From a virus, in IMG/VR virus record IMGVR_UViG_3300009503_000019, positions 1 to 64,000 of that record: a stretch of DNA of 64,000 bases; one strand, 5' to 3'. The notes below the pieces were generated by a model, which saw only the letters and a program-made list of their open reading frames with translations, was not told the origin of the DNA and made no database searches. Both the position numbers and the translations under genes were made by a program. How positions within the stretch are numbered: the first letter of the stretch is position 1; the number at the start of each line of letters is the position of its first letter. Below are positions 1-64,000 of the stretch, piece by piece.

Positions 1-2
1 AG

Positions 3-1337
3 GAAAAAACTAAAAAGAAACTATCTCCATTAATAGCAGACTATCCTGCACTCTACATTACAGTTATGGGAGACGAAATAATAAATAGATTTAATGCTTT
101 GACTACCGATTATGCATACACCGTTGCAAGAGAAGATTTATGGAACTCTTTAGTGGATGGAACATTAGGACAGGGATCATCTGAATATTCGACTATTATG
201 AATTTCATACAAGAATTTCTTGATGCACTGGATATGATCTGGGTTACTTGTTCTGGACTTCATTATTTCAATCCAACAACTGGTGAAAAAGGTAAAAGTA
301 TAATTAATTTATTAATGCTTCCTTATTTATTTGCAGCACGTGTTCCAAATTGTAATGTCATCGCACAAATGGAATATTGTCAAATATCCCAAAACATACT
401 TAATCAACCTACAAGAATGTTATATATGTTACCATTTGCTGGAATTCCAGCAACAACAGGTGAAGAAAGAAGTGTTAATGATGTCAAATATTTAATCGCA
501 CCTTCCGAATTGTCAGATGCAATAACAAAAACAATTAATGAAGAAAAAAAGACTAAAACATTTTATCAAATATATTATTCTCATTATACTAAAGAAGAAT
601 CTATCCGTGGAATAAATAATATAGTAAAAGAAATGCCAAAATGTTTTACAAATACAAAAGAAAACTTTTCAAGTAGTGAAAAACCTCCGCTTATTGAACA
701 AGCACAGAATTTTGCTCAAAAGATTTTACATTATGATTTTTTAGTATCAAAACTTTCTTCAGCAAATGTTTATATTTCAATGATTTTTAACCCATTTCTC
801 GTACCTGGATTTCCAGCGTTGATTTATGATAAAAATAACGAATTTACAGGAAGATTCTTGCCGTTAGAGGTTTCACACTCTATTTCAGCATCTGGAACAA
901 CAACAACGATAAATGGGGCATTCTACCAAAATATTGAAAAGATACAAATCCAAACAGAAGGTAAAATTGTTGACCCTATCGCAAACATTGTTAATGATGT
1001 ATCTCCGGCCTTAGTGGATCCCGTTACTTTTTATAAACAATTTGGAATCAAATTTGATTTAGTTCATAAAGGAGATTCACAAGAGTTTAATATGGATAAT
1101 TTAAATCAATTAGAATCAATTAAATTGTGGATGCTTTTTGCAAAAGATAGATATATTCCTACTATTACAGATTTTGAACAATTTATGCAATTAACTTTGA
1201 AAAATACAAAAATCGCGGGGAAATCTTATTATTATTTCACCGATGAAAATAATAAGGGATATTACCATCCGGATAGACGAAAGATTATCGAAGATATGCT
1301 TTCTGAAATACTTATGAAAAAGATTAAATTAGGATAA
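3..1337 (+). CDS. Probable tail/baseplate hub-like structural protein, 5'-partial
   Basis: Frame is open from nt 3, upstream of the listed ATG at 66. The FNPFLVPGFPALIYD...EVSHSISASGTTT segment resembles hub/late-control-D proteins. Lies next to tail genes. Confidence 0.45.
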   Translation, partial: EKTKKKLSPLIADYPALYITVMGDEIINRFNALTTDYAYTVAREDLWNSLVDGTLGQGSSEYSTIMNFIQEFLDALDMIWVTCSGLHYFNPTTGEKGKSIINLLMLPYLFAARVPNCNVIAQMEYCQISQNILNQPTRMLYMLPFAGIPATTGEERSVNDVKYLIAPSELSDAITKTINEEKKTKTFYQIYYSHYTKEESIRGINNIVKEMPKCFTNTKENFSSSEKPPLIEQAQNFAQKILHYDFLVSKLSSANVYISMIFNPFLVPGFPALIYDKNNEFTGRFLPLEVSHSISASGTTTTINGAFYQNIEKIQIQTEGKIVDPIANIVNDVSPALVDPVTFYKQFGIKFDLVHKGDSQEFNMDNLNQLESIKLWMLFAKDRYIPTITDFEQFMQLTLKNTKIAGKSYYYFTDENNKGYYHPDRRKIIEDMLSEILMKKIKLG

Positions 1338-1369
1338 AATATGATGAGAGTTCTGATTCAGAGAGCACT

Positions 1370-2071
1370 ATGATAACAAAAGAACGAAAACAAGAAGAAT
1401 TTCAACTCTGGCAAACATGGAAGAAAACAGGAGATAAAGAAGTTCTAAATAATCTTTTGAAAACATTCAATCCGCTAATCCAAAAAGAAGTAAATAAATG
1501 GACTGGTAATTTACCAAGAGAGTTTATTGAAGCAGAAGCGAAAAGATTAGCAGTTAATGCATTCAAAACATATTCACCCAAAAAAGGGGCATTAACTACA
1601 CATTTAGTTAACCAATTAAAACCTATTTCAAGATATGTTTATACTTATCAAAACATTGTTCGTATTCCATCAGAGGAAAGAATAAGAAAGATAACAATAT
1701 TCAAAAATGCTCTTGACGACTTAGAAACTTCATTAGGAAGACCACCTTCTACTGATGAATTAGCAGACTATTTGAAATGGAATAAGAAAGAAATTCATAA
1801 ATTAATGAAAGAATTGAGACCAGAATTAGTATCAACATTTGAATTTGCAAAGGAACCTGTATATTATGATGAACATACAAGAAGAATTCTTACTGCAATT
1901 TATTATGACTTAACTCCTAGAGACAGAGCAATATTTGAATATTTAACCGGATATAATGGAAGACAGATTATGTCTGTTGAAAAATTATCAAAAAAATTTA
2001 ATGTCCCCAGAAGTTATATTGAAGATTTGAAAAATCGTATAAAAAAGGAATTAAAAACTATGAGAATTTAA
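1370..2071 (+). CDS. Phage sigma-70-family factor (SigF/FliA-like)
   Basis: Region 2 (ALTTHLVNQLKPISRYV), region 3 (LETSLGRPPSTDELADYL) and a C-terminal region-4 HTH. Confidence 0.9.
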   Translation: MITKERKQEEFQLWQTWKKTGDKEVLNNLLKTFNPLIQKEVNKWTGNLPREFIEAEAKRLAVNAFKTYSPKKGALTTHLVNQLKPISRYVYTYQNIVRIPSEERIRKITIFKNALDDLETSLGRPPSTDELADYLKWNKKEIHKLMKELRPELVSTFEFAKEPVYYDEHTRRILTAIYYDLTPRDRAIFEYLTGYNGRQIMSVEKLSKKFNVPRSYIEDLKNRIKKELKTMRI

Positions 2072-2095
2072 AAAACTTTATTTTTTTAAAAGATT

Positions 2096-2104
2096 TGATA
2101 TAAT
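2096..2104 (+). promoter_or_regulatory. Extended -10 promoter of sRNA A
   Basis: TGaTATAAT; predicted TSS 2111. Confidence 0.6.
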
Positions 2105-2110
2105 GAAGTT

Positions 2111-2170
2111 AGCTTCCATATCCTTTCCTTCCCATAACCTCATCTTAGGGGGGAAACTCCCCCCTATTGA
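2111..2170 (+). ncRNA. Putative anti-SD small RNA A
   Basis: C/U-rich 35 nt with CAU+CCUUUCCUUCC and CAU+ACCUC modules, then hairpin TAGGGGGGA-aac-TCCCCCCTA (2146-2166). Confidence 0.55.
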
Positions 2171-2196
2171 CTTGTTATTTTTTTTGTTTTAATAAT
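2167..2196 (+). promoter_or_regulatory. Sigma70-type promoter, near-leaderless transcript of glycosyltransferase
   Basis: TTGACT then TAATAAT; ATG at 2204; no SD. Confidence 0.45.
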
Positions 2197-2203
2197 TGTT
2201 TTA

Positions 2204-3280
2204 ATGAATGAGAAGTTAAAAGTTCTTTTTGCAACTTCTGATGATCCAAATGTATCCGGATGTGGAGTTTATCGTGTATTGCAACCATCATTGTGGTTAT
2301 CACATTTATTCGGAGATCAGATAGAACTTATGTTTACCGATGTTCTTATGGAAGAAGACATGTATAAGCAGGACATATTTTATTTCACCCGTCAGGCAAA
2401 ACCCGATGTTGTTAATTATGTTGAAAAAATGAAAAAAGAGACAAATAAATTTGTTGTACTCGATTTTGATGATAATTTGAATGCAATTCCTCCTCACATA
2501 GCACATGCCCAAAAGTATTACAATGAGAACAAATCTTATTTGAGAAAAATGATGCAATTGTCCGATTTATTCGTCTTTACACATACATATCTTGCTGAAC
2601 AAACAATTAACACAAATGGGATAAGAAAACCGTTTATTTTATTACCAAATGCAGTGAATGTTGATTATCTAAAAAATCATCCGGATGAAGAAGATAATTG
2701 TGTGAGAATAGGCTGGTTCGGGTCATATACACACAAATATGATTTAGCAATAATTAGGGGGATGATGGAAGAAGTTTATAAGAAATTGAATGGTCAAAAG
2801 AAAATTAAATTGTTCACTATAGGTCCTCCAAAAGAATTCATTCCAGAGTATTTATTTATTTCAAATAATCCTCCATTTGAATGGAAGCATTTATACTGGC
2901 AACCGACGATAAAATACTTAGAAACTATTTTAGATTTGAAAATTCATATAGGACTTGCTCCATTAGAAGATACTTATTTCAATAGATGCAAATCCAATTT
3001 GAAGATGCTTGAATATGTGTGGTGTGGAGCGGTTCCGCTTGCATCCGATGTTTATCCCTATTCAGAGGCATTCACTGCTTATAAACAATACACACATTGT
3101 GAAAATAGATTCAAAGACTGGATTTCAAAATTGATAACATTAATAATGAATTCTGATTTGCGTAAACAAATCCATGATGAATTGAAAAAAGAATTGAATG
3201 AGAAATGGAGTTGTAAAGTTGTATATCAAAAATTTGGAGAAGAATTGCTATCTAAATATAGAGAATTGAATAATAAATAA
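2204..3280 (+). CDS. Glycosyltransferase, GT-B (GT4-like)
   Basis: GCGVYRVLQP, DFDDNL, LPNAVN, IGWFGSYTH, IGLAPLED..FNRCKSNLKMLEY. Confidence 0.85.
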   Translation: MNEKLKVLFATSDDPNVSGCGVYRVLQPSLWLSHLFGDQIELMFTDVLMEEDMYKQDIFYFTRQAKPDVVNYVEKMKKETNKFVVLDFDDNLNAIPPHIAHAQKYYNENKSYLRKMMQLSDLFVFTHTYLAEQTINTNGIRKPFILLPNAVNVDYLKNHPDEEDNCVRIGWFGSYTHKYDLAIIRGMMEEVYKKLNGQKKIKLFTIGPPKEFIPEYLFISNNPPFEWKHLYWQPTIKYLETILDLKIHIGLAPLEDTYFNRCKSNLKMLEYVWCGAVPLASDVYPYSEAFTAYKQYTHCENRFKDWISKLITLIMNSDLRKQIHDELKKELNEKWSCKVVYQKFGEELLSKYRELNNK

Positions 3281-3294
3281 TTCTTTCTTATAAT
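3266..3294 (+). promoter_or_regulatory. Sigma70-type promoter, near-leaderless
   Basis: TTGAAT-17-TATAAT; in-frame ATG at 3304, no SD. Confidence 0.6.
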
Positions 3295-3303
3295 AAAATG
3301 ACA

Positions 3304-4506
3304 ATGTTAAAAAACATTATAAATTTTTATTTAGACGACATTAATATATTTCCGATAAATCTATATGAAGAAGTTATTACATGTTTGCCTGAAACTGTAA
3401 TTTGTTCATTGGACGATAATGAAAGTTTGATTATTCCTAAATATTTTCCAGATACAAAAAAAATAAAATTGTATTTAAAAAGTTCAATCAAAAATAATAA
3501 TGTTGTTGATATTTTTGAGACTTATAATAATACTGGCGATCTGAAAAACGTTTGGAAAACAAACTCTAATTTTGTCTCTTTAGAATTGGTTTCTTTAGAG
3601 ACAAAGATGATGAAAATACAATTGACAAAGAGCACTTCAAAAGATTCTATGATTTACAGAAGCTATTTCCCGACTATCGATTGGACTAACTTTGATGGCG
3701 TTAAATTTAAATGGTTTCAATCTGATTTCGGCAGTAATTTCAATTTTTATATATACGATGGTAAAGTAAAATTGGTAAAAAATATAGAACCTAAAAATGA
3801 ACAAAATTTTGAGGATATATTTTTATTTTTCTCAGAATTCAGTCAAATTGGAACAGGAAATTTTAACTTTGCTACTATAAAAGAAATTGGATTTACAGTT
3901 TTGAGAAGTATAGAAAATACATATGTATATGTAGACGATATTTATTTATTTCCAAAAAGTGATTTCATAACGACTTATGTGGGAAATTATGATATTGATA
4001 ATAATTCTTTTACAAAAATTAAAAGTAATACCAACAAAATAAATCTCGCCTGGAATATTATCGAAATAGATACATCTGATATAAACAATTGGGATTGGAA
4101 TTATATAAAAATTTTTAAAAATCCTTCAAATTTATTCAGATGTGATTTTTATGGCAGTTCGGAAGAATCTAATAGTATCTTCAAAATTGATTCTAATAAC
4201 ACTTTATCTCAAATAAGCGGTAAAATATATTCAGGCTGTTTAATTTATAAAAATATAGTCAGGATAAGTCGAATTGTGCTGTATCCTGACACAGAGTTCA
4301 ATGGGGATATAATCAAAATATACAAATATGATTTTACAATCAGCACTTTTCAAATATTATTTTACAATCCGGCGTTTGGAAGAGAAATTGTAATTGATAT
4401 TAACGATGTTTGTATGAACGGAAGAATTTTTTTAGAAATCTTGCGAAAAAGTAATATTAAACAAATAACTGCAATAATTGAATTTGAAGAAGGGGTAATA
4501 TACTGA
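3304..4506 (+). CDS. Probable virion protein with carbohydrate-binding-like beta-sandwich
   Basis: DWTNFDGVKFKW...FNFATIKEIGF...VYVDDI pattern is typical of galactose-binding/CBM folds. Start moved from 3298 to 3304 on promoter spacing. Confidence 0.5.
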   Translation: MLKNIINFYLDDINIFPINLYEEVITCLPETVICSLDDNESLIIPKYFPDTKKIKLYLKSSIKNNNVVDIFETYNNTGDLKNVWKTNSNFVSLELVSLETKMMKIQLTKSTSKDSMIYRSYFPTIDWTNFDGVKFKWFQSDFGSNFNFYIYDGKVKLVKNIEPKNEQNFEDIFLFFSEFSQIGTGNFNFATIKEIGFTVLRSIENTYVYVDDIYLFPKSDFITTYVGNYDIDNNSFTKIKSNTNKINLAWNIIEIDTSDINNWDWNYIKIFKNPSNLFRCDFYGSSEESNSIFKIDSNNTLSQISGKIYSGCLIYKNIVRISRIVLYPDTEFNGDIIKIYKYDFTISTFQILFYNPAFGREIVIDINDVCMNGRIFLEILRKSNIKQITAIIEFEEGVIY

Positions 4507-5171
4507 TGAAATTGATGTGGGCAGAATTCAAAGACATTGTTTCAAAGTATGATAAACAATTAAAAGGAATTCGTTATGTTGATTTGGGAAATGTGTATTC
4601 TATATGGATTGAGCTCGGAGGAAAGGTTTTTGAATGTGATGTTTATAAAGATACGCAGGACGCTGTTGAATTTGAGACATATTATAAGGCGTATGTAAAA
4701 TCTGAATATATTGAGGGTGGGAAATATGTATCTTCATCATTGCCCGTTGTATTTGGAAATACGATTTGGCGGGGAGATGAAAATGGGATAGAGTTAAAAT
4801 TTTTGATAACCGCAGGTGTTGAAAACTTTTTTGATATTCAAATCACTAAAACAAAATGCCTGCGAGGAGGTAGATATATTATTATGAATCCCGAAGATGT
4901 TCATGAGGATGACTATATTGAGTTTTCAATCATAGATAAGGACAATGTTTTAGGATTATTTCAGATATATGGAGTTCCCGAAGGAGGTTTCCTTGAATTA
5001 ACTAAATTTGTCAAGAAATGGTGGGTATATAAAACACCAACATGGGAGTTCAAGAGTGAGAGTTACAATAAAATTCTTCAAGGATTGTATTTTAGAATTG
5101 GATATAATTCTCACGGCACGGTTGATATAAAACTTAAAGGGACGCTACAATGGATAGAGAATACTTGTTAG
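4506..5171 (+). CDS. Hypothetical (probable virion) protein
   Basis: 221-aa ORF coupled to the upstream gene. Confidence 0.65.
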   Translation: MKLMWAEFKDIVSKYDKQLKGIRYVDLGNVYSIWIELGGKVFECDVYKDTQDAVEFETYYKAYVKSEYIEGGKYVSSSLPVVFGNTIWRGDENGIELKFLITAGVENFFDIQITKTKCLRGGRYIIMNPEDVHEDDYIEFSIIDKDNVLGLFQIYGVPEGGFLELTKFVKKWWVYKTPTWEFKSESYNKILQGLYFRIGYNSHGTVDIKLKGTLQWIENTC

Positions 5172-5183
5172 GAGGTTTAAAAT

Positions 5184-5342
5184 ATGGCAGTAATAGTTGC
5201 TGTGATAAAACCGAATGAAATACAAGGTGAGAAAACAGAAGACGGATATGTGAAAGGAATTGAGCAGATAAATGAAATTAAGAAAATTAAAGTTGAGGAT
5301 AAAGATGTTAATACACTGATTGAAGAGGTAATGAGAAAATGA
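5184..5342 (+). CDS. Small hypothetical protein (52 aa), missing from ORF track
   Basis: GGAGG at 5171-5175; MAVIVAVIKPNE...VMRK*; ATGA overlap with the next gene. Confidence 0.7.
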   Translation: MAVIVAVIKPNEIQGEKTEDGYVKGIEQINEIKKIKVEDKDVNTLIEEVMRK

Positions 5343-5896
5343 ATTTGGTTGAAGGAGCAATAGGATTTTCCAGTTCACCATCATGGATTAGTAAAATTAT
5401 AAAATGGTTTACAAAGTCCAAATGGTCACATTGTTTTGTCATCTGGAAAATTTTTGGACAATCTGATGACGAAATTTTATTGGTAGAAGCAGGTGAATTC
5501 CAGGTTCAAATAGTTCCATTTAGCAAATATGTGCGTGGAAATTATGAATTTGAAATTTTAGATATAATTCCATTAATCAATTCTGAAAAGAAAAAAGAAG
5601 CAGATAAAAAATTGATATCGAAAATAGAAACTCTTTACGGATGGTTACAATTGATTGGTTTCGGAATTGTAATATTATTAAGAAAATGGTTTGGATGGAA
5701 AAGTAAAACGAATATTTGGGGCAAAGGAAAAATATGTTCTGAGATTGTCGCTGAGTATTTAATTGATTGTGGAATTGATTATAAAAGCTTATGCGGAGAT
5801 AAAGACATAAATTTAATTTCACCTGAAGATATATATCAATTTTTGAAAAAAAGGAATTGTTCTGTTATAATGAAGTCATTAAATTTAGGAGGATAA
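5339..5896 (+). CDS. Permuted papain-like amidase (YiiX/YebB-like NlpC/P60)
   Basis: N-terminal SKWSHC (His) precedes C-terminal ICSEIV (Cys). Confidence 0.75.
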   Translation: MNLVEGAIGFSSSPSWISKIIKWFTKSKWSHCFVIWKIFGQSDDEILLVEAGEFQVQIVPFSKYVRGNYEFEILDIIPLINSEKKKEADKKLISKIETLYGWLQLIGFGIVILLRKWFGWKSKTNIWGKGKICSEIVAEYLIDCGIDYKSLCGDKDINLISPEDIYQFLKKRNCSVIMKSLNLGG

Positions 5897-5897
5897 A

Positions 5898-6188
5898 ATG
5901 GTTGATAAAATTGCTGAAGTATTGCTTAAAGAATTTGATTTGATAGTTGGTGGAATCATTATTGCATTGATTGAATGGCCAATATTCAAAACATTAAAAA
6001 AAATAATTATGGAGCAGTGGTGGGACATTCTGGGGTTATTGATAGCAATAATACTTGGAATTGCATACGGATTCATAAGACAATCTGCATTCTCTGCATT
6101 AGAAGCAATTGCAGGTGCACAGTTGATATTTATTTTAATTAAAAAGGGTTTAATTTCTATATTTAATTTTAATAAGAAAAATGGATAG
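5898..6188 (+). CDS. Holin-like membrane protein
   Basis: 96 aa, about 3 hydrophobic helices, basic C-tail; near amidase and SLT. Confidence 0.5.
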   Translation: MVDKIAEVLLKEFDLIVGGIIIALIEWPIFKTLKKIIMEQWWDILGLLIAIILGIAYGFIRQSAFSALEAIAGAQLIFILIKKGLISIFNFNKKNG

Positions 6189-6432
6189 ATTCACATTCTT
6201 AAGATATTTACTACAACAAGCAGGTGCATTAACACCCGACAAATGCTTATTAGATGCAGATGTTTCAAAGCTATTAAAAATTCTAGAAATGTCTGGTAAT
6301 GTTAGTGGACTTTCAAATGATGCTCTGCTTTCATTGATTAAACTTGTGGAGAATGAAATCACGACAAAAAATGCGGATTTGAAAGTTTTGTATAAGATGT
6401 TGACTGATGAAAAAACGAGGAGAGGGTTATGA
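6181..6432 (+). CDS. Hypothetical protein
   Basis: 83-aa ORF overlapping both neighbours. Confidence 0.6.
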   Translation: MDRFTFLRYLLQQAGALTPDKCLLDADVSKLLKILEMSGNVSGLSNDALLSLIKLVENEITTKNADLKVLYKMLTDEKTRRGL

Positions 6433-7976
6433 TAAACCAAACAATAAAACCTTTTGAATATGGCGAAAAATGGTATGTGGATTCAGATAATGGAAACGAT
6501 TTCAATGATGGGAGAAGTTGGAATAGCTCTAAAAAAACACTTCAAAATGCAATAAATAGTGCTAATAGTGGTGATATAATTTTAGCACGAGGATTTTTTA
6601 ATGAAGATATTACCATTTCAAATAAAAACTTAATGATTGTATGTATTGGTGAGACATATATTGCTGGGACAAATGATTTGACTAAAAGCATCATAACAAT
6701 AGATTCTGGAACTGTTATAGTTGTAGGAGGAACATTAGGAATTGTTTGGAATGCTGACCAATCATGTATTCTGCTTGATAACCCTATTGGTAGTCAATCT
6801 GAACAAATTGTTGAAATTTTTGGCGCTGTAGATGATTTAAATGTAGGATGGTGGATAGGAGATTCTTTTAATACTGAAGAATTGACATCCAATAGATTAC
6901 TTGAAAAATATGTAGCAAATGTGGTTCAAAAGCCCTCTCCTGGGGATACAACTTTAGTGGTTCAAGGGAATATAGCCGTTGAGCCATGGCTTTCCGTGAA
7001 AAAATTTATGCAAAGAGGTCATGCGTTGATACCTGCATATATAACAAGGATTTATCAGAACATAACTTATGATAGTGGAAATGATGTATCAATTATTTCT
7101 GGGATTGACCCGCCGTTCACACAGGATACCTTGCCAGGAGACCCACCAAAAAATCAAATTTATCTGTGTGCTATAAAAATCAACCCTTCACAATTTACGG
7201 CACCACATTTTGCTGGAGAACAGATAACAAATAATCCACAGAATTTAAAAAATTTAATTTCTATTCAAGGATTGGCTCTATTTCCTGTGATTTTCGTGGG
7301 TTCAAAAATTATGGCTTTCATAAGCCCACAAGTTCAATTCCCTGTTCCAGTTGCTAATGTTATTTTTGATGGCTGTTGGTTCATGGGATTTAATAGTGTC
7401 GGAAGATACTTTTTTAATTTTATAATGTGGATGCCGTTTAGCCCTTTTGCAATTCGTGATTCTGTTTTTTTACTTACAGAGAGTTCAGGGATAGCACGAA
7501 TATATGGTGTTACAGCAGAAGTATTGCATGCTCTGGGAGCCCCTATGGATAAAGATTTTAGAGATTTGCTTAAAGCAGGCGGATTTTATCACAATATCAT
7601 AAGTGTAGTATCATTTGGTAATTTTGATACGCCCTCCGTAAGAAACTGGATAACTTCAAAAATACAATTGGGTTTAGTGATTGGGAGAGAAGCAACATCA
7701 ATTGATCCCAATACAGGAATAACAATTGAGCCATTGAATTTGGAACTTCCCTTTGCTGAAAACTTATGGGTAAAATATGCAATGTCTGGATTCTTTCCGA
7801 AGTATTATGATATCGTTAAAGACATAAATCAATGTCCTTCTGGGAATGTTGCAAGTGATTATAAAGATAAATCACCATTAAGCAATGTTGCTCCAACTGA
7901 AGAATCGCTTGTGTTTAATGCAGTTGCGTCAATAAAAGATATCATAAGAGCTAAAAAAATAGAAATTATAAAATGA
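6429..7976 (+). CDS. Tail fibre/spike-like protein with pectin-lyase-type beta-helix start
   Basis: WYVDSDNGNDFNDGRSW...KTLQNAIN...GDIILARG motif. Confidence 0.6.
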   Translation: MINQTIKPFEYGEKWYVDSDNGNDFNDGRSWNSSKKTLQNAINSANSGDIILARGFFNEDITISNKNLMIVCIGETYIAGTNDLTKSIITIDSGTVIVVGGTLGIVWNADQSCILLDNPIGSQSEQIVEIFGAVDDLNVGWWIGDSFNTEELTSNRLLEKYVANVVQKPSPGDTTLVVQGNIAVEPWLSVKKFMQRGHALIPAYITRIYQNITYDSGNDVSIISGIDPPFTQDTLPGDPPKNQIYLCAIKINPSQFTAPHFAGEQITNNPQNLKNLISIQGLALFPVIFVGSKIMAFISPQVQFPVPVANVIFDGCWFMGFNSVGRYFFNFIMWMPFSPFAIRDSVFLLTESSGIARIYGVTAEVLHALGAPMDKDFRDLLKAGGFYHNIISVVSFGNFDTPSVRNWITSKIQLGLVIGREATSIDPNTGITIEPLNLELPFAENLWVKYAMSGFFPKYYDIVKDINQCPSGNVASDYKDKSPLSNVAPTEESLVFNAVASIKDIIRAKKIEIIK

Positions 7977-8818
7977 GATATAGAATAGGAGAACAGATTA
8001 TTATTTTCACTACATTATATAATGAACAGGGAAATGTTGTAACTGGTGCAACTATAACTGCGGAGATGGAAAAACCTAATGGTGTATCTGCGGGACCATT
8101 TTTGTCAACAGAAAGTTCATCATTTCCTGGAATTTATAAAATTGAAATTCCGTCTCAAGAATTAGATCAATTAGGCAATTACATAGTTAGAACTCTGTCA
8201 ACGGGTTATTCACCAGAATTTACAACATTTTTCCTGGGACAAAGTGGTGGTGGAGGAGGTGGTGGTATAGGTGCATATAAATTATCAATTGATTGTAAAG
8301 ATCAATATAATCATATTATTTCTGATGCCTTAGTCTCAATAAGAATTGGAAATACAATAATATCTTCGTTGTTAACTGATGTATCAGGACATGCTGAATT
8401 TAATTTAGAAGCCGGAACTTATAATGTTTTAGTTTACAAAGCAGGATATTCATTTGAAAAATATACATTTACAATAAATAATGATGTAACCGCAACAATT
8501 ACCGGCAGCATTCTTTCATTACCTCCCGCAGAAAATCCCGAGTTATGCCGAGTATATATAAGAACAGTAGATTTGGGTTTAGGAGCAGTATCCGGGGTTG
8601 AAATCAATATTAATTATGACGTCCCTGAAGAAATCGGTACTAATTTAGGAATAGATAAATGGACAAAAGTTATTACAGACAATAATGGAGTTGCATATTT
8701 CGACGCGCCTAAAGGAAGCAATGTGTTGGTGCGTGTACATAAAGCTAGTGTTAATGTTAAAGTGAAAATACCTGATAAAGATTCAGTTTATTTGACTGAT
8801 TTATTTGAATTTACATGA
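7973..8818 (+). CDS. Virion protein with Ig/prealbumin-like domains
   Basis: Beta-rich domains separated by a poly-Gly linker; GTYNVLVYKAGY motif. Confidence 0.55.
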   Translation: MRYRIGEQIIIFTTLYNEQGNVVTGATITAEMEKPNGVSAGPFLSTESSSFPGIYKIEIPSQELDQLGNYIVRTLSTGYSPEFTTFFLGQSGGGGGGGIGAYKLSIDCKDQYNHIISDALVSIRIGNTIISSLLTDVSGHAEFNLEAGTYNVLVYKAGYSFEKYTFTINNDVTATITGSILSLPPAENPELCRVYIRTVDLGLGAVSGVEININYDVPEEIGTNLGIDKWTKVITDNNGVAYFDAPKGSNVLVRVHKASVNVKVKIPDKDSVYLTDLFEFT

Positions 8819-8820
8819 TT

Positions 8821-8832
8821 TTTTGTTATAAA
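8821..8832 (+). promoter_or_regulatory. Phage promoter motif TTTTGTTATAAA (drives sRNA B)
   Basis: Exact 12-mer found 8 times upstream of transcription units. Confidence 0.7.
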
Positions 8833-8838
8833 ATAAAT

Positions 8839-8900
8839 AACCTTCATACTTACCTCCTTACCATATCCCTTCCTCATGGGGAGAGCATTTGCTCTCCCTT
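8839..8900 (+). ncRNA. Putative anti-SD small RNA B
   Basis: Contains CAU-ACUU-ACCUCCUUA (16S 3'-end-like) and CAU-AU-CCCUUCCU, then hairpin GGGAGAGC-attt-GCTCTCCC (8879-8898). Confidence 0.6.
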
Positions 8901-8927
8901 AATAAAAAATAATTAAAGGAGGATATA

Positions 8928-9476
8928 ATGGTAAAAAAAATATTCCCAGTAATACTATTTTATTTATGCATAATTTTCCTTATGAAAATATTCTTTGATT
9001 ATAGATTAGTAGAAAAAAAAGAAAATAATTATAATAAAATTTGTTCAATTGAAGAAGAAAGATTTGATCCGATACAATATGATTCAAGATTTAATTTTAT
9101 TGATGATATAAATTATAGAAATGCTATTTTTCATTATGGTAAGAATCTATCTTATTATATAAATGATCCATATGGATTTTTAATTGCATTGTCATGTGTA
9201 GAAAGTTCATTCGGGAAAAATCAATATGGCAAAGATGGAGAAAAAGGACTTTTTCAAATACATCCTTACTGGAAGAGAGTTTATAATTTAGAAGAAATGT
9301 ATCTAGAAAACCCTGAAATTAATGTATATATTGCCGTTGATATTTTAACAAAATTATTCAAAACATATGGAGATCCTTTTATTGTATTAAATGTGTATAA
9401 CACTGGAAATAATAAGAAAAAAAATAAAAAATATATAAATAGATTTCTTGAATGTTATACAAAAATAAATTTTTAA
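8928..9476 (+). CDS. Lytic transglycosylase (SLT) with N-terminal signal-anchor
   Basis: VESS catalytic Glu, GLFQI, YNTG motifs; hydrophobic N-terminus. Confidence 0.85.
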   Translation: MVKKIFPVILFYLCIIFLMKIFFDYRLVEKKENNYNKICSIEEERFDPIQYDSRFNFIDDINYRNAIFHYGKNLSYYINDPYGFLIALSCVESSFGKNQYGKDGEKGLFQIHPYWKRVYNLEEMYLENPEINVYIAVDILTKLFKTYGDPFIVLNVYNTGNNKKKNKKYINRFLECYTKINF

Positions 9477-10249
9477 ACTTCCTCATCTTCTTCAAAATCA
9501 AATAATAATTTCATTATTTCAATTACACCTATTATCATTTTTTTTGTATTTTCTTTTTCATATTCTTTTATAAACTTTTCTTCAAACAAATCTGCCCATC
9601 TATCAGGATCAATTGAATTTATTTCTTTTACAAGATGAAAAAATCGTTCGACGGTATCCCTCTTCACTTTGACAAAATTTACGATATTTTCGTCTGATAA
9701 CTCCTGAATTAACCAATTTTCAAATTCTCCAAGAATGTTTATTATTTGTATTTCTCCGGAATCTTCATAAGAAATTTTATCATTCTCTAAATCCCCAATA
9801 AATGTTGAAAATAATGCAATTGCATATTCTTCTGAGACATTTTCCGGGACAAATTCAAGATCCACATCTTCGGCATTCAACGCCAGTGTATCAAAATCTA
9901 TCCAGAATACTTTACAACCTAATATACTTTCAAATTCAATAATAATATCATCTATCATTACTTCTGTTAAATACTCTTCATTTTTTTCTACAAATTCTTC
10001 TGCAAATTCTTCTGGTATTGAATGCTTCTCGGCAAGATATTTAAAAATACTATCTAAAGTTGGAAGAGTCACATGAGCACGAATTGTAGGATACTCGTTT
10101 CTACCATGATGCACCTCATACAATTCTTTTAATAAATTCTGTTCATCTATTGTTTGAAGATAATTATCATGAGTATCTATTACAATTTCATGAATTTTTT
10201 CTCTAAAATCTTTATCAATTTCAGCTAAAATTATCATATTTTCATACAT
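9473..10249 (-). CDS. Acidic hypothetical protein
   Basis: Start moved to 10249 (MYENMII), preceded by AGGAGG and the promoter at 10274. Confidence 0.7.
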   Translation of the reverse strand: MYENMIILAEIDKDFREKIHEIVIDTHDNYLQTIDEQNLLKELYEVHHGRNEYPTIRAHVTLPTLDSIFKYLAEKHSIPEEFAEEFVEKNEEYLTEVMIDDIIIEFESILGCKVFWIDFDTLALNAEDVDLEFVPENVSEEYAIALFSTFIGDLENDKISYEDSGEIQIINILGEFENWLIQELSDENIVNFVKVKRDTVERFFHLVKEINSIDPDRWADLFEEKFIKEYEKENTKKMIIGVIEIMKLLFDFEEDEEV

Positions 10250-10273
10250 GGTTCCTCCTTTGATTTTGATGTT

Positions 10274-10285
10274 TTTATAACAAAA
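10274..10285 (-). promoter_or_regulatory. Promoter motif TTTTGTTATAAA
   Basis: Exact motif upstream of an SD-led gene. Confidence 0.7.
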
Positions 10286-10325
10286 ATTATTAAATTTAAA
10301 ACATCGGTAAAATTGGCATCGAAAA

Positions 10326-10369
10326 TGAGATCTCTTAACCTGGCTTAAACTGTGCATTCTGGCGCCTAT
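10326..10369 (+). repeat. Bipartite repeat, copy 1
   Basis: TGAGATCTCTTAACCTG-N15-TCTGGCGCCTAT; inverted copy at 19142-19185. Confidence 0.85.
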
Positions 10370-10605
10370 TTTCAAAAATCGATAGCGGTAAAATCGCTAT
10401 TTTTTAAAAGGAAATAGGGAGAGTAGGGGTCGCACTAGATCGTTAAAATTTCGAAGGTCAAAATGGTTAACATTTCAAAAAAAATAGTATTAAAAAGGAA
10501 TAGTTATTTGAAAAAAATAAAATTGATTCGTGATATTTTATACAACATGTAATGAAATTGATATCATTTTTTTTCAATTCTAATAATGTTCGTAATTTTA
10601 TACCT

Positions 10606-11202
10606 CTATTTTTCGGAATCACTGATTTTGATTAACTTGTTTATTGATGAGATGAATTCGGGAATTACTTTTAATTCATTTATTAACTTCTTTGCAAACA
10701 TAGTTCGCAAATTCTCACCGCTCTTTTCAACTGGTGAGAACTTGAGTAAATTTATATTTAAAAAAGAAAAAGATATGCAAATATCATCAGAAGCTTGACT
10801 TCTTACTATTTCTACATATACACTATCAAAATACCTGGACAAACCTTTAGAAGATTTTTGTAAAACATATAACATGTGGTTCTCACGATTATCTACCAAA
10901 TTCTTTACATATATTCCTGTAATTTTATTGGTAAGAATTTTGAAATTTAATTTTAATTCTACTCCCTTATATTCATGTTTAGAAAAATGAATTAATACCT
11001 TATCTGTTTTTTTTATTAATAAATTATAATCTGCCATAGTATCTTTTATATTATTATTGAAAAACTTATACAGATTAGAATATAATTTATTACTAAGGTT
11101 TATGAGTTTCTTTATATTTTCATCAAATTCTTCAATATCTTTATCTGAATATAAATATTCATTTATTATTAATTGTATATACAATAATTGTTGTGCTGTC
11201 AT
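10606..11202 (-). CDS. QxxINxxIF-family early protein
   Basis: N-terminal IQLIINEYLY. Confidence 0.65.
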   Translation of the reverse strand: MTAQQLLYIQLIINEYLYSDKDIEEFDENIKKLINLSNKLYSNLYKFFNNNIKDTMADYNLLIKKTDKVLIHFSKHEYKGVELKLNFKILTNKITGIYVKNLVDNRENHMLYVLQKSSKGLSRYFDSVYVEIVRSQASDDICISFSFLNINLLKFSPVEKSGENLRTMFAKKLINELKVIPEFISSINKLIKISDSEK

Positions 11203-11203
11203 C

Positions 11204-11845
11204 TTATTCTCCCGATATTAATAAAGATTTTAAATCTTTATTTAGATTTTTTATAAAAGGATAAAAGAGATATAACATTCTCACGTTTTCTCCACGAGAG
11301 ACCAGCATGCGTTTTTCGTTTTGTTCATCCCATTGGTAATCCATAGAATCTATTATTAGATCTTTTGTATATGGTTTATAATAAATATTAAACTCATTCA
11401 ATTTTTTGTATAAAGAAAACATATTATGCCAGCATAGGTTCATTTGTATATCTTCTGAACGCTCTTTCGTTATCTTTAGTGATGCAACTGCTTTCATTGA
11501 GTTCGTGACATAAAATAAATGAAATCTTGGATAATTCTTAGTTCCAAAATGTGCGTGTTCATCCTGATAGAAAAGGAAAGGACATTTTTTTAATATTGTA
11601 ATCTTTGCGGTTAAATTATATCTTTTTTCATAATGAATAGATACGGATACAAAATAATCCATATATTTTCTGCCTGTTGTCCTTTTGTATGTATGATAAT
11701 TAGTTTTTAACGATGTATAAAGTTCATTTATAAAATCAAATACTTCTTTCATTAATTTTTTTAGTTCTTCTTCTACAATTTTTTTATTCATAAATAGTGA
11801 GTCGTTTATAATTTTTTGATATTCAATGATTTCATTTATTCTCAT
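11204..11845 (-). CDS. QxxINxxIF-family early protein
   Basis: N-terminal YQKIINDSLF. Confidence 0.65.
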   Translation of the reverse strand: MRINEIIEYQKIINDSLFMNKKIVEEELKKLMKEVFDFINELYTSLKTNYHTYKRTTGRKYMDYFVSVSIHYEKRYNLTAKITILKKCPFLFYQDEHAHFGTKNYPRFHLFYVTNSMKAVASLKITKERSEDIQMNLCWHNMFSLYKKLNEFNIYYKPYTKDLIIDSMDYQWDEQNEKRMLVSRGENVRMLYLFYPFIKNLNKDLKSLLISGE

Positions 11846-12396
11846 TAGCTTCTCTCCAGTGTTAATTTTATTACATTCATAATATTGATTATCTGGTCGT
11901 GATAAAATGGTACAAATTCTATAATATTATGCCCTTTAGAATATGCAACTGTATTTTGTCCCACATCGGCATCAATAAGTTTACAGTAGATTGAGTTATG
12001 GACTGAATGTACCCACGCGTAAATGTTGATTTTTGTTATAAATGATGTCACATAGTATTTGTTTATGTCAATTATCATTTTTCCTGGAAATTTTAGCATA
12101 TGAATCTTAAATAATGCCCGCATGAGATCAGGCTTTTCAGGAATTTTTTCTAAACAAAAATATAGATTTCTTATCCTCTTTTCCCCATTTATGAATTCAC
12201 TCATGTCCGTACGATACCCAAGTGATAATTGCACAAACTGATTGTTCATATTTGGTTCTATTCTCTTATATATAACTTGTTTTATATTTGTTCTTGCAAT
12301 TAATTTGACAAAATCAACTAATCTACAATAAAAATCATCCAGATTTATTTCATACCACATATAATTTATTCGCTGTTGAAGTTTTGATAAATTCAT
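11845..12396 (-). CDS. QxxINxxIF-family early protein
   Basis: N-terminal LQQRINYMWY. Confidence 0.65.
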   Translation of the reverse strand: MNLSKLQQRINYMWYEINLDDFYCRLVDFVKLIARTNIKQVIYKRIEPNMNNQFVQLSLGYRTDMSEFINGEKRIRNLYFCLEKIPEKPDLMRALFKIHMLKFPGKMIIDINKYYVTSFITKINIYAWVHSVHNSIYCKLIDADVGQNTVAYSKGHNIIEFVPFYHDQIINIMNVIKLTLERS

Positions 12397-12415
12397 TGTT
12401 GTCTCCTTTTATTCC

Positions 12416-12427
12416 TTTATAACAAAA
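12416..12427 (-). promoter_or_regulatory. Promoter motif TTTTGTTATAAA
   Basis: Exact motif. Confidence 0.7.
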
Positions 12428-12431
12428 AAAA

Positions 12432-13094
12432 TTATTTTACAGCATTTTTTAATTCTTTTGATTTCAAAATTCGAATTACATCATCTATAATCATCATATT
12501 AAGTAAATAAAACAGTGATTCATATTTCATATTAAAATTTTTTTTACTTAAATATAAATCATTGTTAATCAAAAATATTGTAAATGACGGATAAGATGAC
12601 ATTTCTGAAATACGATTATGTTCTAAAACCGTCCTGTAATGATATAATGTACATACAATTTTTTCCTCTGGAGTTAACAATATAGTTGAATTTACAGGAA
12701 AAATTACATCTTCATATGGCTCTGAATATTTGAATTTAAAGAGATATTTTTTATTTCCAGATATATAACTACAATAAATACGAAAACAATATGTATTGAA
12801 CTTTTTATTAAATGGGTGGTTTTTTTCCAGTGCAATTGTTAAAAGTGAATTAGTAAGGTCTGGAACATACTCCATTTCAATTCCAAGATTATTATCCATA
12901 CGATATGAAAAAATCTTTTCTTCTTCGGCTTCCCGGAAAAGATATTTTAATCTGATTTTTGTTGCATAAAACTTGTTAAAAATAGTATCAATTTCTTTTA
13001 TTTTAATTTTGTATTTTTCTATTATTGATTCAATATCTTCCTTACTAAAATTATATTCTATTCTATTAATTGTTTTCTGCACTTTTGTTAACAT
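12432..13094 (-). CDS. QxxINxxIF-family early protein
   Basis: N-terminal VQKTINRIEY; SD GGAGG. Confidence 0.65.
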   Translation of the reverse strand: MLTKVQKTINRIEYNFSKEDIESIIEKYKIKIKEIDTIFNKFYATKIRLKYLFREAEEEKIFSYRMDNNLGIEMEYVPDLTNSLLTIALEKNHPFNKKFNTYCFRIYCSYISGNKKYLFKFKYSEPYEDVIFPVNSTILLTPEEKIVCTLYHYRTVLEHNRISEMSSYPSFTIFLINNDLYLSKKNFNMKYESLFYLLNMMIIDDVIRILKSKELKNAVK

Positions 13095-13159
13095 TCATGT
13101 TTCCTCCTTTAGTTTTCTAAAAATCAGCGAATTTTCATTATTAAAAATATTTATAATAA

Positions 13160-13233
13160 AACAAAAGGTGAGGAGAATAACTTCTCACCCGGATCCCTTA
13201 AAAAAATATAATAATAGTTGCGAAGGGATCCTT
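13160..13233 (-). ncRNA. Putative two-hairpin small RNA
   Basis: Promoter-like TGTTATAAA at 13241-13249; GGATCCCTT/AAGGGATCC 9-bp stem with a 23-nt loop; second hairpin 13167-13189 followed by a U-tract. Confidence 0.4.
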
Positions 13234-13570
13234 GAAATTGTTTATAACATTTTTAAGAAAAAATTTCTTCCGGAAAAATTAGACAAAAAAATCAATTTTT
13301 ATTACAATTTTTTTATGATTGACCCGTACCGATTTATAATCATTATTAATTCCCCAGAAGATTTATATGAATTAGAAAAAATATCGGAATAAATTTGAAA
13401 ACCTGACGAGGGGAGATATTTAATTATTTTTCCTTCTAATATAAATAAAGAGAATACCTACTTACATGTTATATAGATAGGAATATTATTCTAGAATGTT
13501 TATTTCTTAAGAATGATTCTATTAAATAACAATTAAAATTATTTAAAAGAAATTAAATTATTAAATAAAA

Positions 13571-13597
13571 TAATACCCCCGCTCTGCGGGGGTATTA
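13571..13597. repeat. Perfect 12-bp palindromic hairpin 1 in AT-rich region
   Basis: TAATACCCCCGC-tct-GCGGGGGTATTA. Confidence 0.9.
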
Positions 13598-13668
13598 ATT
13601 ATTTCTTTAACCTTATTTTATTTAATATTAAACACTATTTATTATTTCTTTTTATTATTTATTATTTA

Positions 13669-13695
13669 AATATCCCCCGCGAAGCGGGGGATATT
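13669..13695. repeat. Perfect 12-bp palindromic hairpin 2 in AT-rich region
   Basis: AATATCCCCCGC-gaa-GCGGGGGATATT. Confidence 0.9.
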
Positions 13696-13891
13696 ATTAA
13701 TTATTTTCTTAAATTATTTATTTTATTTTAATATTATGTTTAATATTAAACACTAAACGTTATCTATTATTTTTTTTATTATTTAATATTTTAATATATT
13801 TCTTAGAATCACCTAGGTACTTTTAATTAATTATTTATCTTATCTTATCTCATCTTTTCTCTTCTTATCTTATCTCTTCTTCCTTAAATAA

Positions 13892-14416
13892 ATGTTTAAT
13901 AAATACGTGCTTAAACAAATATTTAAACAAGACTTGACTAAATATTTTTGTTTGATTATATTTAAAAGTATGAATGAACCGTGGTATGAAATATTTGTAT
14001 ATTTAGAAGGGGAAATAGTAAAATTTTTTAAATTTTTAAGAAAGGTTCAAGATTATGATAAAGATATTTATAAAAAAATACCCAATGTTTTGCAAGAATA
14101 CATAATTTCACATTTATTCAAACTAGGTTTAGAAAAACATATGATTCCTTTTCCAGAATATAGACCTTTTCTAAATAAAGGGAATAGAATTGATTTAGTA
14201 TGGTTTTCGTATGAAGGATTAATAGATTCCGCTTTTGAGGTTGGTCGTCCTAAAATGAGAGATATAAAAAAATTATTAAGTTTAGGAAGATATTGTGACA
14301 AATATATAATTTTTGTAAATAAAGACAGAAATGAAAAATTTTATCAATTATGTAAATATGCAGAATCAAATGGTATAAAATTATTAGATTTAAGTTGGAC
14401 TTTGGGATTTAAATAA
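13892..14416 (+). CDS. Possible PD-(D/E)XK restriction-endonuclease-like protein
   Basis: PEY...RIDLVW...AFEV pattern; start uncertain. Confidence 0.45.
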   Translation: MFNKYVLKQIFKQDLTKYFCLIIFKSMNEPWYEIFVYLEGEIVKFFKFLRKVQDYDKDIYKKIPNVLQEYIISHLFKLGLEKHMIPFPEYRPFLNKGNRIDLVWFSYEGLIDSAFEVGRPKMRDIKKLLSLGRYCDKYIIFVNKDRNEKFYQLCKYAESNGIKLLDLSWTLGFK

Positions 14417-14439
14417 AAAATTATTACGGAGGTGGTGAA

Positions 14440-14775
14440 ATGAGATGGATAAAAATATGGATAGACGAGCTACTAACAGGCACAACTTTGAAAGAGCTGG
14501 ATGGAGAAGAATTTAAAGTCTGGATACTTCTTTTATGCCACGCAGCTAAAAGCAAAAATAATCCCGGGATTGTGGAGAAATATGATGGTGCTGCTTATAA
14601 ACTGGAAACTCTCGCAGATTTATTAGATTGTGATGTTGAAAAATTCAAAAAAATTTTAAAAAAATTAGAAGAAGTTGGGAAAATAAAAATTCTTACTGAT
14701 AAACGTATTGAAATAATTAATTTTAAAAAATATCAAACAATATATGAGAAGTATTATAAGAAAAAGAAAAGTTAG
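14440..14775 (+). CDS. Replisome-organizer / replication-initiator N-terminal (wHTH) domain protein
   Basis: MRWIKIW...KVWILLLCHA...Y..ETLADLL...LKKLEEVGKI; SD GGAGG. Confidence 0.65.
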   Translation: MRWIKIWIDELLTGTTLKELDGEEFKVWILLLCHAAKSKNNPGIVEKYDGAAYKLETLADLLDCDVEKFKKILKKLEEVGKIKILTDKRIEIINFKKYQTIYEKYYKKKKS

Positions 14776-14777
14776 TT

Positions 14778-14896
14778 GTTCCATTTTAAAATTATATTTA
14801 AAGTATAATTAAATATTTAATAATGGAATTTTAGAAGAAGTATGGTTTCCATTTTAAAAATATAAATATTAAATTATTATTAATTTAAAATGGAAC
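14778..14896. repeat. Iteron-like repeats TTCCATTTTAAA
   Basis: Direct copies at about 14779 and 14847; inverted copy at 14884-14896. Confidence 0.7.
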
Positions 14897-14954
14897 ATGA
14901 GAATAGAAAAAAATAAATATACAAAAAATTTTTTTAAAATTTATATCAATTTTT

Positions 14955-15128
14955 TTATTTAATTTCTTCATCTTCTGATGATTCCAGTTCAGAAGTTTCT
15001 ATCAATAGCCATTCTCTTCCACAGGAGGAACATATACCCTGGTATTCATTCTGGTATTGTCCACCAATAATTTCTAGAAATAATTCTTTTCCACATAAAC
15101 ATTTTAGTGTAATTTTGCTCAGCTCCAT
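14955..15128 (-). CDS. Small Zn-finger protein (57 aa), missing from ORF track
   Basis: AGGAGG RBS; MELSKITLKCLCGKE...ICSSCGREW...EEIK*. Confidence 0.7.
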   Translation of the reverse strand: MELSKITLKCLCGKELFLEIIGGQYQNEYQGICSSCGREWLLIETSELESSEDEEIK

Positions 15129-15147
15129 TTCTTTCCTCCTGCATAAT

Positions 15148-15726
15148 TTAAGTGATTTTATTAAGACAAAATATTTTCAAACTTTCAAGGAGTTCGTTGA
15201 GTGCATTTATTCTCTGCTCATCAAAATTGAGAAGAGCAGTAGTGCTTCCAAATTCATCAAGACAGCTTTTAACTTCTGTTGCAATAAGAGTCTGTTTTGA
15301 TTCCTCGCGAATACGCACTGATATAAATCGATTATCATCGAGCTGAACTTTCACATAATATTCTTTAGATTCACGTGAAAATTGTTCAATTAATATATAA
15401 ATCGTATCCTTCCTCTTCCTGTAAAAATCTATACAATGTATTTTTCCATATGCATACCATGTTGAGCTAACCTTCCATTTAATTGCAAGTTTATTTATTT
15501 TTTTTCTTGAATATATAACAAAATAATTTTTATAGAATCTTGCACAAATAAAAATCCCTTTTGTTTCATCTTTGTATAGTTCATTTGGTTGTATATTCTG
15601 AAAATAATCTATCAATTCAGCAATTTTTGTTGAAACAATCGTCCGTATTTTTTCTTTTGTTTGCTCAAAATTGAATATCCGGGAATCAATTATATTTTTC
15701 ATTTCAATTAATTTATTTACATTCAT
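15148..15726 (-). CDS. QxxINxxIF-family early protein
   Basis: Start moved to MNVNKLIEMKNIIDSRIF. Confidence 0.6.
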   Translation of the reverse strand: MNVNKLIEMKNIIDSRIFNFEQTKEKIRTIVSTKIAELIDYFQNIQPNELYKDETKGIFICARFYKNYFVIYSRKKINKLAIKWKVSSTWYAYGKIHCIDFYRKRKDTIYILIEQFSRESKEYYVKVQLDDNRFISVRIREESKQTLIATEVKSCLDEFGSTTALLNFDEQRINALNELLESLKIFCLNKIT

Positions 15727-15909
15727 TTTTTCTCCGTTGTTATCCATTCTTTGCGTGGATTGTCCAATATTATGGACTTTGTTTCCTTCAGACACAATGA
15801 CGGGAAAGGACCCTAGTGGATTGTCTTATAGACTTTGTTTCCTGTTTAGAAGGAAACTGGCTTCTCCCAAGCCTTGGTAAGAAATATTTAATGTGGTTTG
15901 CTCATTATT

Positions 15910-16060
15910 GTGAACTATTTTTTATGAGCTTCTGTCCTCTTTCAAAGAGAACAAGGCCTCTCCCAGGCCTCTTTAAATTCGATGAAAAAGATGTGGACTA
16001 TCCAGCATTTATTTGCTGGACTTCGCTCTTAGTATCAAAGAGCAAGCTCATCCCGAGCTT
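15910..16060 (-). ncRNA. TnpB omega/re-RNA and element right end
   Basis: Hairpins overlap the tnpB 3' end and finish GAAGC...UAGUUCAC at 15910, the typical IS200/605/607 right-end pattern. The 5' boundary is approximate. Confidence 0.6.
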
Positions 16061-17041
16061 TTGTAGAACTTTCGCCGCATTCAAATCTCTATGCATTTTA
16101 ATTCCACAATACGGGCATATATGCATTCTTTGTTTCAATTCTTTCTTAACAATATTTCCACAATTACAACATATTTGTGAGGTATTTCTCGGGTCAACCT
16201 TTATCACACGCTTTCCATTCTTAATTGCCTTATATTCAATAAAACTTAATAATCTGTTCCATGATGCATCTGTAATTTCTTTATTCAATTCAGACTTATT
16301 TTTCATTAACATCTGCATAATATTTAAATCTTCAACTACAATAACATCATATTTATCAACAATTTGTTTGGAGATTTGATGTAGATAATTATTTCGCAAA
16401 TTAAGTATTTTTTCATGTAATCTTTCAACTTTTATTTTCGCATTCTCATATGCTTTTGTCCCTTTCTTTTTCTTTGAAAGTATTTGTTGTGCCAATTTTA
16501 ATTTCCATTCCATCGCTTTGAAATACTTTGGAAAATCAATTATTGTTCCGTCAGATAAAGTTGCTAGATGCTCAAGACCGACATCTATACCAACAATTTT
16601 CTCTGTATTTATTTCTTTCGGTTGAATATTGTTATCTATTTCCAAACCAACTGATATATAATACTTATCTGCATGTTTTATAACATGAAAGAACTTAATT
16701 CTTGCATTTTCTGGCAAATCCCGGTGCCATTTTATTTTTACATATCCAATCTTTGGAATATAAATTTTTCTATATCTGCTATTTCCGATTAAATCTAATT
16801 TATAAACCTGTGGATAGGTTATGCTTTTATATTTATGTGAGGGCTTGTATTTTGGGAATCCAACCCATTTTTTCTTACCATTTCCATTTAATTTCTTCAA
16901 TTTCTTATTTCTTTTTATTGCATTAAAAAAGTTATCAAATGCGTTTTTAACCCTGAAAACAACATCATATAGAACTTGTGAATAAACTTCTTGATACTCC
17001 GGGAATTCTTTTTTAAGTAATGGTAATTCTTTACTTATAAT
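15998..17041 (-). mobile_element. tnpB: TnpB, 5'-truncated (RuvC triad intact), no transposase seen
   Basis: GIDVG, VVEDL, RDLNAA and two CxxC pairs. The frame is open to 17041 without an ATG; the strong RBS/ATG at 17054 is out of frame (MLNLNYK*). Confidence 0.85.
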
Positions 17042-17085
17042 TTAAATTCAGCATCTGCACCTCCTTTGAATTTTTTACTTTTAAA

Positions 17086-17097
17086 TTTATAACAATT
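17086..17097 (-). promoter_or_regulatory. Promoter motif variant upstream of tnpB
   Basis: ATTGTTATAAA. Confidence 0.6.
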
Positions 17098-17123
17098 TTT
17101 AATCTAAATTTTTAATAAAAATA

Positions 17124-17810
17124 TTATTCTTTCTCTTTTATAAGATTTTTTAATACATTAAAACATTCATTCAGGTATGGAAATAAAGTTTTTAATATCA
17201 AATTATTCAATTTTAATTTTGATTCATCCATATGTTTATGATATTCACAATTTTTATCTAAAATTATAATTTCTCTCAGAATTGATTTGTCATTAATAGT
17301 TCTGAAAAGTGCAATGAATGAGAGTTCTTGTTTTTCCTCCGAATAAGTCATTATAAATGTTGGTGGTTTAGACAATTTTTCCGGTTTATTGAAACAAAGA
17401 AATACAGGTCTTGCAAAGAATTCTCGCGCAAAACTATCTCTTTCTTCATAAGTAGGGCTGTGTGGGATAATATGATATGGAAATATTTTCATGTCTTTTT
17501 TCATATAAAATGAAAGAGAAATATCGATGTGGAACGATAGAGTATCTGAGGGCTTATCACTTTTCTTTACATTCACTGAAAAATTTTTGTAAATCCTGTA
17601 TGAATCATCTTCATATATTATTTTTGTGCATTCACACTTATGTTCGGTAATTTCCTCTAATTTACCGCATATTGCACAACCATTAATTAAGTCAGAACGA
17701 ATATTCTTAAAGAAATTATGCAATGAGATTGACAATTTTTCAATTTCTTCATCTGAAATAAATAACAATTTATTTAGATTCTTTTGATGTTCTATTATGT
17801 CTATATTCAT
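17124..17810 (-). CDS. QxxINxxIF-family early protein
   Basis: N-terminal HQKNLNKLLF; CAIC...CEC insert. Confidence 0.65.
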   Translation of the reverse strand: MNIDIIEHQKNLNKLLFISDEEIEKLSISLHNFFKNIRSDLINGCAICGKLEEITEHKCECTKIIYEDDSYRIYKNFSVNVKKSDKPSDTLSFHIDISLSFYMKKDMKIFPYHIIPHSPTYEERDSFAREFFARPVFLCFNKPEKLSKPPTFIMTYSEEKQELSFIALFRTINDKSILREIIILDKNCEYHKHMDESKLKLNNLILKTLFPYLNECFNVLKNLIKEKE

Positions 17811-17907
17811 TGTGATTTCCTCATTTTGTTTTGTAAAATTTCCATTTCATAATTAATTTATTATAAATAACATCTTTCAGCTCTCAAAATTTTATAACAA
17901 TTTTTTT

Positions 17908-18171
17908 TCAATTTATTGTAGCAATCCAAATATCAAATCCTTCTTTTTTGCATTTTTCTATATAATCTTTAATACAATTTTCACATATAAAAATACTATC
18001 TTCTTTCACATAATAAAAGAATTCAGTATTATTTGATAATTTATTATTACATTGAGCACATATTAGATAAGAAATATTGAATTGTTTTCCTAATTGCTCA
18101 CTGGCTTCTTTAATCTTAGTTAACCATTTATCCATCTTCTTCGTTTCTATTTTGCGAATCATTTTATTCAT
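17908..18171 (-). CDS. Small Zn-finger protein
   Basis: CAQC...CENC. Confidence 0.6.
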   Translation of the reverse strand: MNKMIRKIETKKMDKWLTKIKEASEQLGKQFNISYLICAQCNNKLSNNTEFFYYVKEDSIFICENCIKDYIEKCKKEGFDIWIATIN

Positions 18172-18174
18172 TTC

Positions 18175-18849
18175 TTATATTCCCCCTATTCCTTGCCATT
18201 TTTCATCTCTATCTCTCATTTCATATTCACTACATTTTCTGAATTTTTTAATATCTGTTAAAAAATCTTCCAGGATACTTAAAAATTCTATAATTTGGTC
18301 TTTATAAATCATAGTATTTATATAATCCATTCCATAATCATCGCTGAATCTATATTCTTGAAGTGCTTCATCAATCTCTGGTGCATTTGGGAACAATCGT
18401 GGGTATTTTGAAAATAATAGAGCTAATAGATGAGTATCATCAAAGATTTTAATATTAATTCGTAATGATTTGTCGATATATCCTTCCAAATATAGAGAAG
18501 AATTTTCTACATATTTGACATCCAAAAAGGATTTATATAACTCAACTGTACTCGTATCTCTGATCCTCATAAAAATATTCTCTTTACAATGAAATCCGTT
18601 GAAACGTTGATTCGAATATATTGATATTGTCAAATAGGAATTCTCACGCTTAGAACTAACTACGTTTTTAGTTTCTCTGTGCACATATACTGTAACAAGC
18701 TGTTTATTTTCTAAAGATTCCATATTTTGTATTGTATAATTAATCTTATCTACTATAGAATCAATCTTGTTATTGATTATATTTTTTATTTCGTCCGGAG
18801 AGAATATTGCATTATCTATTATTTCTTTAATGTTTCCTTTTAACTCCAT
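18175..18849 (-). CDS. QxxINxxIF-family early protein (divergent)
   Basis: N-terminal IKEIIDNAIF. Confidence 0.6.
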   Translation of the reverse strand: MELKGNIKEIIDNAIFSPDEIKNIINNKIDSIVDKINYTIQNMESLENKQLVTVYVHRETKNVVSSKRENSYLTISIYSNQRFNGFHCKENIFMRIRDTSTVELYKSFLDVKYVENSSLYLEGYIDKSLRINIKIFDDTHLLALLFSKYPRLFPNAPEIDEALQEYRFSDDYGMDYINTMIYKDQIIEFLSILEDFLTDIKKFRKCSEYEMRDRDEKWQGIGGI

Positions 18850-18858
18850 TTCTTCTCC

Positions 18859-18887
18859 TTGACTTAATCATTATAATATAATAGAAT
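18859..18887 (+). promoter_or_regulatory. Sigma70-type promoter, near-leaderless
   Basis: TTGACT-17-TAGAAT; ATG at 18896; no SD. Confidence 0.6.
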
Positions 18888-18895
18888 CATATTCA

Positions 18896-19117
18896 ATGGA
18901 TTTAGACAAAATAGCATATATTGCATGGTGCATAATATTCTTAATTCTTTGCTTTATTATAGCTAAAAATTTGAAAGTTCCAGAAATAGTTTTAGATATC
19001 ACTATTATGGTGGCTTTTCTTTTGATCATCAGCCTTGTTTATTTCCATTTAATTTTTTTTACATTTCTTGCAATTTCTATATTTGCTCTCCTTTATGTGC
19101 TTCGTATAAAATCTTAA
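18896..19117 (+). CDS. Small membrane protein
   Basis: About 3 hydrophobic helices in 73 aa. Confidence 0.6.
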   Translation: MDLDKIAYIAWCIIFLILCFIIAKNLKVPEIVLDITIMVAFLLIISLVYFHLIFFTFLAISIFALLYVLRIKS

Positions 19118-19141
19118 GACAATCACTGACTTCTTAAAAAC

Positions 19142-19185
19142 ATAGGCGCCAGATTTTACCGGTTGCGTCAGGTTAAGAGATCTCA
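19142..19185 (-). repeat. Bipartite repeat, copy 2 (inverted)
   Basis: Reverse complement reads TGAGATCTCTTAACCTG-N15-TCTGGCGCCTAT. Confidence 0.85.
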
Positions 19186-19291
19186 GTGTCTAACGAGGGG
19201 GGGAAATAGAGGGTAAGATAAAAAATGCGATTTTTCCGATGATTAATTTTTAAATTTTTAACCAGACGCACGGAAATAGGTCTATTTTTAA

Positions 19292-19311
19292 TTTTCCACA
19301 GGTTTTCCACA
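19292..19311 (+). promoter_or_regulatory. Two tandem DnaA-box-like 9-mers
   Basis: TTTTCCACA at 19292 and 19303; matches consensus TTWTNCACA. Confidence 0.4.
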
Positions 19312-19345
19312 GCAAAAAACGAAGCACCAACTTAATTTTTTTAAG

Positions 19346-19975
19346 TTATTTATAAATTATTCCACCTAAATTATCAACTTTTTCAATTGCAGCTTCAATA
19401 ATTTTTGAATCATTTATTCTCTTTAAAACGATATATTTGTATATTGGATCTAATTTATTTGCAAAATTAATTCTATATTTATCTTTTGAGAATTTGATTG
19501 TTAAAATTCTATTATAATTATCTATTTCATAAGACACATAAGCTATATGCTGTGGAATATTAAAATAAATTCTTATTCTCATTAAATCAGGGTTGTTGAT
19601 ATTGATAATGCATTTATAACCTTTAATATAATCAATTTCAAATAATGATAATTCTCCATTTATATATTTTGGACAATATATTGTATCTTTATCTTCAATG
19701 CTTTTGTTAATCTCTGTGGTAATATCGCAATAAAGCTTATAAATATCCTTATTGAAATGGATATTGAATAATACTTTATAATTAGATGTGTAACCTTTTA
19801 TGAATCGTATATTTCGTTTCGCCAAGAATTGCATAAATTCTTCTGAATAAAAATTATCTTTATAATATTTCATACATTTTTCTTTTAATTTTTTACAACT
19901 TTCTACAAATATTCCTTTCTCTTTAGTTTCAGATTCAAAAATCAATTTATTTAACTCTGCTTGCAATTTCAGCAT
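19346..19975 (-). CDS. QxxINxxIF-family early protein
   Basis: N-terminal LQAELNKLIF. Confidence 0.65.
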   Translation of the reverse strand: MLKLQAELNKLIFESETKEKGIFVESCKKLKEKCMKYYKDNFYSEEFMQFLAKRNIRFIKGYTSNYKVLFNIHFNKDIYKLYCDITTEINKSIEDKDTIYCPKYINGELSLFEIDYIKGYKCIININNPDLMRIRIYFNIPQHIAYVSYEIDNYNRILTIKFSKDKYRINFANKLDPIYKYIVLKRINDSKIIEAAIEKVDNLGGIIYK

Positions 19976-20033
19976 TAGACTATCTCCTATTAAAGTTTTT
20001 TTTTAATCTTTTAACAAAAGATAAATGATAGAA

Positions 20034-20759
20034 TCAGGGAAAGATAAATGATAAACTCAGGGATCGATGATTGATTTTATTATAAAATTTTTCGATTAAG
20101 CTAGACAGTTTATTGTAAATAATGTTATTGAATAAGAAATATGCAATTTTCTTTTCATAGGCGTATGTCTTCTTTTCAATAAGATTCAATTTATTTATAT
20201 TTTTTATGATTTTTATATAAAACTTATCGGATGTATAGCTCCGGTGTAATTGGGGTACTTCGCAAAGTGTAACTGCATATTTATAATATAGCATTGCACT
20301 TCTTGCGTCCATCATTAAGGAAATTACTGGTAGATAATTGAAAAATGTATTATGTGCAGTTTCATTTTCTTTTAATGAAAAATTAATTTCTTCATAAGGA
20401 ACTTGCAGAATTAACATAAATTTGTGAAATGTCCATTTGTGAGCAAGAGTTAACATATCGTAAGCAATTGAGTATCTTCCGATACGAAATATATCATCAA
20501 TCATCGGAAATTTTTTATTATTATTGTGATAAGAAACATCATAAATGAAGAGCAGAATTGCATTATTCATTTTCCATGGACTTACTGCACTGGTTAATGG
20601 AATTTTTGAATTTTCAATATAATTTTCTAAATAATCTTTTATTTTTTGTAATTGTGTTAAGAGTTGATGAAATTTATTTATGAAATGCTTTCTTTCAATC
20701 TGTAATTTTATGTTGTAAATGGAATGGTCAATTACTTCTTTTACACAAACTCTATTCAT
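20034..20759 (-). CDS. QxxINxxIF-family early protein (divergent)
   Basis: Start moved to MNRVCVKEVIDHSIY after GGAGG. Confidence 0.6.
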   Translation of the reverse strand: MNRVCVKEVIDHSIYNIKLQIERKHFINKFHQLLTQLQKIKDYLENYIENSKIPLTSAVSPWKMNNAILLFIYDVSYHNNNKKFPMIDDIFRIGRYSIAYDMLTLAHKWTFHKFMLILQVPYEEINFSLKENETAHNTFFNYLPVISLMMDARSAMLYYKYAVTLCEVPQLHRSYTSDKFYIKIIKNINKLNLIEKKTYAYEKKIAYFLFNNIIYNKLSSLIEKFYNKINHRSLSLSFIFP

Positions 20760-20791
20760 AATTACACCTCCTTTTTTCAAATAGTTAATTA

Positions 20792-20803
20792 TTTATAACA
20801 AAA
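20792..20803 (-). promoter_or_regulatory. Promoter motif TTTTGTTATAAA
   Basis: Exact motif. Confidence 0.7.
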
Positions 20804-20826
20804 ATGAAAAAAAATTATTTTTTCAA

Positions 20827-21039
20827 TTAATCTTTTTCAACATAGATACAAATACAGGATGCGTTGTCAGATAAAGCTAAAGTCTTAACATCTACTATTC
20901 TTTCTTTTGGACCAACTTGTGCTAAAGCATTTTTCAGTTTTTCTTCAACTGCTTCTGGTAAAGAAGATTTAGAGTTGTAGACTTCACTGACGATCACACG
21001 ATATTGTGGTAGATTACATTTTTTTACCATTTTTCTCAC
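20827..21039 (-). CDS. Hypothetical protein
   Basis: Member of a dense coupled minus-strand cluster. Confidence 0.55.
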   Translation of the reverse strand: MRKMVKKCNLPQYRVIVSEVYNSKSSLPEAVEEKLKNALAQVGPKERIVDVKTLALSDNASCICIYVEKD

Positions 21040-21440
21040 CTCCTTTTCTTTAAAATTTTATCGAAACATTCAGGACATATCCATCTTCCTGCTTCTTTAT
21101 CGCAGAACCATCCATGTCGGTCCACATAGAATGGCAATTGTTTTGAAATAGGTTTGCCTACAAATAAATATCCTCCTCCAATATATGCATGTTTTCCACA
21201 AATATAACATGAATCATTTATCATTGTAAAACATTCGCCATCTTTCACAACCGCAATTATTTTTTGTCCTTTTACTGTCGCTTTATACCATTTTCCTTCC
21301 AAATATACACGACTACCTTTAGGTAATTTATTTACAAAAATACCAACTTCTTCAATATAATCATCAATAGCCTTTTCATCTTTTTTGTATTTAAATCTTT
21401 GTTTTTTCATTTTATTTCCCCCATCCAAGTTGTTTTGCAA
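21036..21440 (-). CDS. Cys-rich hypothetical protein
   Basis: CYIC...CPEC. Confidence 0.6.
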   Translation of the reverse strand: MQNNLDGGNKMKKQRFKYKKDEKAIDDYIEEVGIFVNKLPKGSRVYLEGKWYKATVKGQKIIAVVKDGECFTMINDSCYICGKHAYIGGGYLFVGKPISKQLPFYVDRHGWFCDKEAGRWICPECFDKILKKRR

Positions 21441-21645
21441 TTCTCACTATTTCTTCATAATCCTCTCGTGTAAGTTCAATAAGTAATTCTCCATTATTCA
21501 TTCCAATTGTATTTTTATAAACTTTTCCAAAATTTGTTTCCGGCATTGCTTCTAATATTTCTCCAGTTTCAGTGCATACAAGAAATATTCTTGGTGTATC
21601 TTCATCAGATTCAATAAATTTCTTTTTATATTCTTCGTTGGGCAT
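21412..21645 (-). CDS. Hypothetical protein
   Basis: GGAGG RBS. Confidence 0.6.
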   Translation of the reverse strand: MPNEEYKKKFIESDEDTPRIFLVCTETGEILEAMPETNFGKVYKNTIGMNNGELLIELTREDYEEIVRIAKQLGWGK

Positions 21646-21928
21646 ATTTTTTCCTCCTTTTCCATCGTTCTTTCAGATATTTATCTCCAAATTTTTCTAT
21701 CAACACTTTAATAATATCAGATGGTGTCATATGCACTATTTTTCTAATATCCTCTAAAGATTTTCCTTTTTTCCACAGCTCAATAATTTTCTTATTTTTC
21801 ATTTTTTTTCTTTCAGGGTTATATCGTTTATGAAAACTCAAATGTCCCGCAATTCTACTCCTATCTTTCGGAGTTTTTATTACAATCTCTTTCTTGCATT
21901 GCGGGCAGATCCATTTGTTTTCCACCAT
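21626..21928 (-). CDS. C2H2-like Zn-finger plus HTH-like protein
   Basis: CPQC...H...H followed by LEDIRKIVHMTPSDI. Confidence 0.55.
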   Translation of the reverse strand: MVENKWICPQCKKEIVIKTPKDRSRIAGHLSFHKRYNPERKKMKNKKIIELWKKGKSLEDIRKIVHMTPSDIIKVLIEKFGDKYLKERWKRRKKYAQRRI

Positions 21929-22352
21929 AATCCTCCTGTATCTGATATAATTGTTCAGCTAATTTTATAACTTCTTTTGTGACATATTCAATAGTTCTAT
22001 AAGTTTCATTTTCGCCAAGAATTGGATGGAATGGAATACAATCACCCGCATGTGCTGTATCAAATCCGAACCACCATAATTCTTCTTTGTCTGGCAACTC
22101 ATATCCACGAAGATATTTGTCTGAATAGGATATTCCACCATGAACATCAAGTTCCTTTATTTTTGGGTCATCAATATCTTTTCCAAATAACGGATGACCT
22201 TTTGGTACTGCAACATATCCATTCAAAAATCCTAATAACGGCATTCTAAAAATAACGCATTTCAATCCTTTATGCTCAAATATTTTAAAACTCCCCTCTT
22301 TGTTGATTTGCTTATATATTTTAACAGGAATTTTGAGTTTATATATTTTCAT
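21861..22352 (-). CDS. Conserved phage hypothetical protein
   Basis: NGYVAVPKGHPL...VHGGISY...WWFGFDTAH motif common in phages. Confidence 0.7.
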   Translation of the reverse strand: MKIYKLKIPVKIYKQINKEGSFKIFEHKGLKCVIFRMPLLGFLNGYVAVPKGHPLFGKDIDDPKIKELDVHGGISYSDKYLRGYELPDKEELWWFGFDTAHAGDCIPFHPILGENETYRTIEYVTKEVIKLAEQLYQIQEDYGGKQMDLPAMQERDCNKNSER

Positions 22353-22368
22353 TTTATTCCTCCTCTAT

Positions 22369-22593
22369 TTACTCTCTATAACGCAAATTTATGAATGGAA
22401 AATAGTATTTTGCATCTTTGCTAGACAATTTGCATCCATATTTTGCTACATATTCAACAGTTTCTTGCTCTGTTTTTGAATCATCAGTAGCACCAATATA
22501 AGCCGCCCAATCAATTCCTTCAGTAATAACTGCAACAATAGCAACGGCGAAACCATTTGAATTCCAATATCTACCTTCTATTATTTTTTTCAT
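22369..22593 (-). CDS. Hypothetical protein
   Basis: AVI...DWAAYIGA motif; GGAGG RBS. Confidence 0.65.
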   Translation of the reverse strand: MKKIIEGRYWNSNGFAVAIVAVITEGIDWAAYIGATDDSKTEQETVEYVAKYGCKLSSKDAKYYFPFINLRYRE

Positions 22594-22623
22594 TTTAACC
22601 CTCCTTTGAATTTAATATTTTTT

Positions 22624-22770
22624 TTAAGAATAAGGAATTACGCAAAAAGGCGGATCACGAACAATTTTTGAAAATCTACCACAGAATGCCGCACGAGTTT
22701 CTAAATCCATCTCCTTCAAAATTCTTGGTCTTTTCCACTTTTTCTTTTTTAATTTCTTTTTATTTTTCAT
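22624..22770 (-). CDS. Small basic protein (48 aa), missing from ORF track
   Basis: MKNKKKLKKKKWKRPR...VIPYS*; weak RBS. Confidence 0.4.
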   Translation of the reverse strand: MKNKKKLKKKKWKRPRILKEMDLETRAAFCGRFSKIVRDPPFCVIPYS

Positions 22771-22938
22771 TTCAATTACACCGTCACACTATCAACGGTT
22801 GCGCGTATTTGGAATCTTGATTCACATTTTTCGCAATAGCAATCTGCATATATCCTTCCATTTGCATATTCATAGTTATTTATGACCCAATTTTCTTCTT
22901 GACATCGTGGACATTTTATTATTCTATAATGTTGTTGT

Positions 22939-23223
22939 TTATTTTTCTTTGCCATTTTTGCCTCCTTTTATTATTTCAAATAATACTGGAATTGCACTCA
23001 CTTTGAAAACAATTTTACAATCTTCACATTCACACTCTGCAAATAACCATCCATCGCGATATGAAATATCGGAAGTAAATCTCCAATTTCTGCTATCGCA
23101 ATTTGGGCACAACATATTCCAATAACGAATTATTGAAGTATTCTCAACCGATTTTTTCAATGAAAATATTTCAAAGCATTTATCTAAAATTTTTGATTTT
23201 GGATTGGTCTTCTTTTTCATCAT
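22939..23223 (-). CDS. Small Zn-finger protein
   Basis: CPNC...CECEDC. Confidence 0.55.
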   Translation of the reverse strand: MMKKKTNPKSKILDKCFEIFSLKKSVENTSIIRYWNMLCPNCDSRNWRFTSDISYRDGWLFAECECEDCKIVFKVSAIPVLFEIIKGGKNGKEK

Positions 23224-23485
23224 TTACTCCTTTGATGTCGTCGATAAGAGACATTGTTAATATAAATATTGCTATAATCGATATAATTAATAATATTCCA
23301 CCAATTTTCCACTTTATAAGTGTAATAATAATTAGAGATATCATTGCCCCAATTTTAAAAATTATATCAAAAATTTTGTCTTTAATAATTTTACTTTTCA
23401 AAAATCTATTTATAATAAAAATAATAAAAAATCCCAGTAAAAATAAAGCAATTACTCTGTCCATTGTTGTTAAAATTTCTTCCAT
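23180..23485 (-). CDS. Small membrane protein
   Basis: About 3 hydrophobic helices; GGAGG RBS. Confidence 0.6.
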   Translation of the reverse strand: MEEILTTMDRVIALFLLGFFIIFIINRFLKSKIIKDKIFDIIFKIGAMISLIIITLIKWKIGGILLIISIIAIFILTMSLIDDIKGVNDEKEDQSKIKNFR

Positions 23486-23728
23486 TTATTCCTCCTTTAC
23501 ATCAAAATATTCTTCTAACAATTGTTTCAATTCATTTTTGTATTTTCCTCCAGTTTTGATACTATCAGGAACTTCCATTGTGGAACGTGCACTTGCGAAG
23601 GTAAATGCAATTTCATCCAGTAATTGCCAGAATTCTTCTCGTCTGACTGTTAACTCTCCTGCTAAAGCACTATTAATATAAATTCTCATGTGAATATGAG
23701 TGTCAATTTGGTCTATATGAATTGTCAT
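23486..23728 (-). CDS. Hypothetical protein
   Basis: Coupled ORF. Confidence 0.6.
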   Translation of the reverse strand: MTIHIDQIDTHIHMRIYINSALAGELTVRREEFWQLLDEIAFTFASARSTMEVPDSIKTGGKYKNELKQLLEEYFDVKEE

Positions 23729-24018
23729 TGTGCACCTCCTTGTTTGATAATGTATACAAAAATTGTTTCAAAATTATTTAACAATTTAAATAATTTTTTC
23801 TTTCTATTTTGTATGTCATTCAATATTTTTATAAGTTTTGCAGCCTGCTTTTTCAATTTTGAATAATCCTTCTTGTCAATTAGTTTTTTATCCAGTTTTT
23901 GTTTCATATCAATTAGAATGGTTTCTACCAGAATGCTTGCATAAGTATACATATTGAGCATTTCTTCATCAAAGAGTTTTTTCAAATTTTCCATCGTTTT
24001 TTCTAAATGTTTATTCAT
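23725..24018 (-). CDS. Coiled-coil hypothetical protein
   Basis: Start moved to MNKHLEK after AAGGAGG. Confidence 0.6.
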   Translation of the reverse strand: MNKHLEKTMENLKKLFDEEMLNMYTYASILVETILIDMKQKLDKKLIDKKDYSKLKKQAAKLIKILNDIQNRKKKLFKLLNNFETIFVYIIKQGGAQ

Positions 24019-24048
24019 AACGACCTCCTTCAATTTTTTTTCTATTTC

Positions 24049-24060
24049 TTTATAACAAAA
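24049..24060 (-). promoter_or_regulatory. Promoter motif TTTTGTTATAAA
   Basis: Exact motif. Confidence 0.7.
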
Positions 24061-24079
24061 AAAAGAAAAAAATAAAATA

Positions 24080-24103
24080 GGGGAAGGAACTTATTCCTTC
24101 CCC
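24080..24103 (-). terminator. Intrinsic terminator
   Basis: 10-bp stem GGGGAAGGAA/TTCCTTCCCC followed by a U-tract on the minus strand. Confidence 0.85.
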
Positions 24104-24128
24104 GTTAATCCAGAAGGCAGCAGTAGCC

Positions 24129-24656
24129 TTATTCTAATTCTTTTTTCAACTCATCCAATGCTTCAAGTCCATCGGGGACATCTTCAAAATCTTTTTCTTC
24201 ACCATTTTCAAGTACAATTCGGATTCCTTCGGTTGGATTTCCGTAAGTTCGTCCAGTTCTTTTCCATTTATATTTCAAGACACTTCCTTTTGGAATAGTT
24301 ACCAATGCTCCATGGGAAATTCCACAATTCCCCCGTGGACTTTCATAAACACGATATTCACATATTTGTTCAACTTGAGGTTCTAATATTTTGAATGATG
24401 AACTCCCACGGTATCCACATTGAACAAAGATATTATGAGTGATATGATTTTCGGACGGCTTTAGTATAAGAGATCCTTTTTCTGTTTTTATAATCATTGC
24501 GTTCATCGGAAATTCGATTATGTCTTTTTCATCTTTTTTCTTAATGAGCTTGTGACTGACCCATAGACGAAAAGATTTTCGTCCATGGTCCTCAGAGCCG
24601 ACATCTACATAGGGAAATTTCTCCCCGGCCTCATTTTGTTTGTAGTTCACTATCAT
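24129..24656 (-). CDS. Hypothetical protein
   Basis: Own promoter, structured leader, AAGGAGG RBS and terminator. Confidence 0.75.
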   Translation of the reverse strand: MIVNYKQNEAGEKFPYVDVGSEDHGRKSFRLWVSHKLIKKKDEKDIIEFPMNAMIIKTEKGSLILKPSENHITHNIFVQCGYRGSSSFKILEPQVEQICEYRVYESPRGNCGISHGALVTIPKGSVLKYKWKRTGRTYGNPTEGIRIVLENGEEKDFEDVPDGLEALDELKKELE

Positions 24657-24739
24657 TTTTACCTCCTTTTTCCCCCATTGCGCATGGGATTAGAACCCTT
24701 CGCGTGGGGGAAATAATTTTGTATTTTCATTACAATTAA

Positions 24740-24751
24740 TTTATAACAAAA
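24740..24751 (-). promoter_or_regulatory. Promoter motif TTTTGTTATAAA
   Basis: Exact motif. Confidence 0.7.
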
Positions 24752-24772
24752 AAATTAAAGATTTGTAATATC

Positions 24773-24994
24773 CTATGACCTGTATATCAAAATCATTATT
24801 ATTATTGACAATGTATATAATCCAACAAGTTGAATAGAAAAATTCTTTGTTGCTTCTATAATAAAACCAATTGTGCTAAGAATTCCTAATGTTATTGCAA
24901 AAGTTTTTATTGATATGTTAAGAATTTTGTTCAGCATTGAATTTCCTTTCATTTTTCTGAAACAATTATTGCTGAATTTACATTTTTCTGCCAT
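24773..24994 (-). CDS. Small membrane protein
   Basis: Two hydrophobic helices; start uncertain. Confidence 0.5.
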   Translation of the reverse strand: MAEKCKFSNNCFRKMKGNSMLNKILNISIKTFAITLGILSTIGFIIEATKNFSIQLVGLYTLSIIIMILIYRS

Positions 24995-25197
24995 TTTTTA
25001 AAACATTCATCGCATAAAAAAGAATAATCTATTCCAGGATGAGGCATTCCTGGTGTCACACTTATATCTTTAAGAATAGTCAATTTTCCGGTTTTCAAAG
25101 ATTCTTTCACGTAATAACAATGGATTATCACAGATGCTTTGTTTCCACACTCATCACATTCATAAATTTCTTTTGTTTTTGATTTTTTTCTACGCAT
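24949..25197 (-). CDS. Small Zn-finger protein
   Basis: CDEC...CDEC. Confidence 0.6.
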   Translation of the reverse strand: MRRKKSKTKEIYECDECGNKASVIIHCYYVKESLKTGKLTILKDISVTPGMPHPGIDYSFLCDECFKKWQKNVNSAIIVSEK

Positions 25198-25558
25198 CGT
25201 ATGTCACCTTCATTGCTTCAACTTCAGCTGCTTTTTCTGCACAATATTCCAAATCTTTCCACTTACGAGCATCTTCTGGGGAGAATCCATAATTTGACCA
25301 TTCTTCCGCTTCAATCGGATCAAAATCTGCATCTCGCCATTCAGATGCTTCCATTGGGTCGTCAAAATTATGTTCTACCCATTCAGCCGCTTCATTTGCA
25401 TTAAAATTTTCGTTATACCAATCCAATGCGATTGAGGCGTTATCAAATTTTTCTGCAAAATCAGCTGCTGTTTCAATATCATCAAAGGTTTCAATCCAAT
25501 CTTTTAGATCATCTAAACTTGAAACACAATTTATTAGTCTTAGTATTGCATCTTTCAT
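25190..25558 (-). CDS. Acidic repeat protein
   Basis: About 5 tandem ~11-aa EA.EW...F repeats. Confidence 0.65.
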   Translation of the reverse strand: MKDAILRLINCVSSLDDLKDWIETFDDIETAADFAEKFDNASIALDWYNENFNANEAAEWVEHNFDDPMEASEWRDADFDPIEAEEWSNYGFSPEDARKWKDLEYCAEKAAEVEAMKVTYDA

Positions 25559-25570
25559 TTTTTCCTCCTT

Positions 25571-25762
25571 TTAAAATTTTTCTCCTTCATACCAGTCTTC
25601 AAAACATTCATCACATAAGTGTATATTTTCATTTGTATCAGGTTCAATATCTGTTATTATTTCGGGGTCAATATAATTACCTTTATTATCAATTTTCCAT
25701 ATTACCCATAATTTTTGAATATTAATTGCAGCATTTTTTTCTTTGCAGAAATCACATTTCAT
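25571..25762 (-). CDS. Small Zn-finger protein
   Basis: CDFC...CDEC; GGAGG RBS. Confidence 0.65.
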   Translation of the reverse strand: MKCDFCKEKNAAINIQKLWVIWKIDNKGNYIDPEIITDIEPDTNENIHLCDECFEDWYEGEKF

Positions 25763-25773
25763 TTTTTCCTCCT

Positions 25774-26475
25774 TTAAATTAATTTTGCATAAACTGGTTT
25801 TTGATGAAAAATATCATCTGGAATTTTTAATAATTCTTCAAATGTATTTTTTACAATGAAAATTATTAATTTTTCATTTAAATGATGCCTGGGATTGGCA
25901 TAAACTTTCAGTTGTTGATTGGAGACACTAAAATATAGTATATATTCATATATTTTCTTTTTGGAAATAATAGAAATCTCAAAATCAATTGAATTATAAG
26001 ATTTACTATTTTTTATCTTTGATTCATATTTTCTAAACGTAATTTGTATTCTTATTGATTTTATTGGGAATACTGAATATATATTTTCTGATTTTTCCCT
26101 GATATGGCTAAAATTGATATAAATGTCAGAAGGAAATGCTTTTTCAATAATAATTTCATCAGTTGTACCATCGTAACAACTTCTATGTTCAATTCTTTTT
26201 ATAATATATTCTTCCCATAATATTTCCCACGGAAAAAAGCTTTTATAGTAAAAACGATTATTAGCTGCGATATGATAGTAGGGACAATATTTATTATCAC
26301 ATTTTTTTATTTTAAACATCAATTTTGATTCAATTACATTAAATACATTTATTGCTAGTTCAATTAATTTTTTTTCATTGATTTCTTGATTCGTGTTAAA
26401 AATGATTTCATTTAGGTTATTCTGACTTTTAATTAAAGTTTGCATTCTTTTAGTTAACATTGCCTTCTCCATCAC
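25774..26475 (-). CDS. QxxINxxIF-family early protein
   Basis: N-terminal SQNNLNEIIF. Confidence 0.65.
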   Translation of the reverse strand: MMEKAMLTKRMQTLIKSQNNLNEIIFNTNQEINEKKLIELAINVFNVIESKLMFKIKKCDNKYCPYYHIAANNRFYYKSFFPWEILWEEYIIKRIEHRSCYDGTTDEIIIEKAFPSDIYINFSHIREKSENIYSVFPIKSIRIQITFRKYESKIKNSKSYNSIDFEISIISKKKIYEYILYFSVSNQQLKVYANPRHHLNEKLIIFIVKNTFEELLKIPDDIFHQKPVYAKLI

Positions 26476-26478
26476 AAG

Positions 26479-26865
26479 TTATACTAAATTTTTTAATCTT
26501 GTCTCTTCTTGTGGAAGTAATTTATCTACTCTATTTTTAAAATCTTCTAATTTGCAATATGTGTTGGTTCCGCCATGATAGTCTTTTTCATTTTGTGCCG
26601 TTCTCACTAGAATATTATCAATCCATAGATTATTAAATCTTACATCAGGAATACTAAAATATACATATCCATCTCCTCGACGGATGAAACCATAAATATA
26701 AAAATGACCAACTTCATATTTTATCAAACGTGCTCCTAATGGAAGTAAAGAAATAATAATTTGCTTAAATTCTTTTGCAAATTGTAAAAATTCTGGTGTG
26801 TTCGCCAAAGAACTATAAAAAGTAAAATTTGAATACTTTTGCTTGAATTTTACTATTTTATTCAT
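26479..26865 (-). CDS. Hypothetical protein
   Basis: GGAGG RBS; 128 aa. Confidence 0.7.
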   Translation of the reverse strand: MNKIVKFKQKYSNFTFYSSLANTPEFLQFAKEFKQIIISLLPLGARLIKYEVGHFYIYGFIRRGDGYVYFSIPDVRFNNLWIDNILVRTAQNEKDYHGGTNTYCKLEDFKNRVDKLLPQEETRLKNLV

Positions 26866-26883
26866 AGAACACCTCCAATTTTA

Positions 26884-27102
26884 TTATTGATATTTATATG
26901 AATCACTCCAGAAATAAAAATCAATATAATACATGCTTGTATCAGTTTCGTTTATATGTATTGATGAAGGTAATGATTGGAAATTTGATAAATTGGTTTT
27001 ACTGAGCAATTCAACGAGATGTAATAAATTGTTTTCTAAATCCGGCTTTATAATTTCAAAATTAAATATTGCATTATTTATTCGTTTTTGTAATTCTAAC
27101 AC
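26884..27102 (-). pseudogene. Short/truncated QxxINxxIF-family member
   Basis: LQKRINNAIF motif present, but only 72 aa versus about 200 aa for paralogs. Confidence 0.5.
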
Positions 27103-27198
27103 TTCATTTCCTCCTGAAACTTTTTCTTTCCTTTTAACTTAAAAATTATTTATTTTTGTTAAAAGTTCAATAAAATATTTAAAAAGGAGGTTTTTCCA

Positions 27199-27789
27199 TT
27201 GAAAATTAATATCGACAAAATAATAAAATGTCAAAGTAAATTGAATGAAAAGTTATTTGTTCCGGATAAAGATATAAAATTGATAATAGATTCATTAAGA
27301 GATGTATTACTTCCAGATGGTTATGAATTAGAGATAGATTGGAAGAAATTGCATGAACATAAGTATTGGATATTCAGAGTTGATAAGTATTCTTATAAAA
27401 AAGTTAATATTGACATTGATCATATTTTAATACATTCTATGAGTTCTAATCGATTTGTAAAACGACTTAGAACTAGAGATTTGGCATTTGATCTTATGTT
27501 CTATGTAGATAATTTAGATTTTGATAGAAATTTCATTCCTTTCACAATATCATTGAAAAGTATTAAAAGAAGAAAAATAAATCTTACTATCAGTTATAAT
27601 GCTAACACTGATGAATTTTATATAAGAATAATAACGCGAGATTATAATTGGAGTTGGGATTGGTTTATTCCATTTCCTGATAAATATCTTGATAAGATTT
27701 CTATTGATAAAATTTATATAATTTTTAAATTATTATATCCATTACTTGAAAAAATAATGGAAGTTCTGACTAAAGGAGTTGTGGAATGA
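27199..27789 (+). CDS. QxxINxxIF-family early protein
   Basis: N-terminal CQSKLNEKLF; TTG start after GGAGG. Confidence 0.65.
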   Translation: MKINIDKIIKCQSKLNEKLFVPDKDIKLIIDSLRDVLLPDGYELEIDWKKLHEHKYWIFRVDKYSYKKVNIDIDHILIHSMSSNRFVKRLRTRDLAFDLMFYVDNLDFDRNFIPFTISLKSIKRRKINLTISYNANTDEFYIRIITRDYNWSWDWFIPFPDKYLDKISIDKIYIIFKLLYPLLEKIMEVLTKGVVE

Positions 27790-28397
27790 ATGAAATGATA
27801 GATGAATTAGTAAGATTGCAGAATTATACAAATTATTGTCAATATTATGTCAGTAATGAAGAGACTTTAGATTTAATTAAAGAAATTTATAAATATTTGA
27901 TGGTATTTCCGTTGAAATGTGGTAAATGTAATAAGATGGGAAAATGTGATTGTGACAAAACATACATCAGAAAAAAAAATTTATATGTTGCTCGTCATTA
28001 TAAGCAGATCTTGCAGCGTTTTCCTATAGAAATTTTAAGTATATTGGATGTTTTTATTGACGGAGAAGATTTTAAATTTTATAAATATAAGCATTATGAA
28101 GATCATGGTATTCAAACTATTAATGTGAATCTTGAAAATGAAGATATTTTAATTGTTTTGTCATTGAGTACTGTTCCTACCGAGAACTATGTATATGCAA
28201 TGGTTCTTAATTTATGTCATAAGTTTGATATTCATTCATCATTTGAACATCATTATTACAATCCGAATGTCAAAATGAATTTTCAATCAAGTCCTTCAGA
28301 TCGTGCCTGGATTCATGCATGGAAATTCAATTATGTTCTTTTGAAAAAAATACTTTCATTGTTAAAAAACATTTATATAAAATATACAAAAAAATAA
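27786..28397 (+). CDS. QxxINxxIF-family early protein
   Basis: N-terminal LQNYTNYCQY; CGKC..C.C insert. Confidence 0.6.
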   Translation: MNEMIDELVRLQNYTNYCQYYVSNEETLDLIKEIYKYLMVFPLKCGKCNKMGKCDCDKTYIRKKNLYVARHYKQILQRFPIEILSILDVFIDGEDFKFYKYKHYEDHGIQTINVNLENEDILIVLSLSTVPTENYVYAMVLNLCHKFDIHSSFEHHYYNPNVKMNFQSSPSDRAWIHAWKFNYVLLKKILSLLKNIYIKYTKK

Positions 28398-29027
28398 CTA
28401 CAGTTTCCATTTTTTTTTGATTCTTAATATTTTTTCTTTAAATACTGGTAATGTTTTCATTGCAATATGTAATGCAAGAAATTCAACGTATTTGATATCA
28501 TCTAAATTTAAACATTTGGATAAGTTTCGGGATTTGTAAATATTTAATTTATTTTTCGAATAAGTTATTTTCAATTTATACCACCACCAGGCAGCATAAA
28601 TGCAATATCCAAAATCAATTTCAACAGTATTATAGATATTTTTTTTGAATAATTGCATCTTCACCGTGCTATATTTATCTAGATGAATTTGTGCAGATGA
28701 ATTAAGTAAATTTAGTTCGCTATTTAGATAAATAGGAATTTGTGTAGATATATAAACTTCTTCATCATTATAAGCATTATTATATACGGAGAAAGTAGTA
28801 CCATCAAATGTTTTAGATAATTCCACATTAATATAATCACAATTGAATTTTTTACTAAATTTTTCAAGGTCTTTTTTCACCGGTATACACATCTTTGCAA
28901 TATCCGAGATTATATCTACAATTTGTTTTTCAAGCTTCTTTTTTGCAATTAACATATTTTTTCTGTCACATTCGTATAAACATTTATTAACTTTATTAAT
29001 TCTGTTTTTAATTTTTATGATGTTCAT
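28398..29027 (-). CDS. QxxINxxIF-family early protein (divergent)
   Basis: N-terminal INKVNKCLY. Confidence 0.6.
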   Translation of the reverse strand: MNIIKIKNRINKVNKCLYECDRKNMLIAKKKLEKQIVDIISDIAKMCIPVKKDLEKFSKKFNCDYINVELSKTFDGTTFSVYNNAYNDEEVYISTQIPIYLNSELNLLNSSAQIHLDKYSTVKMQLFKKNIYNTVEIDFGYCIYAAWWWYKLKITYSKNKLNIYKSRNLSKCLNLDDIKYVEFLALHIAMKTLPVFKEKILRIKKKWKL

Positions 29028-29647
29028 TCTTTTCCCTCTTTTTCAAGTGATTTAATTACTTCCAGAATTTTCATATTTAGTTTCTCCGCTAATTGTAATT
29101 TTATTATATGATTATATATAAAATTTTCTATCATGCCCTTTCTAAAATTATCTGTGAGACCGGAATTATTAGAATATGAAATATATGTATATTTAGTTTT
29201 GATACGGTATGCTTCCGGAGAAGATAATACTATTTCCATCGGATAAATACGAATCACATCATCATCACATCTAATAGAAGGAATTTTTTCTAGTATTAAA
29301 ATCATTTTATTATTTATATGATTATTTATAATGATTCTATTTGTCTTAATTTTTTTTTCTGAACTGACTGCTACTGAAAGTTCTATTTTTGGTTCTTCAG
29401 ATTCTCTATAAATATCTATATTTAAACTTAAATTTTCATGTTCTATATGATTATATCCGAATAATCGTTCCAATTTAGAATCTTCATAAGCAGAAATGAA
29501 TTTATCATAAAAAATCTTTTTCAATTTTTGTGCATTTTCCAAAATTGCTTTTAATTGATACATAAAATTGTTTTTTAATTCTTTAATCTCTTTAGGTTTC
29601 ATATAGATTGCTTGATTTATTTGTTTTTGTGCGTTCTCTATATTCAA
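29024..29647 (-). CDS. QxxINxxIF-family early protein
   Basis: N-terminal AQKQINQAIY. Confidence 0.65.
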   Translation of the reverse strand: MNIENAQKQINQAIYMKPKEIKELKNNFMYQLKAILENAQKLKKIFYDKFISAYEDSKLERLFGYNHIEHENLSLNIDIYRESEEPKIELSVAVSSEKKIKTNRIIINNHINNKMILILEKIPSIRCDDDVIRIYPMEIVLSSPEAYRIKTKYTYISYSNNSGLTDNFRKGMIENFIYNHIIKLQLAEKLNMKILEVIKSLEKEGKE

Positions 29648-29664
29648 TTTTTACCTCCATAAAA

Positions 29665-29787
29665 AAAAGATAGGTTTTGAATTTGTTAATTGGTTGTGTA
29701 ACGGAACCTGGAAGGTGGAGTGGAACAGGCAATTTTGAACAAGAGATAAATTTTGCCATCGATAACAATGGCATTGTCCTATCTTTT
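29665..29787 (-). ncRNA. Structured RNA unit 1 (retron msr/msd-like layout)
   Basis: Closing stem 29665-29674/29778-29787; conserved hairpin 29751-29773. Confidence 0.65.
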
Positions 29788-29798
29788 GTCCTTGTAAT

Positions 29799-29920
29799 GT
29801 CAGAAGATAGATTTAATTTGTTTGTTGTCCAAAATTTACGCTGTTTAAATTTTGGACACGATTTCTATTAGATTTTTATTTTGCTATCGATATCAATAGC
29901 AAATCCTTCTATCTTCCGAC
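29799..29920 (-). ncRNA. Structured RNA unit 2 (retron msr/msd-like layout)
   Basis: 13-bp closing stem with a G.U pair on the minus strand; conserved hairpin 29879-29901; additional 12-bp hairpin TGTCCAAAATTT/AAATTTTGGACA. Confidence 0.65.
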
Positions 29921-29924
29921 GAAT

Positions 29925-30227
29925 TCAAAATTCCCAGCTACAGTGATAAATTGCTAATTCGCTCAATTTATGAATTAAATCAAACTGATTTATTCTTGCT
30001 TTATTAGACCGTTGATAATTTTTTATTAATTCATATACTTGTGTTTCGTCTTCTAATTTGAATATAAAATCTATATCTTCAGGTGAAATTTCGGTCAATT
30101 TATTTCCATTTACTCTGTTCCAGGTCCACATTTGTAATCCGAATACATTTCCTTGATGTTCTTCAACAATATGTTTAATATCTTCCAATATGTGCTCATG
30201 GATCCATTCTATGTCTTCATCGTTCAT
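29925..30227 (-). CDS. Hypothetical protein upstream of the RNA pair
   Basis: Start moved to MNDEDI after GGAGG. Confidence 0.65.
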   Translation of the reverse strand: MNDEDIEWIHEHILEDIKHIVEEHQGNVFGLQMWTWNRVNGNKLTEISPEDIDFIFKLEDETQVYELIKNYQRSNKARINQFDLIHKLSELAIYHCSWEF

Positions 30228-30258
30228 TGCAAATCCTCCTTGTGAATAATTTGATTGA

Positions 30259-30270
30259 TTTATAACAAAA
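30259..30270 (-). promoter_or_regulatory. Promoter motif TTTTGTTATAAA
   Basis: Exact motif. Confidence 0.7.
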
Positions 30271-30273
30271 TTT

Positions 30274-30918
30274 TTGATAAATTTCATTATAATGTTTTTA
30301 ATTTATGAATTAAATATCTATCATTATTTGAATAGACAATTTGGGAATAAGTGGTTATTATGGCTTCCAGAAACGTTAAAAAAGGAGATTGAGACCACTC
30401 AATGTTTGGTTCTTGACGACTTAATATGGAATAAAATACGGGCTATTAGAGCAATACTTTATACAGATTCGTTTTTCGAATATTTTTATATTTTTGAAAA
30501 GATAGTAACTACATTTAACAATCGTATGCCTAATTTTTCAATTTTTACACCTATTTCTCCGCATGAACTTGTTTGGGGGATATTTATTTCTAAGAATATA
30601 AGAGATGATAAGTTCTCCGAGGAAGTAAAGAATTATATTGAAAAGGTTTTTGAATATAATGGTATACTTTTTCCGCATCCTATTGTTGATTTTAACAACA
30701 AATTCAATAAATATAAAGATATTGTTAGAACTATGAATGACAAGTTTGATTCAATCATTGACGAAGATGAAATTACAGACCCGATAGAGCATTCTGCATT
30801 TGAAATTGTCCGAATGGATAGAATCCTTCAAATTAAAAAGAAAGATATGTTTAGAGAAGCAGAGAATAATGGCATAATTTATCAGTTGAAGTTTGACTTT
30901 GATTTAAACTTGATTTAG
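30274..30918 (+). CDS. Hypothetical protein upstream of portal
   Basis: 214-aa ORF; start uncertain. Confidence 0.65.
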   Translation: MINFIIMFLIYELNIYHYLNRQFGNKWLLWLPETLKKEIETTQCLVLDDLIWNKIRAIRAILYTDSFFEYFYIFEKIVTTFNNRMPNFSIFTPISPHELVWGIFISKNIRDDKFSEEVKNYIEKVFEYNGILFPHPIVDFNNKFNKYKDIVRTMNDKFDSIIDEDEITDPIEHSAFEIVRMDRILQIKKKDMFREAENNGIIYQLKFDFDLNLI

Positions 30919-30921
30919 TAT
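30893..30921 (+). promoter_or_regulatory. Sigma70-type promoter, leaderless portal mRNA
   Basis: TTGACT-17-TAGTAT; ATG 7 nt after the -10. Confidence 0.6.
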
Positions 30922-30927
30922 ATAACT

Positions 30928-32781
30928 ATGCTGTTTTTTGATTTAAAATATGATATTGGAATCCCATCTGGTTTAGAACCATCTTTTGAAATTGAGAAGA
31001 CATTAAAGGTTTCTAATATCAAAGATATATTTAAACATATAAACTATTTTTCGAACAATGATGGATTTTTAGCATCTATAATCTTTAAACTTGCTCTCTA
31101 TCCAACAACAGATATTGTTGTTCAACCAGAGAATGACGCAACTGCAAAAATTATAAAGGATTTATTTTATGATGTTTTCGATATAAAGACTATTATTTTG
31201 AATGCATTAATTAGTTATTACATGTATGGGAATTTATTTGTTTCCATATTACCTGCTCGCAAAAGGCATTTTAAGTGCAAACAATGTAATCAAGATTTAG
31301 ATATAAATGATATTCCAATGATTAAATATGCGAAGAAGCAAAAATTTTATGGGATTTGCCCAAAGTGTAATACACGAGTTAATTTTGATGTTTATGATGA
31401 ATTAGACCGATCTGTAGAGAAAATGACTATAAAAATCTGGAATCCTATAGATATAGAATTAAATGATGATGGTTTTGGATATGTAGAAATTTATCACACA
31501 ATTTCTGCAACTCTGAAGAATAAGATTTCCAGAGCTGCAGAAGAAATAGTTTCATATGATCCATCTAAACCACCTCAATTGTCGCCAATGAGACATACAA
31601 AGACTATTTTAAAAAATATTCCATTAGAATTTCTTGATGCTGCAGTTAATGATGTATGGGTTAAATTTCATCCATCTAATATTTTCTTTAAAGCACGTCC
31701 CTCAGATTTAAACTGGATAGATCAGCCGTGGGGAATGCCATTACCTCGTCCTGCATTGAGTGATTTATGGTCATATAATTATCTAAAAAAATTATTGAAT
31801 TATGTTGCAAAAGAGAGAACATTTCTTCGTCGTATTGTATTCCCACAACCATCCGGTTCTGGGGATCCCGCAGAATTAATTAATCTTGCACGTTTCAAAT
31901 CAGAAATTCAGCAGGCGTGGCAGATGTGGAAGTATTATCCTGAAATTTTAAAATTCTTACCATTTCCAATAGGGATTCAGCATATTGGAGGAGAAGAATT
32001 ACAAATTCCTATTGTAGAATTGATGGATGCATTAGAAAAAAGGATTATTCGTGTTATGAATGTTCCTCTTGAATTTGCATACGGAGGTGCTGGCTTTACA
32101 TGGTCTGGAACGAGTGTAGGAATAAGAATGCTGGAAAATCTATTTACTAATGCTCGATTTGTTGCAATATCGTTATTAAAATTCATATTGCAAAAGATGC
32201 AAGATATTTATCAAATTGATACACAGAAACTAAATATCAGATTTACAGATATGAAAACTGCAGATGATTTAGCACGAACCAGATTACTATTTGAACTTGC
32301 ACAAGGAAATAGAATATCATGGTCAACACTTTTAAGAGAGGTTGGTTTAAATTATGAAGAAGAAATGAAAACATTAAAAAAAGATACCGAATTGTTTGCA
32401 GAATTTATGGCAGCATCTGCATTGGCTGAGGCACATGCCCAAAGAGAAGCACAAAAGACTTTAGCAACAACTCCTCTATATCAACAAATGATGCAACAAA
32501 TAGTAGCGGCTGGATTATCTATACCTTCTGACGAGGCAATTTCTCTTCCACCTCCAGTATTAGAGTTTTTGGGTCAAATAATGCAATTAGCACCGGCAGA
32601 ACAAGAATATATATTAAGAATGATGGAAAAAAAGATGCCTACTCTTGTTAAATATACGAGGAAAATTTTAGAAAAAATAAAACTGAGAGCCCCCTCCCCT
32701 CCACAAAGCGAGGAGGGCACAGAAGAATCTTTGCCTGAAGAAAAACCCCCACGGCGTGAGGGGGAAAAGAAACTTATTTAG
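30928..32781 (+). CDS. Probable portal protein with CxxC/CxxC insertion
   Basis: Size; PWGMPLPRPAL clip/stem-like region; helical C-terminus; genomic context. Confidence 0.65.
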   Translation: MLFFDLKYDIGIPSGLEPSFEIEKTLKVSNIKDIFKHINYFSNNDGFLASIIFKLALYPTTDIVVQPENDATAKIIKDLFYDVFDIKTIILNALISYYMYGNLFVSILPARKRHFKCKQCNQDLDINDIPMIKYAKKQKFYGICPKCNTRVNFDVYDELDRSVEKMTIKIWNPIDIELNDDGFGYVEIYHTISATLKNKISRAAEEIVSYDPSKPPQLSPMRHTKTILKNIPLEFLDAAVNDVWVKFHPSNIFFKARPSDLNWIDQPWGMPLPRPALSDLWSYNYLKKLLNYVAKERTFLRRIVFPQPSGSGDPAELINLARFKSEIQQAWQMWKYYPEILKFLPFPIGIQHIGGEELQIPIVELMDALEKRIIRVMNVPLEFAYGGAGFTWSGTSVGIRMLENLFTNARFVAISLLKFILQKMQDIYQIDTQKLNIRFTDMKTADDLARTRLLFELAQGNRISWSTLLREVGLNYEEEMKTLKKDTELFAEFMAASALAEAHAQREAQKTLATTPLYQQMMQQIVAAGLSIPSDEAISLPPPVLEFLGQIMQLAPAEQEYILRMMEKKMPTLVKYTRKILEKIKLRAPSPPQSEEGTEESLPEEKPPRREGEKKLI

Positions 32782-32960
32782 TTTTCTTTTTTTTCGTAAT
32801 AATAGTTGTCATATGTGTTTGATTGTTGGGAATTATTATCAACATTATAAAGTTGATTATTATAATCCCCGTATAATTTTTGGTTGATTTTGTCCTGGAT
32901 ATACTGTCCAACCATTTGTCCTATTAAATATCCTATTGCACCAAAAAGTTTGTCTAACAT
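32778..32960 (-). CDS. Small hypothetical protein
   Basis: Start moved to MLDKLFG after AAGGAGG. Confidence 0.55.
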   Translation of the reverse strand: MLDKLFGAIGYLIGQMVGQYIQDKINQKLYGDYNNQLYNVDNNSQQSNTYDNYYYEKKEN

Positions 32961-33068
32961 AATATTCACCTCCTTCCAATATATAGTCGGTTCAATTGAC
33001 TCATTCCAATAGATTCTTCTGTGCCTCCAAATTAACAATTGATTTATAACAGGAAATTTAATTTTTTT

Positions 33069-33097
33069 TTGATTTTAGATTTTTTTTCTTGTATAAT
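33069..33097 (+). promoter_or_regulatory. Sigma70-type promoter, leaderless
   Basis: TTGATT-17-TATAAT; in-frame ATG at 33105. Confidence 0.6.
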
Positions 33098-33104
33098 TGT
33101 ATTT

Positions 33105-33401
33105 ATGACGAGAATAAAATTTGATGTTTTCAATCTTTTATCTAAACGGGATGTCAACCGACTTAATAAAATTTTGAATGATCCTCATGTTTCTATATTG
33201 AAGTTTGAGATTAGAGATAATAATGCAATTGGATTGCGTCTTATAATGCAATGGAATGAATTTGATGAATCTATTCCAAAACAAATAGAAAAGATGATAA
33301 ATCTAGTTCCAGAAGAAGATTTGAGTAAGTATCCTGAAATTAAACATGAAACTAACGAAGAAAGGAAACGAAAGATGAAGGAGTCAACGGAACTTAAATG
33401 A
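33105..33401 (+). CDS. Hypothetical protein
   Basis: Start moved to MTRIKF. Confidence 0.6.
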   Translation: MTRIKFDVFNLLSKRDVNRLNKILNDPHVSILKFEIRDNNAIGLRLIMQWNEFDESIPKQIEKMINLVPEEDLSKYPEIKHETNEERKRKMKESTELK

Positions 33402-33928
33402 ATACAAATTCTCAAATAGAGCGGACAAAAGAATATGCAAGACAATTGGCAGAACAATTAAAACTAAGTCCAAAACCAATTGTAACATTTCATCCTGCGG
33501 GTGCTTTTGCATATCAACCATCTAAAGGCAAGCCAATCGTTTATTTATATCAATTCACACCAGAAGAACTGGCACATGAAATGGGACATATATATTTATT
33601 TCAGAGACATCCATTTTTATCATCTGTTGCTCAAAGTTTGTATGAGTTGCGGCCATTAACTACTTTTCTAGGGGGGATCACACCTATAGCTCTGATACGA
33701 GAAAGACCGTTGTGGGGGAAACCATTGTTAAAATCAATACCGTTGTCTATTTTAGGAATGTTGGCAGGTTATGGAATAGCAACTATTCCGAAATTGTTAG
33801 AAGAATCGGCTGCAACACAAGTTGGTATAAGAGGTTTGAAACAGTTAGGATATCAGCCTGCGCCTGGACTAACTCGAAGAGAAATGAAATTCTTGTATAG
33901 TTATGCGAAACCACATGTTTCAAGTTGA
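33398..33928 (+). CDS. Membrane-associated zinc metallopeptidase-like protein
   Basis: AHEMGH (HExxH), hydrophobic hairpin, downstream EESAA. Confidence 0.65.
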   Translation: MNTNSQIERTKEYARQLAEQLKLSPKPIVTFHPAGAFAYQPSKGKPIVYLYQFTPEELAHEMGHIYLFQRHPFLSSVAQSLYELRPLTTFLGGITPIALIRERPLWGKPLLKSIPLSILGMLAGYGIATIPKLLEESAATQVGIRGLKQLGYQPAPGLTRREMKFLYSYAKPHVSS

Positions 33929-33953
33929 CAAATAATGAAATTTGTGTTAATAT
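33925..33953 (+). promoter_or_regulatory. Sigma70-type promoter, near-leaderless
   Basis: TTGACA-17-TAATAT with TG; ATG at 33963, no SD. Confidence 0.65.
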
Positions 33954-33962
33954 AAATGCAAC

Positions 33963-34235
33963 ATGTGGAATGATATTTTTAAAATTGCTTATCTGAAGAC
34001 TTTAGTAAAAGAAGCCGGAGTTTTACCATTGACTAAACAGGAAGAATTATGGAAAGCTCTAAAAAAAATGAGACAAGCATTAGGGCATGCTACTTTTGAA
34101 CAGGTGTTACCATCAACAATTGGCAGAGAAACAGAATACTTTACTAAAGCAAGGGCATTAAAAACAATGCCATGGCAGAGATTTACAGAAGAACTTTATA
34201 GAGAGGTACCACAAGTTCGATATTTATATAAATAA
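33963..34235 (+). CDS. KxA-leader protein (probable virion internal)
   Basis: FKIA...VKEA near the N-terminus. Confidence 0.6.
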   Translation: MWNDIFKIAYLKTLVKEAGVLPLTKQEELWKALKKMRQALGHATFEQVLPSTIGRETEYFTKARALKTMPWQRFTEELYREVPQVRYLYK

Positions 34236-34255
34236 TGATTTTTGGAGGTAAAAAA

Positions 34256-34645
34256 ATGTGGCTAAAATATTTGATTGAAATGGAAAAACAGGCAGCAGAA
34301 TTTAGATTAACAACCCTATCACCAAGGGCACGAATGTTGATAAGAGACCTAATAGGAAAAATTGAAAAAGAACGAGCAGCTCAAGCACCAGTATTAAAAG
34401 AAACGTTACAAAAGATGTTACCTATTCCAGCATATGTGCCTCCGCCACAGCCCGGTTTTCTAAGAGGTTTACTTGAAGATACTTTAAATGTGCTCCGTGA
34501 ACCTCGTCGACAGCTTCCTCTTATTTTATCTCCGAAGACATGGAGAGGAGATATTGCTGTTGCAAGAAGGCAATTAGCAAGAAGGATGCGTGGTGCAGGA
34601 CAAGCAATGAGAAGGAGATTAGGGCAACTATTTCCTTTAAGATAA
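34256..34645 (+). CDS. KxA-leader Arg-rich protein
   Basis: Start moved to MWLKYL after GGAGG; EKQAA; Arg-rich C-terminus. Confidence 0.6.
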   Translation: MWLKYLIEMEKQAAEFRLTTLSPRARMLIRDLIGKIEKERAAQAPVLKETLQKMLPIPAYVPPPQPGFLRGLLEDTLNVLREPRRQLPLILSPKTWRGDIAVARRQLARRMRGAGQAMRRRLGQLFPLR

Positions 34646-34663
34646 AAAATTAGCGAGGTTAAG

Positions 34664-34972
34664 ATGTGGAAAGAAATTTTTGATGAAGCATATGTAAAGT
34701 TAGCAAAGAAGCTAACTTATCGAGAGCGTCAGCAACTCCCAGACAGTGCATTTGCTATACCTGAAGAACGTAGATATCCTATTATGGATCGAGCGCATGC
34801 GAAAAATGCTCTTGCACGAGTAGCTCAGTTTGGAACTCCTGAAGAGAGACAGAGAGTGCGTGAAGCGGTTTACAGAAGATATCCTGATTTGAAAGAGCAG
34901 CGTGAAGAAAAAATTGGTCGTCCAATGTCTCGTAGAGAGTTAAAAGAAAAAAAGAAACTCCCAAAAAAATAA
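34664..34972 (+). CDS. KxA-leader basic protein, DUF6582-like
   Basis: YVKLA; R..LPDSAFAIPEERRYPI.D..HA.NALARVAQ motif (recalled family, not searched). Confidence 0.6.
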   Translation: MWKEIFDEAYVKLAKKLTYRERQQLPDSAFAIPEERRYPIMDRAHAKNALARVAQFGTPEERQRVREAVYRRYPDLKEQREEKIGRPMSRRELKEKKKLPKK

Positions 34973-34984
34973 AAAATTAATTAT

Positions 34985-35779
34985 TTAATCCATTGCATAA
35001 GTATTTTCAGGCATTGATGCAATAATTTCTTCTAAATCTGGTAATTTTTTGGTTTTTTTCATAGTTTCCAGATGTTTTCTTATTTCAATAGCCCTACAAT
35101 ATCTTTTTACTTCTTCTGGGCAATAAGCACATAATGGACCGAATTCTGCAATTGAATTCGATATATCTTTTGAACCTTCATGAATTGCTTTAATTCTGTC
35201 AATTATAAAGTTTTTAATTTCTGTAGAGTTTTCAATGTCAACTTGAAATCTTTTTACTCCACGCATTGAAATATATATTAATTCTAATCGCTTAATATTG
35301 TCACTATGAGTTTTTTCATACATATATTTGTATAAATTTACTTGTTTTTTATGTGCTTCATATGGATGATATGGAAATTCCGATGTTGTTTTGTAATCTC
35401 TTAAAATTTTATTTTTGATATCAATTTCATCAATTCTTCCTACAATTTTTTCATTGTGTAATAAAAGCTGTACATCATATTCAGTTAATAAATTTTTATT
35501 ACTATGAAATTCTACTGCTAAATGTAATCCAGTTCCTCTAAATTTAAAAAATAGATTTTCAGGTTTTTCTAAGTAATCAATTTGTCTTTTCAATACTTTT
35601 TGTCTTGGACATACTGTCAAATCAGTAACATGAATATCTTCATCCATTCTTTCTTTTATCATACTCCTTAATATACTTGCCGTATAATCACATGGATTAT
35701 CTCCACTTTCTGCACATGTTAAACATTCTTTAACAGTAAATACATTTTTTCTTTTATTACACATTATTCCTTTTATCAT
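34985..35779 (-). CDS. Cas4-like PD-(D/E)XK exonuclease
   Basis: VTDLTVCPR, GTGLH, GRIDEID...DYKT, QVNLY, C-terminal CAYCP..C. Confidence 0.85.
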   Translation of the reverse strand: MIKGIMCNKRKNVFTVKECLTCAESGDNPCDYTASILRSMIKERMDEDIHVTDLTVCPRQKVLKRQIDYLEKPENLFFKFRGTGLHLAVEFHSNKNLLTEYDVQLLLHNEKIVGRIDEIDIKNKILRDYKTTSEFPYHPYEAHKKQVNLYKYMYEKTHSDNIKRLELIYISMRGVKRFQVDIENSTEIKNFIIDRIKAIHEGSKDISNSIAEFGPLCAYCPEEVKRYCRAIEIRKHLETMKKTKKLPDLEEIIASMPENTYAMD

Positions 35780-36545
35780 TATATCCTCCTTGTACTAATC
35801 TGATCATATTATAAAATTCATCACAATCATAGAATTTATATTTATCCCCAAAAAATATTCCAAGATATTTAATAGTTTTTTTAGTGAGTATCTTAATTAT
35901 GAAAGATGTTGCTAATGATGCTCCAATGATATTCCATATTGGAAGTATACCATTTCCACAATGTACTTTTGACACGTTATTCTTTGATAACATTATATGC
36001 CATGGGACTATGTCAGTAATTTTGAATCCATCAAATATTTGTTTACCTGATTTATGTCTTATATTATAATATTGTGAGGAATGACTTATTGGAAATAATA
36101 GAGTTTGCCCTCCATTTTCATGAACGCCAGTATCGATGATTGCGATAATTTTTGAAATTAAAAAACGTGAACAATGATGGAATATTTTCAGTCGGGTTTC
36201 GAAGTTATCAACACACAAAACAATAATTGCATACATATTTAAAAAATTATTAATTGCATATTCTATTTTGTTTATTATATAGTACAAATTTGAGTATATT
36301 TTTGAATATCTTTGTGCTATGACCTCAGCTTTATATTTTTTTAAATCACTTTTTATAAAGTTCTGATTTAATAAATTTTTTTCTTCTACTCTATCAAAAT
36401 CTATAACAACAATATCTATATTTTTTAAATTTAATGCAGTTAGATTTCTTGCTAGAAAATTAGTGAGATAACTTCCAGTCGCTCCTGCGCCAACTATAAG
36501 TATGTTTATAGGGGCATCATAATCTTGTAAGTTAGCATATAGCAT
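35757..36545 (-). CDS. ThiF-family E1-like enzyme (PRTRC type)
   Basis: IVGAGATGS, DFDRVEEKNL.NQNF, CVDN..TR, VHC. Confidence 0.85.
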   Translation of the reverse strand: MLYANLQDYDAPINILIVGAGATGSYLTNFLARNLTALNLKNIDIVVIDFDRVEEKNLLNQNFIKSDLKKYKAEVIAQRYSKIYSNLYYIINKIEYAINNFLNMYAIIVLCVDNFETRLKIFHHCSRFLISKIIAIIDTGVHENGGQTLLFPISHSSQYYNIRHKSGKQIFDGFKITDIVPWHIMLSKNNVSKVHCGNGILPIWNIIGASLATSFIIKILTKKTIKYLGIFFGDKYKFYDCDEFYNMIRLVQGGYNDKRNNV

Positions 36546-36546
36546 T

Positions 36547-37056
36547 TTATTCCTCCAGTGCGAGAAATTTTAAAAATACTTCTATGTTAATTTTTTTATA
36601 TAGAAAATTTGGTTTTTGAGAGAACGGCATTAATATAAATTTTTGAACTGCATCTTGTGCTGAATGCGGTATATAGTTGTTATAGCATATAGCTTTAAAT
36701 TCAGGTATTTCTTGAAATCCATCAATTTGATTTGGCATTTGTGGGAATATGCCTATAGATTCATTAGGAGTATTTCTATCTATTATACCAAAAAGGAATG
36801 TCTTTTTATTTTTTAAAACAATAAATAATTTTAAATTAGATGGTATTTCAATTTTTTCTATTATCTTATTATCGTTATTACCATTAATATAATACAGGTA
36901 TTTACTATCAACAAATTTGATGTCCAGAGATTTAATGAATTTATTTTTAAATAATATACTTAGCGGAACAATTTTAGTTCCTTTTATAGTATGGATATAT
37001 GCTACTTTATTTGTGTCGGGGTATATATCCATTTTCTTTGATTTATTCATTATCAT
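36547..37056 (-). CDS. Probable prokaryotic E2 family D protein
   Basis: PQMPN...AICY...F...PFS resembles PRTRC protein B; adjacent to ThiF. Confidence 0.5.
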   Translation of the reverse strand: MIMNKSKKMDIYPDTNKVAYIHTIKGTKIVPLSILFKNKFIKSLDIKFVDSKYLYYINGNNDNKIIEKIEIPSNLKLFIVLKNKKTFLFGIIDRNTPNESIGIFPQMPNQIDGFQEIPEFKAICYNNYIPHSAQDAVQKFILMPFSQKPNFLYKKINIEVFLKFLALEE

Positions 37057-37291
37057 CCTCCCATTTGATTGTTATGCCTGTTCCGTTTAATACGAATTTG
37101 ATAAAGGAGTTAATATTTTTATCCCAAAGATATTTTTCATTAGTCAATGTATTTTTTATTTTTTCTGGATATATGAGGATTAAATGTGGGAATAGAAAGA
37201 TATTATATTTTTCAAATGCGGTGCGTAATCGTTCATAGAATTTTGATTTTTCCAAAATTTTATATAAATTCTTCGTCGGTTTCATAATCAC
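37043..37291 (-). CDS. Hypothetical protein in RT-Ubl operon
   Basis: Overlaps both neighbours. Confidence 0.55.
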   Translation of the reverse strand: MIMKPTKNLYKILEKSKFYERLRTAFEKYNIFLFPHLILIYPEKIKNTLTNEKYLWDKNINSFIKFVLNGTGITIKWEDDNE

Positions 37292-37649
37292 CCTCCAAAG
37301 ACTTTAATTGATTTGCAATTTCTTTTAAAACGTCTATATTTTTATGTATTTCAATAAAAAAATTTATTGCTTTATAAAGATCTTCTTTCAATTTAGGATC
37401 CAATGATAAATCCGGATCGAATTCTAATTTGAAATTATATCCCTTTTCACCAACAATTAATCCGACTTTATAAATAGAATCATCAATTTTTTCTATATTA
37501 TTTTCGTCAATTTTTATGTTAAGTCCGTCTAATTCATGAATAATTTCTTTTTTAATTTCTTCTTCTGACAGGGTATCATTCAATTCCAATACAATTTCAA
37601 AATCTGTGCTTGTTGGGTAGTTAGGACCTACTATTTTAATTTCTTTCAT
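37260..37649 (-). CDS. Probable ubiquitin-like protein with C-terminal extension (PRTRC-C-like)
   Basis: About 70-aa domain ending VGEKG (G70), then a 59-aa tail. Confidence 0.5.
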   Translation of the reverse strand: MKEIKIVGPNYPTSTDFEIVLELNDTLSEEEIKKEIIHELDGLNIKIDENNIEKIDDSIYKVGLIVGEKGYNFKLEFDPDLSLDPKLKEDLYKAINFFIEIHKNIDVLKEIANQLKSLEGDYETDEEFI

Positions 37650-37667
37650 TTTAGTACCTCCTTATTT

Positions 37668-38477
37668 TTATTTGTTCATTATTTCTATAATATTTTTCCA
37701 TGAACGGTATCCCATCAATTTTTTGTGAAGATTTTCATCATAATTTTTTTCTAAATGATGCTGTAATCCACGTATGGTATGAGAATGCTTCTGTCGAATT
37801 TTTGCTACGATTTTTCCATCATAATCATCTCTATATATAGTGAATCCAAGCATTTTTACAAATGGTTTGTTTTCAGATTTATATGGAATTTTTCTACATT
37901 TGAATTTTGATATTTTGAAACCGTAGTTTAGTATTGAAGCTACTAAGTATTTATTCATTTTTTTATCTGAGTGAAACATATAAAAATTATCTATATAATT
38001 TATAATTGCTACTGCTTTATATTTAAAAATATAATCAAACATTCTGAATAATTTAAATAAAGCAAATGAAGACAATCTAGGCGAAGTTGGTGCGCCTTGA
38101 GGCAATATTAATTTTCCTTTATATTCAACAAAACATTTTTCTACAATATTTATAAATTTTGAATTGCTCCATTTGTAGAAAATATTTAATAGATAATCTG
38201 GAGTCACATTCGTAAAAAAATTTTTGATATCACACGCTGTTAAGAATATTTCATCGGGATTAGGATCGTAAAATTGTGCGTTAATGAATTTAAATATGTA
38301 GCTTGGAGAACATTTATGTTGACCCAATATTATAGTGTTTTTTAATTTTGGATATTTAATTATTGCTAATTCATGATGTAGAATTTCTTTTTGTTGTTTT
38401 TTTAAATCATCATCTGGAATATGGAGGATTCTAAATCCTCCTTTCCTTTTTGGGATTTTAATAATTTTATACGGCAT
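37668..38477 (-). CDS. Retron-like reverse transcriptase with non-canonical YIDN motif
   Basis: KRKGGFRILHIP, LKKQQ, NAQFY, DIKNFF, LPQGAPTSP.LS, YIDN, MLGF. Confidence 0.85.
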   Translation of the reverse strand: MPYKIIKIPKRKGGFRILHIPDDDLKKQQKEILHHELAIIKYPKLKNTIILGQHKCSPSYIFKFINAQFYDPNPDEIFLTACDIKNFFTNVTPDYLLNIFYKWSNSKFINIVEKCFVEYKGKLILPQGAPTSPRLSSFALFKLFRMFDYIFKYKAVAIINYIDNFYMFHSDKKMNKYLVASILNYGFKISKFKCRKIPYKSENKPFVKMLGFTIYRDDYDGKIVAKIRQKHSHTIRGLQHHLEKNYDENLHKKLMGYRSWKNIIEIMNK

Positions 38478-38504
38478 GTTTCCTCCGAAATCTGGATTTA
38501 TTAT

Positions 38505-38533
38505 TTGAATTTATAACAAAAAATTGATAAATT
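38505..38533 (+). promoter_or_regulatory. Sigma70-type promoter, near-leaderless RNAP mRNA
   Basis: TTGAAT-17-TAAATT with TG; ATG at 38543; no SD. Overlaps the divergent RT promoter. Confidence 0.6.
38510..38521 (-). promoter_or_regulatory. Promoter motif TTTTGTTATAAA (RT-Ubl operon)
   Basis: Exact motif. Confidence 0.7.
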
Positions 38534-38542
38534 TAATGTCAA

Positions 38543-41500
38543 ATGCTGAAAGGGTATATTGAAGCTATTCAGAATCTCTTTCCCATTGATTCCCCAAATT
38601 ATACAATTAATGTATCTAATATAACGCCTAAGATCAAAGAAGATGTTTTTATTCCTGAGAATATAAAAAAAATGAAATTGGAAGGAAAGATTTTGACTAC
38701 TCCTATATATGCAGATGTTACAATTACTGACAAAAATGGTAAAGTTATTAGTTCCAGGAAACAGATGAAGATTGCAGAAATACCTGCACTTATTCCTGCA
38801 ACAAATTCTTATCTTGGAGGTAAAGGTAAAGAAATTACTATATTGGGTCAATTTAGATTCAAGCCAGGAATTTATACTATAATTCCATCTTCTGGTAATG
38901 TTAAAACAACTTTTCATTTAAAAGGTACGAGTTTTCATCTGACAAGCGATGCAGGAAAATTATATTTCACTGTAGATTCAAAACATTTCGCTATCTATCC
39001 AATATTAAAATTTTTTGGTATTACTGATAATGATATTATTAATAATTTTGGAAATAAATTTTTAGAGGATAATAAAATAGATATTTCTCCTGCAGAAATG
39101 GAAAGATTGATAAAGAGATTTTACAAAAATATTTCAAGAGATCAACGTTCCGAAGATGAGATTAGTATCAATGATATTATAACATATTTTTCAGGTAATA
39201 TTTTTGATCCGAATGTAAACAAAGTCACATTAGGTCAGGATTTTTCTCAATTAAATAAAGAAACATTATTAGCAGCTATTAAGAAATTTTTAAATGTTTC
39301 TACTGGAGTTGAACCACCAGATTCAAAAGATTTATTAATATTTAAAAGATTTCATAATGTAAATGATTTTATTAAAGAACGTATAGAAGGTCTTAAATGG
39401 CAATTAAAAAAGAAAATTCAGCGAAATCTTGAATTACATCCAGAGGAGATTCGCCGGGTTTTACCTACTGGATTATTGTCTAAACCATCGTTTGAATTAT
39501 TGAATTCTTCAGTAGCGTCTATGGAAAAATATACTAATCCCGCATCAATATTATCGGCAATGACGAAAATGACTTATCTTGGGGAAGGAGGATTACAGAC
39601 TGAATATGCCGCTACACCAGAAATGCGAAATTTCAATTTTTCTATGCTTTCAACCTTAGATCCTATACAAATGCCAGAGTCTGAGAAAATTGGGTTAGTT
39701 TTTCATGCTGCTTTGGGTGCTAATGTAGATAATCAAGGTAATATAACTAAAATTGTTTTCAATCATAAAACTGGAAAATATGAAACAATAAGTGGAACTG
39801 ATTTCTGGATAAAAAATATTGCTTTTCCTGATCAATATGAAAACGGTAAATTCAAGAATCCAAATTCAGTTAAAGTTATGAATGAAGGTAAAATAAAATA
39901 TGTAAAATCTAAAGATGTAGATTATATTCTTCCTATGAGTACTTCTTTTTCAATGCTTAGTTCGTTAATTCCAATGATTTCATCATTCCATCCTACAAGA
40001 GCTTTAATTGCTTCTAAAATGATTGGGCAAGCTTTGGCATTAAAGAATAAAGAAGCGCCTTTAGTTCAAAGTGAGATCCCTTCAGAATTATTAGAAATCA
40101 GGAAACAATTACATCCTGAATTGACTGGTGCCTTATCTGATCATTTAGAACATTCTAATTCCTTTGAAGAATTATTAGGTGCAAAATATTCTGTTGTTTC
40201 CCCAGTTAATGGAACGGTTACGTTAGTATCCAAAGATGAAATTGTCATTACTGATAAAAAAGGAGAAAAATACAGATTTCCTCTATATAATAATTTTCCC
40301 GTATATCCAGATTCTTTTATTCATCAGGAGCCTATAGTAAAAGTTGGTGATAAAGTTTCAAAAGGGATGCCATTAGCTAAAAGTAATTTTACTGATGGTA
40401 AAACATTAGCATTAGGTACTAATTTATTAACGGCTTATATACCTTTTAAAGGGTATAATTATGAAGATGCTATAGTTATATCAGAGAGTGCATCAAAAAA
40501 ATTGACTTCAGAAAGAATTATACATGAATATTTTGAAATTCGAGAGGGTATGATTCTTGATAAAAATAAATTTAGAGCAATTTTTCCAACATTATTATTA
40601 GAAGAAAATGCACGCAAATTAGATGATGATGGTGTAGTCAAAAAAGGAGCAATTGTTAAAAAAGGAGAAATTTTAATTGCGGCATTAATGCCTCGTATTA
40701 TAACTCCAGATGAATATCAACTTATGCGTATACACAGGAAATTAGTGCCTAAGTATCGTGATGCTTCATTAGTATGGAATAGGGAGAACGACGGAGAAGT
40801 TATAGAAGTGCGCAAAACAAGACATTCAATAAGTTTATTAATAAAAACATCAGATCCTGCTGAGATTGGTGATAAATTGGTAGGACGATTTGGTGAAAAA
40901 GGGCTCATTGCTTATATAGTTCCAGATAGTGAAATGCCAAGAACTAAAGATGGAAAGGTAATTGATGTCATTTTTAATCCATTAAGTGTTATTTCAAGAA
41001 TTAATACTGGACAATTAGTAGAACTTGCATTAGGTAAAGTTGCTCAGAAACAAGGAAAACCAATTTATGTTCCTTTATTCACAAAACAAAATTATGTAGA
41101 ATATGCAAAAAAATTATTGAAAGATCATGGATTATCCGACACCGAAACATTAATTGATCCAAAAACTGGAAAAGAAATACCTAATGTGATGGTTGGTCCA
41201 AAATATATATTTAAATTGGAACATGAGATTAAAGATAAATTAGATGCTCGTTACAAAGGTTCTTACGATATGGATTTAGCACCTGCTAGACAAGGAGAAG
41301 AAGGGGCAAAAGCATTAGATACTTATACTGCATATGGATTATTTGCACATGGAGCACTAGCAAATTTAAAAGAAATGGCAACATATAAAGCAGAGAAGAA
41401 TGATGCATTCTGGGATGCAATTGAAAATGGTTTTATGTTGCCAGCACCTAAACCTACATTTGCAATGGATAAATTTTTAGCAATGTTAAAATCTGCAGGG

Positions 41501-44500
41501 ATAAATGTTGAAAAACAAGGTACAACTTTTAGATTATTACCCCTAACTGATAAAGATGTCACTGAAATTGCAAAAATAAAAATAGAAAATCCGAGGACGG
41601 TATCTGGTGCAGAATTAAAACCCGAAAAAGGAGGTTTATTTGACCCGGCATTAGGAGGATTAACAGGAACACGCTGGGGATATATTCAATTAGCTGAACC
41701 GATGCCAAATCCTATCGTAGAAAAAGCATTATTACAAATATTACAATTAAGTTCTGCTCAATTTGAAGATTTGATTGCTGGTAAAACTGTTAATGGTATT
41801 CAAGGAATAGAAGGATTAAAACAATACTTAAAAAATTTAGATATTGATAAATTAATTACTCAGTATCAAGAAATGGCAAAGAATGCTCGTTTAGATGAAT
41901 TGGATAAATATAATAGAATAATAAGATTTTTAAAAGGACTAAAAGAAGCTAAAATAAAACCAGAATCATTAATAATAACAAAAATACCAGTAATTCCACC
42001 AAAAATGAGACCTATTTATGTGAAAGATGATCAGGTTATTTATTCTCCATTTAATGACTTGTATAAGCATTTATTGATGGCAAATGAATTATTAGAAAGA
42101 ACAAAAGAACTTCCTGAAGAACATCGTGCTTCTATACGATTAAAAGCTTATGAAGCCTTAAAAGCTATTGCAGGATTAACTGACCCCATTTCACCTGCAT
42201 TTTCAAAACGGCCTGTTCAAGGAATTTTATCAATGATTGCAGGTCCAACTCCTAAATTAGGATATTTTCAGTCTAAACTTGCACGTAAAGAGCAAGATTT
42301 AGTAGGAAGAACTGCAATTATTCCAGAACCAGATTTACATCCTGATGAAGTTGGATTGCCGTATGAGATTGCATGGAAGATATTTGAACCATTTGTTATT
42401 CGTAAACTTATTCAGCAAGGATATACAAAAATTCAAGCTGTTAAGAATGTAGAAGATAGAACTCCTATAGCAAAAGCTGCATTAGAAGCAGTTGCAAAAG
42501 AAAGATTAGTTTTATTAAATAGAGCACCAAGTTTGCATAAATATAATATACTTGCATTCAAACCCAGACTCATTGAAGGAAATGCAATGAAAATACCTCC
42601 ATTAGTTGTTGTTGGCTTTAATGCTGATTTTGATGGCGATGAGCAGCTAGGGTCGATATTGATTTCAGTTAAAAAAGATTTTAAATTACAGAAATGGTAT
42701 TTAGATTTGATAAAAACTGGGGCCAGAATAATGTTCGATAAAAATGCGAAAATACCCATTAAATCAGATCGTGAATATTTTATTATTAATCTTGCGGATT
42801 TTCCGAGACTTCATTTAGTAGCTTCTAAAAATCATATAGATTTTTATGCAGTTCCAGACGATATTGAAGTACTGGCATACGACGAGAAAATTCATACGAT
42901 TTCATGGCAAAAAGCGACTTCATGGTCGTTACATCATAAAAGAAAAATTTGTTTTATCAATTTGAAATCAGGCAAACAAATTGTGTCTGATGATGATCCA
43001 AGGGCAGTTTATGGGATAGATCCAGTTACATTAGAATACGGACGGTGGAGACCTGCAGAAAGTATTGGTAAATTAGTGCCGGTTGTAAAAAATTTGAAAT
43101 TGCAAGAATATGTAAAGCAAATAAGCACCAAAGGTTGTCCTTACTGGAAATTGAAGAATTGTCTAAAAGAAACAATAGAATTGAATGAGGAATTTGGTTA
43201 CTTACTTGGTTATATTATAGGCGACGGCTGGATATCTTATACAAAAGACGAAGAAAAAAATGTAAGCATTGCTATTGATCCAAAAAATTCAGAGCTCAAA
43301 AAACATTTGATTTCAATAACGAAAAAACTTTTCAATAAAAAATATAATCTCATTAGTGAACAAAAAGTATCAAAATCAAAGTGGCAATCTTCCAAAATAA
43401 CAATCAATTCCAAACAACTTGCATGGTTAATTTCTCCATGGATTGGTAAAAATGCAGAAAATAAACATTTACCTCCATTTACATTAATTTCTCCGGAAGA
43501 ATTCAGACGAGGATTATTAGCTGGTTTAATTGATTCAGATGGTAGCATCTCAATCTCTCATGCTAAGTCCAAACCACAATTACTTATAAATTTATCAACT
43601 GCAAGCATACGACTGGCACAGGAAATACAATTGCTAGCAAAAAGTTTAGGAATCCCTGCTTCTATAACTGCATATAATGGTGGAATGAAAAATAGCAAAA
43701 ATTATATGATTAATTTTTCTAATTATCATTTCCAGAAAGCTAATTTGAATATTAAACATCCTGAAAAAAGAAGAAAATTGTTATCAATTTCGATTGAATC
43801 TTCTCCTGGTTTGATGTCTCATGATTTAGTTCCATTTAATTCAACACTGGCGGAAATTATTATGAAACGAATAAATCGCAATAAAGAATGGAGTTTGTAT
43901 GTAATAGTGCAGAGGTATAAAAATTTGAATTATATAACTCGTTCTTCAGCATTAAAAATTCTAAAAATTGTTGATAATGATGATCCATTATTTTTGAGAT
44001 GGAAGCAGATTGTATTGAATGATTCAATAACATGGGATCCCGTAGTTTCTTATGAACAAACTGATATTGAAGAAGATGGTTATGATATCACCGTTCCAGG
44101 ATACGAAACATTTATGAACATTGAAGGAGTGATTTTATCAAACACAATGACTATTCATACTCCTGTAACTCAGGAAGCATTAGAAGAAGCACGTAGACTT
44201 TTGCCTTCAAATAACTGGGTACATGAAGCAAAAGGGACTATATTATTGATGCCACGTCATGAGGCAATTATTGGAATCTACAGATTGACTTCTGAAGGAC
44301 GCCAATTGAATATTACTTTCAACAATGAAAAGGAAGTGGAGGATGCTTATAAAGCAAATAAGATAAATTTCAATGATATTGTCAATGTCAAGGGAATAGG
44401 CAGGACGTCGTTTGGAAGAATAATTGTTAATAAAGTTTTACCTCCTGAATTGAGAGATTATAAATCTCAAATTGATGGTTCCAAATTACATGACATATTG

Positions 44501-46039
44501 ATGAAAATTTTTAGACGAGACCAAAAATTAGGAACTGATATTTCACATTATCTTGACAAAATAGGTAAAGAATTTGCATACTTATCTGGATATAGTTTAA
44601 GTTTGGATGATATAACACCAATTGATTTATCTGATATAAATCGTAAAATCAGAGAAACTATGCCGAAATTATCTTCTGATAAAGAAAGGCAAAAATTTTT
44701 ATCAGAATTAGCAGATAAAATAGATCAAAGGGTAATGTCTTCTAAAAGCCGATTAGTAGAGGCAATTAAATCTCGTGCAAGAGGAAAAGTTATTGATGCT
44801 AGACAAATTATAGGTGCACCTATTGTTGCAACTGATATTAATGACAATATTATACCCGCTCCTGTGAATACCAGTTATGCAGCAGGAATGTCTTTTTCAG
44901 ATTGGTTTAAATCAATATTTGGAGGAAGAAAAGCGGCAATAGATAAAGTAACTTCAGTGAGTGAACCTGGGATGATGACTAAAGAATTATTTTCAGCAAT
45001 GTCTTCATTTCGTATAGTAGAGCATGATTGCGGAACTAAAAATGGTGTTGAAATGGATTTAAATGAAGCGGATGCGTTAGATTATTGTTTAGCAGAAAAT
45101 ATTTATTCTCATGGAAGATTAATAGCAAAAAGGAATTCACCATTAACTTCAGATGTTGTAAATGCCTTAGTTGCACACAAAATAAATAGAGTTAAAGTTA
45201 GAACACCATTAACATGTGAATCCATAGATGGAGTTTGTCAATTATGTTATGGATTGGATAAATTCGGGCAATTTCCATCAATTGGAGAATATGTTGGAAT
45301 TAAAGCTGCACAATATATAGGCGAGCCGATGACACAATTAATTCTTTCAAGAGCCCATTTTGGTGGAACCAAAGGTGCACCATCATTACAGGGATATAAA
45401 TTATTTGAAAACATATTAAATTTTTCACCTTCAATTCGTCCTCGTGCAACACTTGCTAAATTAGATGGGAGAGTTCAAAAAATTTTGATTAATCCGGACG
45501 GATCTAAAGATGTGTTAATAGATGGAGTTAGTCATCCTGTTTCAAGAGAAAGTGTGGTTACAGTTAAAACTGGAGAAATTGTAAAAAAAGGACAACAAAT
45601 TTCAGAAGGAATTCCGCATCCTGTAGATGTATATGCTACTAGAGGGATGATGGAAATGAGAAAATATTTGTCAGAGCAATTAAGAAAAATATATTATGAT
45701 AATGGACTTAAAGTGGATAAAAGAATGTTTGATGTATTGGCAAAGGCTATGACAAATACCGGAATTATTACTGATCCTGGTGATTCTGATTATATAATAG
45801 GAGATAAAGTTTCAATAGATAAAATAGAAAATAAAAATAAAGAATTGAAGCACCCAATAAAATATACACCTGTTTTTCGTGGATTGCCCCATCAAGTCTT
45901 GCTTTCAACAGATTGGTTGAATAGAATTTCAAGAAAGGATATAAAAAATACATTGGTAGAAGGAACGATTAGGCAGTGGACTGGAGATATTTCAAGGTAT
46001 CCAATACCTGCATTCGCTTATGGAGTTGAGCTAAAGTGA
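38543..46039 (+). CDS. rpoBC: Fused beta-beta' multi-subunit-type RNA polymerase, intein-containing
   Basis: Beta motifs: GYNYEDAI, GDKLVGRFGEKG, NPLSVISRIN. Beta' motifs: LNRAPSLH, NADFDGD, bridge helix, GEPMTQL trigger loop, C-terminal Zn Cys. Junction at about 41510. Confidence 0.97.
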   Translation: MLKGYIEAIQNLFPIDSPNYTINVSNITPKIKEDVFIPENIKKMKLEGKILTTPIYADVTITDKNGKVISSRKQMKIAEIPALIPATNSYLGGKGKEITILGQFRFKPGIYTIIPSSGNVKTTFHLKGTSFHLTSDAGKLYFTVDSKHFAIYPILKFFGITDNDIINNFGNKFLEDNKIDISPAEMERLIKRFYKNISRDQRSEDEISINDIITYFSGNIFDPNVNKVTLGQDFSQLNKETLLAAIKKFLNVSTGVEPPDSKDLLIFKRFHNVNDFIKERIEGLKWQLKKKIQRNLELHPEEIRRVLPTGLLSKPSFELLNSSVASMEKYTNPASILSAMTKMTYLGEGGLQTEYAATPEMRNFNFSMLSTLDPIQMPESEKIGLVFHAALGANVDNQGNITKIVFNHKTGKYETISGTDFWIKNIAFPDQYENGKFKNPNSVKVMNEGKIKYVKSKDVDYILPMSTSFSMLSSLIPMISSFHPTRALIASKMIGQALALKNKEAPLVQSEIPSELLEIRKQLHPELTGALSDHLEHSNSFEELLGAKYSVVSPVNGTVTLVSKDEIVITDKKGEKYRFPLYNNFPVYPDSFIHQEPIVKVGDKVSKGMPLAKSNFTDGKTLALGTNLLTAYIPFKGYNYEDAIVISESASKKLTSERIIHEYFEIREGMILDKNKFRAIFPTLLLEENARKLDDDGVVKKGAIVKKGEILIAALMPRIITPDEYQLMRIHRKLVPKYRDASLVWNRENDGEVIEVRKTRHSISLLIKTSDPAEIGDKLVGRFGEKGLIAYIVPDSEMPRTKDGKVIDVIFNPLSVISRINTGQLVELALGKVAQKQGKPIYVPLFTKQNYVEYAKKLLKDHGLSDTETLIDPKTGKEIPNVMVGPKYIFKLEHEIKDKLDARYKGSYDMDLAPARQGEEGAKALDTYTAYGLFAHGALANLKEMATYKAEKNDAFWDAIENGFMLPAPKPTFAMDKFLAMLKSAGINVEKQGTTFRLLPLTDKDVTEIAKIKIENPRTVSGAELKPEKGGLFDPALGGLTGTRWGYIQLAEPMPNPIVEKALLQILQLSSAQFEDLIAGKTVNGIQGIEGLKQYLKNLDIDKLITQYQEMAKNARLDELDKYNRIIRFLKGLKEAKIKPESLIITKIPVIPPKMRPIYVKDDQVIYSPFNDLYKHLLMANELLERTKELPEEHRASIRLKAYEALKAIAGLTDPISPAFSKRPVQGILSMIAGPTPKLGYFQSKLARKEQDLVGRTAIIPEPDLHPDEVGLPYEIAWKIFEPFVIRKLIQQGYTKIQAVKNVEDRTPIAKAALEAVAKERLVLLNRAPSLHKYNILAFKPRLIEGNAMKIPPLVVVGFNADFDGDEQLGSILISVKKDFKLQKWYLDLIKTGARIMFDKNAKIPIKSDREYFIINLADFPRLHLVASKNHIDFYAVPDDIEVLAYDEKIHTISWQKATSWSLHHKRKICFINLKSGKQIVSDDDPRAVYGIDPVTLEYGRWRPAESIGKLVPVVKNLKLQEYVKQISTKGCPYWKLKNCLKETIELNEEFGYLLGYIIGDGWISYTKDEEKNVSIAIDPKNSELKKHLISITKKLFNKKYNLISEQKVSKSKWQSSKITINSKQLAWLISPWIGKNAENKHLPPFTLISPEEFRRGLLAGLIDSDGSISISHAKSKPQLLINLSTASIRLAQEIQLLAKSLGIPASITAYNGGMKNSKNYMINFSNYHFQKANLNIKHPEKRRKLLSISIESSPGLMSHDLVPFNSTLAEIIMKRINRNKEWSLYVIVQRYKNLNYITRSSALKILKIVDNDDPLFLRWKQIVLNDSITWDPVVSYEQTDIEEDGYDITVPGYETFMNIEGVILSNTMTIHTPVTQEALEEARRLLPSNNWVHEAKGTILLMPRHEAIIGIYRLTSEGRQLNITFNNEKEVEDAYKANKINFNDIVNVKGIGRTSFGRIIVNKVLPPELRDYKSQIDGSKLHDILMKIFRRDQKLGTDISHYLDKIGKEFAYLSGYSLSLDDITPIDLSDINRKIRETMPKLSSDKERQKFLSELADKIDQRVMSSKSRLVEAIKSRARGKVIDARQIIGAPIVATDINDNIIPAPVNTSYAAGMSFSDWFKSIFGGRKAAIDKVTSVSEPGMMTKELFSAMSSFRIVEHDCGTKNGVEMDLNEADALDYCLAENIYSHGRLIAKRNSPLTSDVVNALVAHKINRVKVRTPLTCESIDGVCQLCYGLDKFGQFPSIGEYVGIKAAQYIGEPMTQLILSRAHFGGTKGAPSLQGYKLFENILNFSPSIRPRATLAKLDGRVQKILINPDGSKDVLIDGVSHPVSRESVVTVKTGEIVKKGQQISEGIPHPVDVYATRGMMEMRKYLSEQLRKIYYDNGLKVDKRMFDVLAKAMTNTGIITDPGDSDYIIGDKVSIDKIENKNKELKHPIKYTPVFRGLPHQVLLSTDWLNRISRKDIKNTLVEGTIRQWTGDISRYPIPAFAYGVELK
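42641..44143 (+). mobile_element. 501-aa intein with LAGLIDADG homing endonuclease
   Basis: Removing it restores NADFDGD-TMTIH. Contains YLLGYIIGDG and LLAGLIDSDG; ends YDITVPG...ILSN/T. Confidence 0.9.
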
Positions 46040-46506
46040 TTGTATGTAAAAATTATACTATAGTTTCTGGTGTTGGTAGAGATGAAGATGAACTTGTTGC
46101 ATTTGATAAAGCATTAAAAAGTGCAGGATTGCATAGATTTAATTTAGTGCCTGTTTCAAGTGTGTTTCCTACTTTAGCTGAATATCATCCGCCAAGAGAT
46201 TTGAAGGAACTTGATCGTGGGGCAATCATTCATGTTGTTTTGAGTAAAATAAATGTGAAAAAAGAATTTGTAGATATATCGGCAGGAATTTGTTTAGCAA
46301 TTTCCAAAATAAGTGGTGGAGGGATCATAAGTGAATATTCGGGAGAAGTAAATAAGGAAAAATGTAAATCTATTCTAAGGGAAAGAGCCAATAAAATTGC
46401 AGAAACTCACGATCTTTTTGATATGACTATGGAATTTGAAATAATGAGTGCAAAATCTAATCCTGTAACTTATACTTGTTGTATAGCGGCAGTAGTTTTA
46501 TGGTGA
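46036..46506 (+). CDS. pdaD: Pyruvoyl-dependent arginine decarboxylase
   Basis: AFDKAL..AG...FNLVPVSSVFP self-cleavage motif; GTGA overlap with the RNAP stop. Confidence 0.88.
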   Translation: MIVCKNYTIVSGVGRDEDELVAFDKALKSAGLHRFNLVPVSSVFPTLAEYHPPRDLKELDRGAIIHVVLSKINVKKEFVDISAGICLAISKISGGGIISEYSGEVNKEKCKSILRERANKIAETHDLFDMTMEFEIMSAKSNPVTYTCCIAAVVLW

Positions 46507-46510
46507 AATA

Positions 46511-47386
46511 ATGGAACTAGCTTTAGAAAAAGCTAAAGTTATTTCAGTTGATCCAGAAAAAAGGACATTTACATTATTAACATTGAGAACAAAGAGAGAG
46601 ATTCGTTCTCCTTTTCCAGTTTCATTATATAGATCGCAAGATGGTGTTACAGGATTGTTATATATACCACAAAATGGTGATATATGCGTGGTATTATATG
46701 ATGAAAAATCTCCCGAAGTATATGTTTTAGGATTTATTTCTTCTGAAAATTTAATTAAGGAATTTCCCTTTCCCGTTGAGCAAGGAGATATCATTTTTGT
46801 TGGTGGAGAAAATAATTATATCCTTATGAATAAGCATGGATTAATTAGATTAATCGGTAGTCCAATGTGCAGATTAGATCTTATTCCACAGATAGCAAAG
46901 GAAGTAATGAGAGCTTTTTCTACACAATTCGATTTTCAAACACCTTATTGGGGAGAAAGAATTATAGTAGATGATTTTGGATATAATTATCGATTTCAAT
47001 TCAATGATTCCTCTACTGCTATCCCAACGGGTTATTTTTTTGTTTATGAAGTATTTGATTCAACAATGCAGCCAAGATTATCTATTCATATTGACAGATT
47101 GGGAAAATTAGAATATCAATCCGGATTAGTAAAAATGACTATTTTTAATAATATTGTAACAATTGATGGGATAATGCAATTAGATGTTAAAGCTCAAAAG
47201 ATAAATTTAGGCTCATCTCCGATGGCACCATTTGTGTTAGGTAATGTTTTAAATTCATTTTTAACTTCTTTGATCACCTGGTTAACTTCTCATACGCATC
47301 CAACTGCAATGGGTCCAAGTGGTCCTCCAGCTGCACCCCCACCGCAATTACCAAATATTCTATCTCAAATTATAACTGGGCAATGA
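46511..47386 (+). CDS. Baseplate spike protein (gpV/gp45-like)
   Basis: N-terminal OB-fold (YIPQNGDICVV), beta-strand repeats, C-terminal HTHP metal-binding tip. Confidence 0.75.
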   Translation: MELALEKAKVISVDPEKRTFTLLTLRTKREIRSPFPVSLYRSQDGVTGLLYIPQNGDICVVLYDEKSPEVYVLGFISSENLIKEFPFPVEQGDIIFVGGENNYILMNKHGLIRLIGSPMCRLDLIPQIAKEVMRAFSTQFDFQTPYWGERIIVDDFGYNYRFQFNDSSTAIPTGYFFVYEVFDSTMQPRLSIHIDRLGKLEYQSGLVKMTIFNNIVTIDGIMQLDVKAQKINLGSSPMAPFVLGNVLNSFLTSLITWLTSHTHPTAMGPSGPPAAPPPQLPNILSQIITGQ

Positions 47387-47568
47387 TTATATATAAGATA
47401 ATGCCTGTATGGCCAGATGATAAAGAAATGCATAAAAAATTGAAACAAAGAGGATATAGATTATGGAAAAAAGATGCAATTGTTTGTAATAGAAAAATTT
47501 TTCTTTTTCGTAAAAAAGATGAAGTTATTGATAAACCATATCCTTTTGGAAGGAGGAATGACGAATGA
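47383..47568 (+). CDS. Small basic hypothetical protein
   Basis: ATGA-coupled. Confidence 0.5.
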   Translation: MIIYKIMPVWPDDKEMHKKLKQRGYRLWKKDAIVCNRKIFLFRKKDEVIDKPYPFGRRNDE

Positions 47569-47867
47569 CCTATTTTTTAAGTGACGATGAGAAAAATGAG
47601 TTCAAGCAGGGTTTAAAAGTTAGAATTTCTGCGGCATTAACAGCATGTGATACAATTCCTGTGACTGGAACTATCAATGAAATAATTTCTGCTATTAGAG
47701 ATACAATTTCGGAGGAATTATCCAGTAAAATTACAAATGAATTACTTCAAAATATGACAATCATTATTCCGGCAAATACAGTAATCAAATTGAAAACTTC
47801 TACTGATTCAGTTACTGCTTTTACTATTACGGAAGATGTAACGGCAATAAGGGTTAAACTTGATTAA
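47565..47867 (+). CDS. Hypothetical (possible baseplate) protein
   Basis: GGAGG RBS; follows the spike gene. Confidence 0.55.
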   Translation: MTYFLSDDEKNEFKQGLKVRISAALTACDTIPVTGTINEIISAIRDTISEELSSKITNELLQNMTIIIPANTVIKLKTSTDSVTAFTITEDVTAIRVKLD

Positions 47868-47873
47868 TTAAAT

Positions 47874-47902
47874 TTGACTTTAAATTTTTAATTTTGTAAA
47901 AT
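47874..47902 (+). promoter_or_regulatory. Sigma70-type promoter, near-leaderless
   Basis: TTGACT-17-TAAAAT; ATG at 47911; no SD. Confidence 0.65.
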
Positions 47903-47910
47903 CATTAAAA

Positions 47911-49902
47911 ATGTTAAAGACAAGTGAAAATTTTTATCAACTTTCAGATGATCCTTCATCATGGATTCCAGAGATTTCTCATATTTTTTCAGAACAGTTC
48001 CCGGAATTAGCAGAATTTGGTGCAGAAGTTAAGCTTTCTAAAGTAAATCCTGAAATTGGATTTGCTTTAGGCAGTATAACGATATTTTCTGATGTTGATG
48101 AAGTTCATATTCCTATTGTTATTCGTGAAAAAAAATTAGCTCCATTTGATATATTTGAGTATAAAAAAACTTATTATCCACTAAAGTCTTCAAAAATTAT
48201 AAATATACTGTATGCAGGTAAATTAGGATCACCTGTTGCTGCAATTCCTACCGAACGAGCAACACAACCGACAATGCTCGGTGAAATAATGCCACCTCCT
48301 TTCGGCTTGGGACCGCGCGCTGAATATTATACTGAAGTTAGGAGTTTGCCTAAAGGGGCATCATCATTATTTTTATCAATTTCAAAATCAACTTTTAGTG
48401 AAGAAGTAAAAAAAGCATATGACAAATTTATAAAAATAGCTCAATCATTGTCTTTGGTAGATACGGTTAGAACAATTTTAGACAAAATTTTATCTTTACA
48501 GAGTGGAATTGTTTCAGCAAAGAGTTATTTGAAAAATGAAATACGCCGGGTTCGTAGAAATGCATTTTTAATTAAAAAAATAGGACCAGATCAATATCAG
48601 ATTATTTTTAATCCAATCAACGAAATTTCCATGTCTTCTGCTGTAGTTAATTCAGATGGAATTATAAAATTATTAACTGCATTGAAATATGATATTCCTA
48701 CCGCATTTACAGATTTAGATTCTGGAAAAGTTATTTATTTTTCGCCTGAAATGCAACAATTAGTTCCTATTATACTCGAAAAAATAGATGGTCAACCTGT
48801 AATTAGTCCAGGAAAATATGTATTTATTACAGCTAATGGCAAAATTATTAGAGGATTGGTTATTAAAAATCTTTTTGGTGGTTGGATGTTATGGTCCGAT
48901 CCTTATGCAATATCAGATTCTTTATATGGTGTGAAAGAATCTGATTATATTGAAAAAACTCCATTTGTAGATGAATGTTCTCCAGGACAGACAATTTTAT
49001 TACGAATCATTTCTTGTAATAACTCTATAGGATTGGGTCCAATTAAAGTCTTCAGAGTTATTTCAAAAAGAGCTTCCTGTGAAGCAAAGCCTGTGATGAA
49101 ACTTGAAAATGCAGAATTTCCAAAGCTTATTGGTAAGATTTTGACGATAACTGGTAAATATGGAGATTTTCCAATAAAGATAGAAATTAGCCCCTTTAAA
49201 AATGAGAATAAAATAATTAATTTACAAAAAAGTGCAATAGGCGAAATAGAAATTACAATTTGTGGAGCACCTGTTGATATACTTCCTGTAACTTATGAAG
49301 TTACTTTACCAACTAACGAGCAGGAATTCTATGATTATTTGTCATTGTTCAAACGACCTGTTAATGTTGAATATCTTGGTGATGAAACTTATATGATTGC
49401 AAGTAATGGTGAAAAATATAAAGTTGATGGAACAGACAAATTAGTTTTATCATTGATATCAATGACAATACCAAAAGAGAGTGCTATGAAAATTGCTTCT
49501 GCAACCAAAACGGTTAGGAAATTAACACTTCTTGGTCCAAGTTTAACGAATAAAAAAGAAATTCCATTAGAAAAGATAGGAGTATCAAGTCAAAAGATAA
49601 AAGATATTCTTGGGATATCCGATGATTTAATAAAATCCGCAATTGTATCAAGAGAAGGATTAACAATTGATACTGTATTTTCTTTAAATTTAATAACACC
49701 ACAGAATATTCAAAAATTTATTGAATCCGTGCCTATAATCAGAGAAACCGTGAATCATCTTGCAAAATTACTTATATTTTCAAGATTAGGTTTCAAAGAA
49801 TTTTCAGAAGAAGATTTATCTTACTTAATGAAAAAATTAGATGAAATTGCTGATAAATTAGAATCATTAAAAATAATCTATAAATTAAAATCAATGGCAT
49901 AA
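47911..49902 (+). CDS. Large hypothetical protein (probable head-associated)
   Basis: 663 aa; several KxA motifs (KGASS, KIASA, KSAI). Confidence 0.7.
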   Translation: MLKTSENFYQLSDDPSSWIPEISHIFSEQFPELAEFGAEVKLSKVNPEIGFALGSITIFSDVDEVHIPIVIREKKLAPFDIFEYKKTYYPLKSSKIINILYAGKLGSPVAAIPTERATQPTMLGEIMPPPFGLGPRAEYYTEVRSLPKGASSLFLSISKSTFSEEVKKAYDKFIKIAQSLSLVDTVRTILDKILSLQSGIVSAKSYLKNEIRRVRRNAFLIKKIGPDQYQIIFNPINEISMSSAVVNSDGIIKLLTALKYDIPTAFTDLDSGKVIYFSPEMQQLVPIILEKIDGQPVISPGKYVFITANGKIIRGLVIKNLFGGWMLWSDPYAISDSLYGVKESDYIEKTPFVDECSPGQTILLRIISCNNSIGLGPIKVFRVISKRASCEAKPVMKLENAEFPKLIGKILTITGKYGDFPIKIEISPFKNENKIINLQKSAIGEIEITICGAPVDILPVTYEVTLPTNEQEFYDYLSLFKRPVNVEYLGDETYMIASNGEKYKVDGTDKLVLSLISMTIPKESAMKIASATKTVRKLTLLGPSLTNKKEIPLEKIGVSSQKIKDILGISDDLIKSAIVSREGLTIDTVFSLNLITPQNIQKFIESVPIIRETVNHLAKLLIFSRLGFKEFSEEDLSYLMKKLDEIADKLESLKIIYKLKSMA

Positions 49903-49908
49903 ACATAG

Positions 49909-49937
49909 TTGAAAAAATTATGAGGTTTTATTAAAAT
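49909..49937 (+). promoter_or_regulatory. Sigma70-type promoter of sRNA C
   Basis: TTGAAA-17-TAAAAT; predicted TSS 49944; no ORF downstream on this strand. Confidence 0.65.
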
Positions 49938-49943
49938 GTTTTC

Positions 49944-50013
49944 AGCCCATGCCCTTCTCTTCCTCCTCCATACACGCCTCCTGCAGGAGGGAGACAACAA
50001 TCTCCCTCCTGAT
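49944..50013 (+). ncRNA. Putative anti-SD small RNA C
   Basis: CAU-GCCCUUCUCUUCCUCCUC and CAU-ACACG-CCUCCUG, then an 11-bp hairpin at 49984-50011. Confidence 0.6.
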
Positions 50014-50026
50014 AAATTTGTTTAAT

Positions 50027-50386
50027 TTATCCTCCTTTTACTACTGTTCTAATAAAAGTTTGTGTTCCTCTTAATGGTCGAAATGGTACTGGTTCAGGAT
50101 ATCTTTCAATTATTTTTATTGGATAAAAATACAATTTATTCGGGAATCCCCACCATTTCATTGCTTCTTCTTGTGTGACTTTATGAATTGCTCTTAATTT
50201 TTCAAATTCTTTTCTTGATATCAATTTTGGTTCTTGTAATGAAATAATTCCCAGTATTCCTTCCGGTCCAACAAGTGCTAATGGAATATTTATCATTTTT
50301 GGATAATATCTTTTCTTCAGTAAAGCTTTTTTCTTTTGTTCAATTATCCATTGTGCGTGTGGAGAGATTATATATATTCCACGCAT
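50027..50386 (-). CDS. ASCH/PUA-like domain protein
   Basis: GIYIISPHAQWI..KKK...GILGII.L motif. Confidence 0.6.
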   Translation of the reverse strand: MRGIYIISPHAQWIIEQKKKALLKKRYYPKMINIPLALVGPEGILGIISLQEPKLISRKEFEKLRAIHKVTQEEAMKWWGFPNKLYFYPIKIIERYPEPVPFRPLRGTQTFIRTVVKGG

Positions 50387-50392
50387 GAAGGA

Positions 50393-50421
50393 ATTTTAGA
50401 AAAAATTGTTATAATATTCAA
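50393..50421 (-). promoter_or_regulatory. Sigma70-type promoter, leaderless ASCH mRNA
   Basis: TTGAAT-17-TAAAAT; ATG 7 nt after the -10. Confidence 0.65.
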
Positions 50422-50470
50422 TGTTAAGAAATTTTTGAAAAAAAAGAAAAAAATAAGTTTTTAACTTTTA

Positions 50471-50553
50471 TGCGTCGGCTCCCCCCGCCGTCTCTTCCTT
50501 ATCACCTCTCTTGGGCTTATACCCATTGGAGCGGCCGCAGGGAGCCGAACGCA
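50471..50553 (-). ncRNA. GC-rich structured RNA D
   Basis: 13-bp closing stem (one bulge), inner stems, U.G pair favouring the minus strand; purine loop GAGAGGUGAUAAGGAAGAG. Confidence 0.6.
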
Positions 50554-50597
50554 AAAATCTTTCCAATATACTTATAACATTTTTTAAGGAGAAAAAA

Positions 50598-51212
50598 ATG
50601 AACAAAGAATTGGTAAAAATTCAAAATGAATTAAATAGAGCGATGTATATATCTGATGACGAATTTGAAAAGAAATATATGGAATTTATAAATAACTTAT
50701 TAAAGATAAAAACTTTGGTTTATAAAATATATAATTTATTTCGGCATCGTTTTGTAGATAGACCGGGTTATATTTTTCCATGGTCTGGTAGAATAAATTT
50801 TAAAAAAACATATTATAGATTTAATATTCTTGATACAGTTGATAACTTAGAAATTGATATGTTAATAAATTTAACTTCTAATTTGTTATGGGGTATAAAA
50901 AGAATTTGTATAAAAAAAACACACGATATTATAGAAGTGCTTCAATCAAATTTTGATTTACCAATTGATATTAATATCAGATTAACTAAAAAAGGTAATT
51001 ATAATGTTTATTTTTACTGTCTAGTTTGGGATGAAAATTTTACTAATTGTCATTATGTTTCTATAAAATATTTAGATCAAAAAAATAAATTGTATTTAAA
51101 ATATAGAAACGAGATTGAATTCATAGCACATTATATTTTCTTAAGACTATGTGATACAAAATTGAAATTTATAATTGATACATTGAAGAATGATTTTAAG
51201 GGATTTTTATGA
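50598..51212 (+). CDS. QxxINxxIF-family early protein
   Basis: Start moved to MNKELVKIQNELNRAMY after AAGGAG. Confidence 0.65.
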   Translation: MNKELVKIQNELNRAMYISDDEFEKKYMEFINNLLKIKTLVYKIYNLFRHRFVDRPGYIFPWSGRINFKKTYYRFNILDTVDNLEIDMLINLTSNLLWGIKRICIKKTHDIIEVLQSNFDLPIDINIRLTKKGNYNVYFYCLVWDENFTNCHYVSIKYLDQKNKLYLKYRNEIEFIAHYIFLRLCDTKLKFIIDTLKNDFKGFL

Positions 51213-51794
51213 TAATTTTTTTTCTATTATTGAGAAAATATTAGATCTATTAATTATTCTAATGAGTAGATTTTTTATTTCTTTATTTAGATATCGTGAG
51301 AATTGTAAACTGGGTTTAGAATTTATATAAAAGAAATACAATCTAAAATCTTTAATTATTTTCTCTACAGTGATAATGTGAGGTTTAATGATTATATCTT
51401 CCAAGCGAATGTAAACATTTTTGTTTGCGGAGACTGTTAATTTTGATGGAAATGTATATTCAGAAGAATGTATTTGAAAAGATAGTATTTTTTCTGAAGG
51501 TATGGATATAGGAATTGTTAAATGTAAATATACATCGAAATATGAATTACCATTTGTTGCTGAAATTTTTAAAGACCAGTTTTTCATATATCCAAATAAA
51601 TAATTAAATCTTTCGACTTCAGAATTATGTAGATTGCAATTTAATTCAATTAAATTCATTAATATTTTATTATACAAATTTATTGCTTTTTCCGAGATTG
51701 ATATAAATTTTTCAATAATTTCTTTTTTTTCTTTTTTTATTTCATCGTTTGGGAGAAATAATGTTTTGTTAATAATAGCTAATGAATTTTCCAT
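51207..51794 (-). CDS. QxxINxxIF-family early protein
   Basis: N-terminal LAIINKTLF. Confidence 0.6.
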   Translation of the reverse strand: MENSLAIINKTLFLPNDEIKKEKKEIIEKFISISEKAINLYNKILMNLIELNCNLHNSEVERFNYLFGYMKNWSLKISATNGNSYFDVYLHLTIPISIPSEKILSFQIHSSEYTFPSKLTVSANKNVYIRLEDIIIKPHIITVEKIIKDFRLYFFYINSKPSLQFSRYLNKEIKNLLIRIINRSNIFSIIEKKLS

Positions 51795-51805
51795 TTTTAC
51801 CTCCT

Positions 51806-51834
51806 TTGCATTTTTTTTAATTATTGTTTATAAT
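51806..51834 (+). promoter_or_regulatory. Sigma70-type promoter, leaderless
   Basis: TTGCAT-17-TATAAT; in-frame ATG at 51842. Confidence 0.6.
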
Positions 51835-51841
51835 AATTCTT

Positions 51842-52621
51842 ATGAAATTACCATTTAGAAGATTTCTTGCTGCACTTATTGTTGATAGCCCTAATGATAT
51901 TAATTTGATCAAACGTATTCTTAGTGAATGCGGAATATTTATAACAGATAATGACGATATTTTAAGTTTCAGAGCTCGCATATTCAATAAATTCAAGCGT
52001 ATTCCTAAAAATAAGAATTTGACATTTAAGAAATTGGGTTTAACAGAATATTTAGAAAATAAAGAAAAAGGTAATATAGATTTTCTTGGGGCATATTTTG
52101 CACAAAAAGATCAATTTTTGAGAAAAGCATTTCAAGCATATATTTTTACTCATAACGAGAAATTTTTAGATTTTATTCCATCACAAAATAAAGAAACTGA
52201 AATAAATATATTTAAAAAATACTTTTTTGATATTGATAATTTATCTTTAGCAGAATGGACATATTATAAGAAATTTATTTCAGGAGCAGATGTGTTATTT
52301 TTAAATGCATTATTAAATAATGATTTGGGATTAGCCCTTCATTATCTCAAAAGGTCTATACCACCATCGGTTGAAGAGGGATTATCAAAATTATTATCAA
52401 TTTCATACTGGAGGGCAATGGAAACTGCTTATAATGCAGACCCATCTGATTTTATCAAACTATCGGACACTTTCTTAAAAATATATAAAGCATCCAAGGA
52501 CGTTTTAATTGAAAAGAAAAAAGAAACTTTACCTGATTTAATCTTTGAAGAGAAAAATCCAGAAGAAGATGAAAGGTTAGTTTCCTATGACGAACTTGGA
52601 AAACAATCAAAAACAAAGTAA
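51842..52621 (+). CDS. Hypothetical protein, candidate small terminase
   Basis: Immediately precedes and overlaps terL; helical. Confidence 0.45.
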   Translation: MKLPFRRFLAALIVDSPNDINLIKRILSECGIFITDNDDILSFRARIFNKFKRIPKNKNLTFKKLGLTEYLENKEKGNIDFLGAYFAQKDQFLRKAFQAYIFTHNEKFLDFIPSQNKETEINIFKKYFFDIDNLSLAEWTYYKKFISGADVLFLNALLNNDLGLALHYLKRSIPPSVEEGLSKLLSISYWRAMETAYNADPSDFIKLSDTFLKIYKASKDVLIEKKKETLPDLIFEEKNPEEDERLVSYDELGKQSKTK

Positions 52622-54155
52622 AATTTCTCGCGCAGATATTGCTCAAAAAATTCTTTATTTGAGAGGAAACCCATTTTCTTTGAATGAACGGCCACATTTA
52701 AAATTTATTTATGATTATGCAGATAAGGTCTGGGTCATAAAAGCAGGTAGACAGGTAGAGAAATCTACTACATTGGCAGCAATTATTCTTACAGAATCGA
52801 TAATAATTCCACATTTTAATTCTTTATATGTAACTTATTCTAATAAGCAGGTTTCTGATTTCTCTTCAGATAAGATTGTTCCTATGATATTACATTCTCC
52901 ATTTGTAAGAAATTATTATCATTCCGGTGAAGTTGTGAAAAGAGTTACAGACAGAACTTTTACAAATGGCTCACATATTTTTTTGAGATCTGCATATAAT
53001 AATCCAGAAACATTAAGAGGTATTCCTGCCGATAGAGTAGTTTTCGATGAGGTTCAGAATTTGATTCCTGAAGTTATTTATGTAGCTGAGGAATCACTTG
53101 CTCATAGCAAATATCAATGGAAGATATTTTCAGGCACGGCAAAAACGAGAAATAATCTTATAGAGACTTACTGGAATCTTTCAAAGCAAATAGAGTATAT
53201 GATTAAATGTGAAGCGTGTAATAATTGGAATTATCAGGATGAAAAAATTATAGGTAAGGATTCTTATATATGTACTAAATGTGGGAAGAAAATTGATATC
53301 AGGAATGGAAGATTTGTAATGCTTAATCCATCAGGCAAATTTATGGGAATTCGTATTACTCAAGTTATGGTTCCATGGATGACTTTTGAAAATATTAAAG
53401 AAAAATTTGAGTTAAAGCCAATGTCTTATTTTTATAATGAAGTCCTCGGACTTCCTTATGAATCAATGGAACAGCCCGTTACAGAATTAGAACTTCGTCA
53501 ATGTTGTTCCGACTACCCAATGAATCTGGATTTTGTGAAATCAATTCCTTATGAATCAATTATTGTAGGTATTGACTGGGGAATGGGATTGAATTCTTCT
53601 ACTGTTGTGACAATAGGGCATCTACATGCGGGTAAAGCTCGTGTTTTGTATGCAGTTCGTATTATGGAAACAGATGCAGTAAAGCAATATGAACAGATTA
53701 AAAATTTATTATCATATTGTAAAGCGTCTATTATAATTACTGATTTTGGTGCGGGATTTGGCTTAAATGACATGTTAAGAAGAGATTTTAATATGGTTAT
53801 TCCAGTTTTATATACAGAAGGTGGTGTGGGAAAGGTTTTAAAATGGGATACAAAAGGAAAAAAATATATTGCGTTGAGAACACCATTATTGAATATTGTT
53901 TTCAGTTCTTTAAAACGGCAGGATATCATATTTCCTAAATATGAGAATATAAAAGATTTTTTACAGGATATAATGAATGTTTATGTTGATTACAGAACAG
54001 TTAAAGGAAGAGAAATTCCATATTATACTCATAATGTGCAAGAATATGATGATTTTTTACATAGCCTTACTTATTTCTTAATTGGATGCTGGTTATATTC
54101 TGGAAAACAATATTTATTTACGTCAGTTGCGGAATTTCCAAGAGAATTTGAGTAA
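52587..54155 (+). CDS. terL: Terminase large subunit
   Basis: KAGRQVEKST (Walker A region), VVFDEVQ (Walker B), CEAC..CTKC, nuclease GIDWG...DFG...DDFLHS. Confidence 0.92.
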   Translation: MTNLENNQKQSKISRADIAQKILYLRGNPFSLNERPHLKFIYDYADKVWVIKAGRQVEKSTTLAAIILTESIIIPHFNSLYVTYSNKQVSDFSSDKIVPMILHSPFVRNYYHSGEVVKRVTDRTFTNGSHIFLRSAYNNPETLRGIPADRVVFDEVQNLIPEVIYVAEESLAHSKYQWKIFSGTAKTRNNLIETYWNLSKQIEYMIKCEACNNWNYQDEKIIGKDSYICTKCGKKIDIRNGRFVMLNPSGKFMGIRITQVMVPWMTFENIKEKFELKPMSYFYNEVLGLPYESMEQPVTELELRQCCSDYPMNLDFVKSIPYESIIVGIDWGMGLNSSTVVTIGHLHAGKARVLYAVRIMETDAVKQYEQIKNLLSYCKASIIITDFGAGFGLNDMLRRDFNMVIPVLYTEGGVGKVLKWDTKGKKYIALRTPLLNIVFSSLKRQDIIFPKYENIKDFLQDIMNVYVDYRTVKGREIPYYTHNVQEYDDFLHSLTYFLIGCWLYSGKQYLFTSVAEFPREFE

Positions 54156-54157
54156 AT

Positions 54158-54186
54158 TTGACATCATTTAAAAAAAATTGTATTAT
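54158..54186 (+). promoter_or_regulatory. Sigma70-type promoter, leaderless
   Basis: TTGACA-17-TATTAT; in-frame ATG at 54193, exactly 7 nt downstream. Confidence 0.7.
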
Positions 54187-54192
54187 ATTCTT

Positions 54193-55293
54193 ATGTTTAA
54201 AACTGCAATAAAACTTGATGAAGATGCGATAAGTCTTCTGGCTTCTGTAGCTGCTAATGATTATATAGAGAACAATACTCCACCTGCAGAAGCAATCGCT
54301 AAAGTAATAGTTGAACAAGGATATGAACTTACGCCAGAGCAAGTTTCGAGAATTGCTGAAAAAACTAATAACTATATATATTTGCAGTTATTAAAAACTA
54401 AAAAACAACCTCCTAAATTTCCAGTTGCAAAACGTGATGATATATTAAAAATTATTGATCAAAAAATTCATCCTCCTGAAAAAACCGCTAATCATCCTAT
54501 ATCTTCGTTATTTGATAAAGAATTGAAAGATTATTCTGATTTATTCGACAGATATATTGAACAATTATTATCCAAAACTGGTAGTAAAGAAATTGAAAAA
54601 GACAAGATTTCATCTCCATCCATTCCTTATTTTGAAGTTGTTGATGATTTGAAAAAGTTTAAATTTATTGTTGAGGATGAAATTGAAAAAATTGAATCTG
54701 GGCGATTTGAAACTTTGAATAGTATGATTAAAAAGGCGGCAAATGAAATAGTTAATAATGAATTAAAATTAACTGATTTTGTCAAATTCATATTCAAAAC
54801 TGCAAATAATGAAGTATTAGCACAGGAAATTATTTTAGAACTTGATAAAGAATTAAATAAACTCGGATTTAATAAATATGCAAATCAACCTAAATATTTA
54901 ATTAGACAATCTCCTATGCAATATACATATACTTTGACAACAATTATGGATCAGGATGCTTACAGAGATGCCCTATACAAACTTCCAACTATAACGAATG
55001 ACTGGATTATGTATCTGGAGAAAACAATGAGTGATTTGATAGAAATGAATAAAATCGCAGAATCAGTACCAGAAACAATATTAATAAAGATTTTAAATGA
55101 TGTTGTTGTTCCAGCGCATAATGCGGGATTATTTAAGAAATCTCAAGAAGCTGCAATATGGGCAAAATCTACACTTTCAAAGGAACCATGGTATAAAAGC
55201 TTTTTTAGTCTCAAGAAAGGACTGAAAGCAGTTAAGAGTCATGGATTATGGTCTTTATTTGGAACATTTCTTGAACCGGGGTTGAAGATATGA
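54193..55293 (+). CDS. Head-module protein with multiple KxA motifs
   Basis: MFKTA, EKTA, FKTA, NKYA, NKIA. Confidence 0.65.
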   Translation: MFKTAIKLDEDAISLLASVAANDYIENNTPPAEAIAKVIVEQGYELTPEQVSRIAEKTNNYIYLQLLKTKKQPPKFPVAKRDDILKIIDQKIHPPEKTANHPISSLFDKELKDYSDLFDRYIEQLLSKTGSKEIEKDKISSPSIPYFEVVDDLKKFKFIVEDEIEKIESGRFETLNSMIKKAANEIVNNELKLTDFVKFIFKTANNEVLAQEIILELDKELNKLGFNKYANQPKYLIRQSPMQYTYTLTTIMDQDAYRDALYKLPTITNDWIMYLEKTMSDLIEMNKIAESVPETILIKILNDVVVPAHNAGLFKKSQEAAIWAKSTLSKEPWYKSFFSLKKGLKAVKSHGLWSLFGTFLEPGLKI

Positions 55294-55790
55294 AGAAAAG
55301 AATTGTAACAAAAAAAGCTATGAAAAAACAGGCTGGTGCTATTGCACCAATTAAATTGGAATCATGGGCACTTCCGCTTGCAGTTACTGCGTTAGGAGCA
55401 ACTACCGTTGGATTTCCTTTACTCGTAGAGGCAATTCACCATGCAAAATTGAAGAAGCAGCAAGAACGAGCGTACCAAGTTGCTACTAAATTATATGAAC
55501 CTGAATTGAAATCATATCCGGAGCAAGAGAAAAGATTATATTTTCATACATTGAGAACATTGGCTCCTTCATTAGCAACCGATCCGATACTTGTAGGGAC
55601 TTTTTTAAAGCAAACTCTTGCTATGAGAGCAATTGATCCTAATCTCATAAAAAATTTAAGAGAAGCAACTCCCGTAGAAAGGATGGTGTATACGCATACA
55701 CCTCCAATGGCTACGGAAGCTGGAAAGATGCTTGCACAAACAATATTAGGTTTAGGCACAATTGGACCTACTGGAACTAGTGAGACATGA
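55290..55790 (+). CDS. Head-module protein with KxA motif and hydrophobic helix
   Basis: KKQAG; WALPLAVTALGATTVGFPLL. Confidence 0.65.
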   Translation: MKKRIVTKKAMKKQAGAIAPIKLESWALPLAVTALGATTVGFPLLVEAIHHAKLKKQQERAYQVATKLYEPELKSYPEQEKRLYFHTLRTLAPSLATDPILVGTFLKQTLAMRAIDPNLIKNLREATPVERMVYTHTPPMATEAGKMLAQTILGLGTIGPTGTSET

Positions 55791-56983
55791 TAAAAACTAT
55801 AACAATACCTTATCAAGATAAAGAAGGATTAAGAATTTCTGTTGTTAATAAAAAATGTCTCCATAAACTTGCGAGTGATTCTTTATCCCAAGAATTAGAT
55901 AAATTCTTATCTAATGAGCCTCCGCGTAAAAATGAATCTTATATTTTGATTAATGCATTAGGTGCAGGAGAAATATGGGGTCCTAATAATCGTGGTGATT
56001 ATTTTCCCGAATCTCAATTGAATGTGGAAAATCCCACATATGGATATAAAACTTTTGAAGTTTATGGAAATTTTTATCAACATCATGAAAATAAAGTTTT
56101 TGCAAATCGCATTGGTTATGTGAAAAAAGCAATATGGGTAGATGATTTAAAAAAAGTTTATCTTATTGTTTCTGCAGGAAGAATGTATGGTCCAATTTCA
56201 GAAAAAATTGTTATTGATATTGAATCTGGAAAACCAGTTGCTACATCCATGGGATGTCGTGTTCCATACGAAGTATGTTCTTTATGTTTAAAAAAAATTA
56301 CATCATTTCCAGAGAGGTGTGAACATCTTAAGTATCACATGAATGAAATCCTTGACGATGGCCAGCAAATATTTGCTATAAACTATTATCCCTTATTTTT
56401 TGATATATCTGCAGTATATTCTCCTGCAGATCAAACTTCTTATGTACTTGCAAAAGTTGCTTCTGATAAAGTTGCAGATATGGAAAAAAGGTTCCCTGCA
56501 TTGACTTTGCCTTTATCTGTGGATGAAGAAACTTATAGGAAAGCTGCTCTAATTCGTATGTTAAGACAGAGAGAACCATTTTTACATGAATTAGAATATA
56601 TGCATGATTATTTTGATCCAAGAGAATTATTATCAGCATTAACTCTTGGTGGAATTGCACTTTCTCCTTATGAATTCAATAAATATTTTGGTAAATTTCC
56701 TGGATTTACTGAAGAAATCAGTCCAAATTTACTAAGTATTATTCCACAATTAGCAGAAAAAAGATCAATATTTAAACCATATGTTCAAAAAAGAATAACA
56801 ATAATAATTCAAGGAGCTCCTCAGCCTCCTGCTGAAACTACAAGAGAGTATTTGAAATATAAATTATTCTTAAAACAAATACTACCATTTATTCTGGAGA
56901 AGTTTAGAGAATTATTATCAATAATAGATGCGGAAATGGTTGGAATTGACCCTGAATTATTAGATTATTATCTGGAGATGTAA
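55787..56983 (+). CDS. Probable prohead (maturation) serine protease with Zn insert
   Basis: YQHH, ATSMG, CSLC..CEH, FFDISAVYSPAD align to HK97/herpes-type protease motifs. Confidence 0.7.
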   Translation: MIKTITIPYQDKEGLRISVVNKKCLHKLASDSLSQELDKFLSNEPPRKNESYILINALGAGEIWGPNNRGDYFPESQLNVENPTYGYKTFEVYGNFYQHHENKVFANRIGYVKKAIWVDDLKKVYLIVSAGRMYGPISEKIVIDIESGKPVATSMGCRVPYEVCSLCLKKITSFPERCEHLKYHMNEILDDGQQIFAINYYPLFFDISAVYSPADQTSYVLAKVASDKVADMEKRFPALTLPLSVDEETYRKAALIRMLRQREPFLHELEYMHDYFDPRELLSALTLGGIALSPYEFNKYFGKFPGFTEEISPNLLSIIPQLAEKRSIFKPYVQKRITIIIQGAPQPPAETTREYLKYKLFLKQILPFILEKFRELLSIIDAEMVGIDPELLDYYLEM

Positions 56984-56986
56984 AAA

Positions 56987-57340
56987 ATGGAAGATTTAAT
57001 TTTACAAGCATTAATCAAAGAAGCAGCTGCTGAAAAATTATTAGAAGAAGCAGAATTATTAAAAATTGCAGCAGAACAATTGTCTGCTCCCCCTAAACCA
57101 GAATTACCATGGTCTTATAGACATCCTGTATTAGCGAATGCTTCAGCATTAGCGACTATGGGGCTATTGGCGGCATCTCCATTCGCAATTCGAAAATTTA
57201 TAACAAAAGAACCTGAAGAAGCATGGGGATTGCTTGCTAGTGGGCTTCTTGCAGGTGTTGTAATCGGAGGGTTACGTGGACATCTCCAATCTCGCGAATT
57301 GGAAAGATATAAAAGAATGAAAAAATTAGGAATAACATGA
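56987..57340 (+). CDS. KEAA-leader Gly-zipper protein
   Basis: ALIKEAAAEKLLEEAELLKIA; two hydrophobic helices. Confidence 0.75.
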   Translation: MEDLILQALIKEAAAEKLLEEAELLKIAAEQLSAPPKPELPWSYRHPVLANASALATMGLLAASPFAIRKFITKEPEEAWGLLASGLLAGVVIGGLRGHLQSRELERYKRMKKLGIT

Positions 57341-57394
57341 GAAATTTGCTTTTTAAATTTTTTTTGATATCATTATCAAAAATGGAGGTTTGCG

Positions 57395-57880
57395 ATGTAT
57401 TACTTAGAAGACTTAATCGAAGAGGCAATGCTTAAAGAAGCCGCGGCACTAGAACTTCTAGAAGAAAGTGATTATCTATATAAACTTGCAGCGGCTGAAG
57501 CTAAAGCAGAAGAAGAGGAAGAATTAGCGGATGAAGAACCTACTGAAGAGGAACTTGAGGAAGAAGAGGAAGAAAAAAAGGCATTTGGAGGTCTAATGAG
57601 AGCTCTTAAATTACGATTACTCAGTAGATTAGCTCCGGATGTAGAAACTTTTGCAGAAGCTTTAGGTCGACGTGCCGCTAGAAGAATGGGTCCAGAACAG
57701 TTTAGGGCATTAGGGATGAGAGAAATTGGTGAAGCTTTAGGCAGACCTGCGAGAACGATAGGAAGAGAATCCTGGTGGTCTAGATACGGTGCTCCTATAG
57801 GAATTGGACTAGGTGGTGTTGGAGCGGGATTAGGTGCAGCAGCTCTTATAGATTTATTATCAAAACCACGTGGATTATAA
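57395..57880 (+). CDS. KEAA-leader Gly-zipper protein
   Basis: AMLKEAAALELLEESDYLYKLA; poly-Glu, Arg-rich segment, GIGLGGVGAGLG. Confidence 0.8.
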   Translation: MYYLEDLIEEAMLKEAAALELLEESDYLYKLAAAEAKAEEEEELADEEPTEEELEEEEEEKKAFGGLMRALKLRLLSRLAPDVETFAEALGRRAARRMGPEQFRALGMREIGEALGRPARTIGRESWWSRYGAPIGIGLGGVGAGLGAAALIDLLSKPRGL

Positions 57881-57900
57881 TATTGATAATTCATTTAAAG

Positions 57901-57929
57901 TTGACAAAAGATTTTTTTTATATTAAAAT
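57901..57929 (+). promoter_or_regulatory. Sigma70-type promoter (SD-led)
   Basis: TTGACA-17-TAAAAT; AAGGAGG before the ATG at 57961. Confidence 0.75.
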
Positions 57930-57960
57930 TGACAACAATAAAATTTAAGGAGGTTAAAAA

Positions 57961-58794
57961 ATGGCCGGAATAGATGAGCTTATAAGGACAATTTTATCCG
58001 AAGGTGATGCTGAACTTCAGAAACTTGCTGAAGACTTAAATACAGAATTACTCGCTCAGAAAAAAAATGAAGAAAAAATTCTGAAATCTTATGAGAAGCA
58101 GGGACAAGCATTTGCAAGAGGATTTATCAATGAACTTCGTAAAAGAGGATTTGGTAAACTTGCTCAGGGAATAGTTTCTCCTGCAGTTACGCCTGAATCA
58201 AATGTTGAAAAACAACCTGAGCCTGCCGCTCCAACAGTGAATGAACCTACGGGTGAAGCTCCAGAAGATGTTGGAGAAGCAATAGAAACAATGATTGCAG
58301 CACCAGAAGCTGCATCGGATGTTGCGGGAGAGAATGTAACTGCAATAGAAGGACAGATGGAAACAACTCCTGGTGGAGAAACTCAACCAGTCGATGAGGC
58401 TGCTCTTGATGCATTAAATACTCTTATTCAAGGTGCTGTATCACAAAGTCCAGAAGCCGCATCTGCTGTTGCATCTACATCGCCATCTGCAGAACAACAG
58501 GCGCAGTCTCGAACTTCTAGCATAGAAGCTGCTCTTAGCGATCTAGCTTCTCAACTTGAAGTTACTTCTCAAGCCACTACACCGGAAGAAGTTATAGACC
58601 AAGCAATAGGAGAAGGAGAATCTGCACCTTCTTCAGAAGCTGCACCAGCCACACCAACCGGAGGATTAATAATGGATCCTACAACTGGATTATTGGTTAA
58701 CCCTGCTACTGGCGAAGCTTATGATCCACTAACTGGAATGCCTGTAGAAGCATCATTCTATGATCCTTGGTTGTACCCATTTTATGAATATTAA
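57961..58794 (+). CDS. Acidic Ala/Pro-rich scaffold-like protein
   Basis: QKLA and GKLA motifs; low-complexity body. Confidence 0.6.
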   Translation: MAGIDELIRTILSEGDAELQKLAEDLNTELLAQKKNEEKILKSYEKQGQAFARGFINELRKRGFGKLAQGIVSPAVTPESNVEKQPEPAAPTVNEPTGEAPEDVGEAIETMIAAPEAASDVAGENVTAIEGQMETTPGGETQPVDEAALDALNTLIQGAVSQSPEAASAVASTSPSAEQQAQSRTSSIEAALSDLASQLEVTSQATTPEEVIDQAIGEGESAPSSEAAPATPTGGLIMDPTTGLLVNPATGEAYDPLTGMPVEASFYDPWLYPFYEY

Positions 58795-58815
58795 TATTAA
58801 AAATGGAGGCTAGCC

Positions 58816-59061
58816 ATGTATAGAGACGAAGCACTTTTTGAGGATCCGCTGGTAAAAATAGCGGAAAAGGAATTAAAATTTCCTACAATAACAGAATTTG
58901 AAAAAATCGCCGCTGGATATCGCTTGAAGTTAAATGCTCATGATCTTAAAACAGCACAGAAAATTGCTTCTATGATAAAATTCTTTTCAAAACATCCAAA
59001 AGTTGCTACCGTAGTTCGCGATGCGGCAACTATTGGTTTGATTAAGTCTAGAAAAAAATAA
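58816..59061 (+). CDS. Small KxA-rich protein
   Basis: KIA three times plus KVA in 81 aa. Confidence 0.65.
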   Translation: MYRDEALFEDPLVKIAEKELKFPTITEFEKIAAGYRLKLNAHDLKTAQKIASMIKFFSKHPKVATVVRDAATIGLIKSRKK

Positions 59062-59079
59062 TTTATAAGGAGGTTTAAA

Positions 59080-59430
59080 ATGATGTACTACGACGACATA
59101 AACGCTCTTTTAGAAGAGGCAATGATAAAAGAAGCAGCTGCTGAAGAGCTGCTTGCTGAAAGTGAAGAGCTTTATAAATTGGCTCAACTTGGAGAACTTT
59201 TAGGGATTCCTGCTGCAGAAGTTTTATCTCGTGCAAGACAAGAGACTGTTCCAATTACGCAACTTGTAGGATATGAAACAAGACTTACTCCTAGTGTAAC
59301 ACAAAGAATGAGAGCAGCTTTAGCAAGATTAATAAGAGCTAAGGCGTTCTTACCTACTGCAGTCGGTCTAGGAGCTCTCGGACTTGGTGCTGGAGCAGGA
59401 TATTTAGCAGCTCGTCCACGTAAGAGATAA
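59080..59430 (+). CDS. KEAA-leader Gly-zipper protein
   Basis: AMIKEAAAEELLAESEELYKLA; AVGLGALGLGAGAGYL-RPRKR. Confidence 0.8.
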   Translation: MMYYDDINALLEEAMIKEAAAEELLAESEELYKLAQLGELLGIPAAEVLSRARQETVPITQLVGYETRLTPSVTQRMRAALARLIRAKAFLPTAVGLGALGLGAGAGYLAARPRKR

Positions 59431-59439
59431 AAATAATTA

Positions 59440-59847
59440 ATGCATTCTTCTATCTTCTACACTAGAGCGTTGATGAAAAGCGCAGCAGCGGAAAAACTTC
59501 ATATTGAAAGTATATTGCTTTATAAATTGGCTGGAGAACTTTATCGCGAAGAAACAGAAGCATTATTAAAATCAATAGGAATTAATCCAGAAACTGTTGT
59601 ATATCATCCTCCTCTAGGCGAACTTTATAGACAAGAAGTTGCCCCTGTAATTCAAGCACGTCCACAAGAAATATTATCTGCCGAACAAGAGATAGCTGAA
59701 CTTCCGAAAACTATCGAAACTGCTCAACAGGCAGGTAAACTTAGAAGATTAATTAAATCCAAAGCATTCTTACCGGCGGCAGTTGGTCTCGGAGCTTTAG
59801 GACTTGGTTTAGGTGGGAGCTACTTATTATCCCATAGGAGATATTAA
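59440..59847 (+). CDS. KSAA-leader Gly-zipper protein
   Basis: ALMKSAAAEKLHIESILLYKLA; AVGLGALGLGLGGSYL-HRRY. Confidence 0.8.
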   Translation: MHSSIFYTRALMKSAAAEKLHIESILLYKLAGELYREETEALLKSIGINPETVVYHPPLGELYRQEVAPVIQARPQEILSAEQEIAELPKTIETAQQAGKLRRLIKSKAFLPAAVGLGALGLGLGGSYLLSHRRY

Positions 59848-60458
59848 TGTATTATTCTAATTTCAATACTGATATTAATTCTTTAAAAGAATCTCTTATT
59901 CTTGATGAGCTTCAAAAGGAATTGATAAAAGAAGCACAATGGGAATGGTTAAAACAGTTAGGACGTCGTGTTTCAGGCGGTTTTGCTCGATATTTTAGAG
60001 GAGCGTCGCCTGCAATTAGAACATCCGCAGAGGAAGCTGCACGACAAAGAGAATTATATGAACATTTCATAAGAGGTCTTCCTGGAGCAGAAGCAACTCG
60101 TAAAGGACGGATAGGACGTGCTTTTGAAAAAGCAAAAGGATTACTACGACGAAAACAAAAAGTTCCAGAAGCTCCGGCAGCAAAAGGACCAGGTGAACGT
60201 TATTGGGGAGAGGTTGCACCTGTGATTCAACCACGTCCTGCGGAGAGAATTGAAGAAGCATTTGAAACTGCATTAGCTAGAGAGACTGCAACTCAGCCTA
60301 CTGCAACAGAAGTGGCTCAAACTGTGACTCAAACTGCTCCAGTAGCAGAAACTACTCAAGGTCGAAGATGGATTGGTCCAGCAATTGTTGGTGGTGGATT
60401 GGCAGCAGGTGGATTATTAGGATATGGTTTAAGTAGAAGAAGGAGAGAAGAAGAATGA
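59847..60458 (+). CDS. KEA-leader Arg-rich Gly-zipper protein
   Basis: LIKEA; EVAPVIQ.RP shared with the previous gene; GGGLAAGGLLGYG-RRRR. Confidence 0.75.
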   Translation: MYYSNFNTDINSLKESLILDELQKELIKEAQWEWLKQLGRRVSGGFARYFRGASPAIRTSAEEAARQRELYEHFIRGLPGAEATRKGRIGRAFEKAKGLLRRKQKVPEAPAAKGPGERYWGEVAPVIQPRPAERIEEAFETALARETATQPTATEVAQTVTQTAPVAETTQGRRWIGPAIVGGGLAAGGLLGYGLSRRRREEE

Positions 60459-60730
60459 TGCCTTATAGAGATTTAATTTTTGAGGCAATGTTAAAAGAAG
60501 CGGCAGCATACGAACTTCTGAGAGAAAGTAATTATTTGTATAAACTCGCAGGTGGATTCTGGGCTAGAGCTGGCGAATACTTATCAAAAGTTCCAGAATA
60601 CTGGCAGAAATTCAGAACTTCTAAATATTTCTGGCCTACTGTTGCAGGTGTTGGGGGATTAACCGTTGGTGGACTAGGTGGTGCAGTGTATGGACTCAGT
60701 AGACCCAGGAAACGATATATTGAAGAATAA
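60455..60730 (+). CDS. KEAA-leader Gly-zipper protein
   Basis: AMLKEAAAYELLRESNYLYKLA; GVGGLTVGGLGG-RPRKR. Confidence 0.8.
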   Translation: MMPYRDLIFEAMLKEAAAYELLRESNYLYKLAGGFWARAGEYLSKVPEYWQKFRTSKYFWPTVAGVGGLTVGGLGGAVYGLSRPRKRYIEE

Positions 60731-60749
60731 AATTAAGGAGGTTTAAAAA

Positions 60750-61127
60750 ATGTACTACGATGAGTTTGATCTTTTGATAGAATTAGAGAAAGAAGCAGCT
60801 TTAGAAAAAATAGCACAAGGTAAACTTAGATCAGTTTTACGCAAAATTCCATTGCTTGGTAGATTAGTAAAAGCCCCGCCTCGTCCTTTAACCAGAACAG
60901 AAAGATTAGCTGCAAGATTGGGGGCATTTGCAACAAGACATCCATATCTTTCTTTAGGAATTCCAGCAGCTGGATTAGGCCTTGGTGTAGCAGGTGGATA
61001 TCTTCTTGGTAGCAGAATGGGAGGTATTGGATTAGCAGCGGGTCAAGAACCTCTTACAACTGAATTAGCAGCTGATCAGGAACCTCTTACAATAGAGGAT
61101 TTGGGATATTATCTCGGTGAGATTTAA
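60750..61127 (+). CDS. KEAA-leader Gly-zipper protein
   Basis: LEKEAALEKIA; GLGLGVAGGYLLG; internal LAA.QEPLT duplication. Confidence 0.75.
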   Translation: MYYDEFDLLIELEKEAALEKIAQGKLRSVLRKIPLLGRLVKAPPRPLTRTERLAARLGAFATRHPYLSLGIPAAGLGLGVAGGYLLGSRMGGIGLAAGQEPLTTELAADQEPLTIEDLGYYLGEI

Positions 61128-61588
61128 TGATAGTTCCTAAGAGAATAAATAAATATTCTCATATCGCTCTTCTCAAAAAAATTGCACAAGCAGCGGAGAC
61201 TGCAACAATAACAACAGAAAAAGCATTGAAGAAACCTACACCTCAAATATCACATCCTAAAATTTCGCAGCAAAAACCATCTGCTCAGAAGAAATTTGAA
61301 AAGATGGGTTCATTCGAGAATATTGCTATTAAATATGCTAATTTCTTGAATAAAGTTGGTTCTTCTATATTACCCACATTAAATATCAATATTGACAATG
61401 AAATGAAAAAAGAAGCGATTAAATGGTGGCCCTGGATGAAACGATTGGGATTACTTGGAGCAGGATATTATCTTGGATATAGATCCGCAAAGAGCAAATA
61501 TGGTCCGCAGCCCCCACCAGAAATGGCGAATCCCCTTGAAAGTGGTTATTTTCTTACACCTGAAATGGAATATGGAGGTATGAAATGA
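61127..61588 (+). CDS. KxA protein with short Gly-rich hydrophobic segment
   Basis: KKIA, KKEA; LGLLGAGYYLGY. Confidence 0.65.
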   Translation: MIVPKRINKYSHIALLKKIAQAAETATITTEKALKKPTPQISHPKISQQKPSAQKKFEKMGSFENIAIKYANFLNKVGSSILPTLNINIDNEMKKEAIKWWPWMKRLGLLGAGYYLGYRSAKSKYGPQPPPEMANPLESGYFLTPEMEYGGMK

Positions 61589-61917
61589 CAGGACCAGAAA
61601 AAATAAGAACTTTATTTAAAGTAGCTTCACAAGTGATAATTAAACTTGCAAATGAGAATAAACAATTGAAAGCTAAATTAGATTATTATGAGAAAAGGGC
61701 TAAAGCGGAGAAAATAGTGGATAAATTGATTCGTGCTGGGCATCTTTCAGAATTTCAAAAAGAAGCAAAGATAAATGAATTGATGAAAGATGATCTCAAA
61801 GCATGGGAAAAAGCAGCTTCTTTAGTATCGACAATGACTTCGTTAGGAGAAACCGTATCTCCAGTTCAATCAAATGATGCAGAAAATGAACTCATTAAAG
61901 CTTTATTGAGTTCGTAA
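61585..61917 (+). CDS. Probable capsid scaffold (coiled coil)
   Basis: Heptad repeats with KVA, KLA, KRA, KAA; upstream of decoration and MCP genes. Confidence 0.6.
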   Translation: MTGPEKIRTLFKVASQVIIKLANENKQLKAKLDYYEKRAKAEKIVDKLIRAGHLSEFQKEAKINELMKDDLKAWEKAASLVSTMTSLGETVSPVQSNDAENELIKALLSS

Positions 61918-61938
61918 AAAAAAGAAGGAGGTTAAAAT

Positions 61939-62355
61939 ATGGCGCTGACAGAACTAAAACTGAGACTTTTAAAAGCAGCAATAGGTGTTACCGAAGAAAA
62001 GGTGAGTTTAAGTACAGCATTTAATGAAGGTATGGCTCTGGTATATGATGCAACTGCCGGAGCCTGGAAAGCAGGTAATGCAACTGATGGAAAGGTTCCA
62101 CTCAGAGTAGTCTATTTTGGCTATGCATCAGATCGACCGGATGTTATGCAACTCGGGCAGTGTAAAACAATTGCCGCTCCATGCGTGATAACCGTTAGTG
62201 TAGACAACGTTATAACTGCAACTGGTAGAATTCCAACTGCAGGAAGTGGAATTATCATAACTGGTGGTAAATATGCAGCTGTGAGTGGTACTGAAGTTCC
62301 ATGTGGAATGTGCCTCGGCGTGAAAGGCGATGAATACGAGATTGAACTCTATTAA
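61939..62355 (+). CDS. Probable capsid decoration/cement protein
   Basis: 138-aa beta-rich protein directly before MCP. Confidence 0.6.
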   Translation: MALTELKLRLLKAAIGVTEEKVSLSTAFNEGMALVYDATAGAWKAGNATDGKVPLRVVYFGYASDRPDVMQLGQCKTIAAPCVITVSVDNVITATGRIPTAGSGIIITGGKYAAVSGTEVPCGMCLGVKGDEYEIELY

Positions 62356-62367
62356 GGAGGTGAAACA

Positions 62368-63339
62368 ATGTACGGAAATACAATGAGATTATTCTTAAAT
62401 AAATTAGACACAGGTTTATCAAAAGAGGCACAAGGAGCCCTTGCAACAGTAATAAGAAGAAAAGTTCGTGAAAGAGGTATATCTCCAAGAGTTATTCCTT
62501 TTGAAACAATAAGTCCAGGAGATGTGAGAATTCAGAGAGATCTTGATAGAGATATTATCTATTTTGTTGGTGAAAAAGAAGCTGATTCTTATGCAATGGT
62601 TCTTACTCTTGAAGGTAAACCCGGTATAATTGAGCCCAGAGGTACAAGATTTAGGGTTGATTTCTATCAGTTTGCAACTCCGAAAGTCAAAAAGCATGAA
62701 ATCAATCTTCTTTCCTATACATATTCATTTGAAAAATGGTTAGAAGAAAATGTTGTATATGATATTGAAGAAGCTTACGATACCAAATTCTTAACACTTG
62801 CTTTGAGATCGGCTGAAACGACAAATCAGATTGTTCAAACTACAAGTGCAAAATTTACACTTAATGATTTAATTGATCTTCAAAAAGTATTAACTCAAAC
62901 AAAGAAGGCTTCTGATGCTAATATTGTAGTTATGAATAAAACTACATTCCTTGAGTTCTTATCACAGGGTACAACAGTATTCGGTGATGTTCTGCAGAAG
63001 GAAATTGTAATCAATGGATACAAATATCAAACTCTACTTGATACTGCATTTGTCGTAACTGAAAATAATGTTGTCGTTCCTCCAGGAATAGTTTATGCAT
63101 TTGCAAAACCTCAGTATCTTGGTGTAGTTCCAGTTCTTCATGATATAAAATTTTTCATCAAGAAAGAAGGACCAGAAGTTGAATGGAATACATGGTCAAT
63201 ACTCGGAATGAACATTGCTAATGCTTATGGGGTTGCGGTTTTAATTTATGGCTCTAAAGGTTGGTCTGTTAAAAATGGTAAAATCACATATACAGTAGAC
63301 ACTGTTGATTACACCGAACCACCATATCCTGAGAAGTAA
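62368..63339 (+). CDS. Major capsid protein (HK97-like)
   Basis: Size, strong RBS, followed by a terminator, position after scaffold/decoration; SKEA at residues 18-21. Confidence 0.8.
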   Translation: MYGNTMRLFLNKLDTGLSKEAQGALATVIRRKVRERGISPRVIPFETISPGDVRIQRDLDRDIIYFVGEKEADSYAMVLTLEGKPGIIEPRGTRFRVDFYQFATPKVKKHEINLLSYTYSFEKWLEENVVYDIEEAYDTKFLTLALRSAETTNQIVQTTSAKFTLNDLIDLQKVLTQTKKASDANIVVMNKTTFLEFLSQGTTVFGDVLQKEIVINGYKYQTLLDTAFVVTENNVVVPPGIVYAFAKPQYLGVVPVLHDIKFFIKKEGPEVEWNTWSILGMNIANAYGVAVLIYGSKGWSVKNGKITYTVDTVDYTEPPYPEK

Positions 63340-63362
63340 ATTGTTGTTCTTTTGTATAATTG

Positions 63363-63390
63363 AAGGAGGGGTAAATCCCCTCCTTTTTTT
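63363..63390 (+). terminator. Intrinsic terminator after MCP
   Basis: AAGGAGGGG-taaat-CCCCTCCTT followed by a T-run. Confidence 0.9.
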
Positions 63391-63417
63391 CTTTTTAAAC
63401 AAAAATAGGAGGTAACA

Positions 63418-63786
63418 ATGGCAATAAAAATACAAAGTGCAGTAAAATATTTAATATCATTAGGGGAAATAATTTTTAATCCTGGAATAATTTATGAACT
63501 TTCAGACGAATTTTATAATAAACATAAAGATGTACTGGATAATCTTGTTAAGAATGGGTTATTAAAAAGAATAGATATACCAGATATTCCTTCAGCATCA
63601 TCTGAGACTGATGAATCATCTAAAGAGGAACCAAAAGTTGAAATAGAAACTAAAGTAGAAGAGAAAAAAGAAGAAGAATCTATACCTAAATTAGAAGTGG
63701 ATGCAGAAGTTGTAGATGAAGTTGCAAATCTTTCTGTTGAGGAAGATTCTTCAAAAAGAAGAGGAAGAAGAAAAAAGGCGGATTAA
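63418..63786 (+). CDS. Small head-associated protein with acidic tail
   Basis: GGAGG RBS; Glu-rich C-half, basic end. Confidence 0.65.
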   Translation: MAIKIQSAVKYLISLGEIIFNPGIIYELSDEFYNKHKDVLDNLVKNGLLKRIDIPDIPSASSETDESSKEEPKVEIETKVEEKKEEESIPKLEVDAEVVDEVANLSVEEDSSKRRGRRKKAD

Positions 63787-63841
63787 CATGTATAATTATT
63801 TTCTAATACAATTTTCAATATTATGAAATAAGGAGGTTAGC

Positions 63842-64000
63842 ATGTATAATTATTTTCTAGCACAAGCTTTAATTAAAGAAGCAACGGCGTTAGAGCTTTT
63901 AAGGGAAGCGCGATTATTAAAATTAGCTGCTCGTGAAAGTTCTCTAACTCCTGAAGAAAAACTTCGTCTAATAGGACGTGGTGCATTATATGGAGGCCTA
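63842..64000 (+). CDS. KEA-leader family protein, 3'-partial, missing from ORF track
   Basis: AAGGAGG RBS; MYNYFLAQALIKEATALELLREARLLKLAARESS... Confidence 0.75.
   Translation, partial: MYNYFLAQALIKEATALELLREARLLKLAARESSLTPEEKLRLIGRGALYGGL

Follow-up and report, generated by a model that had tools for sequence, protein, structure and literature searches.

A predicted family of CU-rich small RNA genes in a hot-spring phage, with a possible role in pairing with ribosome-binding sites

The window analysed here is a stretch of 64,000 nucleotides that forms the first part of a viral genome of 121,041 bp with a GC content of 29.7%. The source virus is a tailed phage, and a profile search places its large terminase gene at 52587-54155 (phrog_675, E 1e-73; Pfam GpA_ATPase). 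In a search of sequencing runs, which matched four DNA runs and no RNA run, near-identical DNA was confined to hot-spring metagenomes. An open reading frame (ORF) of 2498 aa at 38543-46039 encodes a multisubunit RNA polymerase in which beta and beta' are fused and which carries a LAGLIDADG intein, a call made from the Pfam matches of a homologue that is 90% identical. In the related lineage represented by contig L005, the fused polymerase is 1995 aa long and intein matches are absent. Just after the polymerase gene, at 46036-46506, lies a homologue of pyruvoyl-dependent arginine decarboxylase (from Pfam matches on homologues in contig L001, a closer relative). The product of the ORF at 1370-2071 is sigma-like, its match to sigma-70 region 3 being weak and below threshold. 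A search of species genomes with the RNA polymerase returned nothing, or cellular rpoC alone at 24-29% identity; single-protein searches of IMG/VR with the 663-aa, 119-aa and large terminase (TerL) proteins found no relatives, and a metagenome protein search with a 402-aa gene found no match. Over the window there was no tRNA and, in Rfam 15 at gathering thresholds, no Rfam family; across 49850-50650 the Rfam matches were at chance level only (E 0.3-5, far below gathering).

Many of the genes that come first in an operon are leaderless in this phage, with an ATG 6-9 nt past a canonical -10 box and without a Shine-Dalgarno (SD) sequence. The canonical phage promoter reads TTGAC(A/T)-17-TA(T/A)AAT, its -10 box ending 6-8 nt ahead of the first ATG in the operon, and 6 nt is the modal gap between the -10 box and the A of a leaderless ATG. 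The leaderless genes of the phage therefore mark sites where transcription starts. Internal genes are SD-led, and AAGGAG or AGGAGG is found in about half of 103 SD-led starts. Several structured elements of other kinds were seen in the genome. A GC-rich hairpin on the minus strand (24660-24713) lies directly 5' of the SD of the minus-strand gene 24129-24656, and constitutes a structured 5' leader of a type other than the CU-rich units described below. A 96-nt GC-rich structured element at 50467-50562, with a z of about -5 on both strands and no Rfam match, is kept in the relative that is 86% identical (L001 8656-8745), where its closing stem shows two compensatory pairs (GGCUCCC/GGGAGCC versus GGGACCC/GGGUCCC); this element includes AUCACCUCUCUU, a near-match to the 16S 3' end. 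Elsewhere in the genome there is a tRNA-Leu(UAA) of 59% GC at 83143-83228, and a 169-nt GC-rich tRNA-like element at 115720-115888, which ARAGORN calls, doubtfully, as tRNA-Gly with a 47-nt intron.

The unit that is the subject of this report, unit C, follows the gene for a 663-aa protein at the end of the RNA-polymerase operon and has no plus-strand gene downstream (Table 1). A sequence-only reading of the locus had described a TTGAAA-17-TAAAAT promoter, a hairpin and a palindrome here, and all three are present, letter for letter. Six nucleotides (gttttc) separate the TAAAAT box from A49944, where the 5' end of the predicted RNA is placed from promoter spacing. The GC island to which the unit belongs (49942-50013) is one of only a dozen patches of at least 60% GC in the genome. 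When the hairpin is viewed as a candidate intrinsic terminator, the GC stem is there and the U-run is not: the tail that follows the stem, AUAAAUUUGUUU, fails the U-tract rule and is not scored as terminator-like.

Table 1. Coordinates of the features at and around unit C, of its paralogues and of promoters of leaderless genes
Feature	Position	Strand	Remarks
663-aa gene	47911..49902	+	last gene of the RNA-polymerase operon; unit C follows it
Sigma-70-type promoter, TTGAAA-17-TAAAAT	49909..49937	+	TTGAAA 49909-49914, TAAAAT 49932-49937
CU-rich, G-poor 5' domain	49944..49983	+	40 nt: C 20, U 11, A 5, G 4; three CCUCC
Conserved core CAUACACGCCUCCU	49969-49982	+	retained in L001, L005 and the X3/X4 variants
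Perfect 14-nt palindrome CCTCCTGCAGGAGG	49977..49990	.	junction of the last CCUCC and the 5' arm of the hairpin
GC hairpin of 11 bp	49984..50011	+	purine-rich 5' arm, 6-nt loop; -20.4 kcal/mol, z -3.7 versus shuffles
A/U-rich tail AUAAAUUUGUUUAAUUUAU	50012..50030	+	weak terminator tail at best
119-aa gene	50027..50386	-	leaderless, convergent; PUA-like/ASCH-like fold (predicted)
Unit A	2102..2166	+	extended -10 TGaTATAAT, 35-nt CU-rich domain, 9-bp hairpin
Unit B	8840..8899	+	38-nt G-free CU-rich domain with ACCUCCUU, 9-bp hairpin
Leaderless-gene promoters (examples)	2167, 33069, 47874, 54158, 64108, 75627, 105489; 50421 (-)		-10 box 6-9 nt before the ATG

It had also been claimed that no ORF lies downstream of the promoter. 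A plus-strand ORF of 41 codons does open at 49949, and on the minus strand a strong SD (AGGAGG-5-AUG) precedes a 9-codon ORF, MEEEEKGMG. Neither of these is retained in L001, at 86% identity, or in L005, such that the claim is correct for conserved ORFs and incorrect for ORFs as such. Both mini-ORFs were rejected because they lack conservation in the relatives, and since ORFs are conserved on neither strand we regard unit C as non-coding.

Promoter-like hexamers by themselves carry no weight in this DNA. Such hexamer pairs are common in AT-rich DNA (45 observed versus 34 expected in 5.5 kb), and good TTGnnn-16/18-TAnnnT sites number 139 in 242 kb, counting both strands, or about one per 1.7 kb of strand. 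At the level of sequence, the promoter of unit C is of the same class as the phage's own gene promoters, and the C-rich stretch of the unit starts at the modal leaderless spacing, 6 nt past the -10 box. The whole genome was searched for 36-nt stretches with no more than 3 G and at least 12 C that were followed by a perfect GC hairpin of at least 8 bp. Exactly three units made up of promoter, CU-rich stretch and hairpin were found in the 121 kb, all of them on the plus strand: units A and B (Table 1) and unit C at 49944-50011. The same search returned zero units in fifteen dinucleotide-shuffled genomes. Units A, B and C account for three of the eight strongest hairpins of the genome (stem of at least 8 bp with at least 6 G-C pairs), and in each of them a -10 or extended -10 box (TGnTATAAT at units A and B) lies 5-7 nt before the A that opens the CU-rich stretch, a placement with a chance expectation of about 0.003 per unit. 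A pattern search of metagenomes with the hairpin only gave 80 unrelated matches, of which 0 had a CU-rich flank; the stem sequence alone is therefore generic. Note that a GC island at 32678-32731 of the window resembles the 5' end of an extra unit that is found in L001 (8036-8120, see below).

Unit B has a feature of its own. Its hairpin is followed by an A-rich tail and has no U-tract, and when the segment 8840-8945 is folded, the CU-rich part of the unit (UUACCAUAUCCCUUCCUC) base-pairs with both the SD and the AUG of the following gene, which begins at 8928 (MFE of unit B together with the start of gene 8928, -28.9 kcal/mol; z -4.4). Unit B probably doubles as the 5' leader of gene 8928, and may mask the ribosome-binding site of its own gene, instead of or besides being a free small RNA. 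Given this pairing, at least one member of the family plausibly masks a translation start, in cis.

Homologues of the 663-aa protein were found at 86%, 69% and 31% identity, and those at 86% and 69% carry a unit directly 3' of the gene. In the 86% lineage (L001-L004), this consists of TTGATT-17-TATAAT, six bases, an A and then a G-free CU-rich stretch of 41 nt with two CCUCC; the L001 hairpin is CAGGAGGGAG/CUCCCUCCUG, and no U-run is found past the stem. In the 69% lineage (L005-L008) there are two units. The first, E1, is a CU-rich stretch that starts straight after the stop codon, without a promoter of its own, and that ends in L005 in CAUCACACCUCCUCC and a 13-bp hairpin with one bulge, the distal half of which is wholly different yet paired. 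The second, E2, lies 3' of E1 and has the layout of a textbook small RNA gene, with TTGACT-17-TAAAAT, a CU-rich stretch of 38 nt, a 9-bp stem and U7. The promoters of the L001 unit and of E2 lie at the same distance from the first A as that of unit C. One further unit was found in a more distant phage contig (L016), directly after a stop codon and again without its own promoter. The family as treated here thus has seven members (A, B, C, L001, L005 E1, L005 E2 and L016), five of which are preceded by well-placed promoters. In all seven the 5' arm of the hairpin is the purine-rich arm; the 3' flanks vary among the members. Note that L001 also has an extra unit at 8036-8120, between its 664-aa gene and the orthologue of unit C, that is absent from the window; it comprises TTGACA-18-TAAATT, a structured GC-rich RNA and a T8 run.

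At the four-fold sites of the flanking gene, identity between the lineages is down to 45-47%, which is near saturation. Across this distance the overall layout persists, as do the core, (A)CAC(G)CCUCCU, and the stem base, and the distal stem differs compensatorily between unit C and L005. Unit C is thus kept in position and architecture in two related phage lineages. At shorter range the picture is one of rapid change. A variant from a hot-spring run of 2025 (X3) is about 98% identical, and of the 12 letters that differ over 439 nt, at least 10 are within the RNA. Small deletions in a (UCC)n run have removed two of the three CCUCC from this variant, G49976A turns the core into CACACCUCC, which matches the other lineages, the change A49992G leaves a G.U pair in place, and a CTG is duplicated behind the stem. 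The indels that separate the window from X3 across 49965-50008 are of the slippage type, and the segment could be a mutational hot spot or a fast-evolving seed. As judged from these alignments, long-term constraint is strong on composition, core and hairpin, with little on the exact 5' sequence.

The sequence-only reading had proposed that the palindrome serves as a built-in switch, in which the second anti-SD element could pair alternatively with the 5' arm of the hairpin. In the minimum free energy (MFE) fold of the full-length RNA, a free 5' domain is followed by a terminal hairpin in 7/7 members, and in the ensemble the 5' domain of unit C is 95-98% unpaired from 37 to 75 C. At 37 C the palindrome hairpin comes to -7.9 kcal/mol and the terminal hairpin to -20.4 kcal/mol; at 75 C the two values are -1.9 and -8.2 kcal/mol. 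Moreover, pairing between the 5' domain and the G-rich arm never beats that of composition-matched shuffles in any of the seven members (z -1.3 to +1.7), and does not even reach the shuffle mean in units A, B and E1. Neither L001 (CCUCCU-C-AGGAGG) nor L005 has the perfect palindrome, and an inserted C breaks it in the variant that is about 98% identical. Thus, with an alternative fold that is weak and no better than shuffles, and a palindrome that is lost in the relatives, the proposed switch finds no support; two comparable, conserved and mutually exclusive folds, as a bistable switch calls for, are not seen in unit C. The palindrome is best seen as a by-product of CCUCC abutting a stem that contains GGAGG.

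The 3' end of 16S rRNA carries the anti-Shine-Dalgarno sequence (...AUCACCUCCUUUCU-3' in the general bacterial consensus). The anti-SD-like core is CACCUCCU in L001, L005 and the X3 variant and CACGCCUCCU in the window, and the identity between the consensus tail, which may differ from that of the host, and both the core of unit C and ACCUCCUU of unit B extends over 6-8 nt. Cores identical to the anti-SD tail would therefore bind the mRNA sites that the ribosome itself recognises, with the difference that unit C is predicted to be a free RNA of about 68 nt and is not part of the ribosome. We compared the pairing of the units to the 103 SD-led phage starts with that of 60 composition-matched shuffles. 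For unit C in its native order the mean was -14.55 kcal/mol, as against -12.06 +/- 0.83 for the shuffles, 0/60 of which reach the native value; for unit B it was -14.48 kcal/mol, as against -11.30 for the shuffles, again with 0/60 at the native value. The corresponding z scores are about -3 to -3.7 for units C and B, -1.05 (not significant) for unit A, -1.2 to -1.7 (marginal) for the orthologues and other units, and +0.4 for the L016 unit. The anti-SD bias is real but heterogeneous, and sits atop a composition that already favours purine-rich sites. Since the bias is marginal in the orthologues and absent in unit A and L016, composition may be what is selected. An extended trans target of unit C was not found in the phage genome besides its own antisense; an 11-nt match at 116904 was rejected as being at chance level.

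The neighbouring 119-aa gene converges on unit C, and the gap between the hairpin and the stop codon of this gene is 15 nt in the window and none in L001. It had been described as an ASCH-domain gene and as the source of a possible protein partner of the RNA. Against Pfam, the 119-aa protein gave no ASCH (PF04266) match even at E<=10, and its homologues number three only, all within the same phage group. An AlphaFold model of medium confidence (pLDDT 65, pTM 0.59) gave as its top Foldseek matches TTHA0113 (E 6e-4, TM 0.57), YqfB, EF3133/DUF984 and ZmASCH, with YTH and EVE domains at lower ranks. Because ASCH members rank first in Foldseek, the description 'ASCH-like fold' is a reasonable one for this modelled protein, at the level of the superfamily only. 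The earlier description of the neighbour is thus accurate as to convergence and, at the level of fold, as to ASCH/PUA-like character, and is not borne out by a Pfam ASCH match. In the L005 lineage the homologue of the 119-aa gene lies beside a TnpB-like gene on another contig, and the 662-aa gene still has the RNA behind it; in L014 the homologue is convergent with a different gene and is without such an RNA. Given that the 119-aa gene is not syntenic with the RNA, no partnership is indicated, and we do not retain the suggestion of a protein partner. Note that in L010 (1145-2826; likewise L011-L013), from the 69% lineage, a 118-aa PUA-like gene adjoins a TnpB/Cas12f1-like gene across an AT-rich spacer of 230 nt, which suggests that the PUA-like gene moves with, or beside, a mobile element.

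Several bacterial small RNAs offer points of comparison. LhrC1-5 of Listeria monocytogenes are multicopy and G-poor and have redundant CU-rich UCCC motifs; with these sites they bind SD regions, which are G-rich, and block initiation (PMC4132741). Like the phage units, LhrC occurs in several copies in a low-GC genome and is a G-poor, CU-rich RNA with more than one exposed C-rich site. Unit C shares no sequence or structure homology with LhrC, however; the C-rich sites of LhrC lie in loops, whereas those of the phage units lie in one long 5' single strand, and the motif is UCCC in LhrC and the full CCUCC/CACCUCCU in the phage-encoded unit. RoxS/RsaE and FsrA, from Bacillus and Staphylococcus, pair with G-rich SD sequences by way of C-rich regions that are single-stranded (PMC10433868). 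These RNAs resemble unit C in having single-stranded C-rich regions, and differ from it in being host-encoded, structured members of conserved families that are regulated by redox state or iron; unit C has no homology to them, and its layout is that of a 5' tail plus a single hairpin. The RegB endoribonuclease of phage T4 is aimed at GGAG in Shine-Dalgarno sequences and turns off a class of mRNAs. The resemblance between RegB and unit C is one of functional analogy only, in that RegB is a protein nuclease whereas unit C would act by RNA pairing, with no cleavage implied. Literature searches turned up no earlier account of this phage group or of phage RNAs that mimic the anti-SD.

On the evidence of promoter placement, recurrence and conservation, the segment 49909-50011 is very probably a conserved plus-strand small RNA gene, and one of a family. 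As a prediction of an RNA gene unit C is well supported; the mechanism that we infer for it would be of an ordinary type, and its transcription, 3' end, action in trans and targets are likewise presumed. The reading that we prefer, to which we assign a probability of roughly 0.45, is that an RNA of about 68 nt uses its exposed CU-rich domain to pair with GGAGG ribosome-binding sites and so lowers translation. According to this proposal, the sigma-70-type promoter would start the RNA near A49944, and a 40-nt unstructured 5' domain would be followed by a stable GC hairpin at the 3' side that would protect or end the RNA. The core, CACnCCUCCU, which resembles the 16S 3' end, would pair with purine-rich GGAGG sites in host mRNAs or in the SD-led internal genes of the phage, and the leaderless genes at the head of the phage operons would be left untouched. 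Because there is no plus-strand gene 3' of unit C, the RNA, if it does mask starts, would have to act in trans, or else is an orphan. By analogy, precedent for the masking of SD sequences would come from the C-rich, G-poor small RNAs of low-GC bacteria of the LhrC/RoxS/FsrA type. What survives of the regulated anti-SD RNA proposed earlier is a promoter-driven, non-coding unit of a family, with a CCUCC-rich single strand and SD pairing that beats shuffles; the switch and the partner do not.

A different account starts from the location of the units, every one of which lies just 3' of the stop codon of a plus-strand gene and in the same orientation. It holds that unit C is a module at the 3' end, or boundary, of the RNA-polymerase operon, with a rut-like tract for the loading of Rho and a hairpin that serves as a pause site or as a block to 3' exonucleases, and that the small RNA, if any, is a by-product. 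Rut sites are C-rich, G-poor and unstructured RNA; selection seemingly acts largely on composition in the units, and E1 of L005 and the L016 unit are promoterless and begin 0-7 nt past the stop. However, well-placed promoters precede 5/7 units, 40 nt is short for a rut site, the ordinary terminators of the phage (13571, 13669, 24080, 63362) have no CU-rich flank, and E2 of L005, which possesses both a U7 terminator and a promoter of its own, comes after E1 and not after a gene, and we consider this account unlikely, if still a serious competitor. Conservation of composition and a short core, and not of a long exact seed, would also fit a decoy, in which the CU-rich strand with its CACCUCC core titrates a host or phage protein with an affinity for pyrimidine-rich RNA or for the tail of 16S rRNA (Rho, S1, a cold-shock protein, or a KH protein such as Era). 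The several paralogues differ in sequence and are alike in composition, and their 5' domains are kept free of structure, to the extent that arm pairing in A, B and E1 falls below shuffles. Against this, the SD-pairing bias of units B and C exceeds what composition gives, a candidate binding protein was neither found nor syntenic, and the argument is purely inferential; a protein decoy seems to us unlikely, though it too is still a serious competitor.

The convergent layout, with the narrow gap in the window and none in L001, together with the missing canonical U-tract after the hairpin of unit C, is what suggests cis-antisense action or interference, whether by read-through from 49944 into the 119-aa gene, which would lower the expression of this gene, or by cutting of overlapping transcripts. 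Yet the RNA is retained in the L005 lineage, where the convergent gene is absent, paralogues A and B have no convergent gene, and the CU-rich domain is left unexplained, all of which makes interference quite improbable. That the minus strand is the functional one, as a mini-ORF or as decoy ribosome-binding sites in the 3' UTR of the 119-aa gene, is very improbable: the strong SD, the correct spacing, the AUG and the 9 codons are there, but the peptide is unconserved (MGKKSGGRKII in L001, where the second AUG is lost), units A and B lie in blocks of plus-strand genes only, and the promoters of five units are on the plus strand. Finally, unit C is found 2.6 kb upstream of the gene for the large terminase and is a GC-rich island in DNA of 30% GC, as might befit a site close to the terminase genes for packaging (cos or pac), for recombination or for the origin of replication, or simply a chance GC-rich patch. 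The three copies are dispersed (2.1, 8.8 and 49.9 kb) and have promoters and a strand-specific CU/GA asymmetry, and shuffles give zero units; moreover, the stem covaries, which points to an RNA and not to a DNA site. A cos/pac or other DNA site was rejected on account of the three dispersed, strand-asymmetric copies, and we find the DNA-level and chance explanations hardly credible.

Beyond the preferred reading, in which the ~68-nt RNA pairs with individual GGAGG sites, there is a broader and improbable version, namely that A, B, C and their relatives are abundant mimics of the 16S 3' tail that coat GGAGG sites throughout the cell or titrate a reader of the 16S tail. Were this version true, the phage would shut down SD-dependent translation and redirect ribosomes to its own leaderless genes, which would amount to an RNA-based takeover of host translation. 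More generally, if these units are expressed, they would represent a family of small RNAs, encoded by a phage in several copies, with a seed that in essence is the anti-Shine-Dalgarno sequence of the ribosome, and would add an RNA family without a counterpart in Rfam from an uncultured group of hot-spring viruses. The setting is that of a thermophilic phage with a sigma-like protein, a fused RNA polymerase and mostly leaderless operon starts, and the combination provides a testable model for how a virus may separate its own translation from SD-dependent translation.
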